DNA of 64,000 bases from a virus (IMGVR_UViG_2852055501_000007:23047-87046), one strand, 5' to 3'. Positions 1-64,000 are shown, numbered from the stretch's first letter. Notes: generated from the letters alone by a model not told the origin. Made by a program: numbers and translations.

Positions 1-40
1 GCTCGGCGTACCGGATCCCGTCTGCTACGGTTGCCATTCA

Positions 41-514
41 TCATTTTCTTTGTTTCAGAAATGCCTCGAAAGGGTCTTCTTCGGCTGGTGTGTTAATCGT
101 TACCTTCTGGCGGGCTGCCGGAGTGATACCAAACTCTGACATCATTTTGCAGATATTGTTAAATGCCCGGTCCCGCATAGCCACCTGCGGATGCGCCCGG
201 ATAATAATGTCACCCGTACTGGTCGTGGTCTGATAAGACTCCCCGACTTCAGCGATCACATCACGGTGATGTCGCCACTCGATGTATGCGCCGATCATTA
301 ATTCCAGTGCCATCCCGTCAAGTCTGGTAATTACGCCGATATCATTAAGTTCTTCGGCCATCCGCCTGAACCAGTATTTTTCCTGTTTAGAAAAATGCTT
401 CGGAGTTGGGGGTACCCCTGACGGTGGTTTTGGTTCTTTTTTATTGATCGGGCGTTTTGATGGGTTACCCCTGACCAAACGCAGATGTGTCGGGGTTCTT
501 GGTGGTCCTGACAT
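41..514 (-). CDS. Phage terminase small subunit, P27 family
   Basis: PTHLRLVRGNPSKRP N-terminus, HPQV...EFGITPAAR C-terminal motif; downstream of HNH. Confidence 0.9.
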   Translation of the reverse strand: MSGPPRTPTHLRLVRGNPSKRPINKKEPKPPSGVPPTPKHFSKQEKYWFRRMAEELNDIGVITRLDGMALELMIGAYIEWRHHRDVIAEVGESYQTTTSTGDIIIRAHPQVAMRDRAFNNICKMMSEFGITPAARQKVTINTPAEEDPFEAFLKQRK

Positions 515-584
515 AATAGATATCTCCTGTTAATACATGCTGGGGGAACCCCAAAAAAAGTTTTCTAACCTGCGGCGATGTGAA

Positions 585-650
585 AAAAGGCAAGGCGGCG
601 GTCCTCTGGCCGTGGGGCGGCAGGGATTTGACCTCCCCCTCCCCCTGATC
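585..650 (-). other. Probable cos region of prophage A
   Basis: GC-rich GACCGCCGCCTT and G-runs between HNH and terS, the position of cos in HK97-type phages. Confidence 0.45.
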
Positions 651-853
651 TATTCAAGGTGAATATCCGGAGCATCATCAACCACAGACGAATGCCAGAG
701 AAAACTAACAGATATAGATGAATGCGGCGGCGCTGTTGTTTCTATCTTTATGTCGGTCTGGTGGGATAACATCTCACCATCAACACTGAGGCAATACCCG
801 ACAAACCTCCCGCCTTTAAACATTCTGGATAGCTTAACCTGCTTCTTTTTCAT
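650..853 (-). CDS. Hypothetical phage protein
   Basis: ORF coupled to HNH stop, MKKKQVKL start with GGAGA RBS. Confidence 0.6.
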   Translation of the reverse strand: MKKKQVKLSRMFKGGRFVGYCLSVDGEMLSHQTDIKIETTAPPHSSISVSFLWHSSVVDDAPDIHLE

Positions 854-1200
854 CGTGTTCTCTCCGTTGCGGTCTTCCGGTAGTGACATGGCCAGCACAG
901 GCTTTGCAGATTGCTTTCCGCATCGGTTCCCCCATGTGCTTTGGGAGTGATGTGGTCGACTGTCTTCGCCTCGGTTACCCGTCCTTCACGCAGGCACTGC
1001 TGGCACAGATGCTTATCCCGGCTCAGAACCACCAGCCGCAGCCTGTCCCATTTGGTGCCGTAGCCACGTTCGTGTCGGCTCTTGCCCTGCTGATGGTTCT
1101 CCCACCCTGTATTGCGGTGTTCTTCGCAGTATCCGCTGCGGTCTGTGGTTGTCTTTGCGCAGCCTCGCTTGCGACAGGCGCGTGGTATACGTGGTGGCAT
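850..1200 (-). CDS. HNH endonuclease (terminase cofactor type)
   Basis: CQQC...VDHI...GG...NLQSLCWPCH; adjacent to terS. Confidence 0.92.
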   Translation of the reverse strand: MPPRIPRACRKRGCAKTTTDRSGYCEEHRNTGWENHQQGKSRHERGYGTKWDRLRLVVLSRDKHLCQQCLREGRVTEAKTVDHITPKAHGGTDAESNLQSLCWPCHYRKTATERTR

Positions 1201-1244
1201 AGATTTCCCCAATAAAAAACCCGCCGGAGCGGGTAATGTATTTG

Positions 1245-1556
1245 TTACGGTCTTTGCCAGGTAGCTCTGTGTTTTTTGCATTCCCGCATTACGGTGCTGA
1301 TACTTCTCCCCGGCGGAGATTCCATTGCTACAGTCTGCTGGAATGATCCTCTCTTTGGCGGATCAAGGTACTCAAATGTTAGCTCTCCGACTTTAGCCCA
1401 CAGATAACACTCTATTCCGCCAACTGCTGACTTAATTTCCGCTGATACGATCGCTATTGTTACATTGCCACCGTGCTCCCCCATGATTTCATATTTCAAA
1501 AAATCATTGTCGCCATTGTCTATGTATATAGTTTTAAGCACATTATGCAGAATCAT
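1245..1556 (-). CDS. Hypothetical protein (moron between lysis and packaging genes)
   Basis: ORF with GAGGA RBS before ATG 1556, followed by terminator-like hairpin 1215-1234. Confidence 0.55.
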   Translation of the reverse strand: MILHNVLKTIYIDNGDNDFLKYEIMGEHGGNVTIAIVSAEIKSAVGGIECYLWAKVGELTFEYLDPPKRGSFQQTVAMESPPGRSISTVMRECKKHRATWQRP

Positions 1557-2010
1557 ACAATTCCTCACCGTTGTGGCATGTACCCCGATACTACATGATG
1601 GCGGCAGACTTGCATAAACCTCTATCAACGCCACTCGTAAGCGACGTATGCGGAGTTTTATAAAATACAGGCAATAAATAGACCGCAGGGCGGTCTATTG
1701 AAGTGTTGCTGTATAATTATGTGGTTAGTCAGCAGGATAAATAATTTGCATATGCATCCCTGATTTGCCGAAAACCTGAATACAGCGAGCCTCGAAATCC
1801 TTATAATCAAGTGTTGTTGATTAGTACACGAAGCAGCCTGTATATTGAACATCGTAGTTAGAGTAAATATTCTTCTTCAATTGCCTTACCGCCCTGTTTT
1901 ACAGGGCTTTTTTTTGATTTTTTAATCGCATTGAAATTACGGAAGTTCTGAGGGTATACTCAGTACGAAAATAACAATAACTACTTCTCTAATATTCCAT
2001 ATGCGCCCCT

Positions 2011-2316
2011 TTATTCTGGGGCTTTTTTTTGCCTCTCCGCTTCAATCTCCCGTATTGCCCGTTTATCGTGATTGCAGTTGGCAATGTATTTCATAGCATC
2101 AGCCAGCAGCTCTACGGCACCACCGAACGTCAGATCATCCGGTATCTCTACCTGCTCACAATCAGCGGTCAGTTGCGGCGGAAGCGGCACCACTGGCGCG
2201 GGTATTAATTCCGGCCGCGTATCTGCGCAACTCACTGACAGCATCAGCGGGAACAGGAGCAGCAGCGCATTCACTGTCTTTGAAAACAGTTTTGATAACA
2301 GTCTTAACTTTGACAT
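2011..2316 (-). CDS. o-spanin (Rz1-like lipoprotein)
   Basis: Hydrophobic stretch + SVSC lipobox, Pro-rich, CNHDK motif; overlaps Rz 3' end; true start probably downstream of 2316. Confidence 0.8.
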   Translation of the reverse strand: MSKLRLLSKLFSKTVNALLLLFPLMLSVSCADTRPELIPAPVVPLPPQLTADCEQVEIPDDLTFGGAVELLADAMKYIANCNHDKRAIREIEAERQKKAPE

Positions 2317-2539
2317 GCTCTGTGTCCTCGGCCCGTTTGGCTTTGATGTTGTCGAGTGCTACGCGGTGTCTGATGGCAACAGCTGAAAGCGTAATGGTGT
2401 TTATCGTCTGCTGTGCTGACAACTGTCCGGACAACGTTGTGTTATTCACCTTCAGTTGCTGGTTATCCCGGTAAATGTCATATACCCACCAGACAGCAGC
2501 AATAAACAGCGCGGCAATTACCGTTTCTTTCCGGTTCAT
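2162..2539 (-). CDS. i-spanin (Rz-like)
   Basis: N-terminal TM helix, coiled coil, C-terminal Cys; follows endolysin. Confidence 0.8.
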   Translation of the reverse strand: MNRKETVIAALFIAAVWWVYDIYRDNQQLKVNNTTLSGQLSAQQTINTITLSAVAIRHRVALDNIKAKRAEDTEHVKVKTVIKTVFKDSECAAAPVPADAVSELRRYAAGINTRASGAASAATDR

Positions 2540-2694
2540 GGAGCTTCACACTCATAATGGATCACACCGTCCAGCGGGTTACCCGGCAGTGGCTTACAGT
2601 GAGTATCGAGTGAATACAGATAACAGCCCGCCAGCAGGCAGGCCGTCAGAAGAATGATAGCGATGATGATCAGCATTATGGGGTTCCGTGACAT
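2536..2694 (-). CDS. 52-aa membrane/lipoprotein-like protein in lysis cassette
   Basis: Hand translation [52 protein letters not shown]; ATGA overlap with Rz; homolog at 51838-51996. Confidence 0.7.
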   Translation of the reverse strand: MSRNPIMLIIIAIILLTACLLAGCYLYSLDTHCKPLPGNPLDGVIHYECEAP

Positions 2695-3152
2695 ATCGCT
2701 TTCTCCGTCTCGCGCCGGTTAATCAGACCCTGCCACCGCTTACCACCGGAAAATGTCCAGCGCTTCATTTCGTCACACGCACCGGCGATATCACCGGCAT
2801 TGAGCTTCCGCAGCATCGTCGAACGCGAGAACGCGCCGGGGCCGACATTGTAAACAAATGAATAGATGGCAGCCCGGGTATTGTCATCAATCGGCACTTT
2901 GATCATAGGATCAACCGCGCGCCGGACTTTCGTCAGGTCGTCGTGCAACAAGGCCTTGCATTCAGCGTCCGTGTACAGCTTGCCGGGCTGAATATCACTG
3001 CCGGTATGGCCATAACATACGGTGAGCACTCCGGCCACATCACGATAAGGCGTATACTCAACACCTTCATATACGGGGATCAGCACCAGCGCACCGGCAA
3101 TTGCCCCGACAGTACAAGCAGCCATTACCTTTTTAACCAATCGCTTATTCAT
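2676..3152 (-). CDS. Endolysin, T4-lysozyme-like (SAR type)
   Basis: Gly/Ala-rich N-terminal SAR segment, E-8x-D-5x-T triad ([16 protein letters not shown]), GLINRR. Confidence 0.95.
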   Translation of the reverse strand: MNKRLVKKVMAACTVGAIAGALVLIPVYEGVEYTPYRDVAGVLTVCYGHTGSDIQPGKLYTDAECKALLHDDLTKVRRAVDPMIKVPIDDNTRAAIYSFVYNVGPGAFSRSTMLRKLNAGDIAGACDEMKRWTFSGGKRWQGLINRRETEKAICHGTP

Positions 3153-3342
3153 GATGTTCTCCGGCTTTCAGCTGGAATTCTTTCCGTTTGTAATACCAGT
3201 TCACCAGGAACGTTCCGACAGTACAGATGATCCCGGCAACAATAGCCCACTGGTCCAGAGATAAAACGCCAAAAGCAGAGGTTATAAGTCCCCAGGCGTA
3301 TGCTGTAGGGCTGGAATATTTGTCAGACATGCGCATATCCAC
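3145..3342 (-). CDS. Class II holin (S21-like pinholin), dual-start M-R-M
   Basis: Two TM segments, TFLVNWYYK motif, immediately upstream of endolysin. Confidence 0.9.
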   Translation of the reverse strand: MDMRMSDKYSSPTAYAWGLITSAFGVLSLDQWAIVAGIICTVGTFLVNWYYKRKEFQLKAGEHHE

Positions 3343-3817
3343 CCCCTGCGGAGTGTTCCGTATGTTGAGTGATAGGGAAATCCCGCAACCGGGTTATATG
3401 TTTTAAACAGGTTAAAGTGAGGCGGCTGCGGCATTATTCGGAATCCCACCAGAGGCGGGAAAGCAATAAGAAGAGCACTGTGACCGAATACGGATTAGGT
3501 AATGAGCCTGTCGTATTCCTATGCTCTTATTATTGCCATGAATAAAAAACCGCGTACAGCTCTTATGTTAAGTGATAATAAGGTAATTGATGCTGTGGCA
3601 ATATAAACGAAAAAGGCCGCAAAAGGCGACCTTTGGAATTTAAATAAATATTATACAACCTTTCTTAATCTAAATGACGCACTACAATTGTAAACAATAC
3701 ATCTTAGTTATGTTGTTGGTATATACTTATTCTTTCCTCGGTTGCTGTTTGCGGTTTTTTTGTACACAACTAATGCTCTATCCGGTGATTCAACAGAATT
3801 GAATATGTGAGCTATCA

Positions 3818-4024
3818 TTATGGTTTTTTATCATCCTGACTCAGGCATAGCGAACATAAAACAACAGGCCCTTTTGCTATAACAACAGCCTGTTGAATAG
3901 CTGCATGCTCTCCCCAGAAATATCCGACATACGCTGTACTTTTAGCCTGCTGTAACTTTTGACATGTAATTTTATGTAAAACAAAACTACTATCACTCTC
4001 AGTCAACGTTAAATAATAATCCAT
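3818..4024 (-). CDS. Small hypothetical protein with H-x3-C and CxxC
   Basis: 68-aa ORF with putative Zn ligands. Confidence 0.55.
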   Translation of the reverse strand: MDYYLTLTESDSSFVLHKITCQKLQQAKSTAYVGYFWGEHAAIQQAVVIAKGPVVLCSLCLSQDDKKP

Positions 4025-4192
4025 ATACCCCGCCTGTTATTCTTTATACTTATAAAAACAGGAATAACATATTAACAGGGATTTTAAAAATTAAAAAATC
4101 TACTGATTCCCTGTCATAAGAATCCAACCAGACAACTGATCCTGCCACACCATGGATCTGGTACATCTTTTTTTAAACAAAAAAACAGAATA

Positions 4193-4336
4193 TTATGCAT
4201 TACAGTCCTCTTGTTTATTCAATTCAGCAAGCGCTAATTCTCTCATCCAATCTGAAAGCAGTGGTTTAGTTTTTACCGCATCCATGAGCGCTCTCTCTTT
4301 TTTGGTCAGGCGAACAACAATTACTTCTGTTTTCAT
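4193..4336 (-). CDS. 47-aa ribbon-helix-helix-like protein
   Basis: Hand translation MKTEVIVVRLTKKERALMDAVKTKPLLSDWMRELALAELNKQEDCNA; GAGGG upstream. Confidence 0.55.
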   Translation of the reverse strand: MKTEVIVVRLTKKERALMDAVKTKPLLSDWMRELALAELNKQEDCNA

Positions 4337-4672
4337 ATTAGGCACAATAATTTCCCTCTGTTAAGAAATAATATTGGCACAAAACAAAAGCAGAGATGTC
4401 GACTTTACACGTATTTACATAATAAAAAGCCCCATCATAACTGATGAGGCTGAAAAGACTCTGGTGGAGCACCTAGTCTCCCCGTCTTCATCTTTTACTC
4501 TTTAAGTATAGCAGATAAAATCAATACGACCCCCAAAAAACAAGATAATCAAATTTTAATTTAAAAATATAATGGCCGTTTTATGGATGGTGATGTTTTG
4601 TATCAATTTATTCCTGACATTTACATAACACAAGTAATCTGTGGATAGTTTTACACATACTTCAAATGTGAT

Positions 4673-4780
4673 TTATGCAAAGTAAACAACCATCAACACA
4701 ATGGCTAACACCAGCAAAGCAGAAACTGATAACCATTGAAATAAACGGAACACTGTATCAAATTGAAACGGGTTAAACAT
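4673..4780 (-). CDS. 35-aa single-TM peptide
   Basis: Hand translation MFNPFQFDTVFRLFQWLSVSALLVLAIVLMVVYFA with GAGGAG RBS. Confidence 0.55.
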   Translation of the reverse strand: MFNPFQFDTVFRLFQWLSVSALLVLAIVLMVVYFA

Positions 4781-4950
4781 AGATACTCCTCTGGAACATA
4801 GTCCCGTGAGTGCCGCTCATTTCTCTGATTCACCGGTAAAGAAGATAACCTTACGGTTGTAAAGTCAGCTCCCAGACTGAGCCAACGGCACGGTATTGAC
4901 AACACTACTATACCACATCGTCTTGGCACGGATTTTTTATTTACCTGATA

Positions 4951-5385
4951 TTACTCAGCTTCGCAGTTTACCTTTTTTCTTTTAAGAATTGGTTTTTCAG
5001 TATTAGCTACATAAAGAGCAAATACTAATATCAGAATTGTAATTGAATATACGATTAATAATGATGGTTGTTTATGTTCGACTACTACCAGCCTGATAAC
5101 CGCTGTTATTGCTATATATAAAAAATAATGCAGCGGAAAATGATAGTTTGATTGAAAGTACTTGATTATTAATGCAATAAATTCAAAATATAAAAAATAT
5201 ATAATTATCCCATCAACTAATGAATACAGCGACACCGGGTCATTTTTTTTAAATAACAAAGCAGCAAGGATAATTGTTTCTTTTATCAAAAAAACAATCA
5301 ATATAATTGCCAAAAGTAACAGTGCCGCACTGCTGATCCACTGAAGCAACCGACTTATTAACTTTGATTGGCTCAACCCTGACAT
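4951..5385 (-). CDS. psiE: Phosphate-starvation-inducible membrane protein PsiE
   Basis: [15 protein letters not shown]...HFPL.YF.YI.ITA..RL motifs, 4 TM. Confidence 0.9.
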
Positions 5386-5653
5386 GATGGCTCCTGAGGT
5401 TTCCCTCTTCAATATCACATCTATTTTTTATAGAATACAAAAATAAAGAACCGAAGGTACGGAACTTGCTAAACGTCAGCTGATATGAAGTGTGTTTATA
5501 CAGTTTACCACATTCTATTTCTTTAACTGTCTTACTTACACGTGATTACAATAAATAATCAACTTCATCAACATGAGTATAAAAACCCGCAATACGAAGT
5601 TTTTGTTTATAAGCAATGTGATACAGAGATCATTCAATGACAATCTTTGTAAC

Positions 5654-6583
5654 TTATTTGTACAGAGAATTTTCTCCCGGAGGTCTGGTCTTAAACCTTC
5701 TGTGTGCCCACAAGTATTGGTCCGGAGCATGCATGATTTCTGCCTCAATAATCTGATTTAGTTTCTCAGCATCTGCCAGGTCATCTCCACACGGAAAATC
5801 AGCAATTTCTTTACCAATTATTAATTCATAAGGCCTCTTACCACTTTCATTATTTCTTATCATCGTTGCAGTAAGTATCGGCGACTTCGATAATTTGGCT
5901 ATAGCTGCCACTCCTTTTGATGTAGAAGCATTAGCTACCGAAAAAAAAGGGGCGAAGATAGTACCTTTAGTTCCAAAGTCCTGATCCGGAGCAAACCAAA
6001 TAGCCTGCCCGCGTTTTAGTTCCGATACCATAAACTTCAGATTCTTACGGTCGATCATCCCGCTTCCGGAACGGCTTCGGCATCTTGTTTGTATATACTC
6101 CATTGCTTTATTGTTGTGGGGACGATACATAGCATTTACAGGAAAACACAGCCCCATAACTCTGCCCCCAAGTTCCAGCGACATGGAATGAATACCAATA
6201 ATTAAAACACCATTATTTTTGTCATATACATCATTAAAGTTATCACAACCCGTTACTCTAAATATTTCATTAATTTTTTTGTCATTCCAGAACCAGGCAA
6301 TACCGGTTTCAAATAATGCAATCCCTAAAGATGACAGGTTGCTTGCAACCATACTCTCTATCTGGATTTTATTTCTGTCAGGAAAACATAATTCTAAATT
6401 TTTTTTAATTATGGATACCCGCCTTTTCAGGAACAAACCAGAAAAACGACCTAACTTATCGCCTAAAAACACAAGCCATGGATAAGGCATCTGAACCAAA
6501 CAGAAAAGCAACAGGATACCAATCCAGGTTAAAATGTACCTTGGGTGAAGAAGCCTGATAGAAAATTTATTCAGAGAATACAT
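5654..6583 (-). CDS. lpxP: Kdo2-lipid IVA acyltransferase, LpxP/LpxL family (closest to LpxP)
   Basis: LLHPRY, ETGIAWFW, H-SMSL-E, LELGGRVMGLC, YRPHNN, WFAPDQD, QYLW.HRRFKTRP. Confidence 0.88.
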   Translation of the reverse strand: MYSLNKFSIRLLHPRYILTWIGILLLFCLVQMPYPWLVFLGDKLGRFSGLFLKRRVSIIKKNLELCFPDRNKIQIESMVASNLSSLGIALFETGIAWFWNDKKINEIFRVTGCDNFNDVYDKNNGVLIIGIHSMSLELGGRVMGLCFPVNAMYRPHNNKAMEYIQTRCRSRSGSGMIDRKNLKFMVSELKRGQAIWFAPDQDFGTKGTIFAPFFSVANASTSKGVAAIAKLSKSPILTATMIRNNESGKRPYELIIGKEIADFPCGDDLADAEKLNQIIEAEIMHAPDQYLWAHRRFKTRPPGENSLYK

Positions 6584-6616
6584 TTTTTCCTGATAAGGAA
6601 TAATTACTGCATAATA

Positions 6617-6645
6617 AAAAGACCTGATAATATTATCAGGCCTTG
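6617..6645 (-). terminator. Rho-independent terminator after csp/ymcF-like
   Basis: CCTGATAATATTATCAGG hairpin followed by T-run on minus strand. Confidence 0.65.
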
Positions 6646-6658
6646 GAATTTAGTTTTT

Positions 6659-6799
6659 CTATTGCCTGGACAACAGCATCACCGTTTTACAAAAAATGCA
6701 TTTTGCACCATGCGGATTTGATGCAGAAACATCAAAGTGCGAAGTCCGGTATTGTGTTCCACTGCAACAGGGGCACTGAAAAAACAGTGCTATTATCAT
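6659..6799 (-). CDS. YmcF/YnfQ-like cold-shock small Cys-rich protein
   Basis: Hand translation MIIALFFQCPCCSGTQYRTSHFDVSASNPHGAKCIFCKTVMLLSRQ; directly downstream of csp as for E. coli cspG-ymcF. Confidence 0.8.
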   Translation of the reverse strand: MIIALFFQCPCCSGTQYRTSHFDVSASNPHGAKCIFCKTVMLLSRQ

Positions 6800-6808
6800 T
6801 GGTGCGCC

Positions 6809-7021
6809 TTAGAGACCCACCACATTTGATGCAGACGGACCTTTTGCCCCGTCTTCAATATTGAAGGTAACATTCTGACCTTCAAATAATGTTTTGAAGC
6901 TGTCACTCTGAATCGCAGAGAAGTGAACAAACACATCTTTGCTACCATCTGCCGGAGAGATGAAGCCAAAACCTTTCGATTCGTTAAACCATTTTACTGA
7001 ACCAGTCATTGTATTAGACAT
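6809..7021 (-). CDS. Cold-shock protein, CspA family
   Basis: VKWFN..KGFGFI (RNP1), [10 protein letters not shown] (RNP2), 70 aa. Confidence 0.97.
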
Positions 7022-7230
7022 AGAATTTCCTTTAATTTTTTGATTGCCATAAGGCATATGAGGTTTGTTTTTTATTTTTACTTATGGGAATTAATTAGAA
7101 GGAATTCGCAATGAAGTGGTATCGGTGATAACGCTAAATGGTGAACGACTTTAAACTGACTAGCATAAATAGGCCTGTACTTCCAAACCAGTGAGATCAT
7201 TAAGCCACAGATGTTCACATATAGCAAATT
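7022..7230 (-). promoter_or_regulatory. cspA-type promoter, cold box and long 5' UTR
   Basis: TTGCTA...CTTAAT promoter (7199-7227), GGTTTGGAAGTACAG cold-box-like start (7175-7190), ~170-nt leader. Confidence 0.7.
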
Positions 7231-7315
7231 ATATTATTTTATCTCTCAAATGTTACGTATCACCACACGTAAATCACAAATGATTTTAACAACTTATCTT
7301 ATCTGTTTATCAACA

Positions 7316-7410
7316 TAAAAAAACCCCGTAAAAACGGGGATTTCAGTTTATAATCAATACGACACAGAAATAACTCTGATCACAATAGCGTATTTTTTAC
7401 GATCGTAAAG
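7316..7410 (-). promoter_or_regulatory. Late promoter pR'-like and terminator tR'-like of prophage A
   Basis: TTACGA/TATTGT hexamers at the end of Q followed by CCCCGT..ACGGGG hairpin + T-run; parallels 54507-54600. Confidence 0.6.
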
Positions 7411-7834
7411 TATTAATTTTTAAATCATGTAATTTGTTCATAAATGTCCGCATACCTCCACGATGTGATGTACCGTCCATTTCCAGTTTTATATCTCCCA
7501 TTATGAGCATTCCTTCCACCAGCCCTTCTGCCTTCTGGAGTTTTTTCCCTATGTGAGTGTCTGAGCACCCGTATTTCTTGGCCAACTGAATAAACGTCTT
7601 ACCGAAAACATAGTAATCAAAAAGCAGATCATGCATATCGCTGTTGCGGATGTTTAGTTTTGCCATAATGCCGGATATCACCAGTGCATCATTATCAGTA
7701 CATTGCTGACGACTCTTAACCTTTACGGGGATAAGCCCTTTAAACCCGGCGGCAATTGATGACCAGGTTACAGATTCCGGGTTATCCGCAACCCATGCCC
7801 CCCAGCGTTCTAATATCATCTGAATATTGCTCAT
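7397..7834 (-). CDS. Late antitermination protein Q
   Basis: [28 protein letters not shown] motifs. Confidence 0.9.
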
Positions 7835-7864
7835 CGTTTATCTCTCCGCACTCCGTACAGCGCA

Positions 7865-8884
7865 TTAACCAAAAACGCCGATCCCGTATGACCGGTTCAT
7901 AAATCTAAATAACAACTCCAGCTGGCTGCCGTGTTTCCGCTCCCAGGCGTTCACATCCCGGTGTAACTCGTCATGGTGAATACGGCACAGCGGGATGGTA
8001 AAAATGTCGTGTGCCTTTGTACCGGTACCGCCGGTGCCGTGCCCGATGATGTGATGCGGGTCATCTGCCTGCTGACCACATACGCAACACGGCTGACTCT
8101 TCACCCATTGCAGGTACTTCGGACACTCCCAGCGCTTTAACTTCGGGATCCGCATAAAACTTGCTGGTGGTTCCGGCTCTATATCAGGAACAATGACAGG
8201 TTTTATCTGCTCAACGATGTCCTGAACAATCCGGCTGTGTGAGCGCGTCCGGTGAACGATGGAATGCTCCGTCATGGTGCCGCCGGTTATCTCTTCTTCC
8301 GGTGACTGCATCAGAATGTAAGAACAGATGAAGGCCGGAAGATGCTCACTGACACGATGCATCACAGACCAGGTGAACAAATCGGAAGGATTCAGAAGAT
8401 GATCGCCGGGCAACCGTAAATCGATAAATATGCTCTGCGCCACAAATGCCCGCTGGTTGCGTAACAGAATTTTGTCCGCCTGCTGCTGGCAGTACTCTCC
8501 CTTCCTGAGAATATTGTCATGATGCCAGCACGTCCGGATAAAACCGTCTTTGTGGCGGGTCATGGTCAGTTCATGGTGATGATACGGATCTGCTTCGTCG
8601 TCAATCTGGCAATGATTTACTGATGAAACGTAATGACGAAATCCCTGTAAACCACCGGCAGCTTTTACCACGGCGGGATTGTCCAGGAAACGCAGTACCC
8701 GCTCATCTGTCAGCAGCGGCTGTGCATCTGCAGGAACGCGGCCGGACGGAATGCCATCCATTGAACGGGGAGCCGCACTCACAACATAACGGGCACCGTT
8801 CCGGAAGTTGCAAATCTCAGCACCGGGATTAAACATCAGGATCCGGGTATCTTTCTGAACAAAGCCGGTTAACAGATAATTCAT
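7865..8884 (-). CDS. DUF968-family protein (C-terminal HNH-like Zn domain)
   Basis: WVKSQPCCVCG..ADDPHH, PLCR.HH.ELH. Confidence 0.85.
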   Translation of the reverse strand: MNYLLTGFVQKDTRILMFNPGAEICNFRNGARYVVSAAPRSMDGIPSGRVPADAQPLLTDERVLRFLDNPAVVKAAGGLQGFRHYVSSVNHCQIDDEADPYHHHELTMTRHKDGFIRTCWHHDNILRKGEYCQQQADKILLRNQRAFVAQSIFIDLRLPGDHLLNPSDLFTWSVMHRVSEHLPAFICSYILMQSPEEEITGGTMTEHSIVHRTRSHSRIVQDIVEQIKPVIVPDIEPEPPASFMRIPKLKRWECPKYLQWVKSQPCCVCGQQADDPHHIIGHGTGGTGTKAHDIFTIPLCRIHHDELHRDVNAWERKHGSQLELLFRFMNRSYGIGVFG

Positions 8885-9675
8885 CAGGCCACCGCCGGAG
8901 TCATCATCAGTGCCAGCAGTTCCGCTGATTTGCTCTCAAAGAAATGCGGCTGCGTTTCCCTCGGGTTCGCCGGAGATATGATATTTTTGCCGTACAGAAG
9001 CCCCTTTGATGTGACAGACCAGAACAGTTTTTGTGTTCCCTTCGAACCCGGCCGGGCTTTCTGTTCGACAATCCCCAGTTCAGCAAGACGTTTGTATGCT
9101 CTGGTCGCAGACAAGGCTGCATTGTGATTTTTCAGCAGCGTAGTCAGAGAGGTTGTCGGTCTGCTGGAGCCATCCACCGCGCCCGCCGGTGCATCAATCG
9201 CATAGGAGGGAGCCAGATCCGGAAGACCAGCCATTTTTTGCAGTTTCTGATACCCGCCCAGTTTTGAGGAATTCGACAGATTCAGCGTTTTCGCCATAGA
9301 CTCCAGCAGGATAGCGCCTGCCTGTACCTTATCGGCCAGCTGTACCGCCTGCTGTGTTCCGGCCACCGCATCGAACGTACGGATAACCTTCAGGTTGAAC
9401 AGCGGGCTTATCCACATGGCATAGGCATAAACAACCTCACGGGCAACATATGTCCCCTGCTCCGTACCGCCGCGAATGGTGTCTACAGAGGCGATGCTCA
9501 TATCTGAGCATCGGTCGATTTCTGAACACAATGCCTGTGTTGATTCCATCCGCATAAAGTTAGATGGCTTATGGCGCTCTTCACCCCCGGCGGCACGGTG
9601 TAAATCATTCAGGCAATAGCGACCGGCCATGTCCCGGCGCACATTAATACCGTCAACAATAATCAGATTGCTCAT
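8884..9675 (-). CDS. KilA-N domain protein (antirepressor-like)
   Basis: GRYCLNDLHRAAGG, QGTY, VYAYAMWISP.F.LKVIRTFD. Confidence 0.9.
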   Translation of the reverse strand: MSNLIIVDGINVRRDMAGRYCLNDLHRAAGGEERHKPSNFMRMESTQALCSEIDRCSDMSIASVDTIRGGTEQGTYVAREVVYAYAMWISPLFNLKVIRTFDAVAGTQQAVQLADKVQAGAILLESMAKTLNLSNSSKLGGYQKLQKMAGLPDLAPSYAIDAPAGAVDGSSRPTTSLTTLLKNHNAALSATRAYKRLAELGIVEQKARPGSKGTQKLFWSVTSKGLLYGKNIISPANPRETQPHFFESKSAELLALMMTPAVA

Positions 9676-10115
9676 CGTTTATCTCTCCGCTCATTAAGCG
9701 CAGCCGTATACTGCGCCTCACATCGCAGACCGTTTTTTCTTCTCAGTTCCCGCTGTTTTGCCGTGAAAGCCGTAAACAACCGGTTATAGACGGATACAAA
9801 TTCCCGTTCGGTGAGAGTGGCCCGGTTATCTTCCGGTACCGGGTCCGTACAGCGGACCTTTTTTACTCCCCGCCGACAGGCTGCCACCAGTTCCTCATAT
9901 TCGCGGACTTTCTCCTGTGCATCCGGCAATATCCGGAAAGCCATCCGGTCATTCCCCCTCCACCGGGTCGGCGTGACCGCTTCAATCTTCGCTAAAACCC
10001 TGACAGCTGACTGGCTGATACTGCGTGATACGCCGTATTTCTCCATGATGTACCCGGAGGTGATTTCAGTTCCGGCCGGTTCCTCTGCCGCAATTCGGGT
10101 GTAAAGCATCATCAC
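9672..10115 (-). CDS. Hypothetical phage protein (possible wHTH)
   Basis: Translationally coupled ORF in the early right operon. Confidence 0.65.
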   Translation of the reverse strand: MMMLYTRIAAEEPAGTEITSGYIMEKYGVSRSISQSAVRVLAKIEAVTPTRWRGNDRMAFRILPDAQEKVREYEELVAACRRGVKKVRCTDPVPEDNRATLTEREFVSVYNRLFTAFTAKQRELRRKNGLRCEAQYTAALNERRDKR

Positions 10116-10999
10116 GCAACCTCCCGTTCTTTTGCGGCCTGCTCTGTGGCCTGTTTCCAGATATCAATCCAGGTCTTACGCCCCATGAACTCGGTCATGC
10201 GACGGATGCCCGTTTTACCGGCGAGCTCAGCCGCTATCTCCTCAGTACGGTTCCGGGGTTTTGAGCGGGAGCTGATCAGGCGGGTGAATGCCTCGTCACG
10301 CTCTATGGAGTTAGTGTTGTTTCCTGCAGTTCTGCGTTTGAAGTTGGCAGCCTGTCCAAGCCAGTAGCTGAATGCGCGGTGCCAGTCGGTATATTTCGTA
10401 CCCTTGCTGGCGTGGTAATCGCTGAACTTCTGATACTCTTCCTGAACATCCAGTCCGGATGCCTCGGCTTTTCGGGCATGGTCAGCTGCCGGTCGGAAAT
10501 TTTCCGGCATGGCTGTTTTGGGGCCGGATTTTTCAGTACGCGGGATAATATTTTTATTATCTGGATCTATGATCGGATCATGACTGATTCCGGGTGCAGC
10601 TCCTGCACCACTACCGGAACCATTTGCACCACCCGGTGCATCTGCTGCACCAGTCCGGGAACCATTTGCACCACTCACCCCCGCAGGATTTGCACCACAG
10701 GATGCAGGAGATTCACCACTCACAGCGGTAGCATTCAGGCACAGATGATAAATATTTGACTGGTTCAGACCGTTGGCCGATTTTCGTGACTCAACACGAA
10801 CCAGCCCCATTTTCACCAGGGCATTGATGTGGTTCTGCACTGAGCGTTCAGATATTTCACACTGCTCAGCAATGTACGGCACAGACGGCCATGATTCCCC
10901 CTGGTCGTTGGCATTGTCCGCCAGTTTGACCAGTACCAGTTTTCGCAGCGGGTTGCCTGTTTTTATCTGCAAAGCCCGTGCAGTTAAAATCATGCTCAT
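10112..10999 (-). CDS. Phage replication initiator (N-terminal HTH)
   Basis: KLVLVKLADNAND.G..WPS...IAEQCE; internal iteron-like repeats. Confidence 0.85.
   Translation of the reverse strand: MSMILTARALQIKTGNPLRKLVLVKLADNANDQGESWPSVPYIAEQCEISERSVQNHINALVKMGLVRVESRKSANGLNQSNIYHLCLNATAVSGESPASCGANPAGVSGANGSRTGAADAPGGANGSGSGAGAAPGISHDPIIDPDNKNIIPRTEKSGPKTAMPENFRPAADHARKAEASGLDVQEEYQKFSDYHASKGTKYTDWHRAFSYWLGQAANFKRRTAGNNTNSIERDEAFTRLISSRSKPRNRTEEIAAELAGKTGIRRMTEFMGRKTWIDIWKQATEQAAKEREVA
10594..10720. repeat. Iteron-like TGCACCA repeats (probable replication origin)
   Basis: About five TGCACCA copies inside the rep gene, next to an AT-rich patch at 10545-10560. Confidence 0.65.
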
Positions 11000-11190
11000 G
11001 GTTTCACCTCATCCTGACAGCGTGCATACCGTTCCTGAAAGATTTTCAGCGGTTCAAAGCACGGGTGCTCATAACCGTCACGCATGAAAATCACCCGGCT
11101 GTTTTCCCGGTCATACCGGATAACTCGGACTTTCCGTCCCCGCTTATCGGTGTAATACCGGTTCAGATTGTCAGCTGTTTCTTCAGGCAT
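10996..11190 (-). CDS. DUF4222-like protein
   Basis: Y.DKRGRKV.VI.YD....VIFMRDGY.H.C..PL..F. Confidence 0.75.
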   Translation of the reverse strand: MPEETADNLNRYYTDKRGRKVRVIRYDRENSRVIFMRDGYEHPCFEPLKIFQERYARCQDEVKP

Positions 11191-11383
11191 CCTGACCTCC
11201 GCTACGGTAATAAAACTGTGACCAGCTGTCCTCCACCTTTTGCCGGTCTACCATTTCCGGTTTTTTCCGGTAGTTGTCAGCTGTGCCGCAACCCGGTATG
11301 CTTTCCACATAACGAAGTGGTTCACTGCCGGTAACAATGCATTTGAATTGCCTTTCCGGTATTGAATGAGTTAATCTGCTCAT
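11183..11383 (-). CDS. Hypothetical phage protein
   Basis: Coupled ORF, MSRLTH start shared with 57349-57540. Confidence 0.6.
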   Translation of the reverse strand: MSRLTHSIPERQFKCIVTGSEPLRYVESIPGCGTADNYRKKPEMVDRQKVEDSWSQFYYRSGGQDA

Positions 11384-11446
11384 GCGTTTATCTCTTCACA
11401 CAATTGATATGGCGCGATCGAAGCCGGGAGCCGTATACTCCCGGCT

Positions 11447-11911
11447 TCACCCTTTCTGAGTCCGGGTAAATAAAATAATCGTGGATTCAACCTCATCTGT
11501 TCTGGCCTGCATGTCTCTGTAGTGTGCAGTCCGTATTGCATCCGCTTCTCCTGTGGTGATTTCTCCGTCCTCAATAGCCTTACTGATGCACAAATCCACT
11601 GCCCCGCGCATAACGGATGCCCTGACGCTCTTTTCGTATAAGTCAGTACGGCCGATTTCACTTTTTTTCGGGCTGTCCACCAGCAGCATTCCGGACTCCG
11701 CCGCGACATATTCGGCATACAGCACAGTTCCGGAGACTTCCTGCATCACCATCAGGTCATGGTGATCAAAGAACCGGCAGCCGTTTTTCTCATAAAACCG
11801 GTTATTGAATGACGTCAGGGACAAGCCAAGGGAACCGGCCATTGCATCACGTCCGCCGGGGACCAGACTGCACATCTCTCTTACAACTTCTTTCAGGGAT
11901 TGGTTTTTCAT
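11447..11911 (-). CDS. YmfL-family / CII-position regulator
   Basis: PGGR.AMAG.LG, FNNRFYEKNGCRFF; directly after cro. Confidence 0.8.
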   Translation of the reverse strand: MKNQSLKEVVREMCSLVPGGRDAMAGSLGLSLTSFNNRFYEKNGCRFFDHHDLMVMQEVSGTVLYAEYVAAESGMLLVDSPKKSEIGRTDLYEKSVRASVMRGAVDLCISKAIEDGEITTGEADAIRTAHYRDMQARTDEVESTIILFTRTQKG

Positions 11912-11940
11912 TGCCTACTCACTTTCAGATTGGGTTGTAG

Positions 11941-12140
11941 TTAACCGTGCTTTTCCGTGCTGCTATGCTGATAAAGTGCAGGGTTGTACTTGAGTTTTCC
12001 GTTTGTGAGCCGCTCAATTTTCAAAGCTTGTTTTTCGGGAATAGTTTTCTTCCAGCGGCAAACTGCCGGATGACTGATATTAAGAGCTGCGGCTGTTTTT
12101 TTACTCCGCCGAAAAAATGAAGAACATCTCTCTTCAACAT
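11941..12140 (-). pseudogene. Cro-like repressor with one frameshift (possibly a sequencing error)
   Basis: MLKRDVLHFFGGVKK joins TAAALNISHPAVCRW only if the A7 run at 12096-12102 is A8. Confidence 0.75.
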
Positions 12141-12175
12141 TTGTACGACTCCTCAGACCTTTGAACACAAGAAAG

Positions 12176-12237
12176 GTAACAAAAGGTACAATAACATGCA
12201 AACACATTTCACATCATTGTGATGTAACATTGGTTAC
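12176..12237. promoter_or_regulatory. OR operators of prophage A (GTAAC-N4-GTTAC)
   Basis: GTAACAAAAGGTAC 12176-12189 and GTAACATTGGTTAC 12224-12237 between cro and cI. Confidence 0.65.
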
Positions 12238-12897
12238 ATGAAAACGGAAATGAACGAACGCATCAAAGCTCGTCGTACGCAACTCAATATGACGCAACAA
12301 TCCTTGGCAAAAATGCTCGGGGTCTCACGCGTATCCGTTACAAAATGGGAGACAGGTGTCACAAAACCAGATGGTGAAAACCTTCACATGCTGGCTAAAT
12401 CACTGGATGTCTCTCCTGAATGGTTACTATTTGGCGGAAATGAACCACTTTCGACTGAACTGGTATCTGCAAGAAAAACCATTGCTGTCAAACAAATCCC
12501 TGTTATATCTGCCGTACAAGCCGGTGACTGGACATCAACATACGCATCAGCAACTATTGATGATGTACTTCGCTGGGTTAACACAACCGCCCGGGTATCT
12601 GAAAGTGCGTTTGGCCTTGATGTTAAGGGTGATTCAATGACAAACCCAAATGGGGCACCAACAATCCCTGAAGGCTCAACAGTCATTGTTGAAACACAAT
12701 TTGGAAGTATAGAAGATCTATATGGAAAAATTGTTGTTGCAATACTCGATGGCACATCAGACGCCACAATCAAAAAACTAGTCTGGGATGCCCCCTATAC
12801 CTACCTGATTCCGCTGAACCCCAATTTCAAACCGATAGTAGTCAATGGTAACTGTCGAATCATTGGTAGGGTTATTCAGGTTATTCAAAACATCTGA
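12238..12897 (+). CDS. CI-like repressor (HTH + S24 autopeptidase)
   Basis: HTH_3, VQAG cleavage site, GDSM, TIKKL, PLNP; divergent from cro. Confidence 0.95.
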   Translation: MKTEMNERIKARRTQLNMTQQSLAKMLGVSRVSVTKWETGVTKPDGENLHMLAKSLDVSPEWLLFGGNEPLSTELVSARKTIAVKQIPVISAVQAGDWTSTYASATIDDVLRWVNTTARVSESAFGLDVKGDSMTNPNGAPTIPEGSTVIVETQFGSIEDLYGKIVVAILDGTSDATIKKLVWDAPYTYLIPLNPNFKPIVVNGNCRIIGRVIQVIQNI

Positions 12898-12934
12898 TTT
12901 ATCCCTCCCTCATTTGCCTTATCTATGCAGCAAT

Positions 12935-13015
12935 GTAACTTTTTTTACACTAACTATTGACCGCAAATGTAACTTAAGGTACTTTTTATTTCATGTAAGA
13001 GGTACCATTTTTTAC
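12935..13015. promoter_or_regulatory. OL operators of prophage A
   Basis: GTAACTTTTTTTAC 12935, GTAACTTAAGGTAC 12969, GTACCATTTTTTAC 13002 match the OR consensus. Confidence 0.6.
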
Positions 13016-13026
13016 ATGAGGCCAAT

Positions 13027-13239
13027 ATGAACCAAGAACCAATCATCACTACCAACAACATGTCAGCAGACGAAGTTGCGGCGTGGATTACTGAAAAAGC
13101 CCGGGCGCTTCAAAAACTGCAATCACTCCGTGCTGAGCGCCAAAGAGAGATACGTGACCACGAGCGCACTATGGCCCGCCTCGATGAAGACATCGCCAGA
13201 TGGGAAGACTTCTGTGCTTTAACAGTACAACCGCAGTAA
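13027..13239 (+). CDS. First gene of pL-like operon, hypothetical coiled-coil
   Basis: Strong similarity to 61169-61378. Confidence 0.8.
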   Translation: MNQEPIITTNNMSADEVAAWITEKARALQKLQSLRAERQREIRDHERTMARLDEDIARWEDFCALTVQPQ

Positions 13240-13417
13240 CGCCTGCATATCTGAATAACTGTGTGAAGAGTAAGACGACAAAAATAATAACGGTGTAATC
13301 CCTTGTTCGCGGCTGTGCAGCTCTGAACCTTAAAACGGAGGAGCGATGATAATGTCCGTCTGCCAGCCGCAATTTTTTAAACCGCCAATAACAAATTCTA
13401 TTGAGGAGACAGACGCA

Positions 13418-13579
13418 ATGGACTTTAGTCAGCTGCCAAGAAATATTCAGGAAATCGCTGTCGATTTTTTGGAGGAAATAAGTCCGGATGATAAAGAGCC
13501 ATCACTGAAAGTCATCACATTGATAAGAAATGGATTTACAGATATGTATCAGGCAATTGCATCTGAAAATGCTCAGTAA
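13418..13579 (+). CDS. Hypothetical protein
   Basis: GAGGAG RBS before MDFSQLP. Confidence 0.55.
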   Translation: MDFSQLPRNIQEIAVDFLEEISPDDKEPSLKVITLIRNGFTDMYQAIASENAQ

Positions 13580-13729
13580 ACCATACTGTCAATAACCAGA
13601 AATTAAATACATTACAGCCGGTTAAAAAATTATTTTATTCCGTTTATCCGGCGGAATTATTGCTGCCCCGCACCGGGAAAAAATAAATTAATACGATATA
13701 AAATTATTATCACTAATAAGGAACTGTCT

Positions 13730-13957
13730 ATGTCAAAACAGGATAACCCAAGTGTTAAGATTAATATTACAGTGACTTTAAATGAAGCACCCTGCATTAA
13801 TGTTGAGGTAAGTAAGGAATTCAACATACCTGAAAATGCACCTTATATAGCCTCTTTTTTAAAAAAAATCGGTGAACATATTGCCAGCGAAGGGACGACT
13901 ACAGAGGCTATAAAAAAAGCAATAAAAGACACCATTAAAAAAAGAAATATTCACTGA
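13730..13957 (+). CDS. Hypothetical protein
   Basis: AAGGA RBS, 75-aa ORF. Confidence 0.55.
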   Translation: MSKQDNPSVKINITVTLNEAPCINVEVSKEFNIPENAPYIASFLKKIGEHIASEGTTTEAIKKAIKDTIKKRNIH

Positions 13958-14019
13958 AGCTACGCTCTTCTTATATCTGAACAGTCTTAATTGTATACGG
14001 TGATGTGCAGAGTGTGATT

Positions 14020-14262
14020 ATGAAAATGTTAACTTTGGATGAATGGGCAGAAGACCGGTACAGGAGCCGCCCACCTAAACTGGGAACATTACAGCGGTAC
14101 GCCCGATGCGGTCTGTTTTTCCCACCGGCACAGAAAGAAGGCGGTATTTGGCGCGTGAGAGAAGATGCCGAACTTGTCGGTAATTTAATCTCACCGGTGA
14201 TCAGCAAAAGTGACAATCCCAGGTTGCAAAGGATTTTAACTGATGGCTGCCAGACCCCGTAA
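14020..14262 (+). CDS. xis: Excisionase
   Basis: LTLDEWA..., PPAQKEG..WRVREDA; overlaps int start. Confidence 0.88.
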   Translation: MKMLTLDEWAEDRYRSRPPKLGTLQRYARCGLFFPPAQKEGGIWRVREDAELVGNLISPVISKSDNPRLQRILTDGCQTP

Positions 14263-15370
14263 AAATAATATCAATATCCCCAACCTGTACCCGTTTTTCA
14301 GCAGGAAAACCAGCAAGGTGTACTGGCGCTACAGACATCCCGTCACCGGGAAATTCCATTATCTCGGTGACAACGAGGAAGAGGCCAAAATAATCGCGGT
14401 TGAGGCTAATCTGCGACTGGCTGAACAGCGAAGCCGCCAGATAATGGCGATAAGTGATCGGATGGCGAAAATAAAAGGCAAAGAAATCACTGTTAATACC
14501 TGGCTGGATAGGTACCAGAAAATCCAATCGGAGCGTCTGGCAGACGGTGAAATAAAACAGAATACCTTTAAGCAAAAACAGAAACCTGTTGCACTGATGC
14601 GTCATGCGTTGTCACAAAAACCATTACCGGCAGTCGATGCCCGTGATATTGCCGATATTCTGGATCAGTATAAGGCCAGTGGTCAGCACCGGATGGCTCA
14701 GGTTGTCCGTTCAGTGTTAATCGATGTATTCAAAGAAGCGCAGCATGCCGGTGAAGTTCCGCCCGGATATAACCCAGCTCTCGCTACAAAGCAACCACGG
14801 CGAAAGGTCACCCGGCAACGACTTAGTCTGGAAGAATGGCAGAAAATTTATGATATCGCCTGCAAGGACCATAAATATCTCGGAAACGCCATGTTGTTGG
14901 CTGTAGTTACCGGACAGCGCCTCGGAGATATTTCAGAAATGAAGTTCCGTGATATATGGGATGACTATCTGCATGTCATCCAGCAAAAAACCGGAACGCG
15001 GCTTGCTATCCCTCTCTCCCTCCGGTGTCAGGCACTCAATATCAGCCTGCGGGATGTGATTGCCGGATGCCGTGATCTGTATGTCAGCAAATATTTAGTC
15101 CACTACACACGAAACACATCACAGTCACAGCCCGGCGGCCAGGTAACCGCAAATACCCTGACCACCAACTTTAAAAAAGCCAGGGATAAAACCAATATCG
15201 ATTGGGGAGAAGGTACGCCTGCAACATTTCATGAAATGCGGTCATTGTCGGAACGTTTATACCGACAACAAGGAATTAATACCAAAAACCTGTTGGGTCA
15301 TAAAAGCCAGCAACAAACCGATAAATATCATGATGATCGTGGCAAAGATTGGATAAGAGTGTTGATATAA
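14243..15370 (+). CDS. int: Tyrosine integrase (lambda/phage 21 type)
   Basis: MAARPR arm-binding N-terminus, TGQR.GDI, FHEMRSLS, LLGH, Y. Confidence 0.96.
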   Translation: MAARPRKNNINIPNLYPFFSRKTSKVYWRYRHPVTGKFHYLGDNEEEAKIIAVEANLRLAEQRSRQIMAISDRMAKIKGKEITVNTWLDRYQKIQSERLADGEIKQNTFKQKQKPVALMRHALSQKPLPAVDARDIADILDQYKASGQHRMAQVVRSVLIDVFKEAQHAGEVPPGYNPALATKQPRRKVTRQRLSLEEWQKIYDIACKDHKYLGNAMLLAVVTGQRLGDISEMKFRDIWDDYLHVIQQKTGTRLAIPLSLRCQALNISLRDVIAGCRDLYVSKYLVHYTRNTSQSQPGGQVTANTLTTNFKKARDKTNIDWGEGTPATFHEMRSLSERLYRQQGINTKNLLGHKSQQQTDKYHDDRGKDWIRVLI

Positions 15371-15420
15371 TATTTTATTTGCACATAGTTAAATTTGTAT
15401 ATCTGTCTTCTAGGCTACAT

Positions 15421-15444
15421 ATCCGGTTTGTGCCAGCAGCGGAA
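15421..15444 (+). repeat. 24-bp palindromic cargo-border repeat (copy 1)
   Basis: ATCCGGTTTGTGCCAGCAGCGGAA; matches consensus of 21044-21067. Confidence 0.6.
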
Positions 15445-16126
15445 GTTGTCAAGACCACGCTAGATAGGTTGAAATATTGCATATCCTAATGGATATGGAT
15501 TCTACACATAAAAATGCACTGGTTACTGTTTATGTTACTCATCACTTCCCAATCGAGGACAAGTCAGCCCTACCCAAGGGAGCAAACTAAACAAATTGCT
15601 GAATCAGCATGTCTATCCTAATATAATGTCGTCTACTCTCACTTTGCGTTGGCTTTTTTTGAGTAAAAAAATAATTTAAATATCGCCTAAAATGCTAACC
15701 AATTATCTGGAGAGTAATAAAGAAAATGTGGGTAATTCATTTCTTTCATCGAATTATAAAAAAATTCCACAATACGAGAGTTAGAAGTAAATAAAGAGGC
15801 AGTACAGTAACTAAGATCTCCGCATCAGATTTTAAAGATAAATTTCCATCCTATTGCAATAAAATGAAAACAGAGCAGTTATAAACTATGCTTGTTTTTG
15901 TATAAATCCAACATTAATACATACTGATACGATTTTAAGGGTCATGACATTTGTTACTTATGGCCTCTGTTCATAATAGGTTTCCCGCTCGCCACGCTTA
16001 GCCGGGAGGAACAATAGCAGACGTACGAAAATGGTGGCACATTAGATAAATAGCCTATCAACAATAACATTACTGATAGGCAGTTAGGAATTTAACTCAG
16101 TAATTAAAACTGATACTGAGGCTGTT

Positions 16127-18264
16127 TTAGTTTTTTATTTTTGCCATTTTTTTGTAATGTGCAGAATAACCTGTATGCTCGAACACTAATCTAAGTCCCT
16201 CTTTGAAATCATTATAGTTAAACTCCTTAAAGTCAAAAATATTCTGTCCTAATGAATGTGATTCTCTGTTTATGTAGCGAATAAAGGACTGAAATCGTGG
16301 TTTCTTTAACTCTGGTTTTGAGTGACGTTGCTTAAATCTGCTTTTTGTACAAAGTTGAAAAAGTATTCAATTATATTCCTCATGCAGTTAGCAATTAAGG
16401 CTGGAGGTTGTTTGTCATCATTGATTACTGACCAGTAAGACTGGTAGTCATTTGTATTTCATCATACTTCATTAAAATAATTGAACTGCCATTAGAGTTT
16501 TTAGAAAGCCTAAATAAATTTTGAGTTTCTTTTCTTCTTTCATGGTTTGCATCAGCAAGTTCATAGAAAAAATATAGACTGTGAGATAAAACAAATACCT
16601 GTTCTATTTCATCAGAGTTAAAGAAGTCATTTTTATCAGCTGACCAATATTATAAACAAAAATATGTGATAAACTTGATACAGGATCGTCAATTATTGCT
16701 ATTTTCCTTGTTTTACCCTCAGTGGCAATTATTTTACCTCTGAATAGCTCTCTAAAATATAAAAGGCTGATAATCATTTTTTCGCCTTCACTTAATGATG
16801 AGAATATTTTAGAACTAGATTCGTTGCGAACTATACGATAAAGAGTATCTTCATATTTTTCGATATGAAAATCAGTAATTCCGATATCATTTAGACCTTG
16901 ATTTATGTTGAATACTGCCTCATCTATATTCACAGTAGATCTCTGATATTCAATACGTTCTTTATCTTTGACCTTTATCATTTCTTTTTTTCATCTTTTC
17001 TGTATTTTTTGAATGATGATATTATTTGCAATATTTTTATATCGTTGAAATTTAAAATTGTTTGGTCATACTCATACCTTAAGATCTGCCAAAACGATAT
17101 CTTTATTTTTCTAATTCATCTTTTGCATTATCTATTTTAGAATTATGTGTGGCTATTTCAGCATTTACTAATTCTATTAATAAATTGAAGTTATCAACAG
17201 AGTTAGATGTATCAGCCAGAGTTACTGTATTACTGGATTTATTACTTTCTGCTTTATTAGGTCTAGATTTTTCTCTGTATCTTTACTTAATTGGTTATAA
17301 TAGTCACTTAATTTAATTATATGGTTGGCAGAAAATTTGCATTCTTATAATTATCCAGTGAAGGAATTCCGTCAATCAATGACTTATATTTAGTTTGAAT
17401 ATACTTTATTTTTTCTACACTATTTTATATGTCTCGTCGAAATAATTACGAATATGCTGAACCAAGTTTTCAGTAATAGTTTGAGATTGACAAAATGGAC
17501 ACTGGGAATCCCTGTTTGTTCTAAGTATTTTAGCCCTTCATTTACCCAATCTGAGTTCTGAAGCTTACTTATAAGATATGAACGGACTGTCTGTACTTCC
17601 CACAATGACATCTTGAAGTAATTTCACTTCATCAAATGATAATTCAATGGTGTCAATTTTCTCTAACATGTTGTATTTAATTGCTGTCTTGCCATCAACC
17701 GCACTTGCTTCTTCTTTAGGTCAGAGATTTTTTGATGGCTTAGGACTAGGCAAAGGAATGGAGCAAAGATGGTTAAATAGTGATTCTTACTTCCCATTTT
17801 TCCTGACAAACAAAATTCAAGGACCCTATCACCACCTGAATAGTTGGTTTTTATTTCCCATGTTTTATTTGAGCTTGTTTTTTGAATCAGAAATAATGGT
17901 ATTTTGTGCTGAAATTTCATTTTCAATTTCACGTTTTTCATCAGTCAATTTTATTATTTTTAATGTAAGGCTCTCAACCTTTTCTTTTGCTTCTTTATTT
18001 CTTTGGATAAACTAAATATTCCATTTAGAGAATCCTTTGCATAAAATTATCCTGAATGAATTTTTGATTATAGACAAGGATTTCATCATACTCACCTGAG
18101 TGAGAACAATGCTGATATTTTTCATTCTCTATATCATAGAAATAATTAGAGAGAGTACTTTTGCCTGTTCCATTTAAACCATAAATAATATTTACTTTTT
18201 ATCAGTATTTAATTCTGATTTGACTTATAACTTGCAACTTTATTAGCACTATATTGTTTATCAT
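16127..18264 (-). pseudogene. RloC-like SMC/ABC ATPase with zinc hook and HEPN-like C-terminus, multiply frameshifted
   Basis: IIYGLNGTGKSTL (Walker A), QCPFCQ, LSEGEK, IIDDPVSSL, VLSHS, ANCMRNIIEYFF, RYINRESHS across frames. Confidence 0.8.
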
Positions 18265-18679
18265 GATTTACCCTTTAGATATTCGAGACTAAAGACCCAA
18301 GGTTGATAAAGTATCTCTTATGAGAGTCCTAGACAAGTAAGCGAGTGATATTTTGCGACATAGGCACACAAGGCATTACCTGCTACTGCGGCGCCATATT
18401 CTATTCATTGTAGAAGCAGGATATCCGTTAATTGAAAGTGTAGTTTTACAGTTTTCTATTTTCCATATAGCCAGCCGTCATAACTTTATTTCCATTTTGC
18501 TAGTCTGTTTAATTAAAGAATCTATGTGTATAGAATAAGTGTAAACATAATTTATGTACCGAAAGTTTGACAGCTCGGTTGTATTTTTATCCGGGTAGAC
18601 CCAGTTTCATCAAAGTGCAGTCAGGCGCAGAGCCTTTATGCCACAAGTTTCTAATTACCCTCAAAATAGGCATTAAAAA

Positions 18680-18724
18680 TGTGCCAGCGAAGTTGTAATG
18701 TCCATTACTCGCTCAAAGCGGCCC
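18680..18724. repeat. Palindromic cargo-border repeats (one partial, one inverted copy)
   Basis: TGTGCCAGCGAAGTTG then GTCCATTACTCGCTCAAAGCGGCC. Confidence 0.6.
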
Positions 18725-18832
18725 TCTCCTTACCACACATCTAAACCTCAAATTACCCACAATCTGCACAAATTTCATACCGTTTTGCTAAATCATTTTG
18801 CAAACTTTTTGATAACCGTTTCAGACTGAACA

Positions 18833-18862
18833 ATAAAAAACGGAACTAATAAGTTCCCGTTA
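18833..18862 (-). terminator. Terminator downstream of icd 3' end
   Basis: AACGGGAACT..AGTTCCGTT hairpin + T-run. Confidence 0.65.
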
Positions 18863-18883
18863 ATTATTTCACTGCAAACTTAA

Positions 18884-19048
18884 TTACATGTGTTTGATGA
18901 TTGCGTCACCAAACTCTGAGCATTTCAGGAGCTTAGCGCCTTCCATCAGACGTTCGAAATCGTAAGTGACGGTCTTGGCAGCGATTGCCCCTTCCATTCC
19001 TTTAACGATTAAGTCAGCGGCCTCAAACCAGCCCATGTGGCGCAGCAG
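18884..19048 (-). pseudogene. icd: Duplicated 3' end of isocitrate dehydrogenase (icdC-like); att junction between the prophages
   Basis: Translates [54 protein letters not shown]; no 5' part. Confidence 0.93.
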
Positions 19049-19246
19049 TAGATACTAAGAATCAATATAACTACATAATTTTATTATTAAAACCATTAAA
19101 AACAATGCTCTTCAGGTGTTTGAATGCTTTGCCTAACCTATTGTTTTAACACTATTCCACTGATAGTTTTGGGAATGTATTTTCAATTATTAGTTCGTGA
19201 AAAAACTTATTCCATCTCAACGCGCTTCATCACCTAAATGGACACA

Positions 19247-20508
19247 TTAACTTTTCACCACCGGCAGCTGACTAAAATTTGTCGTGTATGCCGGTGACAA
19301 CATTTCGCGCTTCATCTTGTACCCGCTGTCGCTGCCTTTACCGGCGAACCACACCCGGCCCATACCGCTGTTATTGATCGTGTCGATAGTCTTCATCAGC
19401 TCGTCGCTGTTTTTGAATGGCTGCCGCGTGGCGAACATATCGAGCTGGGTGACTGCTGAATCCGTGAAATCTGATAGAATAATGCCCGCCTTATAATACC
19501 GGTACCCATCACACCAGATGTTATCCAGTGATCTCATGGCGGCATTAATGATGTCCCGCGTGTCGCAGCTGGGATACTCGAGTGAAATGTTTGTACTGTT
19601 CGCATAGTCCGGCCCGTTAGCGTGTCTGCTGGTCTGCACAAACACCCCGATCATCCGGCAACGCTGCTTTTCTTCTCGGAGTTTTTCAGCTGACCGTTCC
19701 GCATATTCACATACGGCCTTTCTCATGGTGACAATGTCTGTCACTTTGTACCGAACGACCTAGAACAGAGGATCTGCTGTTTCACCTTTCTGACTTCTTC
19801 CAGCTCGATGCAGGGTTCCCCGTTCAGTTCCCGCAGCGTGCGCTCAGTAATAACACCGAATGTTTTCCTGATAGTCGCCGGTGAAGCGTTTGCTAAATCT
19901 AATGCGGTGCAGATCCCCATAGTATTCAGTCTGGCAGATATTCGCCGGCCGATACCCCATACCTCACTGACCGGTATCAAAGCCAGTAATTTACGCTGGC
20001 GCAGAAGATCAGAAAGATCGACCACTCCACCGGTTTTTTTCCATGTTTTGCCGCGTGGTTGGCAAGTTTTGCGAGTGTCTTTGTCGGTGCAATACCAACA
20101 CCGACCGGAAGGTGTGTTTTCTGCAGAATGGCAGCCTGTATCTCACGGCCGTAATCTTCCAGGCTGAATGTCCTGGTCATGCCAGTAAAATCAGAAAGGC
20201 TTCATCGATAGAATAGATTTCTGTGGCGGGTGCGAAGGATGAGAGCAATGTCATCACACGGCTGCTCATATCGCCGTACAGCGCATAATTTGAACTGAAT
20301 ACGGTCACATTATTTTTGCGGCAAAATCGCAGCACTCATAATACAGCGCCCCCATTTTGATACCGAGGGTTTTCGCCTCTACTGACCTGGCGATCACGCA
20401 GCCATCATTATTGCTCAGGACGATGACCGGCTTACCTGTCAGGTCCGGCCGGAATACTCTTTCACAGCTTGCGTAAAAGCTGTTTACATCCACCAGCGCG
20501 AACATCAC
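19247..20508 (-). pseudogene. umuC: DNA polymerase V UmuC, four frameshifts (possibly sequencing errors)
   Basis: [45 protein letters not shown] in successive frames. Confidence 0.9.
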
Positions 20509-20921
20509 TGCGCTCGGTGAATGATGTAGGTGACCACACCGAAAATCTGTAAATCCTGCTCGCTGCTGATTGCAATAGGCTGATAATCCGGATTCATCGG
20601 GATCAGCATAGGTGCCGGTAACAGTTGTAATTTTTTGACAGTAAACTCACCATCAAAACTGGCAATTACAATATCACCTTCAACTGCAGTTACCGCGCTG
20701 TCCACGATAACCACATCACCGTCAAAGATATTCGCATCTATCATCGAACTGCCCTCAACCCTGAGCAGGTAGGTGCTTTCAGGATGCCGGATCAGCTCAC
20801 TGTTCAGGTTTATGCGGTCCTCGATATAGTCCGCCGCCGGTGACGGAAACCCGGCCGGGACATGCTCCAGGAACAGAGGCAATGTCAGAATTGCATCATC
20901 GTTAATCTTGACAAGTTTCAT
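20505..20921 (-). CDS. umuD: DNA polymerase V subunit UmuD
   Basis: [19 protein letters not shown]. Confidence 0.95.
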
Positions 20922-20937
20922 ACTCAAAGCCGACTAA

Positions 20938-20953
20938 CTGTACATACATACAG
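20938..20953. promoter_or_regulatory. LexA (SOS) box
   Basis: CTG-TACATACATA-CAG upstream of umuD. Confidence 0.9.
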
Positions 20954-21043
20954 TTAATGATAAAGAAGTTTGGCTGTCTCATCAATCTGATTTTTACTAA
21001 TCTTATGCGTCACATGCATTACTCATTGAAATCAAATCCGACA

Positions 21044-21067
21044 GTCCGCTATGAGCGAGGAGCGGAC
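21044..21067 (+). repeat. 24-bp palindromic cargo-border repeat (best copy)
   Basis: GTCCGCT-ATGAGCGAGG-AGCGGAC, perfect 7-bp arms. Confidence 0.75.
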
Positions 21068-21423
21068 ATTCACGGTCGCTGCCACTTGTATTACCCAGCC
21101 CCCACCTGATGTTCTCGCTGCTGATAGAGGATTACGAACAATTCTAAGCACCAATAAATGGGGCTGACTAAGCTGTTTGACCGTGAATTACTTCCGATCC
21201 TCTTCAAGTACGATAGATTTTAGTAGAAACGGATTTGATGAATAATACCGCAGTGAGTACTGCGAGATTATGAGGCTGCTAGTTCTGCCCGTCATTTAAA
21301 ACAGGAGGGAGGAAAGGAGACTCATGGGATGTATATTCAAACAAGCTGCTCCTTGCGTCATTCCAAGCCTGAATGATTTCCTCCGAACCATGCATCTTCC
21401 TTAATGTGTTTATAATGTAGTCA

Positions 21424-21487
21424 TATACCCTTATTCATTCAAACCGCAGTTTGAGCTCAGCCTGCAGTTTGAATTACGTTGGGTATA
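21424..21487. repeat. Short ERIC-like inverted-repeat element
   Basis: TATACCC...TTCAAAC.GCAG / CTGCAGTTTGAA...GGGTATA termini. Confidence 0.65.
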
Positions 21488-21657
21488 TATACCGGATTAA
21501 AATATCAATTAAGTAAGGTAACTATTGTATTTTGAATAAATAACTTTTTTAAGATTTTTAGTATTGGAAGACATATTGAAAATAACGCAACATGCAGAAA
21601 TTGAAAGGGAAACGCTAAGTTTTATCAGTGCCGATTAAATAATCGGCATCAGGGAAA

Positions 21658-22623
21658 TTAACGCCAGCGTTCTGTCGCCCAGGCGACCTGCTGTTGTGCA
21701 TCGTGGAAAGTCCAGGCCACGAAGCGACTGATTTTTTGCCCCTGCGCCATTTCAATGGTACGGACTTCGGCCGCACCCACCAGCTTCAACGCGTGATAAA
21801 TCGAAGGTAAGGTCGTATTTTTAGAAATCAACGAGGTGAACCACAGGCAGTTTTGCGCCAGGCTAACGCTCTCCTCTACCATTTTACGCACAAAGGCTTC
21901 TTCACCGCCTTCACACCATAGCTCTTTATTTTTGCCGCCAAAGTTCTGTACCGGCGTGTCGGCTACCTCGCCTTTACCCAGCTTGTGCAGTTTGCGACGG
22001 GTGCTGGCTTGCGCTTCCTGTTCAGAGCTGTGGAACGGTGGATTACACAGTGTGGCATCAAATTTCTCTGCCACGCCGATGATGCCGTTCAAAATACATT
22101 CGGGGTGTTTTTGTAAACGCAGGCGCACGCCGTTTCTCAGTGTCGTATTCATCTCCACGATCATTTTGGCCGAATTGAGCGATATCGGATTAATCTCCGA
22201 ACCGGTAAAACGCCAGCCATATTCACGCAGGCCAATAATCGGATAAATACAGTTGGCACCAACACCCACATCAAGGATCGCCACGCCTTTACCGCGAGGG
22301 AACTCACCGCCGTTGCTGGTCGCCAGCAGGTCGGCCAGATGGTGTAAATAGTCGGCACGCCCGGGGATCGGCGGGCACAGATAATCGGCGGGAATGTCCC
22401 AGTGTTCAATGCCATAAAAATGTTGCAGTAATGCACAGTTGAGCATTTTAACCGCCGCAGGATCGGCAAAATCTATCGAGATGTCGCCCCAAGCGTTCGG
22501 CTTGATGAACGGCTCCAGTGCAGGGCAACTAGCGATCAGCGCCGGGAAATCATAGCGTGAACGATGACGGTTACGCGGGTGCAAGCCACTTTTCTGCTGC
22601 AGGAAGGTTTTCTTTTTTTCCAC
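21658..22623 (-). CDS. rlmF: 23S rRNA m6A1618 methyltransferase
   Basis: LHPRNRH, LCPPIPGRADY, LDVGVGANCIYP, CNPPF, ELWCEGGE, MAQGQKISR; GTG start 22623. Confidence 0.95.
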   Translation of the reverse strand: MEKKKTFLQQKSGLHPRNRHRSRYDFPALIASCPALEPFIKPNAWGDISIDFADPAAVKMLNCALLQHFYGIEHWDIPADYLCPPIPGRADYLHHLADLLATSNGGEFPRGKGVAILDVGVGANCIYPIIGLREYGWRFTGSEINPISLNSAKMIVEMNTTLRNGVRLRLQKHPECILNGIIGVAEKFDATLCNPPFHSSEQEAQASTRRKLHKLGKGEVADTPVQNFGGKNKELWCEGGEEAFVRKMVEESVSLAQNCLWFTSLISKNTTLPSIYHALKLVGAAEVRTIEMAQGQKISRFVAWTFHDAQQQVAWATERWR

Positions 22624-22667
22624 CGAGAAAGGTTCTCTTAAAGGTATTTCTGACGCGTACGATACCA

Positions 22668-22880
22668 TATACCCTATAGCTTTCAAGTTGCAGCTAACAG
22701 CTCGGGATGAAACCGTATTAAGCCTGCATTCAGAGCTTATGCCGGAATGTCCTGCTCTTTATACATAACGCAATTCAAGATGCAGGAAGGCGGCAAGGGA
22801 AGATAAACAGGGAACATACATCAGTATGTGACCCGGCTGGCTGAGTGAGGCCAACGAACCTGCCCACATGTAAAATTCAA
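22668..22880. repeat. ERIC-like sequences (one end fragment and one longer degenerate copy)
   Basis: TATACCCTATAGCTTTCAAGTTGCAG at 22668; TATAC...TTCAAGATGCAGGAAGGCGGCAAG...CATAC.TCAGTATGTGAC...GCCAAC at 22760-22870. Confidence 0.65.
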
Positions 22881-22882
22881 AT

Positions 22883-22906
22883 GGCTGTTTTGAGCGAGGA
22901 GCGAAC
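22883..22906 (+). repeat. 24-bp palindromic cargo-border repeat
   Basis: GGCTGTTTTGAGCGAGGAGCGAAC, same orientation as 21044 copy. Confidence 0.65.
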
Positions 22907-23223
22907 CTCTCCCTCTGTTTCGAGGTTCGCGGTCTATGAATCAACGGGGAACAGGTCAGCACGTTTATTGACGCCAGAATAATCCGGACAGTGAAACTGT
23001 ACTCCAAGAGGTGAAAATGGAATCAATAAGAACTTGTGCAGCGTATAATATAAGCCTGATGATGAATTTAATGACGAATACAGTGGAAATGACAAGAGCA
23101 GAGTAACACTGCGGGCCAACAATTAAACATAAGTACCGTTAGTTACCGGGGATAACTAACGGCGGTGTAGTCATAGCATTAAGCAATATATTGCAAAAAA
23201 CATTAGGATTCTACTATTGTTCT

Positions 23224-24771
23224 TTAAGCTTTAATGCGATTTATTTCATTTTCAACAGTTGTTTCAATTTTTTCAATTAGCTGTTTAAATATTTCAATAT
23301 TTTTATCTTGAGTGGCTTTTGATGCAAAAACGCGAATAAAGAATTTAACATAGTGATATGGTTGAAGTGCTTCATTACATTCACGTAATTCCTTTATTTC
23401 ATGCCGGCCATCAATTTCTTTTTTAATTATTTTAGCTTGGCTAACATCAATGTCCTTGAAGTTGTCTTCAATCTGAAAATCAAGCACCCATCCATTTCCT
23501 GCTAAATTCTCTTTAAGAATGTTATTAATCTTCTCAGAAATTTCACTTTTGTATCTTTTGAATGTATTATCTGAAAGTTTAACATTAGAAAATGTGTGTT
23601 TTTTTTCATATATTTTTTTCCACACTTTTCTATTAACAATATCATTAAGTATTTCTTTAGAATCTCCATTTAACTTATTTTCAAGCGTGTGCTCTAAAAA
23701 TTTTTTGTCTGGATTATTTATATAGAAATCTCTCATTAAATCAATGACATTACCCTCAGAATCTAAAGGGATAACATTAACAGAGCCTTGTCCAGAACAT
23801 GCTTTATTAAGCATAGCAGATAGCGCGCGATTGGTTTTATGGAAATAGACTTGACTATAAAGACCACTTCTTGCATTAGCAAATTCTAGTATTGAATCCA
23901 TACCACTTTCTTTATATGCCAAGTAAATGCTATTTTCTACTTTGACAGGGATAAATGACATTAGCAATCGCCCATAATCATATATCCCATACTTAACGCC
24001 CGAGAAGTAGCTATCTCTCAGTAAGTAGTCCATTCTATCTGCATCTATAGGTGAAGATGATATGATTGAGCCCAATAAAGGATATATATCTGGACCTTCC
24101 ATTTCATTTTTAAATTCATATTTTTTTTCAACAATTTTTATAATGCTATCTGCGTTAATCATTTCTATATTTTCTTTATAAGTATCGTCACCATCTAATT
24201 CTATTTCAGCTTTACTCTTCAACTCATCAATTATTTCTTTAATAAAAATGCATGATACTTGTTCGTGGCTTAATCGTCCTTCTTTACTATCAGATAATGA
24301 TATGATTTTATCGTATTTCTGAGTGCCTTCAGCCTTGCATTTTTCTTCGAATTTTTTTATTTCTACGGCAAAACTATCGAATTGATGGGCTAGAGGACCA
24401 TGCCCAACATCGTGTAACAATGCTGCAATACGTAGTTCCTGAATAAGACTTGTTGGTATTTTTTTAATATCCAGGTAGAGGTCAACATCCACATCTTTAC
24501 GATTATAAATCAACGCATTCAAATCTATATTTTTCAATATTTCATACGATAAATGCATCACACCAACTGAGTGCTCAAAACGAGAGTGCATTGCAGAAGG
24601 AAATACTTTATATAGAAACGTATTCTGCCTAATATCTCTTAGCCTTTGGAATAAAGGATGGTCAATTATCTTTTTTTCAAGCTTAGTTATCCGAATGACT
24701 CCATGTATGGGATCTAGAAATTTCCCCAAAAGCAAGTCTTCAAAGTTCTTAGGTTTGTTTTTATTTGTCAC
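23224..24771 (-). CDS. HD-domain phosphohydrolase (SAMHD1/YdhJ-like dNTPase)
   Basis: DPIHG, FQRLR.IRQ, HSRFEHS.G, LLHDVGHGP..H, DADRMDYLLRD, VYFHK. Confidence 0.9.
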   Translation of the reverse strand: MTNKNKPKNFEDLLLGKFLDPIHGVIRITKLEKKIIDHPLFQRLRDIRQNTFLYKVFPSAMHSRFEHSVGVMHLSYEILKNIDLNALIYNRKDVDVDLYLDIKKIPTSLIQELRIAALLHDVGHGPLAHQFDSFAVEIKKFEEKCKAEGTQKYDKIISLSDSKEGRLSHEQVSCIFIKEIIDELKSKAEIELDGDDTYKENIEMINADSIIKIVEKKYEFKNEMEGPDIYPLLGSIISSSPIDADRMDYLLRDSYFSGVKYGIYDYGRLLMSFIPVKVENSIYLAYKESGMDSILEFANARSGLYSQVYFHKTNRALSAMLNKACSGQGSVNVIPLDSEGNVIDLMRDFYINNPDKKFLEHTLENKLNGDSKEILNDIVNRKVWKKIYEKKHTFSNVKLSDNTFKRYKSEISEKINNILKENLAGNGWVLDFQIEDNFKDIDVSQAKIIKKEIDGRHEIKELRECNEALQPYHYVKFFIRVFASKATQDKNIEIFKQLIEKIETTVENEINRIKA

Positions 24772-25349
24772 GATGCTTTCCTTTTTGTATAGTTATAACG
24801 CTTAATTTAAATAGTATTAATGATTATAGTTTCGATATGTTATTTAATAATCAACGTATTATGAAAGAGCATATCAACATGGATTTGTAAATTCAATTGA
24901 CATGTGTAATTGAGTTATAATCCGGATTGATGTGATAAAGCACCACTGATAAATGCTTGAGGTTAAACCTCGGCCAAGATCCGTGATGTTCAAACCAGTA
25001 TGCAATCATGGTTGTACAATAGTGTTTGCTGATAGCGCAATGTGTAAGAGTGGTGGTTAAAAAAATCGCTTGATATTGAAGATGAAGCAAGGTTTTTCGA
25101 TTATGGCGACATAAGTCAATCAAAGACTGGTCGATATTTTCGAACGTAGACCATTGGTATTCACACTTGAATCAGCATTTAAATGGATGGTTTCGGAAAC
25201 TAACAGAGCACAAACCAGCAAATTAACCCATTCCATCGCGATACCGGCAGACAGCTAACACATAGTATGCATTCTAAATTGATATGATCTCAAACAGTAT
25301 TCTGTGTTCCTGACCAACTCCCCGTCTAACATAACATGATGCAAGCAAT

Positions 25350-25387
25350 GTCCGTTCTTGGCACGGAGCAGACTGCTATGAGCGACC
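25350..25387. repeat. Palindromic cargo-border repeats (inverted copy plus partial copy)
   Basis: GTCCGTTCTTGGCACGGAGCAGAC followed by TGCTATGAGCGA. Confidence 0.6.
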
Positions 25388-25432
25388 AAGAATGAAAAGC
25401 TGCTATGAATAGAAATCCACCCCATTCAGATA

Positions 25433-26205
25433 TCAAAAGCCGGGAGAATATCTCACAGGAGACATAGCTCCTTTCTTTCTCAGATCATCCGGAATTTTTT
25501 TACCCAAGTAAAGCTGCAACATATCAGGGGGGCTACTCTTCCTCGGAACCCGAAGCGAGATTTTTGGGTAGATTCAAACTCATCATCAGCATCCCATGAA
25601 AGCATCTCAGGAAAGTTCTCACGAGTAGATTTAAGCCACTCATCAGCCACATACACCCCTTTCACAATTCCTCTAACTGTAGCCAGTATAACTTCAGCCT
25701 TGCGGGCACGCTCAACACTGACACGCCAGCTAAAACGCACAGCATCATAGAGGTCTATATCCCTTGAACTTCTGTTCACGGATATCATGAGGACTTTATG
25801 TTTGAACACGATTGTTTCAGGTTGATATGTTGCAATTAACTCTTTGATGTGTGCAGCACCATATTCGTTGCTGCCAGCACCGTTCACGATGTTAGTTAAA
25901 CCGGGGTAGGCATCTATGAGTGCAGCTTCAACTTCGTAAGCAGTCTTTTCATCAGCCATACCGTGTCGGTGGATTACATGGATGACCTCAAGACCAGCCA
26001 GTCTGATCTCTCGAAGTTGCTTGAGTTTGTTACTAAGTAATTCATCATCATCAGCCGCGGCGACCTCACCACGCATATGAGCAAATACACGATTCTCTTT
26101 CCCCTTCCCCACATAGAAGGTACTTCCATCCCTTGGGTCAATTAGTCGGTATACATACCAGCCAAGATGTTCCATTACTCCCGGTGGAAACCCCTTAATA
26201 TCCAT
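25433..26205 (-). CDS. LEM-3-like GIY-YIG domain protein (C-terminus frameshifted in homopolymers)
   Basis: [17 protein letters not shown]...RVF.H, EAALID, LTN; likely true end ...[14 protein letters not shown] at 25433. Confidence 0.8.
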
Positions 26206-26452
26206 GTCATAACTCCAATCATTTAATTCATGAGGCACAGGCAAAACATAGTAATGCTGATTAACAACTAATAGTACTCATTAATCTCCCCTATGATTGA
26301 TAGGACGAAGAAAAAGTAAAGTCTGCATCTCATGGTACAGGGCTATCTGTCAAATTAGATTTGGACTTATGCCCCAGCTATATCCGGTTAAGTTTTGGCT
26401 GATACATATAAGGATTGCCGCGTCGAACATCCACCAGCGCGGCTTTCTTTAT

Positions 26453-27007
26453 TTACGTCGTGGCCGGAAAATACCGGTAAATCGTCGATACCCCCACACC
26501 ATAAATAATTGCCAGCTGCTGCCGGGAATATCCTTTATCCAACAGGCGACTGATTTGCTCCCGGTCATTCTGTGTCAGCGCCGCCGGTCGTCCGCCGACT
26601 CTGCCCTGTGCTCTCGCTGCAGCCAATCCTGCCAGCGTCCGTTCCACTATCAGCTCGCGTTCCATTTCAGCCAGTGCTGACATGACGTGAAAGAAAAAGC
26701 GCCCCATAGCGGTGCTGGTGTCGATACTGTCCGTCAGTGACCGGAAATGTGCGCCACGTTCGTGCAGATCAGATATCAGCGCTATCAGGTTTTTGACACT
26801 GCGCCCGAGCCTGTCCAGTTTCCACACTGCGAGTGTATCGCCCGGCTGAATAACCTTTAATGCCCGTTTCAGTCCCGGCCTGACGGCGGTTTTACCGCTC
26901 ATTTTGTCCTCAAAAATCTGATCACAATTTATGCTGATGAGCGCGTTTCGCTGTAAATCGCTGTTTTGGTCAGTTGTTGATACACGGATATAGCCGATGA
27001 CCGCCAT
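26453..27007 (-). CDS. Serine DNA invertase (Pin/Gin/Hin family)
   Basis: GYIRVST, RPGL, WKLDRLGRS, ERTLAGL.AAR, C-terminal HTH. Confidence 0.95.
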   Translation of the reverse strand: MAVIGYIRVSTTDQNSDLQRNALISINCDQIFEDKMSGKTAVRPGLKRALKVIQPGDTLAVWKLDRLGRSVKNLIALISDLHERGAHFRSLTDSIDTSTAMGRFFFHVMSALAEMERELIVERTLAGLAAARAQGRVGGRPAALTQNDREQISRLLDKGYSRQQLAIIYGVGVSTIYRYFPATT

Positions 27008-27069
27008 TGTTTTCCCTCATGTTTACTGTAATGACGGGATTATTACGGATTTATCCGGTTATGGCTGCA

Positions 27070-27095
27070 TTCCCAGAAACCTTGGTTTGAGAGAA
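27070..27095 (+). other. Invertase crossover site (hix/gix-like), left
   Basis: TTCCCAGAAACCTTGGTTTGAGAGAA; inverted match to 29295-29320. Confidence 0.88.
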
Positions 27096-27671
27096 CTTTA
27101 CCTTGCACTGACTGGCGGGACGCTGAAAGGGCCGTTAAATATCGAATATGTTGGAGGTCGGGGATTAACTACAGGAGCAACAGCCGGAACATCAATTTAT
27201 CATGAACTGTATCTGCTTGGAAAACTGGTTGCCTGGTGGGGAATTATAAACAGTAACGAATTAGTGCTTGAAAACAGAGTCGCTGGTAAAAAATTAATTA
27301 TTGGCCCCGATGGTTTCAAAGTTGACGGTAAAGACATTGCGACTACTGAGCAACTTTTCGGTGTTGGTCAGACCTACAGAAACCTGACGACCAGCCGTCA
27401 AAATAAAGTCTGGTACACCAACACCGACAGCAAGCCCCGGATTGTTCATGTCGAAACGAACAGAACAGGTACTCAGTATCCTTTCAGTATTGATATTCAG
27501 GTAATTCATAACGGAGTACAACATCGTGCTGATTATCGCTGGACAACTGCTGATGAGGTTATTTGTTTAACTGCTGTGATTCCGCCCGGCGCAAGATATA
27601 GCGTCAACGGAGGATGGGGACAGCCGACAGAATGGACTGTTATTAATTTCTGGCTGGAGTACTCGCTATGA
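27082..27671 (+). CDS. Silent alternative tail-fibre C-terminal cassette
   Basis: Open frame reads NLGL across the crossover site, as does the expressed fibre (KNLGLGE); WYTNT..KP, IPPGARYSV tip motifs. Confidence 0.8.
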
Positions 27672-28021
27672 AATATTACAAAACGAAAAATAATGAAGTT
27701 TATGCACTTGAAGATAACGACTCTGCAAAAGAGTGGATAAAAGAAAAAGTGACTGAAATCACCAAAGAGGAAGCTGATAACATCACAAATCCGCGACCAA
27801 CGAAAGAACAACTGATCGCAAAAGCTGAATACGATAAGCAGGCGCTGATTACAGAGGTTCAGGCTGAAACTCAGTTACTGCAAACAAAACTGGCACTTGG
27901 CCGTATCAGTGATAATGAAAAGGCGCGGTTAAACGCCTGGCTGGATTATCTGGACGAACTGGAGGCAGTGGACGTATCCACCGCCCCTGATATTATCTGG
28001 CCGGTGAAGCCGGAGGTATAG
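27668..28021 (+). CDS. Tail fibre assembly protein (alternative)
   Basis: L.AWLDY...L.AVD.STAPDI.WP.KP. Confidence 0.88.
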   Translation: MKYYKTKNNEVYALEDNDSAKEWIKEKVTEITKEEADNITNPRPTKEQLIAKAEYDKQALITEVQAETQLLQTKLALGRISDNEKARLNAWLDYLDELEAVDVSTAPDIIWPVKPEV

Positions 28022-28622
28022 GCCATTCAGTACCGGCACCGGCGAATGTGTCGGTATCAGTGACTTTCACACTGTAAATTTCCCATTCTGTCAGTTTTGC
28101 CCGGTCTGTTTCAGTCGCCATGTTGAGGCGTATTTTACGCTCCAGCATGGCAATTTCCTGTTCAGCTTCTGCCAACAGCGACTGTTTCTGACTTTCGGCA
28201 ACAGCGACCTCATGCGCGTGCTGTTCTGCTTTATCTGTTACCCACTTTTTCCCGTCCCACTTATCAAAAGGCGTTTGCGGCTCAAGCAATGCCAGATTAT
28301 CCGGCAGCGCACCGACGTTGTTTATCAGGACTTTTTCTTTTGTGGTTTTGTCATAAGCGGTTTTACCGCGATGGTCTTCCACATGCAGCCAGCGTTTACC
28401 GTCCTCACTGCGGACAATGGCAAATCCCGGCGCGGGTAATTCCGGTTTATCCGGATAGGCATCAGCTTTCAGACTGAACCCTAACGGTACCTCATCCATG
28501 CTTTTGCCGGTATATTCCCGTGTCAGCGGGTGGCAGCAATACACTTCAGCCCATCCCGGCACGATAGCCAGCCCGTTTTCGTCAAATACCGCGTACTGAA
28601 TTTCAGTGTTGTAATCTGCCAT
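27993..28622 (-). CDS. Tail fibre assembly protein (lambda Tfa-like)
   Basis: EDHRGKTAY, P.TPFDKWDG.KWVTD, WP.PP. Confidence 0.9.
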   Translation of the reverse strand: MADYNTEIQYAVFDENGLAIVPGWAEVYCCHPLTREYTGKSMDEVPLGFSLKADAYPDKPELPAPGFAIVRSEDGKRWLHVEDHRGKTAYDKTTKEKVLINNVGALPDNLALLEPQTPFDKWDGKKWVTDKAEQHAHEVAVAESQKQSLLAEAEQEIAMLERKIRLNMATETDRAKLTEWEIYSVKVTDTDTFAGAGTEWPIPPASPAR

Positions 28623-28623
28623 T

Positions 28624-29618
28624 TCAAATAACCCTCGTAATATAAATAACCGCTTTATTTACCGGTCTGAATTCATTTGCTGTGCTTACCTGACGGGATG
28701 CATCAAAGGAGTATGCGATAGAGTTTCCTCCTGCTCCGGCTGCGCGACCGCCGGAATTGACGGAGTGACGGAATACCCCTCGGAAAAATCCCCGCCCTCA
28801 ATCGTCGGGTTACCAAAGCGGCCGGTCAGGTTCCGCATGGCATCGCCTTGTACGCTGCCCAGCGTTCGCCCGGAGTCATAACCTTTTCCGCTGTCCAGTG
28901 CCCGTTTAAACAGCCCCCGGTCGTCGGGAAGTTTCAGTCCCGGAAAGACTTTTGCAAGCTCCGGATAAACTGATGCGCTGAATGAGCGACCGTCATTTGC
29001 TAAAAAGTTTTCAGGAATTGGGGCTGTTGACTGCCATTCGATAGTTGCTCCGATTGGTATCCCCACAATACGGTTTTGTTGTATCGCACCATTGCTGTTC
29101 AGATATCTGACTGTCAGCACAGCATAAGGATCGACATAGAACTGACCGGTATCAGTTTCTCCGGCTGCCGATGCGACTGATATTCCTTTGACATAAGTTG
29201 TGTTCACATCACCGGAGAACGCACCGGTAAATCCGCGTCCCGGTAATTTGTTAACCGTCCTGAAAGGAAGGTAGTTTCCCTTCGGCTGAAATTTTTCTCC
29301 CAAACCAAGGTTTTTGATAAAGGTATCTTTATTTGGGATGTCTGCGCCGTTCTGATCTTTGGCGAGTTTGCTGTTTACTTCTGTTTTTGTGGCGTAGTTA
29401 CCGCCGGAGATAATTTTTTTTATCGCCTCCTTCAGTTGGTTATCATTATTTTTATCCTGCGCAATACCAGCCTCAACCAGCACACCAAGAATTTCCCGTT
29501 GGACGGAATTAAGCCAGCCAGCCTCAAGAATGGTCGGTGCTATACCGGCGGCCACGTTGCCGTTTGTCCACTCGCCGTTTTTATCGGCGGTACTGGTGAC
29601 ATCACCAATTTTTTTCAT
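28624..29618 (-). CDS. Tail fibre protein (one frameshift near 28776-28779)
   Basis: WLNSVQ.E, LAKDQNGADIP.K, collar PIGA.I.W/LPD.RGLF; native end EFRPVNKAVIYITRVI* in shifted frame. Confidence 0.88.
29295..29320 (-). other. Invertase crossover site (hix-like), right
   Basis: TTCTCCCAAACCAAGGTTTTTGATAA, very close to hixL. Confidence 0.9.
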
Positions 29619-29668
29619 AACAAAGCCTCACTCAGTGAAGGTGATAATGAGTTGTTGATAGTCAGGGT

Positions 29669-30262
29669 TTACTGGCCGTAACCGACCTGAAGGATCGTAT
29701 GAGAGGGGGAAATCTGATTAAACTGGCACTCGAGGTAATGTTCACCCCACGAACGCAGCGGGTCACCGCAGTAACTGCCGCCGGCGACCGCGTATGTCAC
29801 CTGCGTGTTTCCGGCATTGATGCGCCAGACAAACGGCCATTCATCACCGTTCAGTGCATCACCGCAGGCCGACAGTCCCGCCCTTGCCTGCCGGAATTCG
29901 GTAATGGTGATGGTGTAACCCATCTCGGCCGCCAGGCTGATGTAATAGGGCTTTGACATCCCGCCGGTACGCAGCAGCTTTGAAAGAACCGCGGATTGTC
30001 GTTTCGGAATGGTGTTCATCTCCCCGATCCCACAATCATCCGGCAGACCGAGTGTTTTTTCCCACTCCGGTAATAACGTTGTGGCCGTCTTCGGAAATGC
30101 TCCCTCAAGCAGCTGAACAGCGTCAATATCCGAGGCCTCATAACCGCGCGCCAGTGCCCGGAGAACAGCATGCATATTCGACCCCGGCCGCCAGTCCCAC
30201 GCCATACCCTGCGGTGCCAGTCCGATCATGGCCTGAGTGTAATCGTCAGCGGTGTAATTCAT
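29669..30262 (-). CDS. Baseplate protein, Mu gp48/YmfQ-like
   Basis: LLPEWEKTLGLPD.C, CGDPLRSWG, P.HT. Confidence 0.88.
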   Translation of the reverse strand: MNYTADDYTQAMIGLAPQGMAWDWRPGSNMHAVLRALARGYEASDIDAVQLLEGAFPKTATTLLPEWEKTLGLPDDCGIGEMNTIPKRQSAVLSKLLRTGGMSKPYYISLAAEMGYTITITEFRQARAGLSACGDALNGDEWPFVWRINAGNTQVTYAVAGGSYCGDPLRSWGEHYLECQFNQISPSHTILQVGYGQ

Positions 30263-31398
30263 GTGTATGACACCTCCCCGCGCTGCGCCAGTTCGCCGGT
30301 ACTCAGAACTATATTTTCAGCCGGTTTTTTCAGGACAAAGCCGGTGGTGCCGGGGATATCAGCAATCGCATACTGCAGGTCAGAAAGGTAGATTTTTGTG
30401 CCGCCGGTCGGGTCACTGTCCCGGAAGAACACATCATCAATGGCTTTGGCTATCTGCTGATGTAATTCCGAGGTTGCCCGGCTCAGCCCTTCAATTTCAA
30501 AATCTATCTTTTTCGCAACAGGTGAACAAACCCACACCAGCGCCGTTACCGTCTGCACATCCCAGATATGATCTGCAACACGCAACTGGTCACCGGTCGC
30601 ATGAACTGAATAAGTTTCTTTGGTAGCCGGTCCGTCAGTTCCCAGCGGAAAGCCGCCGTTGCTGTTGCCGTCACACATAATGTAAATGCCGACCGACCCG
30701 GCCCCCAGCAGGCGGCGTTTTACCCAGGCGCGGGAAATGCCCGGCACTTCTTTCGCCCAGCCTTCATAGTCTGTATCGCTGCCGCCCTGCGGTGGTTTCT
30801 GGTACGCATGCAGGACCCGCTGCCGGAAAGCCTCTTCATTCTCAATATCACTGCCGCCGGTGATCGGAGCAACAGCAATACAATCTGAAGATACTCCGGA
30901 TATCGCTATCTCAAGCGTCAGTTTTGTCCCGGCCGGTGAGTTACCCGCCGCGCCGCCGCCGTAAATATTATCGTCAATGCCGGGCAGAATGGCTTCAACA
31001 GACGTGAAGCCTTTCCCGTCAGCATTAATATGGACCTCAATAACAGACTGGTACCGGTATCCATCTCCGCGGGTCATCGCCGTACCGGCAGGAATGATAC
31101 TGCCCGGCACGCCGTCAAACTGCACCTTTGTACAGGTGGCTTTGTTCGGTGGTTTGCGGTACACCCGTTTCAGCGCCCCCCATCCCGCCAGGTTTTCATC
31201 CGTTGCGGTAAACGGAGTTGCCTGTTTTGCAATGTAATCCAGATAGGCATAATGCAGGTGCGCCATACCGGCATCCATATCCGCCAGTACCCGCATATTG
31301 GAATACCGCAGCAGCGCACCGGGCTCTTTCAGTTCATTGCGCAGGAAATTCTGGTTCTGCTCCCGCAGCTCCGTCAGTGTTTTACGCTTAAACGGCAT
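30259..31398 (-). CDS. Baseplate J / Mu gp47-like
   Basis: GGSD.E...FR.R, PPQGG...DY..WA. Confidence 0.92.
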   Translation of the reverse strand: MPFKRKTLTELREQNQNFLRNELKEPGALLRYSNMRVLADMDAGMAHLHYAYLDYIAKQATPFTATDENLAGWGALKRVYRKPPNKATCTKVQFDGVPGSIIPAGTAMTRGDGYRYQSVIEVHINADGKGFTSVEAILPGIDDNIYGGGAAGNSPAGTKLTLEIAISGVSSDCIAVAPITGGSDIENEEAFRQRVLHAYQKPPQGGSDTDYEGWAKEVPGISRAWVKRRLLGAGSVGIYIMCDGNSNGGFPLGTDGPATKETYSVHATGDQLRVADHIWDVQTVTALVWVCSPVAKKIDFEIEGLSRATSELHQQIAKAIDDVFFRDSDPTGGTKIYLSDLQYAIADIPGTTGFVLKKPAENIVLSTGELAQRGEVSYT

Positions 31399-31836
31399 TT
31401 ATTGTTTCTCCCATACCCAGTAAAAACGCAGATCTTCTGCACCGGAATCCGGCCGGTGATAACGGATAACCATATTCAACCGCTGCGGCCACACTATTTG
31501 TGTCCGGATCTGAATGTCAGACACGACCCCGTCGGTTATCAGCCAGGCCAGCGCCTCGCGGGCGTAATCCTCGGCTTTCTTTGCCACCTGCGTGGTCAGT
31601 TTCTGACGTCTCAGCAGCCAGAGACGGGAGCCAATAAACCCATCCGTTCCGGTATCGGCCCACCATCCCCGCCGGTACTCATCGTCGTAATCATCATCAC
31701 TGTGAGCCAGTCGGTCCGTGAACAGACTGATCATAATCGCTGACTGCAAATCATCACCGGAAAGCAGGTCACCGTTTCCGGCTATCCAGTCCGCCCGCAG
31801 TGTGTCCGCGTTCCACCCGGAAGAAATATCAGACAT
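31399..31836 (-). CDS. Mu gp46-like baseplate protein
   Basis: ISLFTDR, RGWWAD, IGSRLWLL.R.K. Confidence 0.92.
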   Translation of the reverse strand: MSDISSGWNADTLRADWIAGNGDLLSGDDLQSAIMISLFTDRLAHSDDDYDDEYRRGWWADTGTDGFIGSRLWLLRRQKLTTQVAKKAEDYAREALAWLITDGVVSDIQIRTQIVWPQRLNMVIRYHRPDSGAEDLRFYWVWEKQ

Positions 31837-32426
31837 CAGACTTTCTCCTTAATCGGATTACTGGTTTTGGTGGCACTGCCCGGTTCCACATTTTCCACAT
31901 CGTGGTCGTGCTTATTGTAACTGTCCCGCAGCACTTTCAGTGTGGACGAGTTACTTTCGTAGTTATCAATCACATCACCGGACACTTTCAGGATCGGCGT
32001 ATTCAGCACCACTTCTGTTTTGGCATTGATCGTCACCTTATCGGCGTTATTGATGGTCACATCTTTATCTTTGGCCTCAATCACAATGCCGTCCTCTGTC
32101 ATGTGGATGTACATACCCCACAGGTTGTACATCACGCTTTCACCCGGTGAGAGTCCGGTATGCCGGGAACCTGGGTGATTGCTGCCGATAACTACTGCAC
32201 TGGAACGGTTACCGCCGAGATAGGCAATCAGAACATCCGATCCGGGTGGCAGAGAGGAAGAAAAGCCAAATTCTGTCATACGGTAAGTACCGTCCCGGAC
32301 TTCCAGCGCAGTGCTGTACTGGATGGTCTGAATCGCTCCGTCATCTTTGGTGACGCTGGATTTACCGGCACCGATCATCATCGACATCCGGGTTTTTAAA
32401 TCGCGGACCTGATCACTCATCATCAC
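31836..32426 (-). CDS. Baseplate spike, Mu gp45-like
   Basis: FGF.S..P.G, LGGNRS, YN.H.H tip. Confidence 0.88.
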   Translation of the reverse strand: MMMSDQVRDLKTRMSMMIGAGKSSVTKDDGAIQTIQYSTALEVRDGTYRMTEFGFSSSLPPGSDVLIAYLGGNRSSAVVIGSNHPGSRHTGLSPGESVMYNLWGMYIHMTEDGIVIEAKDKDVTINNADKVTINAKTEVVLNTPILKVSGDVIDNYESNSSTLKVLRDSYNKHDHDVENVEPGSATKTSNPIKEKV

Positions 32427-33492
32427 ACCCTTATTACCTGGTAAAATTCATACGGTTCAGCAATGAAGGCTTCCGGCGGCATCAGCTGTAATGTCGCGCG
32501 TGTCCCGCCGGCATCCCGCAGATAGGTCACGTCAGACAAAGTCCAGAATTTATCCGTCACACCAAGAACAGGGATGTTTATCGGGATCAGCGTATTCGGC
32601 TCCCACAGTTTGCCGGAGGCGTCCCGCCAGCTGTCGACCATCACACTCAGGATTTTGGAGCGGCCGTAACGGCGGTTCATTTCCCAGTCGATACTCTCCT
32701 GCTCCCGTTTAGCGGTGATCAGGGTGCTTTCGATGATGGTGATATAATTCCGGTACCGCATTTTTCCCGCTTCCGGATCCCGCGCCGAGGCGTTCTGTAC
32801 CGCTGACACATCTCCGGCAAACGGGGTAACAGACAATGACACGCCGGTGTAATCGGAATAGCGCTCTGCCATAGAATCCGAGAAATCAGCACTTTCGATA
32901 TTTTTTCCCTGCTCCACGCCGCTGGCCGCCACCTTGTCACTGACGCGGGTCAGCAGCAGGTTTCCGTCCGGCTGTTCGTAATACAGCAGCGCAGAATACC
33001 GGCAGCAGCGCTCGATCACCTGTTGTGAGGATTCACCCCAGTTCAGGGTGAATTGCGGGACAACCTGTAACCCGCCATCAGAAACCGTACTCGATACCTC
33101 GATGTCGTACCACTTCGCCAGTTTCTGCGCGATTTGCAGGGCGTTTGACTGACTGATTACGTTATTCGGCCAGTTGGCTGAGCAGTCCACCAGGTCCTGA
33201 CACTTACCCCTGCCGGAGACACTTATCTGATGCCGATTTTTATTAATCTGCCCGTTCCACGTGTCAATATAACCGGTAATAACCCGATCCTGACCGAGAA
33301 ACACCTCACAAGGATCACCCGGTTTAAACAGCTGCTTTTCATTCGTTGCCGGGTAGTAATCCATCAGGCTGATTTCAAAATCATTCGGCAGCCGTTCAAT
33401 GCCACGGGTAACCCTGACACTGTCCCAGCCGGAAATACGCCTGCCGTTTATCACCAGGGATAATTCTTCGTTTTTTTTGTCTCTTCCGTCAT
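32423..33492 (-). CDS. Baseplate hub, Mu P/gp44-like (frameshift in A-run near start)
   Basis: GW..VRVTRGIE, GR.K..DLVDCS, LWEPN; ATGA-coupled start at 33492 is one base out of frame. Confidence 0.88.
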
Positions 33493-34889
33493 TTTTTCAG
33501 TGCCTTAAATCTCACCGGCATAAACGCCGGATGCCGGGGCTGAATCTCCATCACCAGCTCGTCGCTGCGGGTTGCATCCTGATACAGGCGGTTGGCAACA
33601 TTGAGAGACGGCAGCACCGACGGCAGAGCGTAAGACGACAGGCGACCGCGTTCGGAGCCTTTATCGGTGAAGAAAATAACAACCTGTTCGCGCCGGTTCA
33701 GGAGAGTAAGATAAATATCATCCAGCGCCAGATCCCCGGTAATAGTCATGGCATCATCAAGGGATTCACAGACTTCACGCTGATATCCGGCGGCCTCGGT
33801 GCTATTTGTCGGGTCAGACTGTCCGGCCACAACCGAAAGCGCCGATGCCGCCAGCACAACCAGCATCATTTCAGCCAGTGCGGCAATTCTCTTATCCTGT
33901 TCCGTCTGCTGATATTCCAGATTGCGGAAACGGGATAATGTATTCAGGATCTGCATCTTCTGGCCGGTGTCACCGTCCATTGTTATCAGGATGACAAACA
34001 CCTGCTGTATCTGTGCAATCACATCTTCCGGGGATGCAGCATCACTGACCGCGCTGAGTGATTTATCCAGCCGTTGCCGGTCAATAATGGCCTGGTTCAG
34101 TGTTTTATCGATAATTTCACGGTCATCAGTATCACCCTGATGTATGCGCTTGCCGGTCGCACCGGACACCGCCCCGCCCGCGCGGCCTTTCTGATAGCGT
34201 CCGTATTTATTGCTGCCGAATACGCTGTTCAGCGAGTTACTGAGATTAGTGACCTCATCAACTGAACTGTTGACCATATTTACCCAAAAATCCGCAGTCT
34301 GTTTCAGTGTCTTCATCATCTGTGTAACAGACCGCACTTCGCCTTTAATCATGGCGATCGTTTTCAGGGTGGTATGTGCTGCTTCTTTCAGCCACTGCCC
34401 GAATGTCAGTTCACCGGTTTTTTCGCTGCCGGTGATGGCGAACACTTTCAGGCCGGACTCGATAACCACCAGCTCAAATTCAAACACCCTGCCGCTTTCT
34501 GCATTTTCTGACACCCGCAGGCCGCTCTCAGTCACGCTGACAGTCATTTCCCCGAGTGTCGGGTGAACCAGTGTTCCGGACTCACCGGCTTCACAGGCGG
34601 CCACCAGATTGTCGCGCTGGGTAATAACGTCCGGCGCGTCATACACCAGGCTGTCCTGAATCAGGAATCCCTTTATGGTGATACGCCGGTTGCTGCGCCC
34701 CATATCCTCTATCCAGGATTGATCGCGGTAGGCATATTCGTGAATGGCCTGGCGGCGGCCGAAAACACTTTCACCGCTGATAACACCGAACGGCACACCA
34801 CGGAATGAAGCCTGCTGCAGGTGTTCAGACCAATTCCAGTCCGGCTCAATGCCGAGCAGATCAGAAATGGCGTCTTTGATAATTGGCAT
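33489..34889 (-). CDS. DNA circularization protein (Mu N-like)
   Basis: ASFRGVPF, GRR...HEY, GTLVHP.LG, HPAFMP. Confidence 0.92.
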   Translation of the reverse strand: MPIIKDAISDLLGIEPDWNWSEHLQQASFRGVPFGVISGESVFGRRQAIHEYAYRDQSWIEDMGRSNRRITIKGFLIQDSLVYDAPDVITQRDNLVAACEAGESGTLVHPTLGEMTVSVTESGLRVSENAESGRVFEFELVVIESGLKVFAITGSEKTGELTFGQWLKEAAHTTLKTIAMIKGEVRSVTQMMKTLKQTADFWVNMVNSSVDEVTNLSNSLNSVFGSNKYGRYQKGRAGGAVSGATGKRIHQGDTDDREIIDKTLNQAIIDRQRLDKSLSAVSDAASPEDVIAQIQQVFVILITMDGDTGQKMQILNTLSRFRNLEYQQTEQDKRIAALAEMMLVVLAASALSVVAGQSDPTNSTEAAGYQREVCESLDDAMTITGDLALDDIYLTLLNRREQVVIFFTDKGSERGRLSSYALPSVLPSLNVANRLYQDATRSDELVMEIQPRHPAFMPVRFKALKK

Positions 34890-34952
34890 GTGGGCTCCGG
34901 AAATAAAAAAAGCCACCGAGATGGCGGCTTTGCTATTATAATTTAATTATAC

Positions 34953-35690
34953 CTATTTACATCTAACTCTTAATTTCCAATCCGGATCATCTGTTTCAGT
35001 TTCACAAATTACCTTTCCTTCCGGAGATACAATATAATCAATGTATTCTCGACCTTTACCTTCTTTATAAACACCGCGAGTTACTATCAGATATCTAAAA
35101 AAATCTTCTTTATCTTTTAATGTCATAGTTGACATCACATGATATTTAATGCTTCCATCGATTATAAATTTCTCTTTTACTTTACTATAATCACCATCGA
35201 AAGGGACTTCAAATGCATGAATTGCCATGCTTGTCGCCCACGCTGGAGATTCAAAGTAAACGATTCCTTTTTCAAAGTCATAACCGGTAAAGCGCATATC
35301 AGTTAGTTCTTTTTCAGGATGGTCATTCGAATAATATTCTTTAATAAAATCATATTTTACAGGTTGACCTCGTGAATTTATAAGTATTACTCTTATTCTA
35401 CTTTTTGCTTTATATGACGTTGGGTTTATTTCATTTAATGTTATTAATGCTAACGCTTTATTTTTTTCAGGAAATATAAATGTCGTTGCTTCCATTCCGT
35501 CACCTGTCGCCCAACTTGTTACATCCCTTCCTTTGTAACAAATCTTTCCATTCACACTTCTGTCAATCATGTAATTTGCATCAGGAAATGAAAAATTATC
35601 ACCTCCTCTTTTCTGATAATCTTCAGTACAGGATACAGACCAAGCATTCAGAGATATAAACAGAGTAAAAATAACTAATATCAGTCGCAT
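34953..35690 (-). CDS. AT-rich secreted hypothetical protein (tail-region moron)
   Basis: Signal peptide (...LNAWS), low GC, own RBS and downstream hairpin 34905-34931. Confidence 0.75.
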   Translation of the reverse strand: MRLILVIFTLFISLNAWSVSCTEDYQKRGGDNFSFPDANYMIDRSVNGKICYKGRDVTSWATGDGMEATTFIFPEKNKALALITLNEINPTSYKAKSRIRVILINSRGQPVKYDFIKEYYSNDHPEKELTDMRFTGYDFEKGIVYFESPAWATSMAIHAFEVPFDGDYSKVKEKFIIDGSIKYHVMSTMTLKDKEDFFRYLIVTRGVYKEGKGREYIDYIVSPEGKVICETETDDPDWKLRVRCK

Positions 35691-35738
35691 ATCACCCCTC
35701 TCCTAAAAGTATAAATAATGAGAAGATGATAGCATGCT

Positions 35739-37616
35739 TCATGGCATATTCATTGCAGTTGTAACCCTGCCTTTAGGTTTTACATTGACGCTGCTTTTTG
35801 TGCCTGTTTCTGCATTGGTCAGGACAATTTCCAGTGTACCACCCGCTTTGTTTTCCTGAAGAACTTGTGATAATTGCTCGGTGAAGGCCAGTAATGCCTG
35901 GGTCGGATCCTTTTCTATTTTGAAGTCAGGTACCACTGATTCAGTCTCTTGTTGCATCATAAATGCATTGCGTTGCTCCTGAACTCGGTAAGGATTTCTG
36001 CCACCAGCCCAGCGGTCATCCATAATAGAATCCGTAATACCTGCTGATATTTCTTCATAGCTGTATGGCTGCTCAATATTTTCAACTTTTATAATGTACG
36101 GAATAATTTTCTCTAAAACGCGGGGATCGTGCATATCAAGCCGCTCATAGGGGTTAAATCCCGTACCCTTTGAAACTCTGTCTATATATCCCTGCGTGTT
36201 ATTACCAACACTGGCTGGGGCATATTTCCTGAGCAGACTATCAAGGGTATTCAGTCCCCTTTCAGCATCCAGCATGATCTGGCGTGACAATGCCGCATTA
36301 CCGTCCCTTGATGAAGCAAACTTCACATACCGGTGATTATTTCCATAGTCATACCCCACACTATTGGGAGCCGCTATAAGATTCCCTGGGTTATTATTGC
36401 GTAAACCACGCCGGTTTGGATTATACGTCTCATCCTGCACCCAGTTATCAGGCACCTTACTGTTCAGCGCCGATTTTTGCTTCGCGGTTTCCGCCTGATG
36501 ACGCTGCTTCTCCCACTCCTCATAGTTTTTGCGGATTTCATCGGTCATAATACCGAAATCCACCATCGACTGATCCCACATGCCCAACTTACCGTAAAGC
36601 TCCGGTGTGTTATATGTGGTTCGCAGAATATCAGAATCATTGCCATGCAGAAAACCCATTGTTTGCATAAGTGCTACGTTATCAGGACCGTATGTCAATA
36701 ATTGCTCTACACCATTCAGGCCGTCGATTACTGACCCATCCGAAAGTAACGCCCCTGCGACCGCATCACCGGTTTTAGTTTTTGCACCCTCGTATGCCGC
36801 TGAAATGTTTTTAAGTACCTCATCCATTTTGCTGAGTTGCTCTACAACAGCATCGTCACGGGTATGTCCCATGCGGTCTGATTTATCTAGTCTCTCCTGT
36901 AAATTCCCTTCACGGAGCAGAGCAAGCACCTCCGGAGATAACTCAAGCTTGCTTTGCAGTTCAGTGTTGCGACTTTCCGGAATGTTCTGGATGGCTTTTT
37001 CCAGGCTGAGTAGTGTTTTTGTCAGATCGACACTTCCATCTTCACGCTGAATAATACTGGCACCAATACTACGGATAGTCGCCAGTAATTCGTTGTTATT
37101 CCCTCTGACCGCGTCATTCAGAGAACCGTACAGGCTTTCAAATGATTGGCGGGCATCATCTTCTGTAGATCCTTTTTGAATAAGCGTACCCGTAAGACGT
37201 GTGCCTTCCTCAACGCTCATCCCCATATTTTTGGCGCTGGTTGAGACTTCAGTCGCTTTCCTGGCTTGTTCCGGTACCTGGCTGATCATTTGATACCCGG
37301 CGTAGCCGATGGCGCCAATACCGCCGATTTTCTTCGCCATGTTGAGGTACTTACCGGACAATTCTCCGAAATTTTTCAATGGCGGGATCATATCTCCGAT
37401 ACTTTGAGCGCCTTTTTTCGAAAAATCAGACATATCGCGAATTCTTTCACCGACATCCCGCAATCCGGAAATTGATTCATCACCACCCATTTTAAGGCTT
37501 TCGCGCACATCCTTTAAAACAGGGCGAAGCTTATTTAACTCAGCTTCAATATTGGCAATTTCCTGACTGGCCTGATCATCAGCATTCAATTCAAAATCAA
37601 AGGTATTTCCCGCCAT
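35739..37616 (-). CDS. Tape-measure-like protein with putative lytic domain
   Basis: Position after chaperone; helical N-half; RGLRNNNPGNL...YAP...NNT..Y motif. Confidence 0.75.
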   Translation of the reverse strand: MAGNTFDFELNADDQASQEIANIEAELNKLRPVLKDVRESLKMGGDESISGLRDVGERIRDMSDFSKKGAQSIGDMIPPLKNFGELSGKYLNMAKKIGGIGAIGYAGYQMISQVPEQARKATEVSTSAKNMGMSVEEGTRLTGTLIQKGSTEDDARQSFESLYGSLNDAVRGNNNELLATIRSIGASIIQREDGSVDLTKTLLSLEKAIQNIPESRNTELQSKLELSPEVLALLREGNLQERLDKSDRMGHTRDDAVVEQLSKMDEVLKNISAAYEGAKTKTGDAVAGALLSDGSVIDGLNGVEQLLTYGPDNVALMQTMGFLHGNDSDILRTTYNTPELYGKLGMWDQSMVDFGIMTDEIRKNYEEWEKQRHQAETAKQKSALNSKVPDNWVQDETYNPNRRGLRNNNPGNLIAAPNSVGYDYGNNHRYVKFASSRDGNAALSRQIMLDAERGLNTLDSLLRKYAPASVGNNTQGYIDRVSKGTGFNPYERLDMHDPRVLEKIIPYIIKVENIEQPYSYEEISAGITDSIMDDRWAGGRNPYRVQEQRNAFMMQQETESVVPDFKIEKDPTQALLAFTEQLSQVLQENKAGGTLEIVLTNAETGTKSSVNVKPKGRVTTAMNMP

Positions 37617-37618
37617 AA

Positions 37619-38025
37619 TTACTGCCTCATTTTGTTAATTCGGGCTGCCTGTGAAGCCCACCACAATAACCGGCCGGGGGTCATATTCCACACATCATTC
37701 GGCCCCCACCGGAAAAAGTACGTTAAATCGGCACCTATTTGCTGATATTTTTGCCAGGCGTTAAAGTCAAAAAATCCATCAGGAAATCACGGCATTCCAC
37801 AAAGTCAGAAATTGCCATTCGCTTAACCACCTGATCCGGCACCCCGCTGACCAACACGATCAACAGACGCATAGCCGGAAGGGAACCAACCGTTTTATCC
37901 ATCTCGTTATAAAACTGCTCCACTTCAAACAGGCACGGCTCTCGCAGGTTAACTTCCTCATAACGGACTTTGCCGTCATTGGATTCCAGCGGTTTACTCA
38001 GCGTGATAGTTTTTGTTGTTTCCAC
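37619..38025 (-). CDS. Tail assembly chaperone (37735-38025) with -1 frameshift extension to 37619
   Basis: LREP motif; T TTT TTG slippery site 37768-37774; -1 frame gives ADLTYFFRWGP..VWNM....L.WW. Confidence 0.8.
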
Positions 38026-38027
38026 AA

Positions 38028-38396
38028 TTAGTTCTCCGTTACCGAACGACCTTCAAAACGCACGTCAAACACTGCGTCTTCGCTGTTTACTTCCTGGGTC
38101 TGAACAACCCATAGCCCCTGACCGATGATGGTTTTGCCGTTCGCCAGTTCGGCCACCACGTTCACATTGGTCATGCCGTTAAAATCCGCCACAGTGGTAC
38201 CGCCGGAATCACGGACACGCATCGCGATAAAACCGGCAACCGGCTTTTCTTTGTAACCGTGGACAAAGTCCATACCGGTCAGGGTTTCGCGGGTAACCGT
38301 GGACGGACTGTATTTAAAGTCCGCTGCCACCATAATTGACATACCGTTGACGGAGACGTGAGCCGTTCCCGCCAGACGGTTAGATGTATCGCCCAT
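38028..38396 (-). CDS. Tail tube protein
   Basis: RLAGTA, ELANGK; follows sheath. Confidence 0.9.
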   Translation of the reverse strand: MGDTSNRLAGTAHVSVNGMSIMVAADFKYSPSTVTRETLTGMDFVHGYKEKPVAGFIAMRVRDSGGTTVADFNGMTNVNVVAELANGKTIIGQGLWVVQTQEVNSEDAVFDVRFEGRSVTEN

Positions 38397-38405
38397 GATT
38401 TCTCC

Positions 38406-39887
38406 TTAGTTACCCGGCATCAGGCGGAACTGGTTAAGCAGCGCAAGCACGCGCAGCTGGTTAATGAGGGTGCCGGTCCACAGGACATCAACACGGTTCG
38501 GGTTCTGACTGTTGCGCTCGACTTTCAGACCGGCGGCAAAGCCTTTCGCGTCCTGTACATGGCCGTTAAATTCCAGGAAGCCATATTGCGCGATCAGTTC
38601 TGCCCGGATGATATTCGGCGTGACGATTGCAGACCCCGGTGCGAATCGGGTCCCGTCATCTGCCAGTTTCATACGCCCGAATTTACTGGTCACCTGGGTG
38701 CGCAGATAACGGGAGACAAACATCAGCAGATACAGGGTTTCCACCTGAAGGTAACTGTCGTCATTATCGCCGTAGGCGTTTTTCTGGTAGGTCGTGATGA
38801 TATTCTCAACCCGAACGGTACCGTCATCATCCACGGTAAATGTGGAAATACCACTGTGCAGCAGGTTGTTACGCTCGGTCAGTTCCAGAATCTTCGTGTC
38901 GTCCGGCGGCAGCACACCACTGATAACCAGCGTCTGTAACGGGCGGCCCGGATCATTACGCAAGCTCTGGGCAATAGCACCGGTATATGCCGCGCTCCAC
39001 TGATAATCCGGTGAGGGTGAACCGTTCACCCCGAGCAGGGAGGCATGCTGGTCGTTACGCTTTTCACCAAAATCAGCCAGTTGGCCATAAGTGCCGGTGA
39101 TCATCCCGTAGCTGTGTCCGTACAACTGTTTGTCCCACGCCCAGCGGTCTGCCAGAAAGGTTTTCACCACATCGAGAGACGCCGTATCGGTATACGGGTT
39201 CACGATAAAATCAAAGGATCGGTCTTTCAGATTCGCCAGGCCATTAAGCAGATCCGGAGCGCCGTTACCGCCGGACATCGCCGTGATGGTCATTTCAAAA
39301 CCGGACGGTGTCGACTCGCCCCCGGTCAGCCCGAGGTAGTTCAGCCGGATATCAATCCCGTTACCGTGGGCGCCTTTGTTTTTGGCCGTCAGAGTAACCG
39401 TATCCGCCTCTGCTGCTGCCGTTACCGGCAGGTTCGCATTGCGGTTAATCACTTTAGTCAGTCCGGTTGCGATAGCTTCCGCTGTGTCCGTAGCCACAAC
39501 GGCCATCTGAACACGGATACCCGCGATATACAGTGAAATCACACCGGTATCATTGGCAGCACTGGTAATTTTCAGTTTACCGGCAGCTGCTGTCTGCGAT
39601 TCAGTATCTGCCAGCGGTAACACCCACACCTCACCGGCCGTGTCATTACGGAAATAGGCCTCTGCTTCGGTGTGCAGCATGGATCCGCGTCCGAAACGTT
39701 CTGCGGCCTGCGTCCCTGATGTGATGCGTTCAGGAATACTGTCTTTACCCGCCGCACGGTCCAGCATCTGGCCGATTAACAACGTGCGCTGCGTGGCGGT
39801 TGCAGTGTTGGCCATTGAGTTATCAAACTCAACGAAAAACAGCGGGGTCCGCAAATTCTGCGGAATAGTGGCAAATGGCACTGTCAT
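38406..39887 (-). CDS. Tail sheath protein (Mu L-like)
   Basis: PLFFVEFDNS.A, FGRGSML, DPGRPLQTL, ITTYQKN. Confidence 0.95.
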   Translation of the reverse strand: MTVPFATIPQNLRTPLFFVEFDNSMANTATATQRTLLIGQMLDRAAGKDSIPERITSGTQAAERFGRGSMLHTEAEAYFRNDTAGEVWVLPLADTESQTAAAGKLKITSAANDTGVISLYIAGIRVQMAVVATDTAEAIATGLTKVINRNANLPVTAAAEADTVTLTAKNKGAHGNGIDIRLNYLGLTGGESTPSGFEMTITAMSGGNGAPDLLNGLANLKDRSFDFIVNPYTDTASLDVVKTFLADRWAWDKQLYGHSYGMITGTYGQLADFGEKRNDQHASLLGVNGSPSPDYQWSAAYTGAIAQSLRNDPGRPLQTLVISGVLPPDDTKILELTERNNLLHSGISTFTVDDDGTVRVENIITTYQKNAYGDNDDSYLQVETLYLLMFVSRYLRTQVTSKFGRMKLADDGTRFAPGSAIVTPNIIRAELIAQYGFLEFNGHVQDAKGFAAGLKVERNSQNPNRVDVLWTGTLINQLRVLALLNQFRLMPGN

Positions 39888-40051
39888 GCTTTTTGCTCCT
39901 TCACTTTCTGAGGATTACCCGGCACGACATCCCCCTGATTCAGACGGGTGCGCCAGAAAACATTATCAGGGACGTCCTGCCCGGATTCAGGCAAAAGCTC
40001 CCCTTTGACCGGACAGCGGACGCTGCGGCCTTTTACAGGTTTTACAAACAT
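39884..40051 (-). CDS. DUF2635-like small tail-region protein
   Basis: Hand translation MFVKPVKGRSVRCP...FWRTRLNQGDVV. Confidence 0.75.
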   Translation of the reverse strand: MFVKPVKGRSVRCPVKGELLPESGQDVPDNVFWRTRLNQGDVVPGNPQKVKEQKA

Positions 40052-40053
40052 GG

Positions 40054-40602
40054 TTACTCCTGATTAGTCAGGTCGATGGAGACGTGATGTTCCGGACTGC
40101 CGTCAGGCATCTGAACACTGATATCGATAGCGGTAAGCGGATCCGCGTCAACCGGGTAAAACTCCTCCGGCCCCTGGTAATATTCGATATCCAGATCCAT
40201 CAGCAATTGCGCCATATGACCTTCACCGGCGGCACTGATGTTTATCTGAGAGCGGATATTCAGGAACTGCTGGATTTGCCGGGTCAGCTCATAACGGTTA
40301 ATTACCGCCCGTTCAATCTGTTCCCGCAGGGCTTCCAGTGCCAGCTCTGCTTTTATGGCGCCGTTCCGGTCTTCCTCATCGAACTCTTCCAGACGGCCGG
40401 TGACGCGGACCGTGGTTACGGTGTTGAACTGCGGAACATTACGGCCGAGTGAGTGTTTTTCATCAAACGGGGTCTGCACGATAATGCAGGGGTATTCCGC
40501 ATTGGTGGTCGGCCAGTCCTGCGGGGAATACACTCGGTCTTCCGCGCTGGTTTTCCCCTTCAGGGCCGCGACAACGAGCTCACGAACTCTGGCTGCATTC
40601 AT
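40054..40602 (-). CDS. Probable tail terminator/completion protein
   Basis: Position before sheath; RVY.P..WP, YP.I.V. Confidence 0.65.
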   Translation of the reverse strand: MNAARVRELVVAALKGKTSAEDRVYSPQDWPTTNAEYPCIIVQTPFDEKHSLGRNVPQFNTVTTVRVTGRLEEFDEEDRNGAIKAELALEALREQIERAVINRYELTRQIQQFLNIRSQINISAAGEGHMAQLLMDLDIEYYQGPEEFYPVDADPLTAIDISVQMPDGSPEHHVSIDLTNQE

Positions 40603-40940
40603 TATTTCACCTTATTCAGGATCAGGTGTGTCCCGCCGTGACTGTCCGGCTGCACATCGGATACCACAAACAGAGTGCTGACGCTGTAGACAAATACCCG
40701 ATCCCCTTTCGCCGGAGGCACAGTAAAAATAACATCGCGCACACCGAGGATCGGACGGGTGGTATTGATACCGCTTTCACCGTCCATGCTTTCATAGTCC
40801 TGGAAATAGGCCCGGTCAAAAATGCCGTCAATATCGTAAAATCCGGCACCTTTAGCACTTTTCACCGGTTCCCAGCGTACTTTTTCCGCAAAGACGTTGT
40901 GCAGCGGCCCCAGCAGGTGTTTATCCCAGTCAACGCCCAT
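40602..40940 (-). CDS. Head-tail joining protein
   Basis: GIFD, P..GD, DVQPD..G. Confidence 0.75.
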   Translation of the reverse strand: MGVDWDKHLLGPLHNVFAEKVRWEPVKSAKGAGFYDIDGIFDRAYFQDYESMDGESGINTTRPILGVRDVIFTVPPAKGDRVFVYSVSTLFVVSDVQPDSHGGTHLILNKVK

Positions 40941-41304
40941 TGATGGTTACAGTGCCGGGCGGGTTGGCTTTCGCCAGTTTTTCCCGCACTGCCTCCAGAG
41001 ACATCACCACGCCCAGATAAATCAGGCGGACAGCATCAGAATCATCCAGCGTGATTTGCTGGTTTTCCCGGTAAAACTCACCGTCATGCTGCACACTGCG
41101 GCCTTTGACCACCACATACACACCATCAGCTTCCGGTTCAGGGTCCGGAGTGAAATTCTGCGCTGATACGGTTTCGGTTACCGGCTCATTGCCGGCAGTC
41201 TCCGGATCCTTCACCGGATTAACCTGACCGGGAACCATCAGCTCGGGCGGCAGGCCGCCCGGCTCCTGTGGTTTCTCCGGCGTATTTTTTTTATTCGCCA
41301 TCAA
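40930..41304 (-). CDS. Hypothetical head-region protein
   Basis: V.HDG..Y, A.RL..LG motif; after capsid. Confidence 0.65.
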   Translation of the reverse strand: MMANKKNTPEKPQEPGGLPPELMVPGQVNPVKDPETAGNEPVTETVSAQNFTPDPEPEADGVYVVVKGRSVQHDGEFYRENQQITLDDSDAVRLIYLGVVMSLEAVREKLAKANPPGTVTINGR

Positions 41305-41313
41305 ATCCCCCTG

Positions 41314-42360
41314 TTAAACCACAACGGCACACAGTGATGCGTTAACACGGCTCGGAATGACCAGCGGCGCAGACTGAACCATAATAAAACGCTGCGCCGG
41401 ATCGTGCTGCAGCCAGGACTTCGGCGCATATGCCATCGGGCCGTAATTGAATGCAGGGTCGATAATGGCACCAAATGCACGGGTACCCATCAGGTCAGCG
41501 CCTGACATAATCACCGAGCCGTCAGCAATCATCGGTTTTTCTTTACCGTCCAGCGGATCAATAAACCAGTCGTTGTATACCCACAGGTCATAGTTACCCC
41601 AGCGGCCTTTGTATACAGCACCTGTTTTGATTTGCGTACCGGGGTTAATCTGGTTACCGAACGGAGAAAGCGCGGGGAAGGTAATGGCGCTATCCTTAAC
41701 CGATGTGTCCAGACGGAAAGCTTTCCACGATTTGGTGGTGAAGACGATATCTGTCGCCACCGCACCTGACTCCTTCAGCATGCGCTGCGCCCAGTCTTCG
41801 ATGTCATCAGTCGGTTTGATGTTGGTTTTTCCTGCTTCCACGGTTTCCGGCCATTTATCGGCACCGCTCAGGGCAATAGTCAGATCGGACGAGCGCCCGA
41901 AATCCACCACCTGAGTTTCATAACCTTCACCGGTTACTGTCACCGTACCGGTCTGGAGTGCGCTGGCCGCCATCCATTCCAGGCGGCGGTTAATCATGTC
42001 AATCTGGTCAGTCAGCTCGAACTGCAGGTTCAGCATTTCACGTTCAGCGGCAGAATACTGACCGCCGATGCGCTCACCAATCTGACGGCGGATGGGTTTA
42101 CGCAGATCCGGTGCACGTTTGTCTTTGATGTACGCCGGTTTAAAGCTGTTGGTCTGGAACTTACGGGCTTCCACCAGCTTACCTTCCACCAGCGGCGAAA
42201 CGAACGGAGCCAGACGGCGCAGACCGACGTCAACATCAATGGAAACTTCTTCAGTATCGGATTCCACGATATTCGGGAAAAACTTATCCAGCAGCCAGTT
42301 CTGACTGGTCATCAGATTCGGAACAACCTGGATTAATACATTGGTATCAAAAATATTCAT
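41314..42360 (-). CDS. Major capsid protein (lambda gpE family)
   Basis: LAPFVSP, FKPAYIK.K, R.EWMAA.AL..G, QSAPL. Confidence 0.95.
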   Translation of the reverse strand: MNIFDTNVLIQVVPNLMTSQNWLLDKFFPNIVESDTEEVSIDVDVGLRRLAPFVSPLVEGKLVEARKFQTNSFKPAYIKDKRAPDLRKPIRRQIGERIGGQYSAAEREMLNLQFELTDQIDMINRRLEWMAASALQTGTVTVTGEGYETQVVDFGRSSDLTIALSGADKWPETVEAGKTNIKPTDDIEDWAQRMLKESGAVATDIVFTTKSWKAFRLDTSVKDSAITFPALSPFGNQINPGTQIKTGAVYKGRWGNYDLWVYNDWFIDPLDGKEKPMIADGSVIMSGADLMGTRAFGAIIDPAFNYGPMAYAPKSWLQHDPAQRFIMVQSAPLVIPSRVNASLCAVVV

Positions 42361-42433
42361 GCTTTTTCTCGTATAAAAGACGTCACGACGCCTGCCGTGA
42401 CCGGCATCAGGACGTCTGCATTAAAGGGAGGGA

Positions 42434-42826
42434 TCAGGCCTGTACGCTGTCGCGCAGGAAGACGGAGAACTTACGCAGGGCGTCTTTCAGATCTGCCGCA
42501 GTCCAGCTTTCATCATGAATAATGCGGTTCTGATTAAATTCGCCCATCAGATAGACACCACCGGAAACGCTGCTGTCAGTGGTATCGACATCATCCGCCA
42601 GGATAGCGCACGGAATTTCACTGCCGTCAGCCGCCCCTTTTTTGCTCAGCACATACTCACCGGAATCAGTGACTTTACCGAGGATGGTGCCGCGTTTCAG
42701 AATACCGGCTTTGGCAATAATGCCGGTGTCCGTCACAGTCTGTAACGGACCGGAAATCAACTGATCCGGATTAAATACCGCCTGACGCACTCCCGGCTGA
42801 AACGGGTTTTGTGAGATCTGTTCCAT
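42434..42826 (-). CDS. Head decoration protein (gpD-like)
   Basis: L.RGT.LG, DGSE.P.AILA, Y..GEFN. Confidence 0.88.
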   Translation of the reverse strand: MEQISQNPFQPGVRQAVFNPDQLISGPLQTVTDTGIIAKAGILKRGTILGKVTDSGEYVLSKKGAADGSEIPCAILADDVDTTDSSVSGGVYLMGEFNQNRIIHDESWTAADLKDALRKFSVFLRDSVQA

Positions 42827-43446
42827 TATTTCGCTCCCTTGTTGCTGTTATAAAGACTGGTCATCTGATGAACCAGCGCGGCGGCGGTACCCGCTGCCGG
42901 TGCCTGAGCATCCGGACTGATGCGTACCTGCTGCTCTGCCCGCATGCGGCTGTCGAGCGATGGGCGCTGTGTTGCGGGCTGTACCGCACCCATTGCTTTC
43001 AGGGTGCTGATCGCTTCAGATGAAGACATTCGGGTATTGAATGCCAGATGTGCAGCCATATCCGGACGACCGGCGGCAGCCTTGCTGCCAAAGATGCGGG
43101 CACAGCGTTTGCGTTCAGCGCGGCGGCCTTTTTTCACATCTTTATTTTCATCGTCGTCTTCGGCGTCTTCGTCATCACCTTCTGCGTCTTCATCATCTTC
43201 GGCGTCCGGATCATCGTCGTCGCCTTCGGCTTTTTTGGCTTTCTTAGCTTTGCGTCCCTGCTTTTCGTCGTCCTGCTCTTCTGCATCCTCACGATCTTCA
43301 TCGTCTTCCGCATCTTCGTCGCGCTCGTCCTCTTCCGCTTTGCGGCCTTTGGCTTTGCGCACTTTTTTATCTTCATCCTCTTCCGAGGCTCTGGCTTTTT
43401 TACCCAGGCCGATCAGATGAGCAAAGGTAAACTTATTGTCTGCCAT
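42826..43446 (-). CDS. Acidic scaffold-like protein
   Basis: D/E/K low-complexity tract then AER.RC..I...AA.GR...A..LA as in lambda Nu3-like regions. Confidence 0.65.
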   Translation of the reverse strand: MADNKFTFAHLIGLGKKARASEEDEDKKVRKAKGRKAEEDERDEDAEDDEDREDAEEQDDEKQGRKAKKAKKAEGDDDDPDAEDDEDAEGDDEDAEDDDENKDVKKGRRAERKRCARIFGSKAAAGRPDMAAHLAFNTRMSSSEAISTLKAMGAVQPATQRPSLDSRMRAEQQVRISPDAQAPAAGTAAALVHQMTSLYNSNKGAK

Positions 43447-43448
43447 AG

Positions 43449-44303
43449 TTAAATTACTCCGGATTCTTTCATCAGTTCCTGAAATGCGACATCAGGACTG
43501 GCAACCACATCAGCCAGACCCATCTGTACGCCCTCGGCTGCCAGATAACAGGCGGCCTGTGTATTGCGGATCACTGTCTCAGACAGTCCGCGGTTACGGG
43601 AAACAGTGCTCACAAACAGACGCCCCATTTCATCGACATCATGCTGAATGGCCGCTTTCGCCTCGTCACTCAACGCCACATACGGGTTACTTTCCGCTTT
43701 ACGGTTCCCGTAGGTGATAATGGACACTTTCAGCCCGTCATCCTTGATACGCTGTGACCAGTCACAGTGAATGACAATCACCCCGACCGAACCGACACCG
43801 CCGGTGCGCGGGACAAAAATTTTGTCCGCAGCGCTGGCAATCGCGTAGGCAGCGGAAAAGGCATTTTCGGACAGAATGGCGTGAATGGGTTTTTTGCCGC
43901 GTTCGGTATAAATCAGATCGACCAGGTCAAAACAACCGGCCACTTCACCGCCGGGAGAATCGATATCAAGGCAGATGCCCTTCACTTCCGGATCGTTAAC
44001 AGCGGTCAGAAATACCCGGCGGATACCGTCATAGCCGGTCATGCCGCTGTACGGCCGCAGTGTGCCGAGTTTCTGAACCAGCGTGCCGTAGACCGGGATA
44101 ACCGCGATACCTTCCAGCACGTCATACCCGCTGTCTTTCCGTGCTTTACGGCTGAAATATCCGTCATCGTCTTCCATCATGGTGCTGCGGATCTGCGTGA
44201 TACCGAGCCGTTCTGTCAGTGATGACACAATCACTTCCGCTTTCTGCGGGTGTATGGCAAGAGGCGTGTTAAACAACTTCTGTGCCAGGTGGGGTAAATT
44301 CAC
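43449..44303 (-). CDS. Head maturation protease, S49 family
   Basis: LDIDSPGG, A.SAAY.IASAA, VGSVGV. Confidence 0.93.
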   Translation of the reverse strand: MNLPHLAQKLFNTPLAIHPQKAEVIVSSLTERLGITQIRSTMMEDDDGYFSRKARKDSGYDVLEGIAVIPVYGTLVQKLGTLRPYSGMTGYDGIRRVFLTAVNDPEVKGICLDIDSPGGEVAGCFDLVDLIYTERGKKPIHAILSENAFSAAYAIASAADKIFVPRTGGVGSVGVIVIHCDWSQRIKDDGLKVSIITYGNRKAESNPYVALSDEAKAAIQHDVDEMGRLFVSTVSRNRGLSETVIRNTQAACYLAAEGVQMGLADVVASPDVAFQELMKESGVI

Positions 44304-45952
44304 TTCGCCTCCTGTTTGTTATCGGGGTTTGGTGCAAACTCTTCTGCCACTGCCCAGCTGGGCGGCGGCAATCCGAGCTCTTTAAACCGCTGAAGTTCAT
44401 AGCTGCGCTGATCGACCAGCTCTTCCCAGTCCTCACCCATGTTTTCAGCCACTTCCATTTCCAGTGTTGAAAAACCGGCTTCCATACTGAGAATGGCCCC
44501 TTTTTTCTCTGCGACCGGGTCCACCCAGCCGCGCCCCGGCCCCATCCACCGCGCGCGGCAGTAGGATGCTGATGCGTCCATAAAGTCCGGGGCATCATTC
44601 GGTAACGGAACATCTTCCACATCGTGGATTTCTTCGGCAAAAGCCACCGCTATCGGTTGTGCGAAGCCGTTTGAGAAGTCATCACGGCGGCGGGTCAGGG
44701 TTTTCCAGGCTTCCAGCATGGCGGCACGGGCAGAGGAATAGTTAACATCAGACCAGTCCTGTGTGACCTGCTGGGCTGACAGGCCGGTTGCCGCAGAGAT
44801 GTTCCGCAGCACCGCACTCTCAAAACCGTCAAAATTACTGGTCGGCCGGGCGGCGGACAGTGTGACTATTTTTTCATTCGGGAACAGGTGCGGGATCCGT
44901 GCGCCGTTCTGAAGATTGAGTCGCTTGTCCTGATAGTATTCTGTCCGCTGTGTCTGGTAGGCACTGAGTTCATCACCGGTAAAATCTCCGGTATCCCCCA
45001 GGGCGGAAGCCACCATCTGCGCATCATACGGGGATTCGATATACGCCCCGAAAATAGCGTTGAGGATTGCCGCCTCCAGTTCTGATTCATCGTACTTAAT
45101 CAGCATTTTCAGCTTCTGAACGATAGGGGCCAGAATACCGATCCCCCGGTGCTGAGCACCGCGCTCCATATCAAAATCATGCACCACCACTGGGCGACCC
45201 CATGATGTTTCACGCGGTACGCGGTTCCAGGTCATGGTTTTCTTACCTGAATACCAGTCCCCCATATGGGCTTCACGGATGTGATAGGCGATCGGGGCAC
45301 CGTCGCTGTCAATCTCTACCCCGCCGCGTATATTCGGCATGTCAAAATTCTGCTGCGGATTACTCAGGCGGTCGGGATCAACAATCTGAACCGTCGTCGC
45401 ATAACGGGCCTTACCGTGACCAAGCCGGTCAGGACGGTATTGCAGAACCGCCAGCGCATCACCGTCCAGCAGCTTGTGACGGAAAGCCAGCCGCAGCATC
45501 TGCGATACGGTCTGTTTACGTTCAACATCACAGTACCGGCCCTTGTCATTTGCCCATGAACGCCAGTGCGCGGTAATAAACCGGCTGTATTCGGCAGCCC
45601 ACACCGCATCAAATGCCTTATTACCGGTCAGTTGCCTGAGCATCCGGTAATCGGGTTTGAATACCGGCCGGTAACAGGCACCCACCGCATTATCCAGGAC
45701 ACGGGTTATTGAGCCGGACGCCCAGCCGTCATTCCGTGCCAGATCACGCATACGTGACACAATGCGGTCACGGTAGATGTTAATTTCATTATCCGGCGAC
45801 CACAGCGCGGGCTGCCAGTTCGCCATCTGATCACTGAATGAATCCGCCGCGTCATACGGCACCCAGCCACTGCCGGACAGTGCCCCGTATTTCATTTTCG
45901 GGGCAGCCGGAAGCAGCGGGCGCCCGTCCGCTCCTAAGATTTGTACACTCAT
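44300..45952 (-). CDS. Portal protein, lambda family
   Basis: RDL.RND, Q.RG, VNYSSARA, WVDPV.E. Confidence 0.95.
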   Translation of the reverse strand: MSVQILGADGRPLLPAAPKMKYGALSGSGWVPYDAADSFSDQMANWQPALWSPDNEINIYRDRIVSRMRDLARNDGWASGSITRVLDNAVGACYRPVFKPDYRMLRQLTGNKAFDAVWAAEYSRFITAHWRSWANDKGRYCDVERKQTVSQMLRLAFRHKLLDGDALAVLQYRPDRLGHGKARYATTVQIVDPDRLSNPQQNFDMPNIRGGVEIDSDGAPIAYHIREAHMGDWYSGKKTMTWNRVPRETSWGRPVVVHDFDMERGAQHRGIGILAPIVQKLKMLIKYDESELEAAILNAIFGAYIESPYDAQMVASALGDTGDFTGDELSAYQTQRTEYYQDKRLNLQNGARIPHLFPNEKIVTLSAARPTSNFDGFESAVLRNISAATGLSAQQVTQDWSDVNYSSARAAMLEAWKTLTRRRDDFSNGFAQPIAVAFAEEIHDVEDVPLPNDAPDFMDASASYCRARWMGPGRGWVDPVAEKKGAILSMEAGFSTLEMEVAENMGEDWEELVDQRSYELQRFKELGLPPPSWAVAEEFAPNPDNKQEAK

Positions 45953-46209
45953 CAGTACCTCACCCTGATTGGACGCCTGCGGGAGATCCCCAGCATGGCC
46001 TGTATTGTCTGGATCAGTGCCAGCAAATCGCCCAGACTGGTCTGCTGATAGGAAACCGATCGCGTCCCGTCACCCTGTGTATAGGAAAATGAAACGCCTT
46101 TGGCACCGGTTGACAGATCGATATAGGCCTGCTGCGCCTGAACAAGCGCCTGCTTTAACTGCGCATCACTCATGCCGGTAAGCAGCGTGGTAATTCGTGA
46201 CATTGACAC
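45952..46209 (-). CDS. gpW head completion protein
   Basis: AY.DL.TG, G.RSVSY, RRRP; between terL and portal. Confidence 0.85.
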   Translation of the reverse strand: MSMSRITTLLTGMSDAQLKQALVQAQQAYIDLSTGAKGVSFSYTQGDGTRSVSYQQTSLGDLLALIQTIQAMLGISRRRPIRVRY

Positions 46210-46212
46210 TCC

Positions 46213-48186
46213 TTATGGCAAAAGCTGGGATATCCGCTTCCGCTGAGGCTTTTCATTGGTTTCCTCCGGGATGATGGCCCCCGGGAAGCGAAGGTTAACT
46301 TTGGTTTCCGGATTCTCTGCCGGTGCAATAAGCCGTTCCGGATTACCGGCGACAGCGTCAGCCAGCGCATTAAGTTTCAGCCCCATATACATCAGGCCGC
46401 ACAGCGCGGCATAGCTGTACACGCGGCAGTCCAGTGCTTCGTTTGCCCGCCCCGGTATCTGCTCCCAGACCCGGTACCGCTGACCGCCGGACACTTTAAT
46501 TACTGACCGCTCTGCCAGCAACTGACCGAAATACTGTAAATCCCGGTCAACCGGAAAGTGCATATACGCCGGTGCCGGTTCGCCTGCTGCCGGCGGCTCC
46601 AGATGCAGACGACCGCGCACCGCATCTTTGGCCGCGTTCACACCGATAATCACCGGTTTAAATCCGGCTTTCGAACGGGATGTAATGCGTTTTGTCGGCC
46701 AGATCGGTGAGCGTTTACCGCCACGGGCGGATTCGCCTTTGACAGCCCAAATCCTGCGACCGAGACGCGCTTTACAGAAATCATAAACGGCCTGGGTGTG
46801 ATGTCCGCCGGAGTCCATGCAGGCCGCCATGATGGCAAACCCGCGACCATCAGCACGCCGCCAGATTTGTTTCAGGTACGCATCGAGGCGCTCCCACGGC
46901 TCCGGTGTTTCCAGATCCCCCTCAATCACATCGTGAGCAACTGACCAGCTTTCCTCACTGCGGCCCCAGCCGACCACCTCAATCTCAAAGCGATCATCCT
47001 GAGTATCGATACCGGCCGTCAGCAGCGTGACACCGTCCGGCACTTCCGCTGCCCATACTTCGCAGCGCTCCAGTAGTTTTTGTTCGCTCAGGGCTTTTTC
47101 TCCCCTGTCTTCGTATGGCTCACCGAGCACCAGATTGATAAAGGTCTGCCGCATCAGCGGGTCGTCTTTCACCCGCAGCCATTCTTTCACCAGATTCGGC
47201 CAGGACGCGTTCGGGAACAGACTGTACGCCGCCCAGATATGAAATCCGGCGTGACCGGTAAACGGCTTTTCAGCGCGCCATTCCCCGTTTTTAATCATCA
47301 GCGGTTTGTTGCTGTCGTGAATGACGCACCCGTTATGGCGGCAGACGTAATACGCGGTATCCGGCAACCCGTTACCGTCTTTGTCTTTATCCCACTTCAT
47401 GCCGTACGGCGTATCGGGTCCGCCCCATTCCAGAATCTGAAACTCACCACAGTGCGGACACGGTACCCAGTAGTGCCGCTGATCACTTTCGTTGTAGGCT
47501 TTCTCGATACGACTGACGTTTTTTACGGTCGGCGTTGAACCGAGGCCGATTTTCCGGTTCCAGAATGTCTCTGAGCGTTTGATACCCAGAGCAATCTGGT
47601 CACCCTCAGAACCGGCACCGCCGGACGGATAACCGTCCACTTCATCAAACAGGATGATCCGGCAGGTGATACGACGAAACCCGCCGGGTGAATTTGCACC
47701 CACCAGCGTTAAATTGGCTCCGTTGGAAAACTGTTTCTTGAGGATGGTCTGGCCGCTGTCTTTTGCTTTGGCCTCACCTGCAATGGCTTTCAGTGCCGGG
47801 GTATCACGCAGCATCGGCGCAATTTCAGTCTTACTGTAGTCCTCAGCATCTTCCACACGGGGCTGAACCACCAGGATCGGGGACGGGTCATGCGACAGGT
47901 AATAAGCAACGGCATGGTCGAGAATCTTGGTATACCCGACCCGGGCTGATTTCATCACGGACACCTGGGTTACCGACGGATCGGTGAAGGCATCCATAAT
48001 GCCGTCCTGATATTTAAATGACCGGAAGCGGCCGGTCTGCGCGGCATTCTCTTTCGACAGCACCGCATATTTGTTCGCCCACTCGCTCAGCGATAAGGCT
48101 TCCGGAGGTCTGACGACAGCGCGTTTCTGACTCAGTGCACGGGTGAATTGTTGCCATGCATTATCCCCCCTGTTCACTGTGGTCAA
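46213..48186 (-). CDS. Terminase large subunit (lambda gpA family)
   Basis: KSARVGYTK, DEVDGY, STPT, VPCPHCG, GIDTQDDR, DSGG, NEALDC. Confidence 0.96.
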   Translation of the reverse strand: MTTVNRGDNAWQQFTRALSQKRAVVRPPEALSLSEWANKYAVLSKENAAQTGRFRSFKYQDGIMDAFTDPSVTQVSVMKSARVGYTKILDHAVAYYLSHDPSPILVVQPRVEDAEDYSKTEIAPMLRDTPALKAIAGEAKAKDSGQTILKKQFSNGANLTLVGANSPGGFRRITCRIILFDEVDGYPSGGAGSEGDQIALGIKRSETFWNRKIGLGSTPTVKNVSRIEKAYNESDQRHYWVPCPHCGEFQILEWGGPDTPYGMKWDKDKDGNGLPDTAYYVCRHNGCVIHDSNKPLMIKNGEWRAEKPFTGHAGFHIWAAYSLFPNASWPNLVKEWLRVKDDPLMRQTFINLVLGEPYEDRGEKALSEQKLLERCEVWAAEVPDGVTLLTAGIDTQDDRFEIEVVGWGRSEESWSVAHDVIEGDLETPEPWERLDAYLKQIWRRADGRGFAIMAACMDSGGHHTQAVYDFCKARLGRRIWAVKGESARGGKRSPIWPTKRITSRSKAGFKPVIIGVNAAKDAVRGRLHLEPPAAGEPAPAYMHFPVDRDLQYFGQLLAERSVIKVSGGQRYRVWEQIPGRANEALDCRVYSYAALCGLMYMGLKLNALADAVAGNPERLIAPAENPETKVNLRFPGAIIPEETNEKPQRKRISQLLP

Positions 48187-48742
48187 GGCTCAATTCCTCC
48201 ATCGCCTCATGAATGATATCCTGCAGCGCGGCCACAAACTCTGTATCAGAGGAAGTCAGTGCCAGCGACCGCAGGCGGGGACCGTGTTCAGGGGCTATCG
48301 CAATCAGGCGGGTACGCATGGCGTGATACTCCTCGCCCACTTTATCGATCATGTCCTGCCACGGCAGCACCTGTCCGGATTCCTTTTCGTACTCCAGCCG
48401 GGCCAGCTCAGCTAAGTAGTGCTCTTTGATGGCCCTGGATTCTTCCAGCGGACGAACGGCTATTTCACCGGAAACCAGTCGGGCATAAAAAGATTCGGCG
48501 CGCTGCTGAAAATCGCCTTTTTCTTTCGCCGGTTTCTTCTCCGGAGCATCAGATTTTTTCACCGCATTCTTCGTGCGCGGATCTTTGCTGTCCCGGTACT
48601 TTTTCAGATTCCGGTCACTGGCCTCCACGTCAATTTCATCCCCGGCCATCACGATATATTTTCCGGCCTTTATCCACCGGGTGATCGTCTTACGGTTCAC
48701 ATCCGCATGCTTCGCATAGTCGGAAATATTCATCGTGGTCAT
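48161..48742 (-). CDS. Terminase small subunit (Nu1-like)
   Basis: N-terminal HTH, LA.LEYE...G; overlaps terL start. Confidence 0.8.
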   Translation of the reverse strand: MTTMNISDYAKHADVNRKTITRWIKAGKYIVMAGDEIDVEASDRNLKKYRDSKDPRTKNAVKKSDAPEKKPAKEKGDFQQRAESFYARLVSGEIAVRPLEESRAIKEHYLAELARLEYEKESGQVLPWQDMIDKVGEEYHAMRTRLIAIAPEHGPRLRSLALTSSDTEFVAALQDIIHEAMEELSLDHSEQGG

Positions 48743-48901
48743 GGGACATTTTCCTGCTGATGTGGGACATCGGGACACATGGGACATTGCGCGGGACATG
48801 TCCCACATTTCATGGGACACAAAACTCAGAATTTTTTTACGTAACTTACTGAATCAGAAATGAAAGCACCCGACCGCTGTCATGGGACATGGGACACAAA
48901 A
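48738..48901. repeat. Cluster of GGGACA repeats (cosB-like)
   Basis: Eight direct copies and one inverted copy between cosN and terS. Confidence 0.75.
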
Positions 48902-48927
48902 TCAAAATTTCACAGCTAGCCGCAGAA

Positions 48928-48973
48928 CGCGGCGCGCAATGCCCGTGTAATATCAAAGAATTAGGAAGGACCC
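48928..48973 (-). other. cosQ/cosN of prophage B
   Basis: GGGTCCT, 23-nt spacer ending ACG, 12-mer GGCATTGCGCGC, then CGCG; same layout as lambda cos. Confidence 0.7.
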
Positions 48974-49022
48974 AAAAAATTCTGTGACATAACATGCTGT
49001 TTATTGGGCCACGCTGGATAAT

Positions 49023-49400
49023 TTATTTAATAAGATTGGCTTCCAGTAAGCTGATAACCACATCAGCCTGACCGTTATGAGTTTTCGGTAAATCCGGATT
49101 TAATGCCTGATACATCCGGAAGCATTCCGCAGCAGTAATCCCTGAATTTGCTTGTGCCAACTCAAGTATTTTCAACGCATGGTGTTTATTTTTTTCACCA
49201 GCCCCATAATTATTCCCGGGTATATTCTTCACTACACCTTCTTCACAAAGACCCAGGAATGCAGCACGCGGGCAACCTTTATTAATAACGCTTCCGGACT
49301 GGGTCAGACTTGAAATTTGTACTTCCCATTGCTTTGCCAGATCTCCTGCCGCATCATAATTCAATACTGTTTGTACTGCTGCTTTTCCATAAGTAGCCAT
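49023..49400 (-). CDS. Hypothetical protein (DUF6979-like)
   Basis: YG.AAV, KGCPR.AFLGLCEEG, HNGQ.DVV. Confidence 0.7.
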   Translation of the reverse strand: MATYGKAAVQTVLNYDAAGDLAKQWEVQISSLTQSGSVINKGCPRAAFLGLCEEGVVKNIPGNNYGAGEKNKHHALKILELAQANSGITAAECFRMYQALNPDLPKTHNGQADVVISLLEANLIK

Positions 49401-49454
49401 ATCAACCTCTCGGGTAGTTAATATCCACCCAATTAATATCGCATAATTAAGATG

Positions 49455-50099
49455 CTATTTCGCCGTCCGTATCGCCTCTGCTATCGCCCAGTTAATTTCC
49501 TGCGGCAGCAGCGCCTGTGTCATCTTCATTGCCCTGTCCTGATATCCCAGCACAGGCTCAACAGGCAGAGCATCACCGAAACGGATTAACAGTTTCGGCA
49601 TCGGTTGTTTCTTCCGATCTCTACGGGTTCCGTTAGGTGATCGTTGCAGACGCTTCCGGCCTTTCTTGCCCTTCTTCGCTTTCTTCCGTTGCCACACGCC
49701 ATTAACACCACCGATATCACCGATGAAGGTGTTTTCTTTGGATTTCAGCGCGGACATCTTATTGCGTGGCAGGTTGCCGTATTTGTTCAGTTTGATGTCT
49801 TTAGGGTTCAGCAGTGCAGACCCGTTGAGTTTATGCACCCCGCCGATCTCAAACGGTTCAAGATATGCAGCGGCAGTATTCATCACGAACACTTTAGCTT
49901 TCAGATCGCTTTTTCTGGCGCCGCGGCTTTTAACGCTCTTCACCGTGAACGGTGTCGGATTATCCAGATTGCGCTGCATTGCCACTTTCTGCGCGTCTTC
50001 AATCTTTCTGACAACAGATGTCATAGCCTGCGCGGTAGTAAAGGGTATTTGCTTTCGCAGGGTTCGGAGCTGGTTGGTTAGATCTGTGAGGTTTGCCAC
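49455..50099 (-). CDS. Phage morphogenesis protein (gpZ-like, basic)
   Basis: Q.PF..AQA, D.PTPFT, LNKYGNLPR. Confidence 0.65.
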   Translation of the reverse strand: MANLTDLTNQLRTLRKQIPFTTAQAMTSVVRKIEDAQKVAMQRNLDNPTPFTVKSVKSRGARKSDLKAKVFVMNTAAAYLEPFEIGGVHKLNGSALLNPKDIKLNKYGNLPRNKMSALKSKENTFIGDIGGVNGVWQRKKAKKGKKGRKRLQRSPNGTRRDRKKQPMPKLLIRFGDALPVEPVLGYQDRAMKMTQALLPQEINWAIAEAIRTAK

Positions 50100-50110
50100 A
50101 ACACTTATCC

Positions 50111-50335
50111 TTAGCTCATGTATCTCAAGGCATGATCAGTATCAATCTGATATCGATCACTTCTTTCTTTCATTAGTTCAGATATCCTTATCTGAATGCT
50201 TGGTTTTGATAGATTTTCAGACGCTGTGTGGTTCGCAGCCTTTGCGCTGGACAGCGCACGAATTGCTGCTTGGGTGGCATTTAAATCGATAAGGCGCTCA
50301 CGACAAAACATTTCTTATTTGTCTGTGAGTGTCAT
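50111..50335 (-). pseudogene. Remnant of a different (pac-type, XtmA/G1P-like) terminase small subunit
   Basis: MTLTDK*EMFCRE.LIDLNATQAAIRA...A...ASENLSKP.IQ.RI.EL, internal stop and truncation. Confidence 0.75.
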
Positions 50336-50356
50336 TATTTTCTCCAGAGGTGCACT

Positions 50357-50623
50357 GTGCTTTATACATACAATGACATATTGAATATCAAGAAAGACAT
50401 GCAGTGGGTGATAGCCGAAATTCACACAAACCCAAAACTATGTAACAACACCTATCTACAAGAACTTGCTGTCGGGATTGAAAGTGAATTGTGGGCTTAT
50501 GATGACCTGCTAAACCGGATCAGCCCCAGCGAGATTTTTGATTCTACCAAGAGTGATTATAAGTTCCTAGATGTTACTTCTGAGTTAATCGGGAAAATTA
50601 AAACCAACATCTCTCATATTTAA
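50357..50623 (+). CDS. Hypothetical protein (antisense moron)
   Basis: GAGGT RBS, GTG start, 88 aa. Confidence 0.55.
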   Translation: MLYTYNDILNIKKDMQWVIAEIHTNPKLCNNTYLQELAVGIESELWAYDDLLNRISPSEIFDSTKSDYKFLDVTSELIGKIKTNISHI

Positions 50624-50803
50624 CCTAGGATCAGTAAATATTTATTCTTAATCAATCCAGTACTTTTCCTCGCCGGCCTTGTATACTCAGGCCGGTAAGT
50701 TGATTCGTCCTGTCATAATTAACCTCTGCGTCGTTGCTGTAACTCTAGTTAATGCTAGACTCTACCGATTACGCCTAATAATCATTGATGTTAAGGAAGA
50801 AAA

Positions 50804-51385
50804 ATGAGCTCATTTTTAACAATTGGAACAAATTTCAAACAAATTGAATATTTTGATTTATCAAGAAAATTAAAACAGAAGAGAACTCCCAAGTTTGATG
50901 GAGTTGAATTTATCATAAATGTATCACTTAACCTTGCTGATAATCTTGGACTTCGTAAAGCGGCTACCGATGGCTATGATACAAACGAATTTACGTTTAG
51001 ATTTTTAATCGAGAGAACTGAAGGGAACAACACCATATTTGAACGTCCTCTCGCCATGCAATTGTGCATCAAGGGAGAAAGTACGCCTTTAAGTTTTGAT
51101 GATAAAATTAAAGCAAACAACAAACCAATTGATATATTCATAAATCTATTTGATGTTAGCGAAAATGAAATCATATTAATACAAAAAATTTCATTTAGTT
51201 ATAAATATAACGAGCTAAAACCATCAATTAGCTTTTTATTTAATGACTACTCAAAAAAATATCCATCATCCAGATTTAGCCAAACTCTTTCTGTTAAGGA
51301 TGGAAAGGTTGATTTGTCCGAGATTAAAAATGTACAAGCCGAAGTTATTAAATGGATATTGTCAGAACTGAATAACCTTAATTAA
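50804..51385 (+). CDS. AT-rich hypothetical protein (antisense moron)
   Basis: AAGGA RBS, 193 aa, low GC. Confidence 0.7.
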   Translation: MSSFLTIGTNFKQIEYFDLSRKLKQKRTPKFDGVEFIINVSLNLADNLGLRKAATDGYDTNEFTFRFLIERTEGNNTIFERPLAMQLCIKGESTPLSFDDKIKANNKPIDIFINLFDVSENEIILIQKISFSYKYNELKPSISFLFNDYSKKYPSSRFSQTLSVKDGKVDLSEIKNVQAEVIKWILSELNNLN

Positions 51386-51391
51386 GAGCAA

Positions 51392-51841
51392 TTACCGTAA
51401 ACACTCCGTTCTGATGTAGTCCTGCAGATACAGGGTCTGCTTTTCGTTCTCAGTCATCATTTCTCTGAGACGCCAATAATCTTGTTCAGTTGCTTCACTA
51501 AGTCGTGGGGAGGCTTCATTGCTTCCGCTTTCGGTGGTATCGGTTCCGGCCTTTGGACAATCGGCTTTGATGTACACGCGCTTAGCGCCAGACTTAACAG
51601 CAACACGCAGCCGGTCAATCTCAGTTTTTGCATTTGCCAGCTCCTGTGTATGTCTGGTGTCCAGTTCATGAAGTTTCTGTGCACGTTCCTGATAGTCTTT
51701 ATTGATTGCAGTCTGCTCCGCGAGCTGACCACTCAGTGTTGTGTTATCTGCTTTCAGCTGCTGGTTATCCCGGTAGATGTCATATACCCACCAGGCGGCA
51801 GCGATGAACAGTGCGGCTATTACCGCTTCTTTCCAGTTCAT
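51392..51841 (-). CDS. i-spanin Rz
   Basis: TM, LD...T.ELANAK.EI..L, LQDYI...C. Confidence 0.9.
   Translation of the reverse strand: MNWKEAVIAALFIAAAWWVYDIYRDNQQLKADNTTLSGQLAEQTAINKDYQERAQKLHELDTRHTQELANAKTEIDRLRVAVKSGAKRVYIKADCPKAGTDTTESGSNEASPRLSEATEQDYWRLREMMTENEKQTLYLQDYIRTECLR
51457..51633 (-). CDS. o-spanin Rz1 embedded in Rz
   Basis: MQKLRLTGCVLLLSLALSAC lipobox, Pro-rich. Confidence 0.8.
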   Translation of the reverse strand: MQKLRLTGCVLLLSLALSACTSKPIVQRPEPIPPKAEAMKPPHDLVKQLNKIIGVSEK

Positions 51842-51996
51842 GGCGCTTCACACCCATAATGGATCACACCGTCCAGCGGATTACCCGACACAGGCTTGCA
51901 GTGGTTCGGAAGTGAATGCAGATAGCAAACCGACAGCAGAGCAATGGTCAGCAGGATGATAGCAATGATGATCAGCGTTAAAGGATTCCGTGGCAT
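51838..51996 (-). CDS. 52-aa membrane protein in lysis cassette
   Basis: [52 protein letters not shown]; homolog of 2536-2694. Confidence 0.7.
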
Positions 51997-52454
51997 ACCG
52001 CGTTCTCCGTATCCCGCCGGTTAATCAGTCCGTGCCACTGCTTGCCACCGGCAAATGTCCAGCGTTTCATTTCGTCACACGCACCGGCGATATCACCTGC
52101 ATTGAGTTTGCGCAGCATAGTGGAGCGCGAGAACGCGCCAGGGCCGACGTTGTAGACAAATGAATAGATGGCCGCCCGGGTATTGTCATCAATCGGCACT
52201 TTGATCATCGGGTCAACCGCGCGTCGGACTTTCGTCAGGTCGTCATGCAGCATGGCCTTACATTCAGCAATCGTGTACGTTTTCCCGAGCTGAATATCAC
52301 TGCCGGTGTGGCCGTAACATACGGTGAGCACTCCAGCCACATCACGGTATGGTTTGTACTCAACACCCTCGTATGCAGGGATCAGCACCAACGCCCCAGC
52401 AATCGCCCCGGCAGTACAGGCAGCCATGACTTGTTTAAATAATCGGTTATTCAT
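51978..52454 (-). CDS. Endolysin (SAR lysozyme)
   Basis: Near-identical to 2676-3152. Confidence 0.95.
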
Positions 52455-52638
52455 GATGTTCCCCAGCTTTTAACTGAAATTCCTTGCGTTTGTAATACCA
52501 GTTCACCAGGAACGTCCCGATGGTGCAGACAATACCGGCAACGATAGCCCACTGATCCAGAGACAGGGCGCCAAAAGCAGCTGTAAAGACACCCCACGCA
52601 TACGCCGCAGGGCTGGAATATTTATCGGGCATACGCAT
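52447..52638 (-). CDS. Class II holin, dual-start M-R-M
   Basis: Homolog of 3145-3342. Confidence 0.9.
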
Positions 52639-52934
52639 TTTTCCACCCCCTGCGGAGTGTTCCGTGTGTGAATTGATAGGGTAATGTCGCAGCCGGTTTA
52701 TATTGTTACAGACGGTTAAAGTGAGGTGGCTGCGGCATTATTCGGAATCCCACCAGCGGCGGGAAGGCAATAAGAAGAGCACTGTGGCCGAATACGGATT
52801 AGGTAATGAGCCTGTCGTATTCCAATGCTCTTGTTGTTGCAGGCAACAAAAAAGGCCGCCTGAGCGACCTTTCATTACCATAATAAATAACTATTTCTAT
52901 TTTTGATCAAACGAAATAAAGTCAAAAAATTCAA

Positions 52935-53492
52935 TTAATTACTATTCATATCTACGTCTGCGTCTGCATTTGAAGACAGCCACTGCAATATAAGATCAAC
53001 CATCTGATATAGAGTCAAAATCAGTAACGTTAGTGATAAGAATGGTAAATATGTTGGTATCAGTAATACATAATGATTCGATGAGAAGCCAAAAATAAAC
53101 TGAGATATCGATGTCAAAAAGCAACTTGATATAGCGAAAGCCAAAACCCAAGATATGATAACCAAAGGTTCATATAGATTTTTCTTTTTAAAAGGACTTG
53201 AAATATTTTTCTTTTTCCAGCCCTCTTTGGCGATATCAATATACTCTTTGGAATCAAACATTTTTTCTTTTAAATTGATAACTACAAATGTCAATAACGA
53301 CAATAAAAAAGAAGCAACAGCAAGGAATGCCGTAAAAATATACCCTCGAATATTCTCAGAATATACCTTAACTACTTTCACTAAATCACCATCATTTATA
53401 TTGATAAGCACCCATGTAACAATAGCATATAGAGATGCAGAAATAAATAATGATATCAATATGTTAACTGCAATTCTTTTGTTAAGCGTCAT
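52935..53492 (-). CDS. 4-TM membrane protein (second gene of AT-rich moron)
   Basis: Four hydrophobic segments; 17 bp downstream of 294-aa gene. Confidence 0.8.
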   Translation of the reverse strand: MTLNKRIAVNILISLFISASLYAIVTWVLININDGDLVKVVKVYSENIRGYIFTAFLAVASFLLSLLTFVVINLKEKMFDSKEYIDIAKEGWKKKNISSPFKKKNLYEPLVIISWVLAFAISSCFLTSISQFIFGFSSNHYVLLIPTYLPFLSLTLLILTLYQMVDLILQWLSSNADADVDMNSN

Positions 53493-53509
53493 AATTATTA
53501 CCCATTATT

Positions 53510-54394
53510 TCACTTTGACATTATCAATTTATTTTTATCAATTTTATCTATCAAAACATCACACAAGCCGGCTTCACCAAAATTACTCATTTTTATATTG
53601 TCTAAATCTTTTAGGTACTCTTCATGTTCAATCGTATAAATACTGTTTATTGTATCTATCATATCGATCGTCTCGCCATCCATCGCGCCACCATGCCTAC
53701 CTTTGACACTGATTGATGAACCGTGTTCACTTTTTAACTCCTGGATGTAATCATGAAGCTCTTTTTTGTTACTCTTAATCTTCATTGATACACCATTCGT
53801 CCTAAAGCTTAACCTGACTGTTTTAGCTTTCCCATAACTTGATCCGTTAAGAAAGCGCTCACTTACGGTTGTACCAGTCAAAGTCACATTCAACTCATCG
53901 ACAAAATCAAATTTAGACAACTTGTCCATCAATGTCGAGTTATCAACTAACCGCTGTATTTCAAACCTTTCTTTTCTGGGGACTCTTTTGGATTTACTTC
54001 TTACTTTTTCATAAAAGAAATTTCTTAATTTTATGTCAAGAGAAGCCAGCCTCATTGAACCCTCATTGTAAACATAAACACCAGATAGGTTATCTTTTCT
54101 AAATAACAGTATGTTACACTCTAAAATACCGTTACCATCTAATCCCTTGTAACTTAATAACAAGTCATCGAGGTCATCAAATTTAGCCTGACAAAATGCC
54201 TTTGTTTTTTTCAGGGTTAGAGCAACAAAAATGAAATGTTGAGGTCTTTCGAATACGGAAAACATGACCCTTCTGTCAACGGTCTCATAATCCATGTTCT
54301 CTTTATAGTCATTGGCAAAATCATGAAAGAAATCAGTCACTGAATAACTAGCGACTGATGAACGTATTTGTATTGGGGTACAATAAACCTTCAT
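53510..54394 (-). CDS. 294-aa soluble hypothetical protein (first gene of AT-rich moron)
   Basis: Long low-GC ORF between Q and holin. Confidence 0.8.
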   Translation of the reverse strand: MKVYCTPIQIRSSVASYSVTDFFHDFANDYKENMDYETVDRRVMFSVFERPQHFIFVALTLKKTKAFCQAKFDDLDDLLLSYKGLDGNGILECNILLFRKDNLSGVYVYNEGSMRLASLDIKLRNFFYEKVRSKSKRVPRKERFEIQRLVDNSTLMDKLSKFDFVDELNVTLTGTTVSERFLNGSSYGKAKTVRLSFRTNGVSMKIKSNKKELHDYIQELKSEHGSSISVKGRHGGAMDGETIDMIDTINSIYTIEHEEYLKDLDNIKMSNFGEAGLCDVLIDKIDKNKLIMSK

Positions 54395-54506
54395 TAATTT
54401 ATCTCATGTAAAGAAATAATAATTATATTTAATCAATTGTACAATGAACAAATTAACAATCAAATATAATTCATCTTACTCAACACGAAAACCAGCTAAA
54501 AACGAA

Positions 54507-54600
54507 CAAAACCCCGCCAGTGCGAGGTTTCTGTTTATAAGCAATGTGACATAGGAATCACTCTTATCACAATATATTGATGTTTGTAATTACGCAAGTG
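54507..54600 (-). promoter_or_regulatory. Late promoter pR'-like and tR'-like of prophage B
   Basis: TTGCGT/TATTGT hexamers at Q end; CCTCGC..GCGGGG hairpin + T-run. Confidence 0.6.
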
Positions 54601-54988
54601 CATACATATAGTTTTTTGCATAATTTACATCTGACTCCAGTCTCACACCTGATGACGCCAGCCACCCATCAATATACCCCTCTGCTGCCTGTAATCGCTT
54701 CGCAACCTCGTTATGAGAAATCCCCATCTTCCCGCCCATTGTCCGGAGTGTGTACCCTTTAAGGTAATACATGATAATTAATTGAAAATAATATGAATTA
54801 GTATCCTTCATCTGTGTTATCGCCATATCTATCTTCAATCCGTCACTGTCGCTGCATTGTTCTTTTGACCGCTTACTACTGGGGATCAGACCTTTAAACC
54901 CGGCAGCAATATGTGAGTAATCCACCCCACTATTTTCATCTGCCGCCCACGCGCCCCACTGCTCAAGAACCGTCTGAATATCTCTCAT
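54590..54988 (-). CDS. Late antitermination protein Q
   Basis: [32 protein letters not shown]. Confidence 0.9.
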   Translation of the reverse strand: MRDIQTVLEQWGAWAADENSGVDYSHIAAGFKGLIPSSKRSKEQCSDSDGLKIDMAITQMKDTNSYYFQLIIMYYLKGYTLRTMGGKMGISHNEVAKRLQAAEGYIDGWLASSGVRLESDVNYAKNYMYALA

Positions 54989-55018
54989 CGTTTATCTCTC
55001 CGCGCTCCGTACAGCGCA

Positions 55019-56035
55019 TTAACCAAAAACACCGATCCCGTATGACCGGTTCATAAACTTAAATAACAACTCCAGCTGACTGCCGTGCTTTGCTTCCCAT
55101 GCTGCCGGATCCCGGTGTAACTCGTCGTGGTGAACCCGGCACAGCGGGATGGTAAAAATGTCGTGTGCTTTTGTACCGGTACCGCCGGTACCGTGACCGA
55201 TGATGTGATGTGGGTCGTCCGCCTGCTGGCCGCACACACAACACGGCTGGCTTTTCACCCACTGCAGGTATTTCAGACTCTCCCAGCGCTTTAACTTCGG
55301 GATCCGCATAAAACTTGCTGGCGGCTCCGGTTCTATCTCAGGAACAACGACCGGCTTTATCTGCTCGACGATGTCATGAACAATCCGGCTGTGTGAGCGC
55401 GGTTGATGAACAATGGAATGCTCTGTCATGGTGCCGGTTATCTCTTCCTCCGGTTTCTGCATCAGAATGTAGGAACTGATAAAGGCCGGAAGATGATCAC
55501 TGACGCGGCGCATCACCGACCAGGTGAACAAATCGGAAGGATTCAGAAGATGACCGATCGGCAGCCGCAGATCGGTAAAGATGCTGCGTGCCACCAGTGC
55601 CCGCTGGTTACACAACAGAATTTCGTCCGCCTGCTGCTGGTGGATATCACCCGCCCGCAAGATGTTGTCATGGTGCCAGCATGTCCGGATAAAACCATCT
55701 TTGTGGCGGGTCATGGTCAGTTCGTGGTGGTGATAAGGGTTTTCCGGATCGTTAATCTGGCAGTGCCCCACCGATTTAACGTAATGCCGGGAACCGGACA
55801 GTCCGCCGGCCGCTTTTATCACAGCAGGATTATCCAGGAAACGCAGCACCCGCTCATCTGTCAGCAGCGGCTGTGCATCTGCCGGTACCAATCCGGATGG
55901 AATACCATTCATTGAGTGCGGTGCCACGCTCACCACATAGCGGGCGCCATTCCGGAAATTGCCTATCTCCGCCCCCGGATAAAATATCAGTATACGGGCA
56001 TCCTTCTGAACAAAGCCGGTCAACAGGTAATTCAT
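55019..56035 (-). CDS. DUF968-family protein
   Basis: Close homolog of 7865-8884. Confidence 0.85.
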   Translation of the reverse strand: MNYLLTGFVQKDARILIFYPGAEIGNFRNGARYVVSVAPHSMNGIPSGLVPADAQPLLTDERVLRFLDNPAVIKAAGGLSGSRHYVKSVGHCQINDPENPYHHHELTMTRHKDGFIRTCWHHDNILRAGDIHQQQADEILLCNQRALVARSIFTDLRLPIGHLLNPSDLFTWSVMRRVSDHLPAFISSYILMQKPEEEITGTMTEHSIVHQPRSHSRIVHDIVEQIKPVVVPEIEPEPPASFMRIPKLKRWESLKYLQWVKSQPCCVCGQQADDPHHIIGHGTGGTGTKAHDIFTIPLCRVHHDELHRDPAAWEAKHGSQLELLFKFMNRSYGIGVFG

Positions 56036-56283
56036 CAGATAACGCCCTTCCCCTGATATGCTTTCACTTCTTCACGCAAGCGCTGATACCGGTTGTGGAA
56101 TGTGAACGCATCCGCAATATGCAGCCAGCCGCGGCGCTGAATGTGCTTTTCAAAAAAGCGATCATCTGACCAGGCGCGATTCAGGTCGCGCAGTACCCAC
56201 CACCGGACAAACTGGTGCAGAACCACCATCACAGGAACCACACTCACACCGTAAATTTCTTTGCTTTCTGAATGCATGATCAT
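56035..56283 (-). CDS. Hypothetical phage protein
   Basis: Coupled ORF in early operon. Confidence 0.65.
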   Translation of the reverse strand: MIMHSESKEIYGVSVVPVMVVLHQFVRWWVLRDLNRAWSDDRFFEKHIQRRGWLHIADAFTFHNRYQRLREEVKAYQGKGVI

Positions 56284-57167
56284 GCTGCCTCCTGTTCTTT
56301 TATGGCCTGCTCTGTGGCCTGTTTCCAGATATCAATCCACGTCTTGCGGCCCATAAACTCGGTTTGCGTCCGGATACCGGTTTTCCCGGCCATTTCCAGC
56401 GCGATTTCCTCGGTGCGGTTCCGTGGTTTTGAACGTGAGCCGATCAGACGGGTGAATGCCTCGTCACGCTCTACTGAGTTAGTGCTGTTTCCTGCAGCTC
56501 TGCGTTTGAAGTTGGCAGCCTGTCCAAGCCAGTAGCTGAATGCGCGGTGCCAGTCGGTGTATTTCGTACCCTTGCTGGCGTGGTAGTCGCTGAACTTCTG
56601 AAACTCGTCCTGAACATCCAGTCCGGATGCCTCAGCTTTTGCAGCATGATCACTACCCGGTTCAAAGCTTTCCGGCATTGCGGTTTTGACGTTAGTTTTT
56701 TCATCGCGGGAGATAATATTTTTATTATCTGGATCTATGACTGGATCATTACTGATTCTGGGTGCAGCTCCTGCACCACTATCGGAACCAGTTGCACCAC
56801 CTGGTGAATCTGCTGCACCAGTCCCGGAACCATTTGCACCACTCACCCCCGCAGGATTTGCACCATATGGTGCAGGAGATTCACCACTCACAACGGCAGC
56901 ATTCAGGCGCAGATGATAGATATTTGACTGATTCAGACCGTTGGCCGATTTACGGGATTCGATACGAACCAACCCCATTTCCACCAGGGCGTTAATGTGG
57001 TTCTGCACTGAGCGCTCTGACATTTCACACTGCTCAGCGATGTACGGCACAGACGGCCACGATTCACCCTGGTCGTTAGCGTTATCCGCCAGCTTGACCA
57101 GCACCAGTTTGCGCAGCGCGTTGCCGGTTTTTATCTGCAAGGCGCGCGCGGTTAAAATCATACTCAT
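56280..57167 (-). CDS. Phage replication initiator
   Basis: Close homolog of 10112-10999, TGCACCA repeats at 56770-56870. Confidence 0.85.
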   Translation of the reverse strand: MSMILTARALQIKTGNALRKLVLVKLADNANDQGESWPSVPYIAEQCEMSERSVQNHINALVEMGLVRIESRKSANGLNQSNIYHLRLNAAVVSGESPAPYGANPAGVSGANGSGTGAADSPGGATGSDSGAGAAPRISNDPVIDPDNKNIISRDEKTNVKTAMPESFEPGSDHAAKAEASGLDVQDEFQKFSDYHASKGTKYTDWHRAFSYWLGQAANFKRRAAGNSTNSVERDEAFTRLIGSRSKPRNRTEEIALEMAGKTGIRTQTEFMGRKTWIDIWKQATEQAIKEQEAA

Positions 57168-57352
57168 GGTTTCACCTCATCCACGCGTGTATACCGCTCC
57201 TGAAAGGTTTTCAGAGGTTCAAAGCACGGATGTTCATAGCCGTCACGCATGAAAATCACCCGGCTGTTTTGCCGGTCAAACCGGACAACATGAACTTTCC
57301 GCCCGCGGCTGTCGGTGTAATACCGATCCAGATTGTCAGCTGTTTCTTTCAT
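57164..57352 (-). CDS. DUF4222-like protein
   Basis: Homolog of 10996-11190. Confidence 0.75.
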   Translation of the reverse strand: MKETADNLDRYYTDSRGRKVHVVRFDRQNSRVIFMRDGYEHPCFEPLKTFQERYTRVDEVKP

Positions 57353-57540
57353 GTCGCGGCTCCTGCTGTCTTACCCAGACGGTTAAAATCACCTACCGCC
57401 CACTTCACAAACTGGTAGTTTGTTTCCGAGAAACCTTCCGGTACTCTTACCGTATAAACAAATGCGGCAGGGTCTTTACCACCCTTAACAGGAGCAACGC
57501 GGAGTTGCGCAAAGCCTGCCAAATGAGTTAATCTGCTCAT
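57349..57540 (-). CDS. Hypothetical phage protein
   Basis: Coupled ORF. Confidence 0.6.
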   Translation of the reverse strand: MSRLTHLAGFAQLRVAPVKGGKDPAAFVYTVRVPEGFSETNYQFVKWAVGDFNRLGKTAGAAT

Positions 57541-57603
57541 GCGTTTATCTCTTCACACAATTGATATAGCGCGACCGAAGCCGAGAGCCGTATACTCTCG
57601 GCT

Positions 57604-58059
57604 TCACCCTTTTTTGTGGTACTTAATGAATGCATAGATAAATGCCCTTCCTGTTGCCACAGTCCGATCCAACAGTTTTTTCAGTTGTTTTTCTTCTTCA
57701 CTGTCTACCTGCCCGTCTTCCAGTGATTTATCCATAAACACAGCCAGTGCCCCCTGATTAGCCGCTACCTTGCTATGCAGGCGAAATAATTCGGGCTCAT
57801 CCAGATCATCCGGATTGATTCTTTCCACCAGCAGCATTTCAGATTCTGTTGCAACATATTCTGCATACAGTTTCGTCCCGGAGACTTCCTGCATCGTCAT
57901 CAGGTCGTGGTGATCGAAGAACCGGCAGCCGTTCTTCTCATAAAATCGGTTATTGAACGACGTGGCAGACATACCAAGCGCACTGGCCATAACTTCACGC
58001 CCACCATTAGTAGCGCTGCACATCTCTCTTACGACTTCTTTCAGTGATTCGTTTTTCAT
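57604..58059 (-). CDS. YmfL-family / CII-position regulator
   Basis: FNNRFYEKNGCRFF; N-half matches 11447-11911. Confidence 0.8.
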   Translation of the reverse strand: MKNESLKEVVREMCSATNGGREVMASALGMSATSFNNRFYEKNGCRFFDHHDLMTMQEVSGTKLYAEYVATESEMLLVERINPDDLDEPELFRLHSKVAANQGALAVFMDKSLEDGQVDSEEEKQLKKLLDRTVATGRAFIYAFIKYHKKG

Positions 58060-58109
58060 TGCTACTTACCTGCTGGTTTGTTGGTAGTTATTTACTTTCA
58101 ATAATGCAG

Positions 58110-58328
58110 CTATAATGCATGTGCAGTTTTGGGAGGAAACAAGTCATCGACCGTAACAAACACACCGTTGCGGTTAAAAAAAGCCACCAGCCCTCTACAC
58201 ATATCGAGATCTGCTTTACGGCGTCCATTTTCGTAATGACTAATATTTCCCTTAGTGCAACCAATGGCTTTAGCCAGTTCTTCCTGAGTTAACCCCAATT
58301 TTTTGCGATATTGACTTAAATTATTCAT
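58110..58328 (-). CDS. Cro-like HTH regulator
   Basis: RKKLGLTQEELA..IG.....ISHYENGRR, DDLFPP; divergent from cI. Confidence 0.88.
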   Translation of the reverse strand: MNNLSQYRKKLGLTQEELAKAIGCTKGNISHYENGRRKADLDMCRGLVAFFNRNGVFVTVDDLFPPKTAHAL

Positions 58329-58355
58329 CTGCATCTCCTGATTGTTTACAAAATA

Positions 58356-58435
58356 AGTATACATAAAGTAGATACTAAATCCAATGAAAGTATACATTTT
58401 GTCTGTCCACATTAAGGTATACATAACGTATAATT
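58356..58435. promoter_or_regulatory. OR operators of prophage B (TATAC-N5-GTATA)
   Basis: TATACATAAAGTAGA, TATACATTTTGTCTG, TATACATAACGTATA; related sites at 61093-61131. Confidence 0.6.
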
Positions 58436-58440
58436 TTTGT

Positions 58441-59094
58441 ATGAAAACGAAATGGTACGATTTGGCTAAAGCACTTATGCGTGATAAGGGCTTAACCTAT
58501 GATGATTTGGCAGAGCACTTTTCAGTTTCGAAAGGTGCTGTCGGTCATTGGATGACAGGAAAAAGAGAGCCATCGCTTCAGGATATCGCAGGAATCCTCG
58601 ACTATGTTGGCGTGACTAATCCCGTGATAAATCCTGATGGAACAATCAGTGTGGGTGAGAACAATATCGTGAAACAAGAGCCGGTATACGAATATCCGCT
58701 CTTCACCAAAGTTCAGGCTGGTGCTTTCACTCAAAATGGAAACTCGTACACCAAAAAAGATGCGGTATCGTGGATTCCGACTGCAAAAAAAGCAAGTGAC
58801 AGTGCATTTTGGTTAGAGGTTGAGGGCCATTCCATGACAGCACCGCAAGGTGGGCGACCAAGCTTCCCTGAAGGAATGCTGATACTGATTGATCCTGAGC
58901 AGGATGTTGAGTTCGGTGATTTTTGCGTGGCCAGCCTGCTAAATGATGAATTCACATTTAAACGACTGATCAGAGAGGGTGGCGTAAAATACCTGGAACC
59001 ACTGAATCCGAGATATGACCTGATTCAGATCAACGGCAACTGCCGGATGGTGGGTAAAGTGGTTAAGTCACAGTGGCCTGACGACACGTTTTAG
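58441..59094 (+). CDS. CI-like repressor (lambda CI-type C-terminus)
   Basis: [41 protein letters not shown]. Confidence 0.95.
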
Positions 59095-59220
59095 GGTGTG
59101 GTTGACAGAATGGCAATAAAACTGAAATTTGGTTGATGCAATTTTGTTAATCACCGCCAAATAAAAAATAATAATAAATCGAAGTAACCAGGGGTATTGT
59201 TTTATGTAAATAAGGAAAAA

Positions 59221-60312
59221 ATGATGGATAGTATCTATGTACCATGTATAAAAAACGGAATGAATGATCTGATTGGCTTACTTGAGTTAGACGATGAAAG
59301 TAAAAAGAAAATAACACCAGTGATTTTAACTGCTGGAACAGTATTTTCACCAAAGACTGGAAAAATAAAGAAAGACCAATTATTAGATGGATTTATACAT
59401 AACTGGAGTGATAGTGATTTCATTGTTGATGCGTCAAGAACTGATTCAGATATAAAGTCTGAATACAACGAATATCATGGACTGGTTGATCAAACTGATA
59501 ATTTCTCCAGAAAGTTGGGTTATTATAAAAAAATAAGCTCTGTTAATAAAAATTTAATTCCAGCAGTTAGCTGGCGCCCAAATGATGATCTTAAAAACAT
59601 AATACAATTATTAATAAACCTAAAATCAACGTATGAAAAAATAGCCATAATTATCGACCCAAATCAAAATGGAAGTATTGCTACCCTAGATACTCTGTTA
59701 TGTTTATTTAATGACAATGATAAAATAAAAATTATCATTAACTATGGCTCAACATTTAACTCCCCACTTCCCAGTGAAGAAAAAGTAACCAGTATTATTA
59801 GGTCGATTAATCAGCGCGGAGTTAAAGATATAATATTATTAAGTTCATCTTTCCCTCACCTAAAACCTACCGAAAAAGATGTCTGGATAATGTCACCATG
59901 TACTGATTTATCTTGGCAGTTAATGGTTATCAATAAAAATGATACAGAGGCACATGTAATCTATGGTGACTACGCCGCAAACTCACCGTTATCACCTAGT
60001 GAATTCATACCAGGAATGAAAATAATTCCAAGTGCCACTTACTTCAACGATGGTGTTTGGTATCAAATAAAATCAGGGGGAGATAAGGAGTTCTCCGTAT
60101 ATATAGATATTGCAAAAAATATATTATCAAGCGATTTTTTTGATGACTTTTGCTGGGCAACGAACAACATTGTAAAAATATCCACCTCGAAAGATGGATA
60201 TGGAAACTCAGGCGTCTGGAACGGATATAAGGTCAACATTCATATAGAAGAAATTCTAAGAATATTGCAATCAAACGTAACGCAGCAAATCTATGATGAG
60301 GATGAAGAATAA
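59221..60312 (+). CDS. Beta-family protein (P4 beta / sce7725-like)
   Basis: YVP.IK....D, ITPVI, SSSFP, YGDYA, W....N.HI. Confidence 0.75.
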   Translation: MMDSIYVPCIKNGMNDLIGLLELDDESKKKITPVILTAGTVFSPKTGKIKKDQLLDGFIHNWSDSDFIVDASRTDSDIKSEYNEYHGLVDQTDNFSRKLGYYKKISSVNKNLIPAVSWRPNDDLKNIIQLLINLKSTYEKIAIIIDPNQNGSIATLDTLLCLFNDNDKIKIIINYGSTFNSPLPSEEKVTSIIRSINQRGVKDIILLSSSFPHLKPTEKDVWIMSPCTDLSWQLMVINKNDTEAHVIYGDYAANSPLSPSEFIPGMKIIPSATYFNDGVWYQIKSGGDKEFSVYIDIAKNILSSDFFDDFCWATNNIVKISTSKDGYGNSGVWNGYKVNIHIEEILRILQSNVTQQIYDEDEE

Positions 60313-60872
60313 TCCTTTACTCTGTATCTGTTTTTTATACAAGATAAGGCTTTATTCTTAATAAGATCAAAATGAAGCTCAGATAAAACCCTATGTCTAG
60401 CTTCATTTATTCTTTCTTTTCTATTTATTTTTATATTATTTTCCAAACAAAGTTCATCAAGTTCAGATCTCCACAAAAGAGATATAACCTCAAACTTATC
60501 AATAAATTTATTTACCTTAGCTTCTCTAAGTATAGTTATATTTTGACCATAATTATCTAAAATTAGTATGCCAACATTTTTTTCTGATAACTCGATAGCT
60601 TTTAATGCATGCTTATGATGACAGCATAACCATACTGAATCGAATAACCGTAAATAGGCATCATGTTGATTACCCCATCTAGCCAATGAATCTGATTCTG
60701 ATTTTATTTCAAACCCTGTCAGCTTTCCATTGGCATAAACAACATCAGCTCTATTCTTTTTCTCATAAAAACACAACTCGTCAATCAAGACGTCATTATC
60801 ATGGAAATCGAAATACCCACTAGTTGCAATCCAATTTCTTAATAAAATTTTAATCTCTGTTGCATTTTTCAT
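60291..60872 (-). CDS. sce7726-family protein (PD-(D/E)xK-like)
   Basis: E, RAD....NG.L.GFEIKS..DSL.R...Q...Y...FD, LLW..EL. Confidence 0.82.
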   Translation of the reverse strand: MKNATEIKILLRNWIATSGYFDFHDNDVLIDELCFYEKKNRADVVYANGKLTGFEIKSESDSLARWGNQHDAYLRLFDSVWLCCHHKHALKAIELSEKNVGILILDNYGQNITILREAKVNKFIDKFEVISLLWRSELDELCLENNIKINRKERINEARHRVLSELHFDLIKNKALSCIKNRYRVKDYSSSSS

Positions 60873-61168
60873 AATAAAATCACTAGGTTAACCAATGCAT
60901 ATACCAAATAATAGTATTCAGTTTAACCTTTAATTGAAAAAAACTCAAAAATTACCTACAAACATACCTCTCCGCGAGGGCTTTTTTGTGTCCGCAGTTC
61001 TCTCGACTTTGTGATCACGTTGGCAAATCGTGTTTATGGGGAGATAATTTAATCAATTAATACATATAGTTGACAATTTACCTCCCACTGCATCTACATT
61101 TTGTATTTACAAAGATCTACTATTAGTATACATTAGCCTCATCAACTATCATGAATAAGGACGTATAA

Positions 61169-61378
61169 ATGCAAACAGAACCTACCATCACCAGCAATAT
61201 GTCCGCCGACGATGTCGCACTGTGGATCACCGAAAAAGCCCAAGCGATTCAAAAGCTGCAATTACTACATGCAGAACGTGACAGAGAGATCCGCGATCAC
61301 GAACGCACCATCAGTAGACTCGATGAAGATATCATCAAGTGGGAAGACCGCTGTGCTTTAACAGTACAACCGCAGTAA
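61169..61378 (+). CDS. First gene of pL-like operon
   Basis: Homolog of 13027-13239. Confidence 0.8.
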   Translation: MQTEPTITSNMSADDVALWITEKAQAIQKLQLLHAERDREIRDHERTISRLDEDIIKWEDRCALTVQPQ

Positions 61379-61671
61379 CGGCTGCGTATCTGAATAACTG
61401 TGTGAAGAGTAAACGACCCCATAACAATAACCATGTAATACCATTAGCGGCCGTGCATACCACGGTACATTCCACCAGCCGGCCGCCATTTTTTTACAAA
61501 CATAAGTCCACCGGTATAAATCGTCCTGCCGGATAGATACCTTGCCTGACCGCTGGTGGACTTATTTTTGTGAATAATAAAAAAGAAATAACCATCATTC
61601 CAACACCAGGGAATTAATTACTTATAAAAAGTAACGGCTTTTTATTATCTAAATTGTGTGGAGAGAAAACT

Positions 61672-61923
61672 ATGTCAAGAATGGTAGATCTTGAAGCGTG
61701 GGCAGAACATGAGTTTGGTGATGAGGCTCCGAGCAGGCGGACATTATATAAATATGCGAAATCACACATGATGGTACCACCAGCTTTAAAAGTCGGTAAA
61801 AAATGGATGGTAGATCGTGACGCACGTTATGTCGGAATTATTTCAAAACCTCAATTACCGGGCAATTCTGGCGATATGTTAAGAAGGATTTTGTCTGATG
61901 GCTGCGAGACCACGCTCTCATAA
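61672..61923 (+). CDS. xis: Excisionase
   Basis: L..WA..EFG..AP, PPA.KVG..W.VD.DA; overlaps int. Confidence 0.88.
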   Translation: MSRMVDLEAWAEHEFGDEAPSRRTLYKYAKSHMMVPPALKVGKKWMVDRDARYVGIISKPQLPGNSGDMLRRILSDGCETTLS

Positions 61924-63031
61924 TATTATTGTCCCTAATTTGTACTGCAAACTTGATAAGCGAAACGACAAGACATACTGGCAGTACAAACATCCGTTTA
62001 CAGGTAAATTTCACAGCCTGGGTACCGATGAGAAAGAAGCAAAAGAAGTCGCTATCCAGGCAAATATGATAATTGCTGAACAACAAACAAAACAAATACT
62101 GAGTATTAATGATCGCCTGTCAGAAATTAAAAACGCCAGACACGGGATCAGTGTCAGCGTGTGGCTTGATAAATATCTGGAAATTCAGAACGAACGAGTA
62201 CGTGAAGGTGAACTAAAACCTAATTCACTAAAGCAGAAAAACAAACCGGTAAATTTATTCCGGGAACACTGCGGCATGCTGAAACTTAAAGATATTACCG
62301 CTTTGGAAATAGCTGAAATCACAGATCAGGTTAAAGCGGCCGGCCATAACCGAATGGCTCAGGTTGTCAGAATGGTGCTGATCGACGTTTTCAAAGAAGC
62401 CCAGCATGCGGGCCATGTTCCTCCGGGATATAACCCGGCGCAGGCAACCAAACAGCCACGAAACAGAATAAAGCGCGAACGGCTTTCACTGGAAGAATGG
62501 CAGGAGATATTCAGTCAGGCGGAGGATTACCCCCACTATCTGAGATGCGGAATGCTGTTGGCTGTCGTAACAGGACAGCGTCTGGGAGATATTTCTGATA
62601 TGAAGTTTTCGGATGTATGGGACGACATGCTCCATATCGAGCAGGAAAAAACCGGCGTAAAATTGGCTATCCCTCTCTCACTAAGATGCCAGGCGATAGG
62701 TATGTCATTACGCGAAGTTATTACTTTCTGCCGAGATCGTGTTGTCAGTAAATACCTGGTTCATTATCAGCACACCACATCACAGGCGCAAAAAGGAGAA
62801 AAAGTAACAGCCAATACCCTGACTACAACTTTCCGGAAAGCTAGAGATAAATGCGGAATAAAATGGGATGAAGGTGCAGCACCAACTTTTCATGAAATGC
62901 GGTCATTATCGGAGCGTTTGTACCGGCAACAGGGAATTAATACCAAAAATCTGTTGGGCCATAAAAACCAGCAACAAACCGATAAATATCATGACGACCG
63001 TGGCAAAGATTGGATAAAGGTGTTGATATAA
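61898..63031 (+). CDS. int: Tyrosine integrase
   Basis: Same motifs as 14243-15370; near-identical C-terminus. Confidence 0.96.
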   Translation: MAARPRSHNIIVPNLYCKLDKRNDKTYWQYKHPFTGKFHSLGTDEKEAKEVAIQANMIIAEQQTKQILSINDRLSEIKNARHGISVSVWLDKYLEIQNERVREGELKPNSLKQKNKPVNLFREHCGMLKLKDITALEIAEITDQVKAAGHNRMAQVVRMVLIDVFKEAQHAGHVPPGYNPAQATKQPRNRIKRERLSLEEWQEIFSQAEDYPHYLRCGMLLAVVTGQRLGDISDMKFSDVWDDMLHIEQEKTGVKLAIPLSLRCQAIGMSLREVITFCRDRVVSKYLVHYQHTTSQAQKGEKVTANTLTTTFRKARDKCGIKWDEGAAPTFHEMRSLSERLYRQQGINTKNLLGHKNQQQTDKYHDDRGKDWIKVLI

Positions 63032-63493
63032 TGTTTTATTGACCCATAGTTTCCTCGTTCGTTTGACATCTAGTTTATATGCCTATTTTGTGCCAAAAAC
63101 GTATATCGACGATTTTAATTCACTAAAAAATATACGCCATAGAAAAAGGGGAAGGGATGCTCTATCTGGAACGTTAACACATGTGATGCAATATCTTCAG
63201 GACGTATTCCAGCTCTATATGGCGCTCAACAGGTATTTTTGGCTAATTGAATAATTCATTACCTTCAGAAGATTAAATAACCTCAATAACAACAACAAAA
63301 TCAATCAGTTAAAAAAACTCTAGATAAATGAAGCTTTTATAGTAAAATAAATTACAATATCCAAACGACTTATTCAAGTGACATTCAGTTTTTGAAAGGT
63401 AGAACAGTTGGATAAAATATTTAAATAACTCATAGACGAAGCTTGATAAAATAAGTAAGGGTAGTTATTTAAGAACGAACAAGAGGATAGATA

Positions 63494-64000
63494 ATGGAAT
63501 CACTAATTGAGAGAATTTCGGCTTATAATATTTTTAACAATATTATCCCTGGAGCTGTTTTATGTTATTTTTTCAACTTTTTCTTTTCTGTAAACTTAAG
63601 TGGTGAGGGGACTATTTATAATTTGTGTCTTTTTTATTTTTGGGGTATTTTTGCATCTAGAATTGGCTCTTTATTTATAGAGAAGATATCAATAAAGGTA
63701 AAATTTGTTAGGTATGTATCTTATAATCATTACTTGATTGCTAGCCAAACGGATGGAGATATAAAAATGTTTTTAGAAGTTAATAACATGCTCAGGACAT
63801 TATCTTCTGTATTTTTATGTTTGATGTTTGCATTTTTATTATCTTTTATTGTTGATAAGTATGATATTAACTGGATTGATATTCCAAAGTTTAGTATTGT
63901 AGGCGCTATAGCATCAAGCCTTTTGTTTTTAATAATGATGTTTGCTTATAGAAAACAAACATCATATATAGCTAAGAGAGTTGAGAACGTGCTTTCTTAG
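63494..64000 (+). CDS. AT-rich multi-TM membrane protein (cargo after int)
   Basis: GAGGA RBS; SAYNIFNNIIPG, SRIGSL, NNMLRT; about four TM segments. Confidence 0.75.
   Translation: MESLIERISAYNIFNNIIPGAVLCYFFNFFFSVNLSGEGTIYNLCLFYFWGIFASRIGSLFIEKISIKVKFVRYVSYNHYLIASQTDGDIKMFLEVNNMLRTLSSVFLCLMFAFLLSFIVDKYDINWIDIPKFSIVGAIASSLLFLIMMFAYRKQTSYIAKRVENVLS

Follow-up and report, generated by a model that had tools for sequence, protein, structure and literature searches.

The accessory region and its sites

The window analysed here is a stretch of 64,000 nucleotides within an 87-kb viral contig (IMGVR_UViG_2852055501_000007:23047-87046). Between a lambda-type prophage integrase gene and a gene for a Pin-like serine resolvase/invertase it carries an accessory zone in which cargo genes alternate with copies of a short motif (Table 1). 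The ATPase gene of the first cassette, which the first-pass annotation had called RloC-like, is frame-broken in this record, probably as a result of assembly errors; set against the contigs of two sequencing runs, X10 and X12, it shows 41 one-base gaps and no other letters. Its E. coli homologue matches the PADLOC PDC-S06 model (E 7e-255) and Pfam AAA_13 (E 1.7e-107). The HD-domain protein of the third cargo segment is 75% identical to a protein of an E. coli lambdoid prophage and has no match in PADLOC; the cargo of the sites is not made up of defence genes alone.

Table 1. Genes and motif copies of the accessory zone and its borders (window coordinates)
Feature	Position	Strand	Evidence
Backbone gene for a prophage integrase of the lambda type, bordering cassette 1 on the left	14243..15370	+	Pfam Arm-DNA-bind_1 E 2.6e-38, Phage_integrase E 4.2e-18
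T-type site, core TGTGCCA, degenerate arms, then GTT	15421..15447	+	30.4 bits
Cargo 1: AAA_13 / PDC-S06-type ATPase	16130..18264	-	pieces in three frames by tblastn
Partial T-type core (TGTGCCAGC..GAAGTTGT), remnant	18680..18695	+	by eye
End of cassette 1: A-type site (core TGAGCGA) whose right arm is degenerate	18700..18723	-	27.6 bits
3' fragment of icd at the phage attachment region; backbone that separates two site arrays	18776..19055		matches icd-annotated Escherichia phage stretches
umuC and umuD; backbone	19250..20921	-	tblastn, Morganella phage IME1369_01: umuD at 93% identity, umuC split over two frames
A-type site, perfect palindrome GTCCGCT-ATGAGCGAGG-AGCGGAC, then ATT	21044..21070	+	48.2 bits
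Cargo 2: RlmF-like RNA methyltransferase	21658..22686	-	Pfam Methyltransf_10 E 2.3e-127
A-type site, degenerate left arm GGCTGTT	22883..22909	+	29.4 bits; left half same in L219 and L220
Cargo 3: HD-domain protein	23224..24771	-	Pfam HD E 1.8e-6
T-type site	25350..25373	-	31.9 bits
Incomplete A-type site, reduced to left half and core, adjoining the T site back to back	25371..25394	+	sequence
Cargo 4: GIY-YIG protein, PD-T4-3 defence type	25480..26244	-	PADLOC PD-T4-3 E 6e-121; Pfam LEM-3_GIY-YIG
Possible decayed T-type site and outer flank TGTCAAATTAGATTT	26322..26362	-	weak, by eye
Serine resolvase/invertase (Pin-like); backbone, right border	26453..27007	-	Pfam Resolvase E 2.4e-46

A profile built from 127 independent copies, all of them from other loci, finds five full sites in the 87-kb contig, with scores of 27-48 bits, and no further site passes anywhere in it; in 100 Markov shuffles of the contig the top score is 19.7 bits and the mean number of matches at or above 12 bits is 0.22. 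Seven copies had been listed at first reading, and all seven are in the sequence: the two that are not full sites (18680 and 25374) are partial copies, visible by eye only and scoring below 8 bits with the full profile. A match of the simple pattern at 39998 reaches 10.7 bits by profile and is taken as a chance occurrence. Every copy, full or partial, is intergenic and lies between cargo genes, which agrees with the claim that the motif is confined to the accessory zone and always separates modules. The accompanying claim of palindromic arms holds exactly for the copy at 21044-21067, the only perfect 7-10-7 palindrome among those of the window, but not for the other four full copies, which are degenerate.

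Architecture, classes and distribution

The site consists of 7-bp arms, GTCYGCT and AGCGGAC, around a 10-bp centre, making 24 bp that are usually followed by RTT. Conservation falls sharply beyond this boundary (128 distinct contexts), and an outer flank, AAATCTGACA, which is weakly conserved, prolongs the repeat. The centre contains one of two cores, TGTGCCA (T) or TGAGCGA (A). That the motif has two core variants had been seen in the window copies; the wider family makes them mutually exclusive, the 154 sites of viral contigs dividing into 112 A and 42 T with none mixed. A set of 248 sites with good arms includes 157 A, 81 T and 7 mixed cores. At one locus (L153) the reciprocal mixed cores TGTGCGA and TGAGCCA flank a cassette that adjoins the recombinase gene described below; judged from the sequences, this is possibly the footprint of an inversion, and the sole comparable cargo is in L051.

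The family is widely spread. Viral contigs that carry it number at least 119, plasmid records 1411 and phage records 65, among them lambda, in the b region, and P2-like phages; at least 1861 of 5426 E. coli genomes have it, and it occurs also in E. coli islands. Of 121 viral matches, 85 have 6-7 Watson-Crick stem pairs. In phage P2 itself the gene fun(Z) is bracketed by a +T site at 15335 and a -A site at 17432, and at the fun(Z) locus of an E. coli P2-like prophage the ATPase of the window stands between +T and -A instead; the P2 TO region (tin-old) has no site. Literature searches with motif strings and on P2 hotspots, cassettes and tyrosine recombinases, whose coverage ended short of older P2 papers and supplements, returned no description of these sites, and the available parts of PMC13586616, PMC9122126, PMC6379469, PMC3448106, PMC6823313 and PMC3091744 do not mention them.

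Breakpoints, orientation and the point of exchange

It had been predicted that cargo breakpoints in related elements would fall at the motif, and comparison with sequencing runs X5, X10 and X12, made at the level of contigs, bears this out. In X10 and X12, position 21066 is joined to 26402 with 3463 other letters between: the replaced stretch begins with the final base of the 21044 site, and its other end lies near the possible decayed T-type site. In X5 the joint runs from 15379 to 18733 with 1986 other letters between, and in some related prophages the whole 15.4-18.8 kb unit is missing, the integrase end being joined to the icd region. The RlmF cassette (21068-22908) recurs in two further loci, L219 and L220, among other neighbours and within the same bounding sites.

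Adjacent sites obey one orientation grammar in 231 of 240 pairs, counted over loci that are only partly dereplicated: +A/-T (115), -A/+T (70), +T/+T (24) and +A/+A (22). Within these pairs T and A are opposite in orientation, and same-class pairs are direct repeats. The flanks of the sites are mosaic. In loci that are likewise only partly dereplicated, one left flank, present in 22 copies, is found with 13 right flanks that differ from one another; a single right flank, with 10 copies, is combined with 8 left flanks. Pairs of sites with only the left flank in common have identical left halves in 59% of cases, against a baseline of 8%; pairs with only the right flank in common have identical right halves in 89%, against 48%. 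Exchange maps between positions 8 and 16 of the site. The halves of a site travel with the flanks on their own sides, which places the exchange inside it. As read from sequence comparison, then, the 24-base motif marks the exact points at which accessory cassettes are swapped in many enterobacterial phages, plasmids and islands. The 7-10-7 layout, the position of the exchange, the two exclusive core classes and the orientation grammar are all consistent with the core site of a tyrosine recombinase, in which two inverted binding arms enclose an asymmetric centre, exchange falls within that centre and sites recombine with their own kind.

A small tyrosine recombinase linked to the sites

The first-pass annotation saw no dedicated recombinase in the window and suggested looking for one that accompanies the motif elsewhere. 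The lambda-type integrase at the left border is not the enzyme proposed for it. The candidate is a tyrosine recombinase of 200 amino acids whose gene is framed by the same sites and lies inside site clusters. Two such integrases, 87.5% identical to each other, come from an E. coli island and from an array on a Pantoea plasmid that packs 11 sites into 12 kb around the gene; read by eye, their catalytic pattern is R51, K79, H148-x-x-R151, H174 and Y183. The gene lies between outward-facing A and T sites at fixed spacing, with the A-type site at 39 nt on its upstream side and, ~20 nt downstream, half of a T-type site. The resulting 711-bp module is the sole homology between otherwise different contexts; it is IS-like, with no linked transposase, and -A/+T junctions resemble its empty form.

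Sites are dense around the gene: 12 Enterobacterales recombinase loci hold 73 in 233 kb, while two E. coli chromosomes totalling 9.6 Mb hold 10, the two scans having used different thresholds. All three of the non-phage site clusters examined hold the recombinase gene or its remnants. Beside distant homologues, half-site signal above the 99th percentile of background is found downstream in 13 of 66 and upstream in 8 of 66, and most of these homologues have no site recognisable to the profile, which is an enterobacterial one. The gene is rarer than the sites: of 5426 E. coli genomes, 928 have it and at least 1861 carry sites. Three phage records have it, none of them enterobacterial, and fragments of it are found in 2 of 121 viral loci. 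A search of the 87-kb contig for the 200-aa gene finds it absent, which makes the array of the window an orphan.

Interpretation

Site family, grammar, breakpoints at sites, exchange within sites and physical linkage to a recombinase gene are matters of observation; what we infer is the action of this recombinase on the sites and the reaction scheme that it would follow. The suggestion that the motif copies are recombination sites, or scars, of an integron-like mechanism is supported by the breakpoints at sites, the reshuffled flanks, the exchange inside the site and the linked recombinase gene found elsewhere. The explanation that we favour, with moderate confidence, is that the motifs are the two-class recombination sites of a cassette system that is integron-like without being an integron, and that the phage-borne copies are orphans or relicts. 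A small recombinase that has been little studied, and whose gene lies elsewhere, probably has the motif as its target. The sites would function as double-stranded recombination sites of two classes that are not interchangeable, with crossovers inside the site pairing T to T and A to A. A cassette of one or a few genes would lie between T and inverted A, or between direct repeats of one class, and would be inserted, excised or swapped among phages, plasmids and islands that are unrelated. The 200-aa tyrosine recombinase, which has a catalytic domain only and whose own gene stands between an A-type and a T-type site, is the likely enzyme; the partly decayed array of the window would be served in trans or be inactive now.

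Several considerations count against this explanation. The recombinase gene is absent from the contig, is rarer than the sites in E. coli and is seldom found in phages; most of its distant homologues have no recognisable site; four of the five sites of the window are degenerate and no longer fold; the enzyme has no separate DNA-binding domain; the overlap used by tyrosine recombinases is usually 6-8 bp, and a 10-bp centre is longer; and exchange within a 24-bp site is also to be expected from short-homology recombination. The last of these leads to an alternative that is unlikely but still carries weight, namely that a boundary sequence of 24-27 bp is used by Red, RecT-type or RecA functions with no dedicated enzyme, the small integrase being a passenger. 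Exchange does map inside the sole shared sequence, the small integrase is missing from most of the phages and genomes that bear sites, and lambdoid prophages that carry the sites encode Bet/Exo. What such a process leaves unexplained is the existence of two exclusive core classes, the strict T/A orientation grammar, the sharp 24-bp limit of conservation over 128 contexts, and the placement of the integrase gene, always between outward A and T at fixed spacing; besides, homologous exchange usually requires a minimum of 24 bp or more to be efficient.

We give very little credence to a transposon origin, in which a non-autonomous element or MITE carrying the cargo, and moved by a transposase encoded elsewhere, would have T and A as its imperfect terminal inverted repeats. 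The two classes are indeed inverted around cargo, the weakly conserved outer flank lengthens the repeat, and some related prophages lack the whole unit between integrase end and icd region; however, same-class direct repeats and back-to-back junctions also occur, the segregation of site halves with their flanks fits a crossover within the site rather than the cut-and-paste of whole ends, and no transposase is linked, the one ISNCY gene that lies beside a site having no second site at its other end. Scarcely any credence attaches to a regulatory hairpin, formed by RNA or DNA (terminator, processing site or moron insulator), with recombination as a side effect: the perfect copy folds (-8.2 kcal/mol, z -2.3), T-G (42) far exceeds C-A (6) at stem position 4, and 134 of 154 viral-contig sites are free of overlap by an ORF of at least 90 aa, but folding is lost in four of the five window copies, the 11 terminator-like sites in 15000-26500 all lie clear of the motif (which speaks against the simple-terminator alternative raised at first reading), only RTT and no T run follows it, Rfam yields nothing in 14500-26500 other than a chance snoRNA at E 9.6, orientation relative to flanking genes is mixed, and the arms are kept in sequence rather than through compensatory change (stem covariation computed for the arms is not significant, with 8 T-A pairs against ~6 expected from independent change).

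Returning to the two-class cassette system, a broader proposal can be made, tentatively and with confidence that falls a little short of even: that this would be a second cassette system, independent of integrons, present in Enterobacterales and in diverged form in other Proteobacteria, in which a 200-aa recombinase and two heterospecific 24-bp sites insert and exchange accessory genes, anti-phage ones included, between plasmids, islands and phages of the P2-like, lambdoid and e14-like kinds. If this is true, it would explain how defence genes pass so rapidly from one mobile element to another, unrelated one, a mechanism that has been lacking. A two-class site at cargo borders, that of P2 fun(Z) included, would also offer a sequence rule for delimiting the cargo of prophages and plasmids, and possibly a natural tool for cassette exchange.

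Comparison with known systems

With integrons and with CALINs, the attC arrays that lack an integrase, the system would share a tyrosine recombinase, arrays of mostly single-gene cassettes, palindromic bounding sites, a less symmetrical site beside the recombinase gene and a large number of orphan arrays from which the enzyme is missing; in layout only, arrays here flank a small recombinase gene that has its own variant sites. The 200-aa recombinase scores 15.9 bits on the integron integrase model TIGR02249, for which the cut-off is 265, and the contig has no such gene; the system is therefore not an integron. The attC site is of variable length and built of R''/L''-L'/R' boxes (GTTRRRY), whereas the site described here, as the first-pass annotation recognised, is unlike it: it has a fixed length of 24 bp and sequence-conserved arms, with no GTTRRRY boxes. 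Unlike integrons, too, it has two site classes in fixed inverted orientation and genes in either orientation, and its arrays lie inside phage, plasmid and island hotspots.

The pdif (dif) modules of Acinetobacter, which are served by host XerC/XerD at sites whose XerC and XerD binding arms enclose a 6-bp centre, likewise consist of discrete accessory modules between short inverted sites and mostly have no adjoining recombinase gene. Here, in contrast, a dedicated small recombinase gene is framed by sites, and the carriers are mainly phages of Enterobacterales, with plasmids as well; to our knowledge the site sequence bears no resemblance to dif. The promoter-stem-loop cassettes of T4-type phages and the boundary sequences of lambdoid phages are further cases in which short, conserved stretches between genes serve as points for reshuffling phage modules. 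These are thought to act by homologous recombination and to have a primary role in regulation; the system described here has two exclusive cores, a strict orientation grammar and a linked recombinase.

FimB and FimE belong to the same 200-aa size class, and the recombinase matches invertase models weakly and far below their cut-offs (PRK09871, 25.5 bits against 222; PRK09870, 18.2 against 221). The core of the Rci site sfx, GTGCCAA, appears to resemble the T core. Unlike FimB/FimE and the Rci shufflon, however, the sites described here bound swappable cargo in many replicons and not one invertible switch. A parallel in design is engineered cassette exchange with heterospecific lox or FRT sites, in which two classes that do not cross-react flank a cassette and allow it to be swapped without loss; what differs is that the arrangement here is a natural one and its reaction a predicted one.

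Two site classes and their orientation

All seven copies of the 24-bp motif claimed by the first-pass annotation are present in the sequence. A 27-column profile, built from 127 independent site copies in other loci, was scanned over the whole 87-kb viral contig, of which the window forms the final 64 kb, against a background of 100 Markov shuffles of that contig (top score 19.7 bits). Five sites pass, with no further pass anywhere in the 87 kb; two partial copies (18680 and 25374) can be recognised by eye only. In consensus, the sites have two 7-nt arms (GTCYGCT and AGCGGAC) around a core, either TGTGCCA (T-type) or TGAGCGA (A-type). The arms had been called palindromic, which among the window copies is perfectly true only of 21044-21067 (GTCCGCT-ATGAGCGAGG-AGCGGAC); the claim of two core variants holds well beyond the window, stems of this kind elsewhere carrying just two loop types, NTGAGCGARR and NTGTGCCARR.

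Sites and genes in the window (window coordinates; scores from the profile scan)
Feature	Position	Strand	Score (bits)	Remark
Lambda-type integrase	14243-15370			surroundings
T-type site	15421	+	30.4	
A-type site	18700	-	27.6	
icd fragment	18776-19055			surroundings; kind found in icd-integrating phages
umuDC	19250-20921			surroundings
A-type site	21044	+	48.2	
A-type site	22883	+	29.4	
T-type site	25350	-	31.9	
Pin-like serine invertase	26453-27007			adjoins tail-fibre genes
AAA_13 / PDC-S06-type ATPase				cargo between sites
RlmF-like methyltransferase				cargo between sites
HD protein				cargo between sites
GIY-YIG protein, PD-T4-3 defence type				cargo between sites

An exact match to the A-type core plus 3' arm is present in at least 119 viral-contig stretches, and 6-7 Watson-Crick pairs join the arms in 85 of 121 viral-contig matches. 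Across 128 distinct contexts conservation is restricted to the 24 bp, a 3' RTT and a weak 5' AAATCTGA; mixed cores are uncommon (7 of 248 sites). Four forms cover 231 of the 240 neighbouring site pairs counted, in loci only partly dereplicated: +A/-T, which amounts to cargo enclosed by +T and -A (115 pairs); -A/+T back-to-back junctions, 12-18 nt apart (70); +T/+T (24); and +A/+A (22). Hence T and A nearly always point in opposite directions, a rule that the window sites obey in two arrays, with the icd-umuDC backbone in between.

The reading frames of the ATPase and umuC genes are broken in this record. Contigs from two sequencing runs of related strains (X10 and X12) match 15328-18911 with no substitutions and 41 one-base gaps, and 19024-20435 with few or no substitutions and many one-base insertions relative to the window, so the breaks are probably assembly errors rather than pseudogenes. 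Near-identical 36-nt stretches lie ~46 kb apart (8704 and 55855; 10379 and 56547), suggesting a tandem pair of related prophages around the icd fragment. The invertase beside a tail-fibre assembly gene (26453-28622) is the usual tail-fibre switching module and is unrelated to the motif.

Occurrence and cargo

A 32-nt site query matches 1411 plasmid records (mainly Klebsiella, Enterobacter, Pantoea and Escherichia), 65 phage records and 1861 of 5426 complete E. coli genomes. In phage P2, fun(Z) lies between a +T site that follows gene G and a degenerate -A site that precedes the F operon; the window's ATPase occupies that place, between +T and -A, in an E. coli P2-like prophage. The b region of phage lambda contains a single A-type site (27322-27345), between ea59 and attP, where no function is annotated. 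In two complete E. coli chromosomes the counts are 4 and 6 sites (reversed-pattern control, 1 each), and the sites cluster in prophages and tRNA-linked islands. In the islands, the genes lying between sites include an iron-uptake operon and a BCCT transporter; the cargo, proposed to be defence and other genes, is therefore accessory in general and not restricted to defence.

Exchange within the core

Related strains bear out the expectation that cargo breakpoints fall at the motif. The X10 and X12 contig follows the window to 21066, the penultimate base of the perfect site, continues with 3463 other letters and resumes the window at 26402. A contig of a third run, X5, departs at 21058 into a flank found behind many sites elsewhere, and in that run 1986 other letters take the place of the ATPase unit 15379-18733. 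Two other viral contigs also carry the RlmF-like cassette (21068-22908) between the same bounding sites, and over its contexts it has three different neighbours past the 22883 site.

A single left flank (22 copies) is combined with 13 different right flanks, and a single right flank (10 copies) with 8 left flanks. Where only the left flank is common to a pair, the left site half is identical in 59% (baseline 8%); where only the right flank is, 89% agree fully in the right half (baseline 48%). Site halves segregate with their flanks, which places the joint inside the invariant core. Exchange by short homology at a shared boundary sequence, the main rival reading though an unlikely one, accounts for the breakpoints; it leaves unexplained the two exclusive cores, the orientation grammar and the framing of a recombinase gene by sites.

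A linked small recombinase

As to which recombinase co-occurs with the motif, two genes for a 200-aa "site-specific integrase", with 87.5% identity between them, lie inside site clusters, the first in an E. coli island and the second on a Pantoea plasmid, in a stretch where 12 kb contain 11 sites. Pfam recognises just one domain in the product, the Phage_integrase catalytic domain; the product matches no equivalog model and displays, read by eye, the catalytic pattern R, K, HxxR, H, Y. Of 600 candidate stretches taken from species-representative genomes, at least 547 carry a relative (86-97% identity in Enterobacterales, about 61-65% in Pseudomonas and Betaproteobacteria); further relatives are present in 928 of 5426 E. 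coli genomes, in 406 plasmid records and in 3 phage records, not one of these enterobacterial.

Enterobacterales copies of the gene have sites of the 24-bp family on both sides: an A-type site 39 nt upstream, across a stem sequestering the ribosome-binding site, and a T-type half site ~20 nt downstream, past a terminator-like stem. The gene thus takes the short spacer's place in -A/+T junctions. Otherwise different contexts share no homology but this 711-bp module; across 12 Enterobacterales recombinase loci, 233 kb in all, there are 73 sites, and some distant homologues are flanked by related sites, CGGCCA-RR-AGCGGMC. The gene or its remnants are present in all three non-phage site clusters examined, and fragments in only 2 of 121 viral loci. 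The earlier remark that no dedicated recombinase is visible extends to the whole 87-kb contig, which lacks this gene.

The conserved upstream stem (CTCAAATCTCC...GGAGATTTGAG) pairs with the ribosome-binding site in comparison stretches L139-L153 (~9962-10000), L134 and L137; its retention with other letters in distant homologues suggests translational control. In a Rahnella contig (L153), reciprocal mixed cores, TGTGCGA and TGAGCCA (5384 and 9938), flank the recombinase-adjacent cassette, as a T-by-A inversion would leave them. The Pantoea plasmid stretch (L137; NZ_CP144369.1, 298934-310964) carries two recombinase copies and dense one-gene cassettes including GNAT, NUDIX, SDR and OsmC; 16 places in that record match the site query. 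Recombinase fragments of 76-80% identity in an E. coli tRNA-Ser island site cluster (NZ_AP027694.1, 1997029-1997251) indicate a decayed platform.

Comparison with known systems

The sites probably belong to a cassette system based on site-specific recombination, in which a small tyrosine recombinase would act on two heterospecific classes of site; the phage copies would then be orphan or relict arrays. That they are transposon ends is improbable, and a terminator or RNA role for the motif is unsupported by the evidence. No earlier description of such a system was found in the papers searched. The integron-like mechanism first proposed survives in that a cassette system built on recombination sites is the best reading; it is, however, not an integron.
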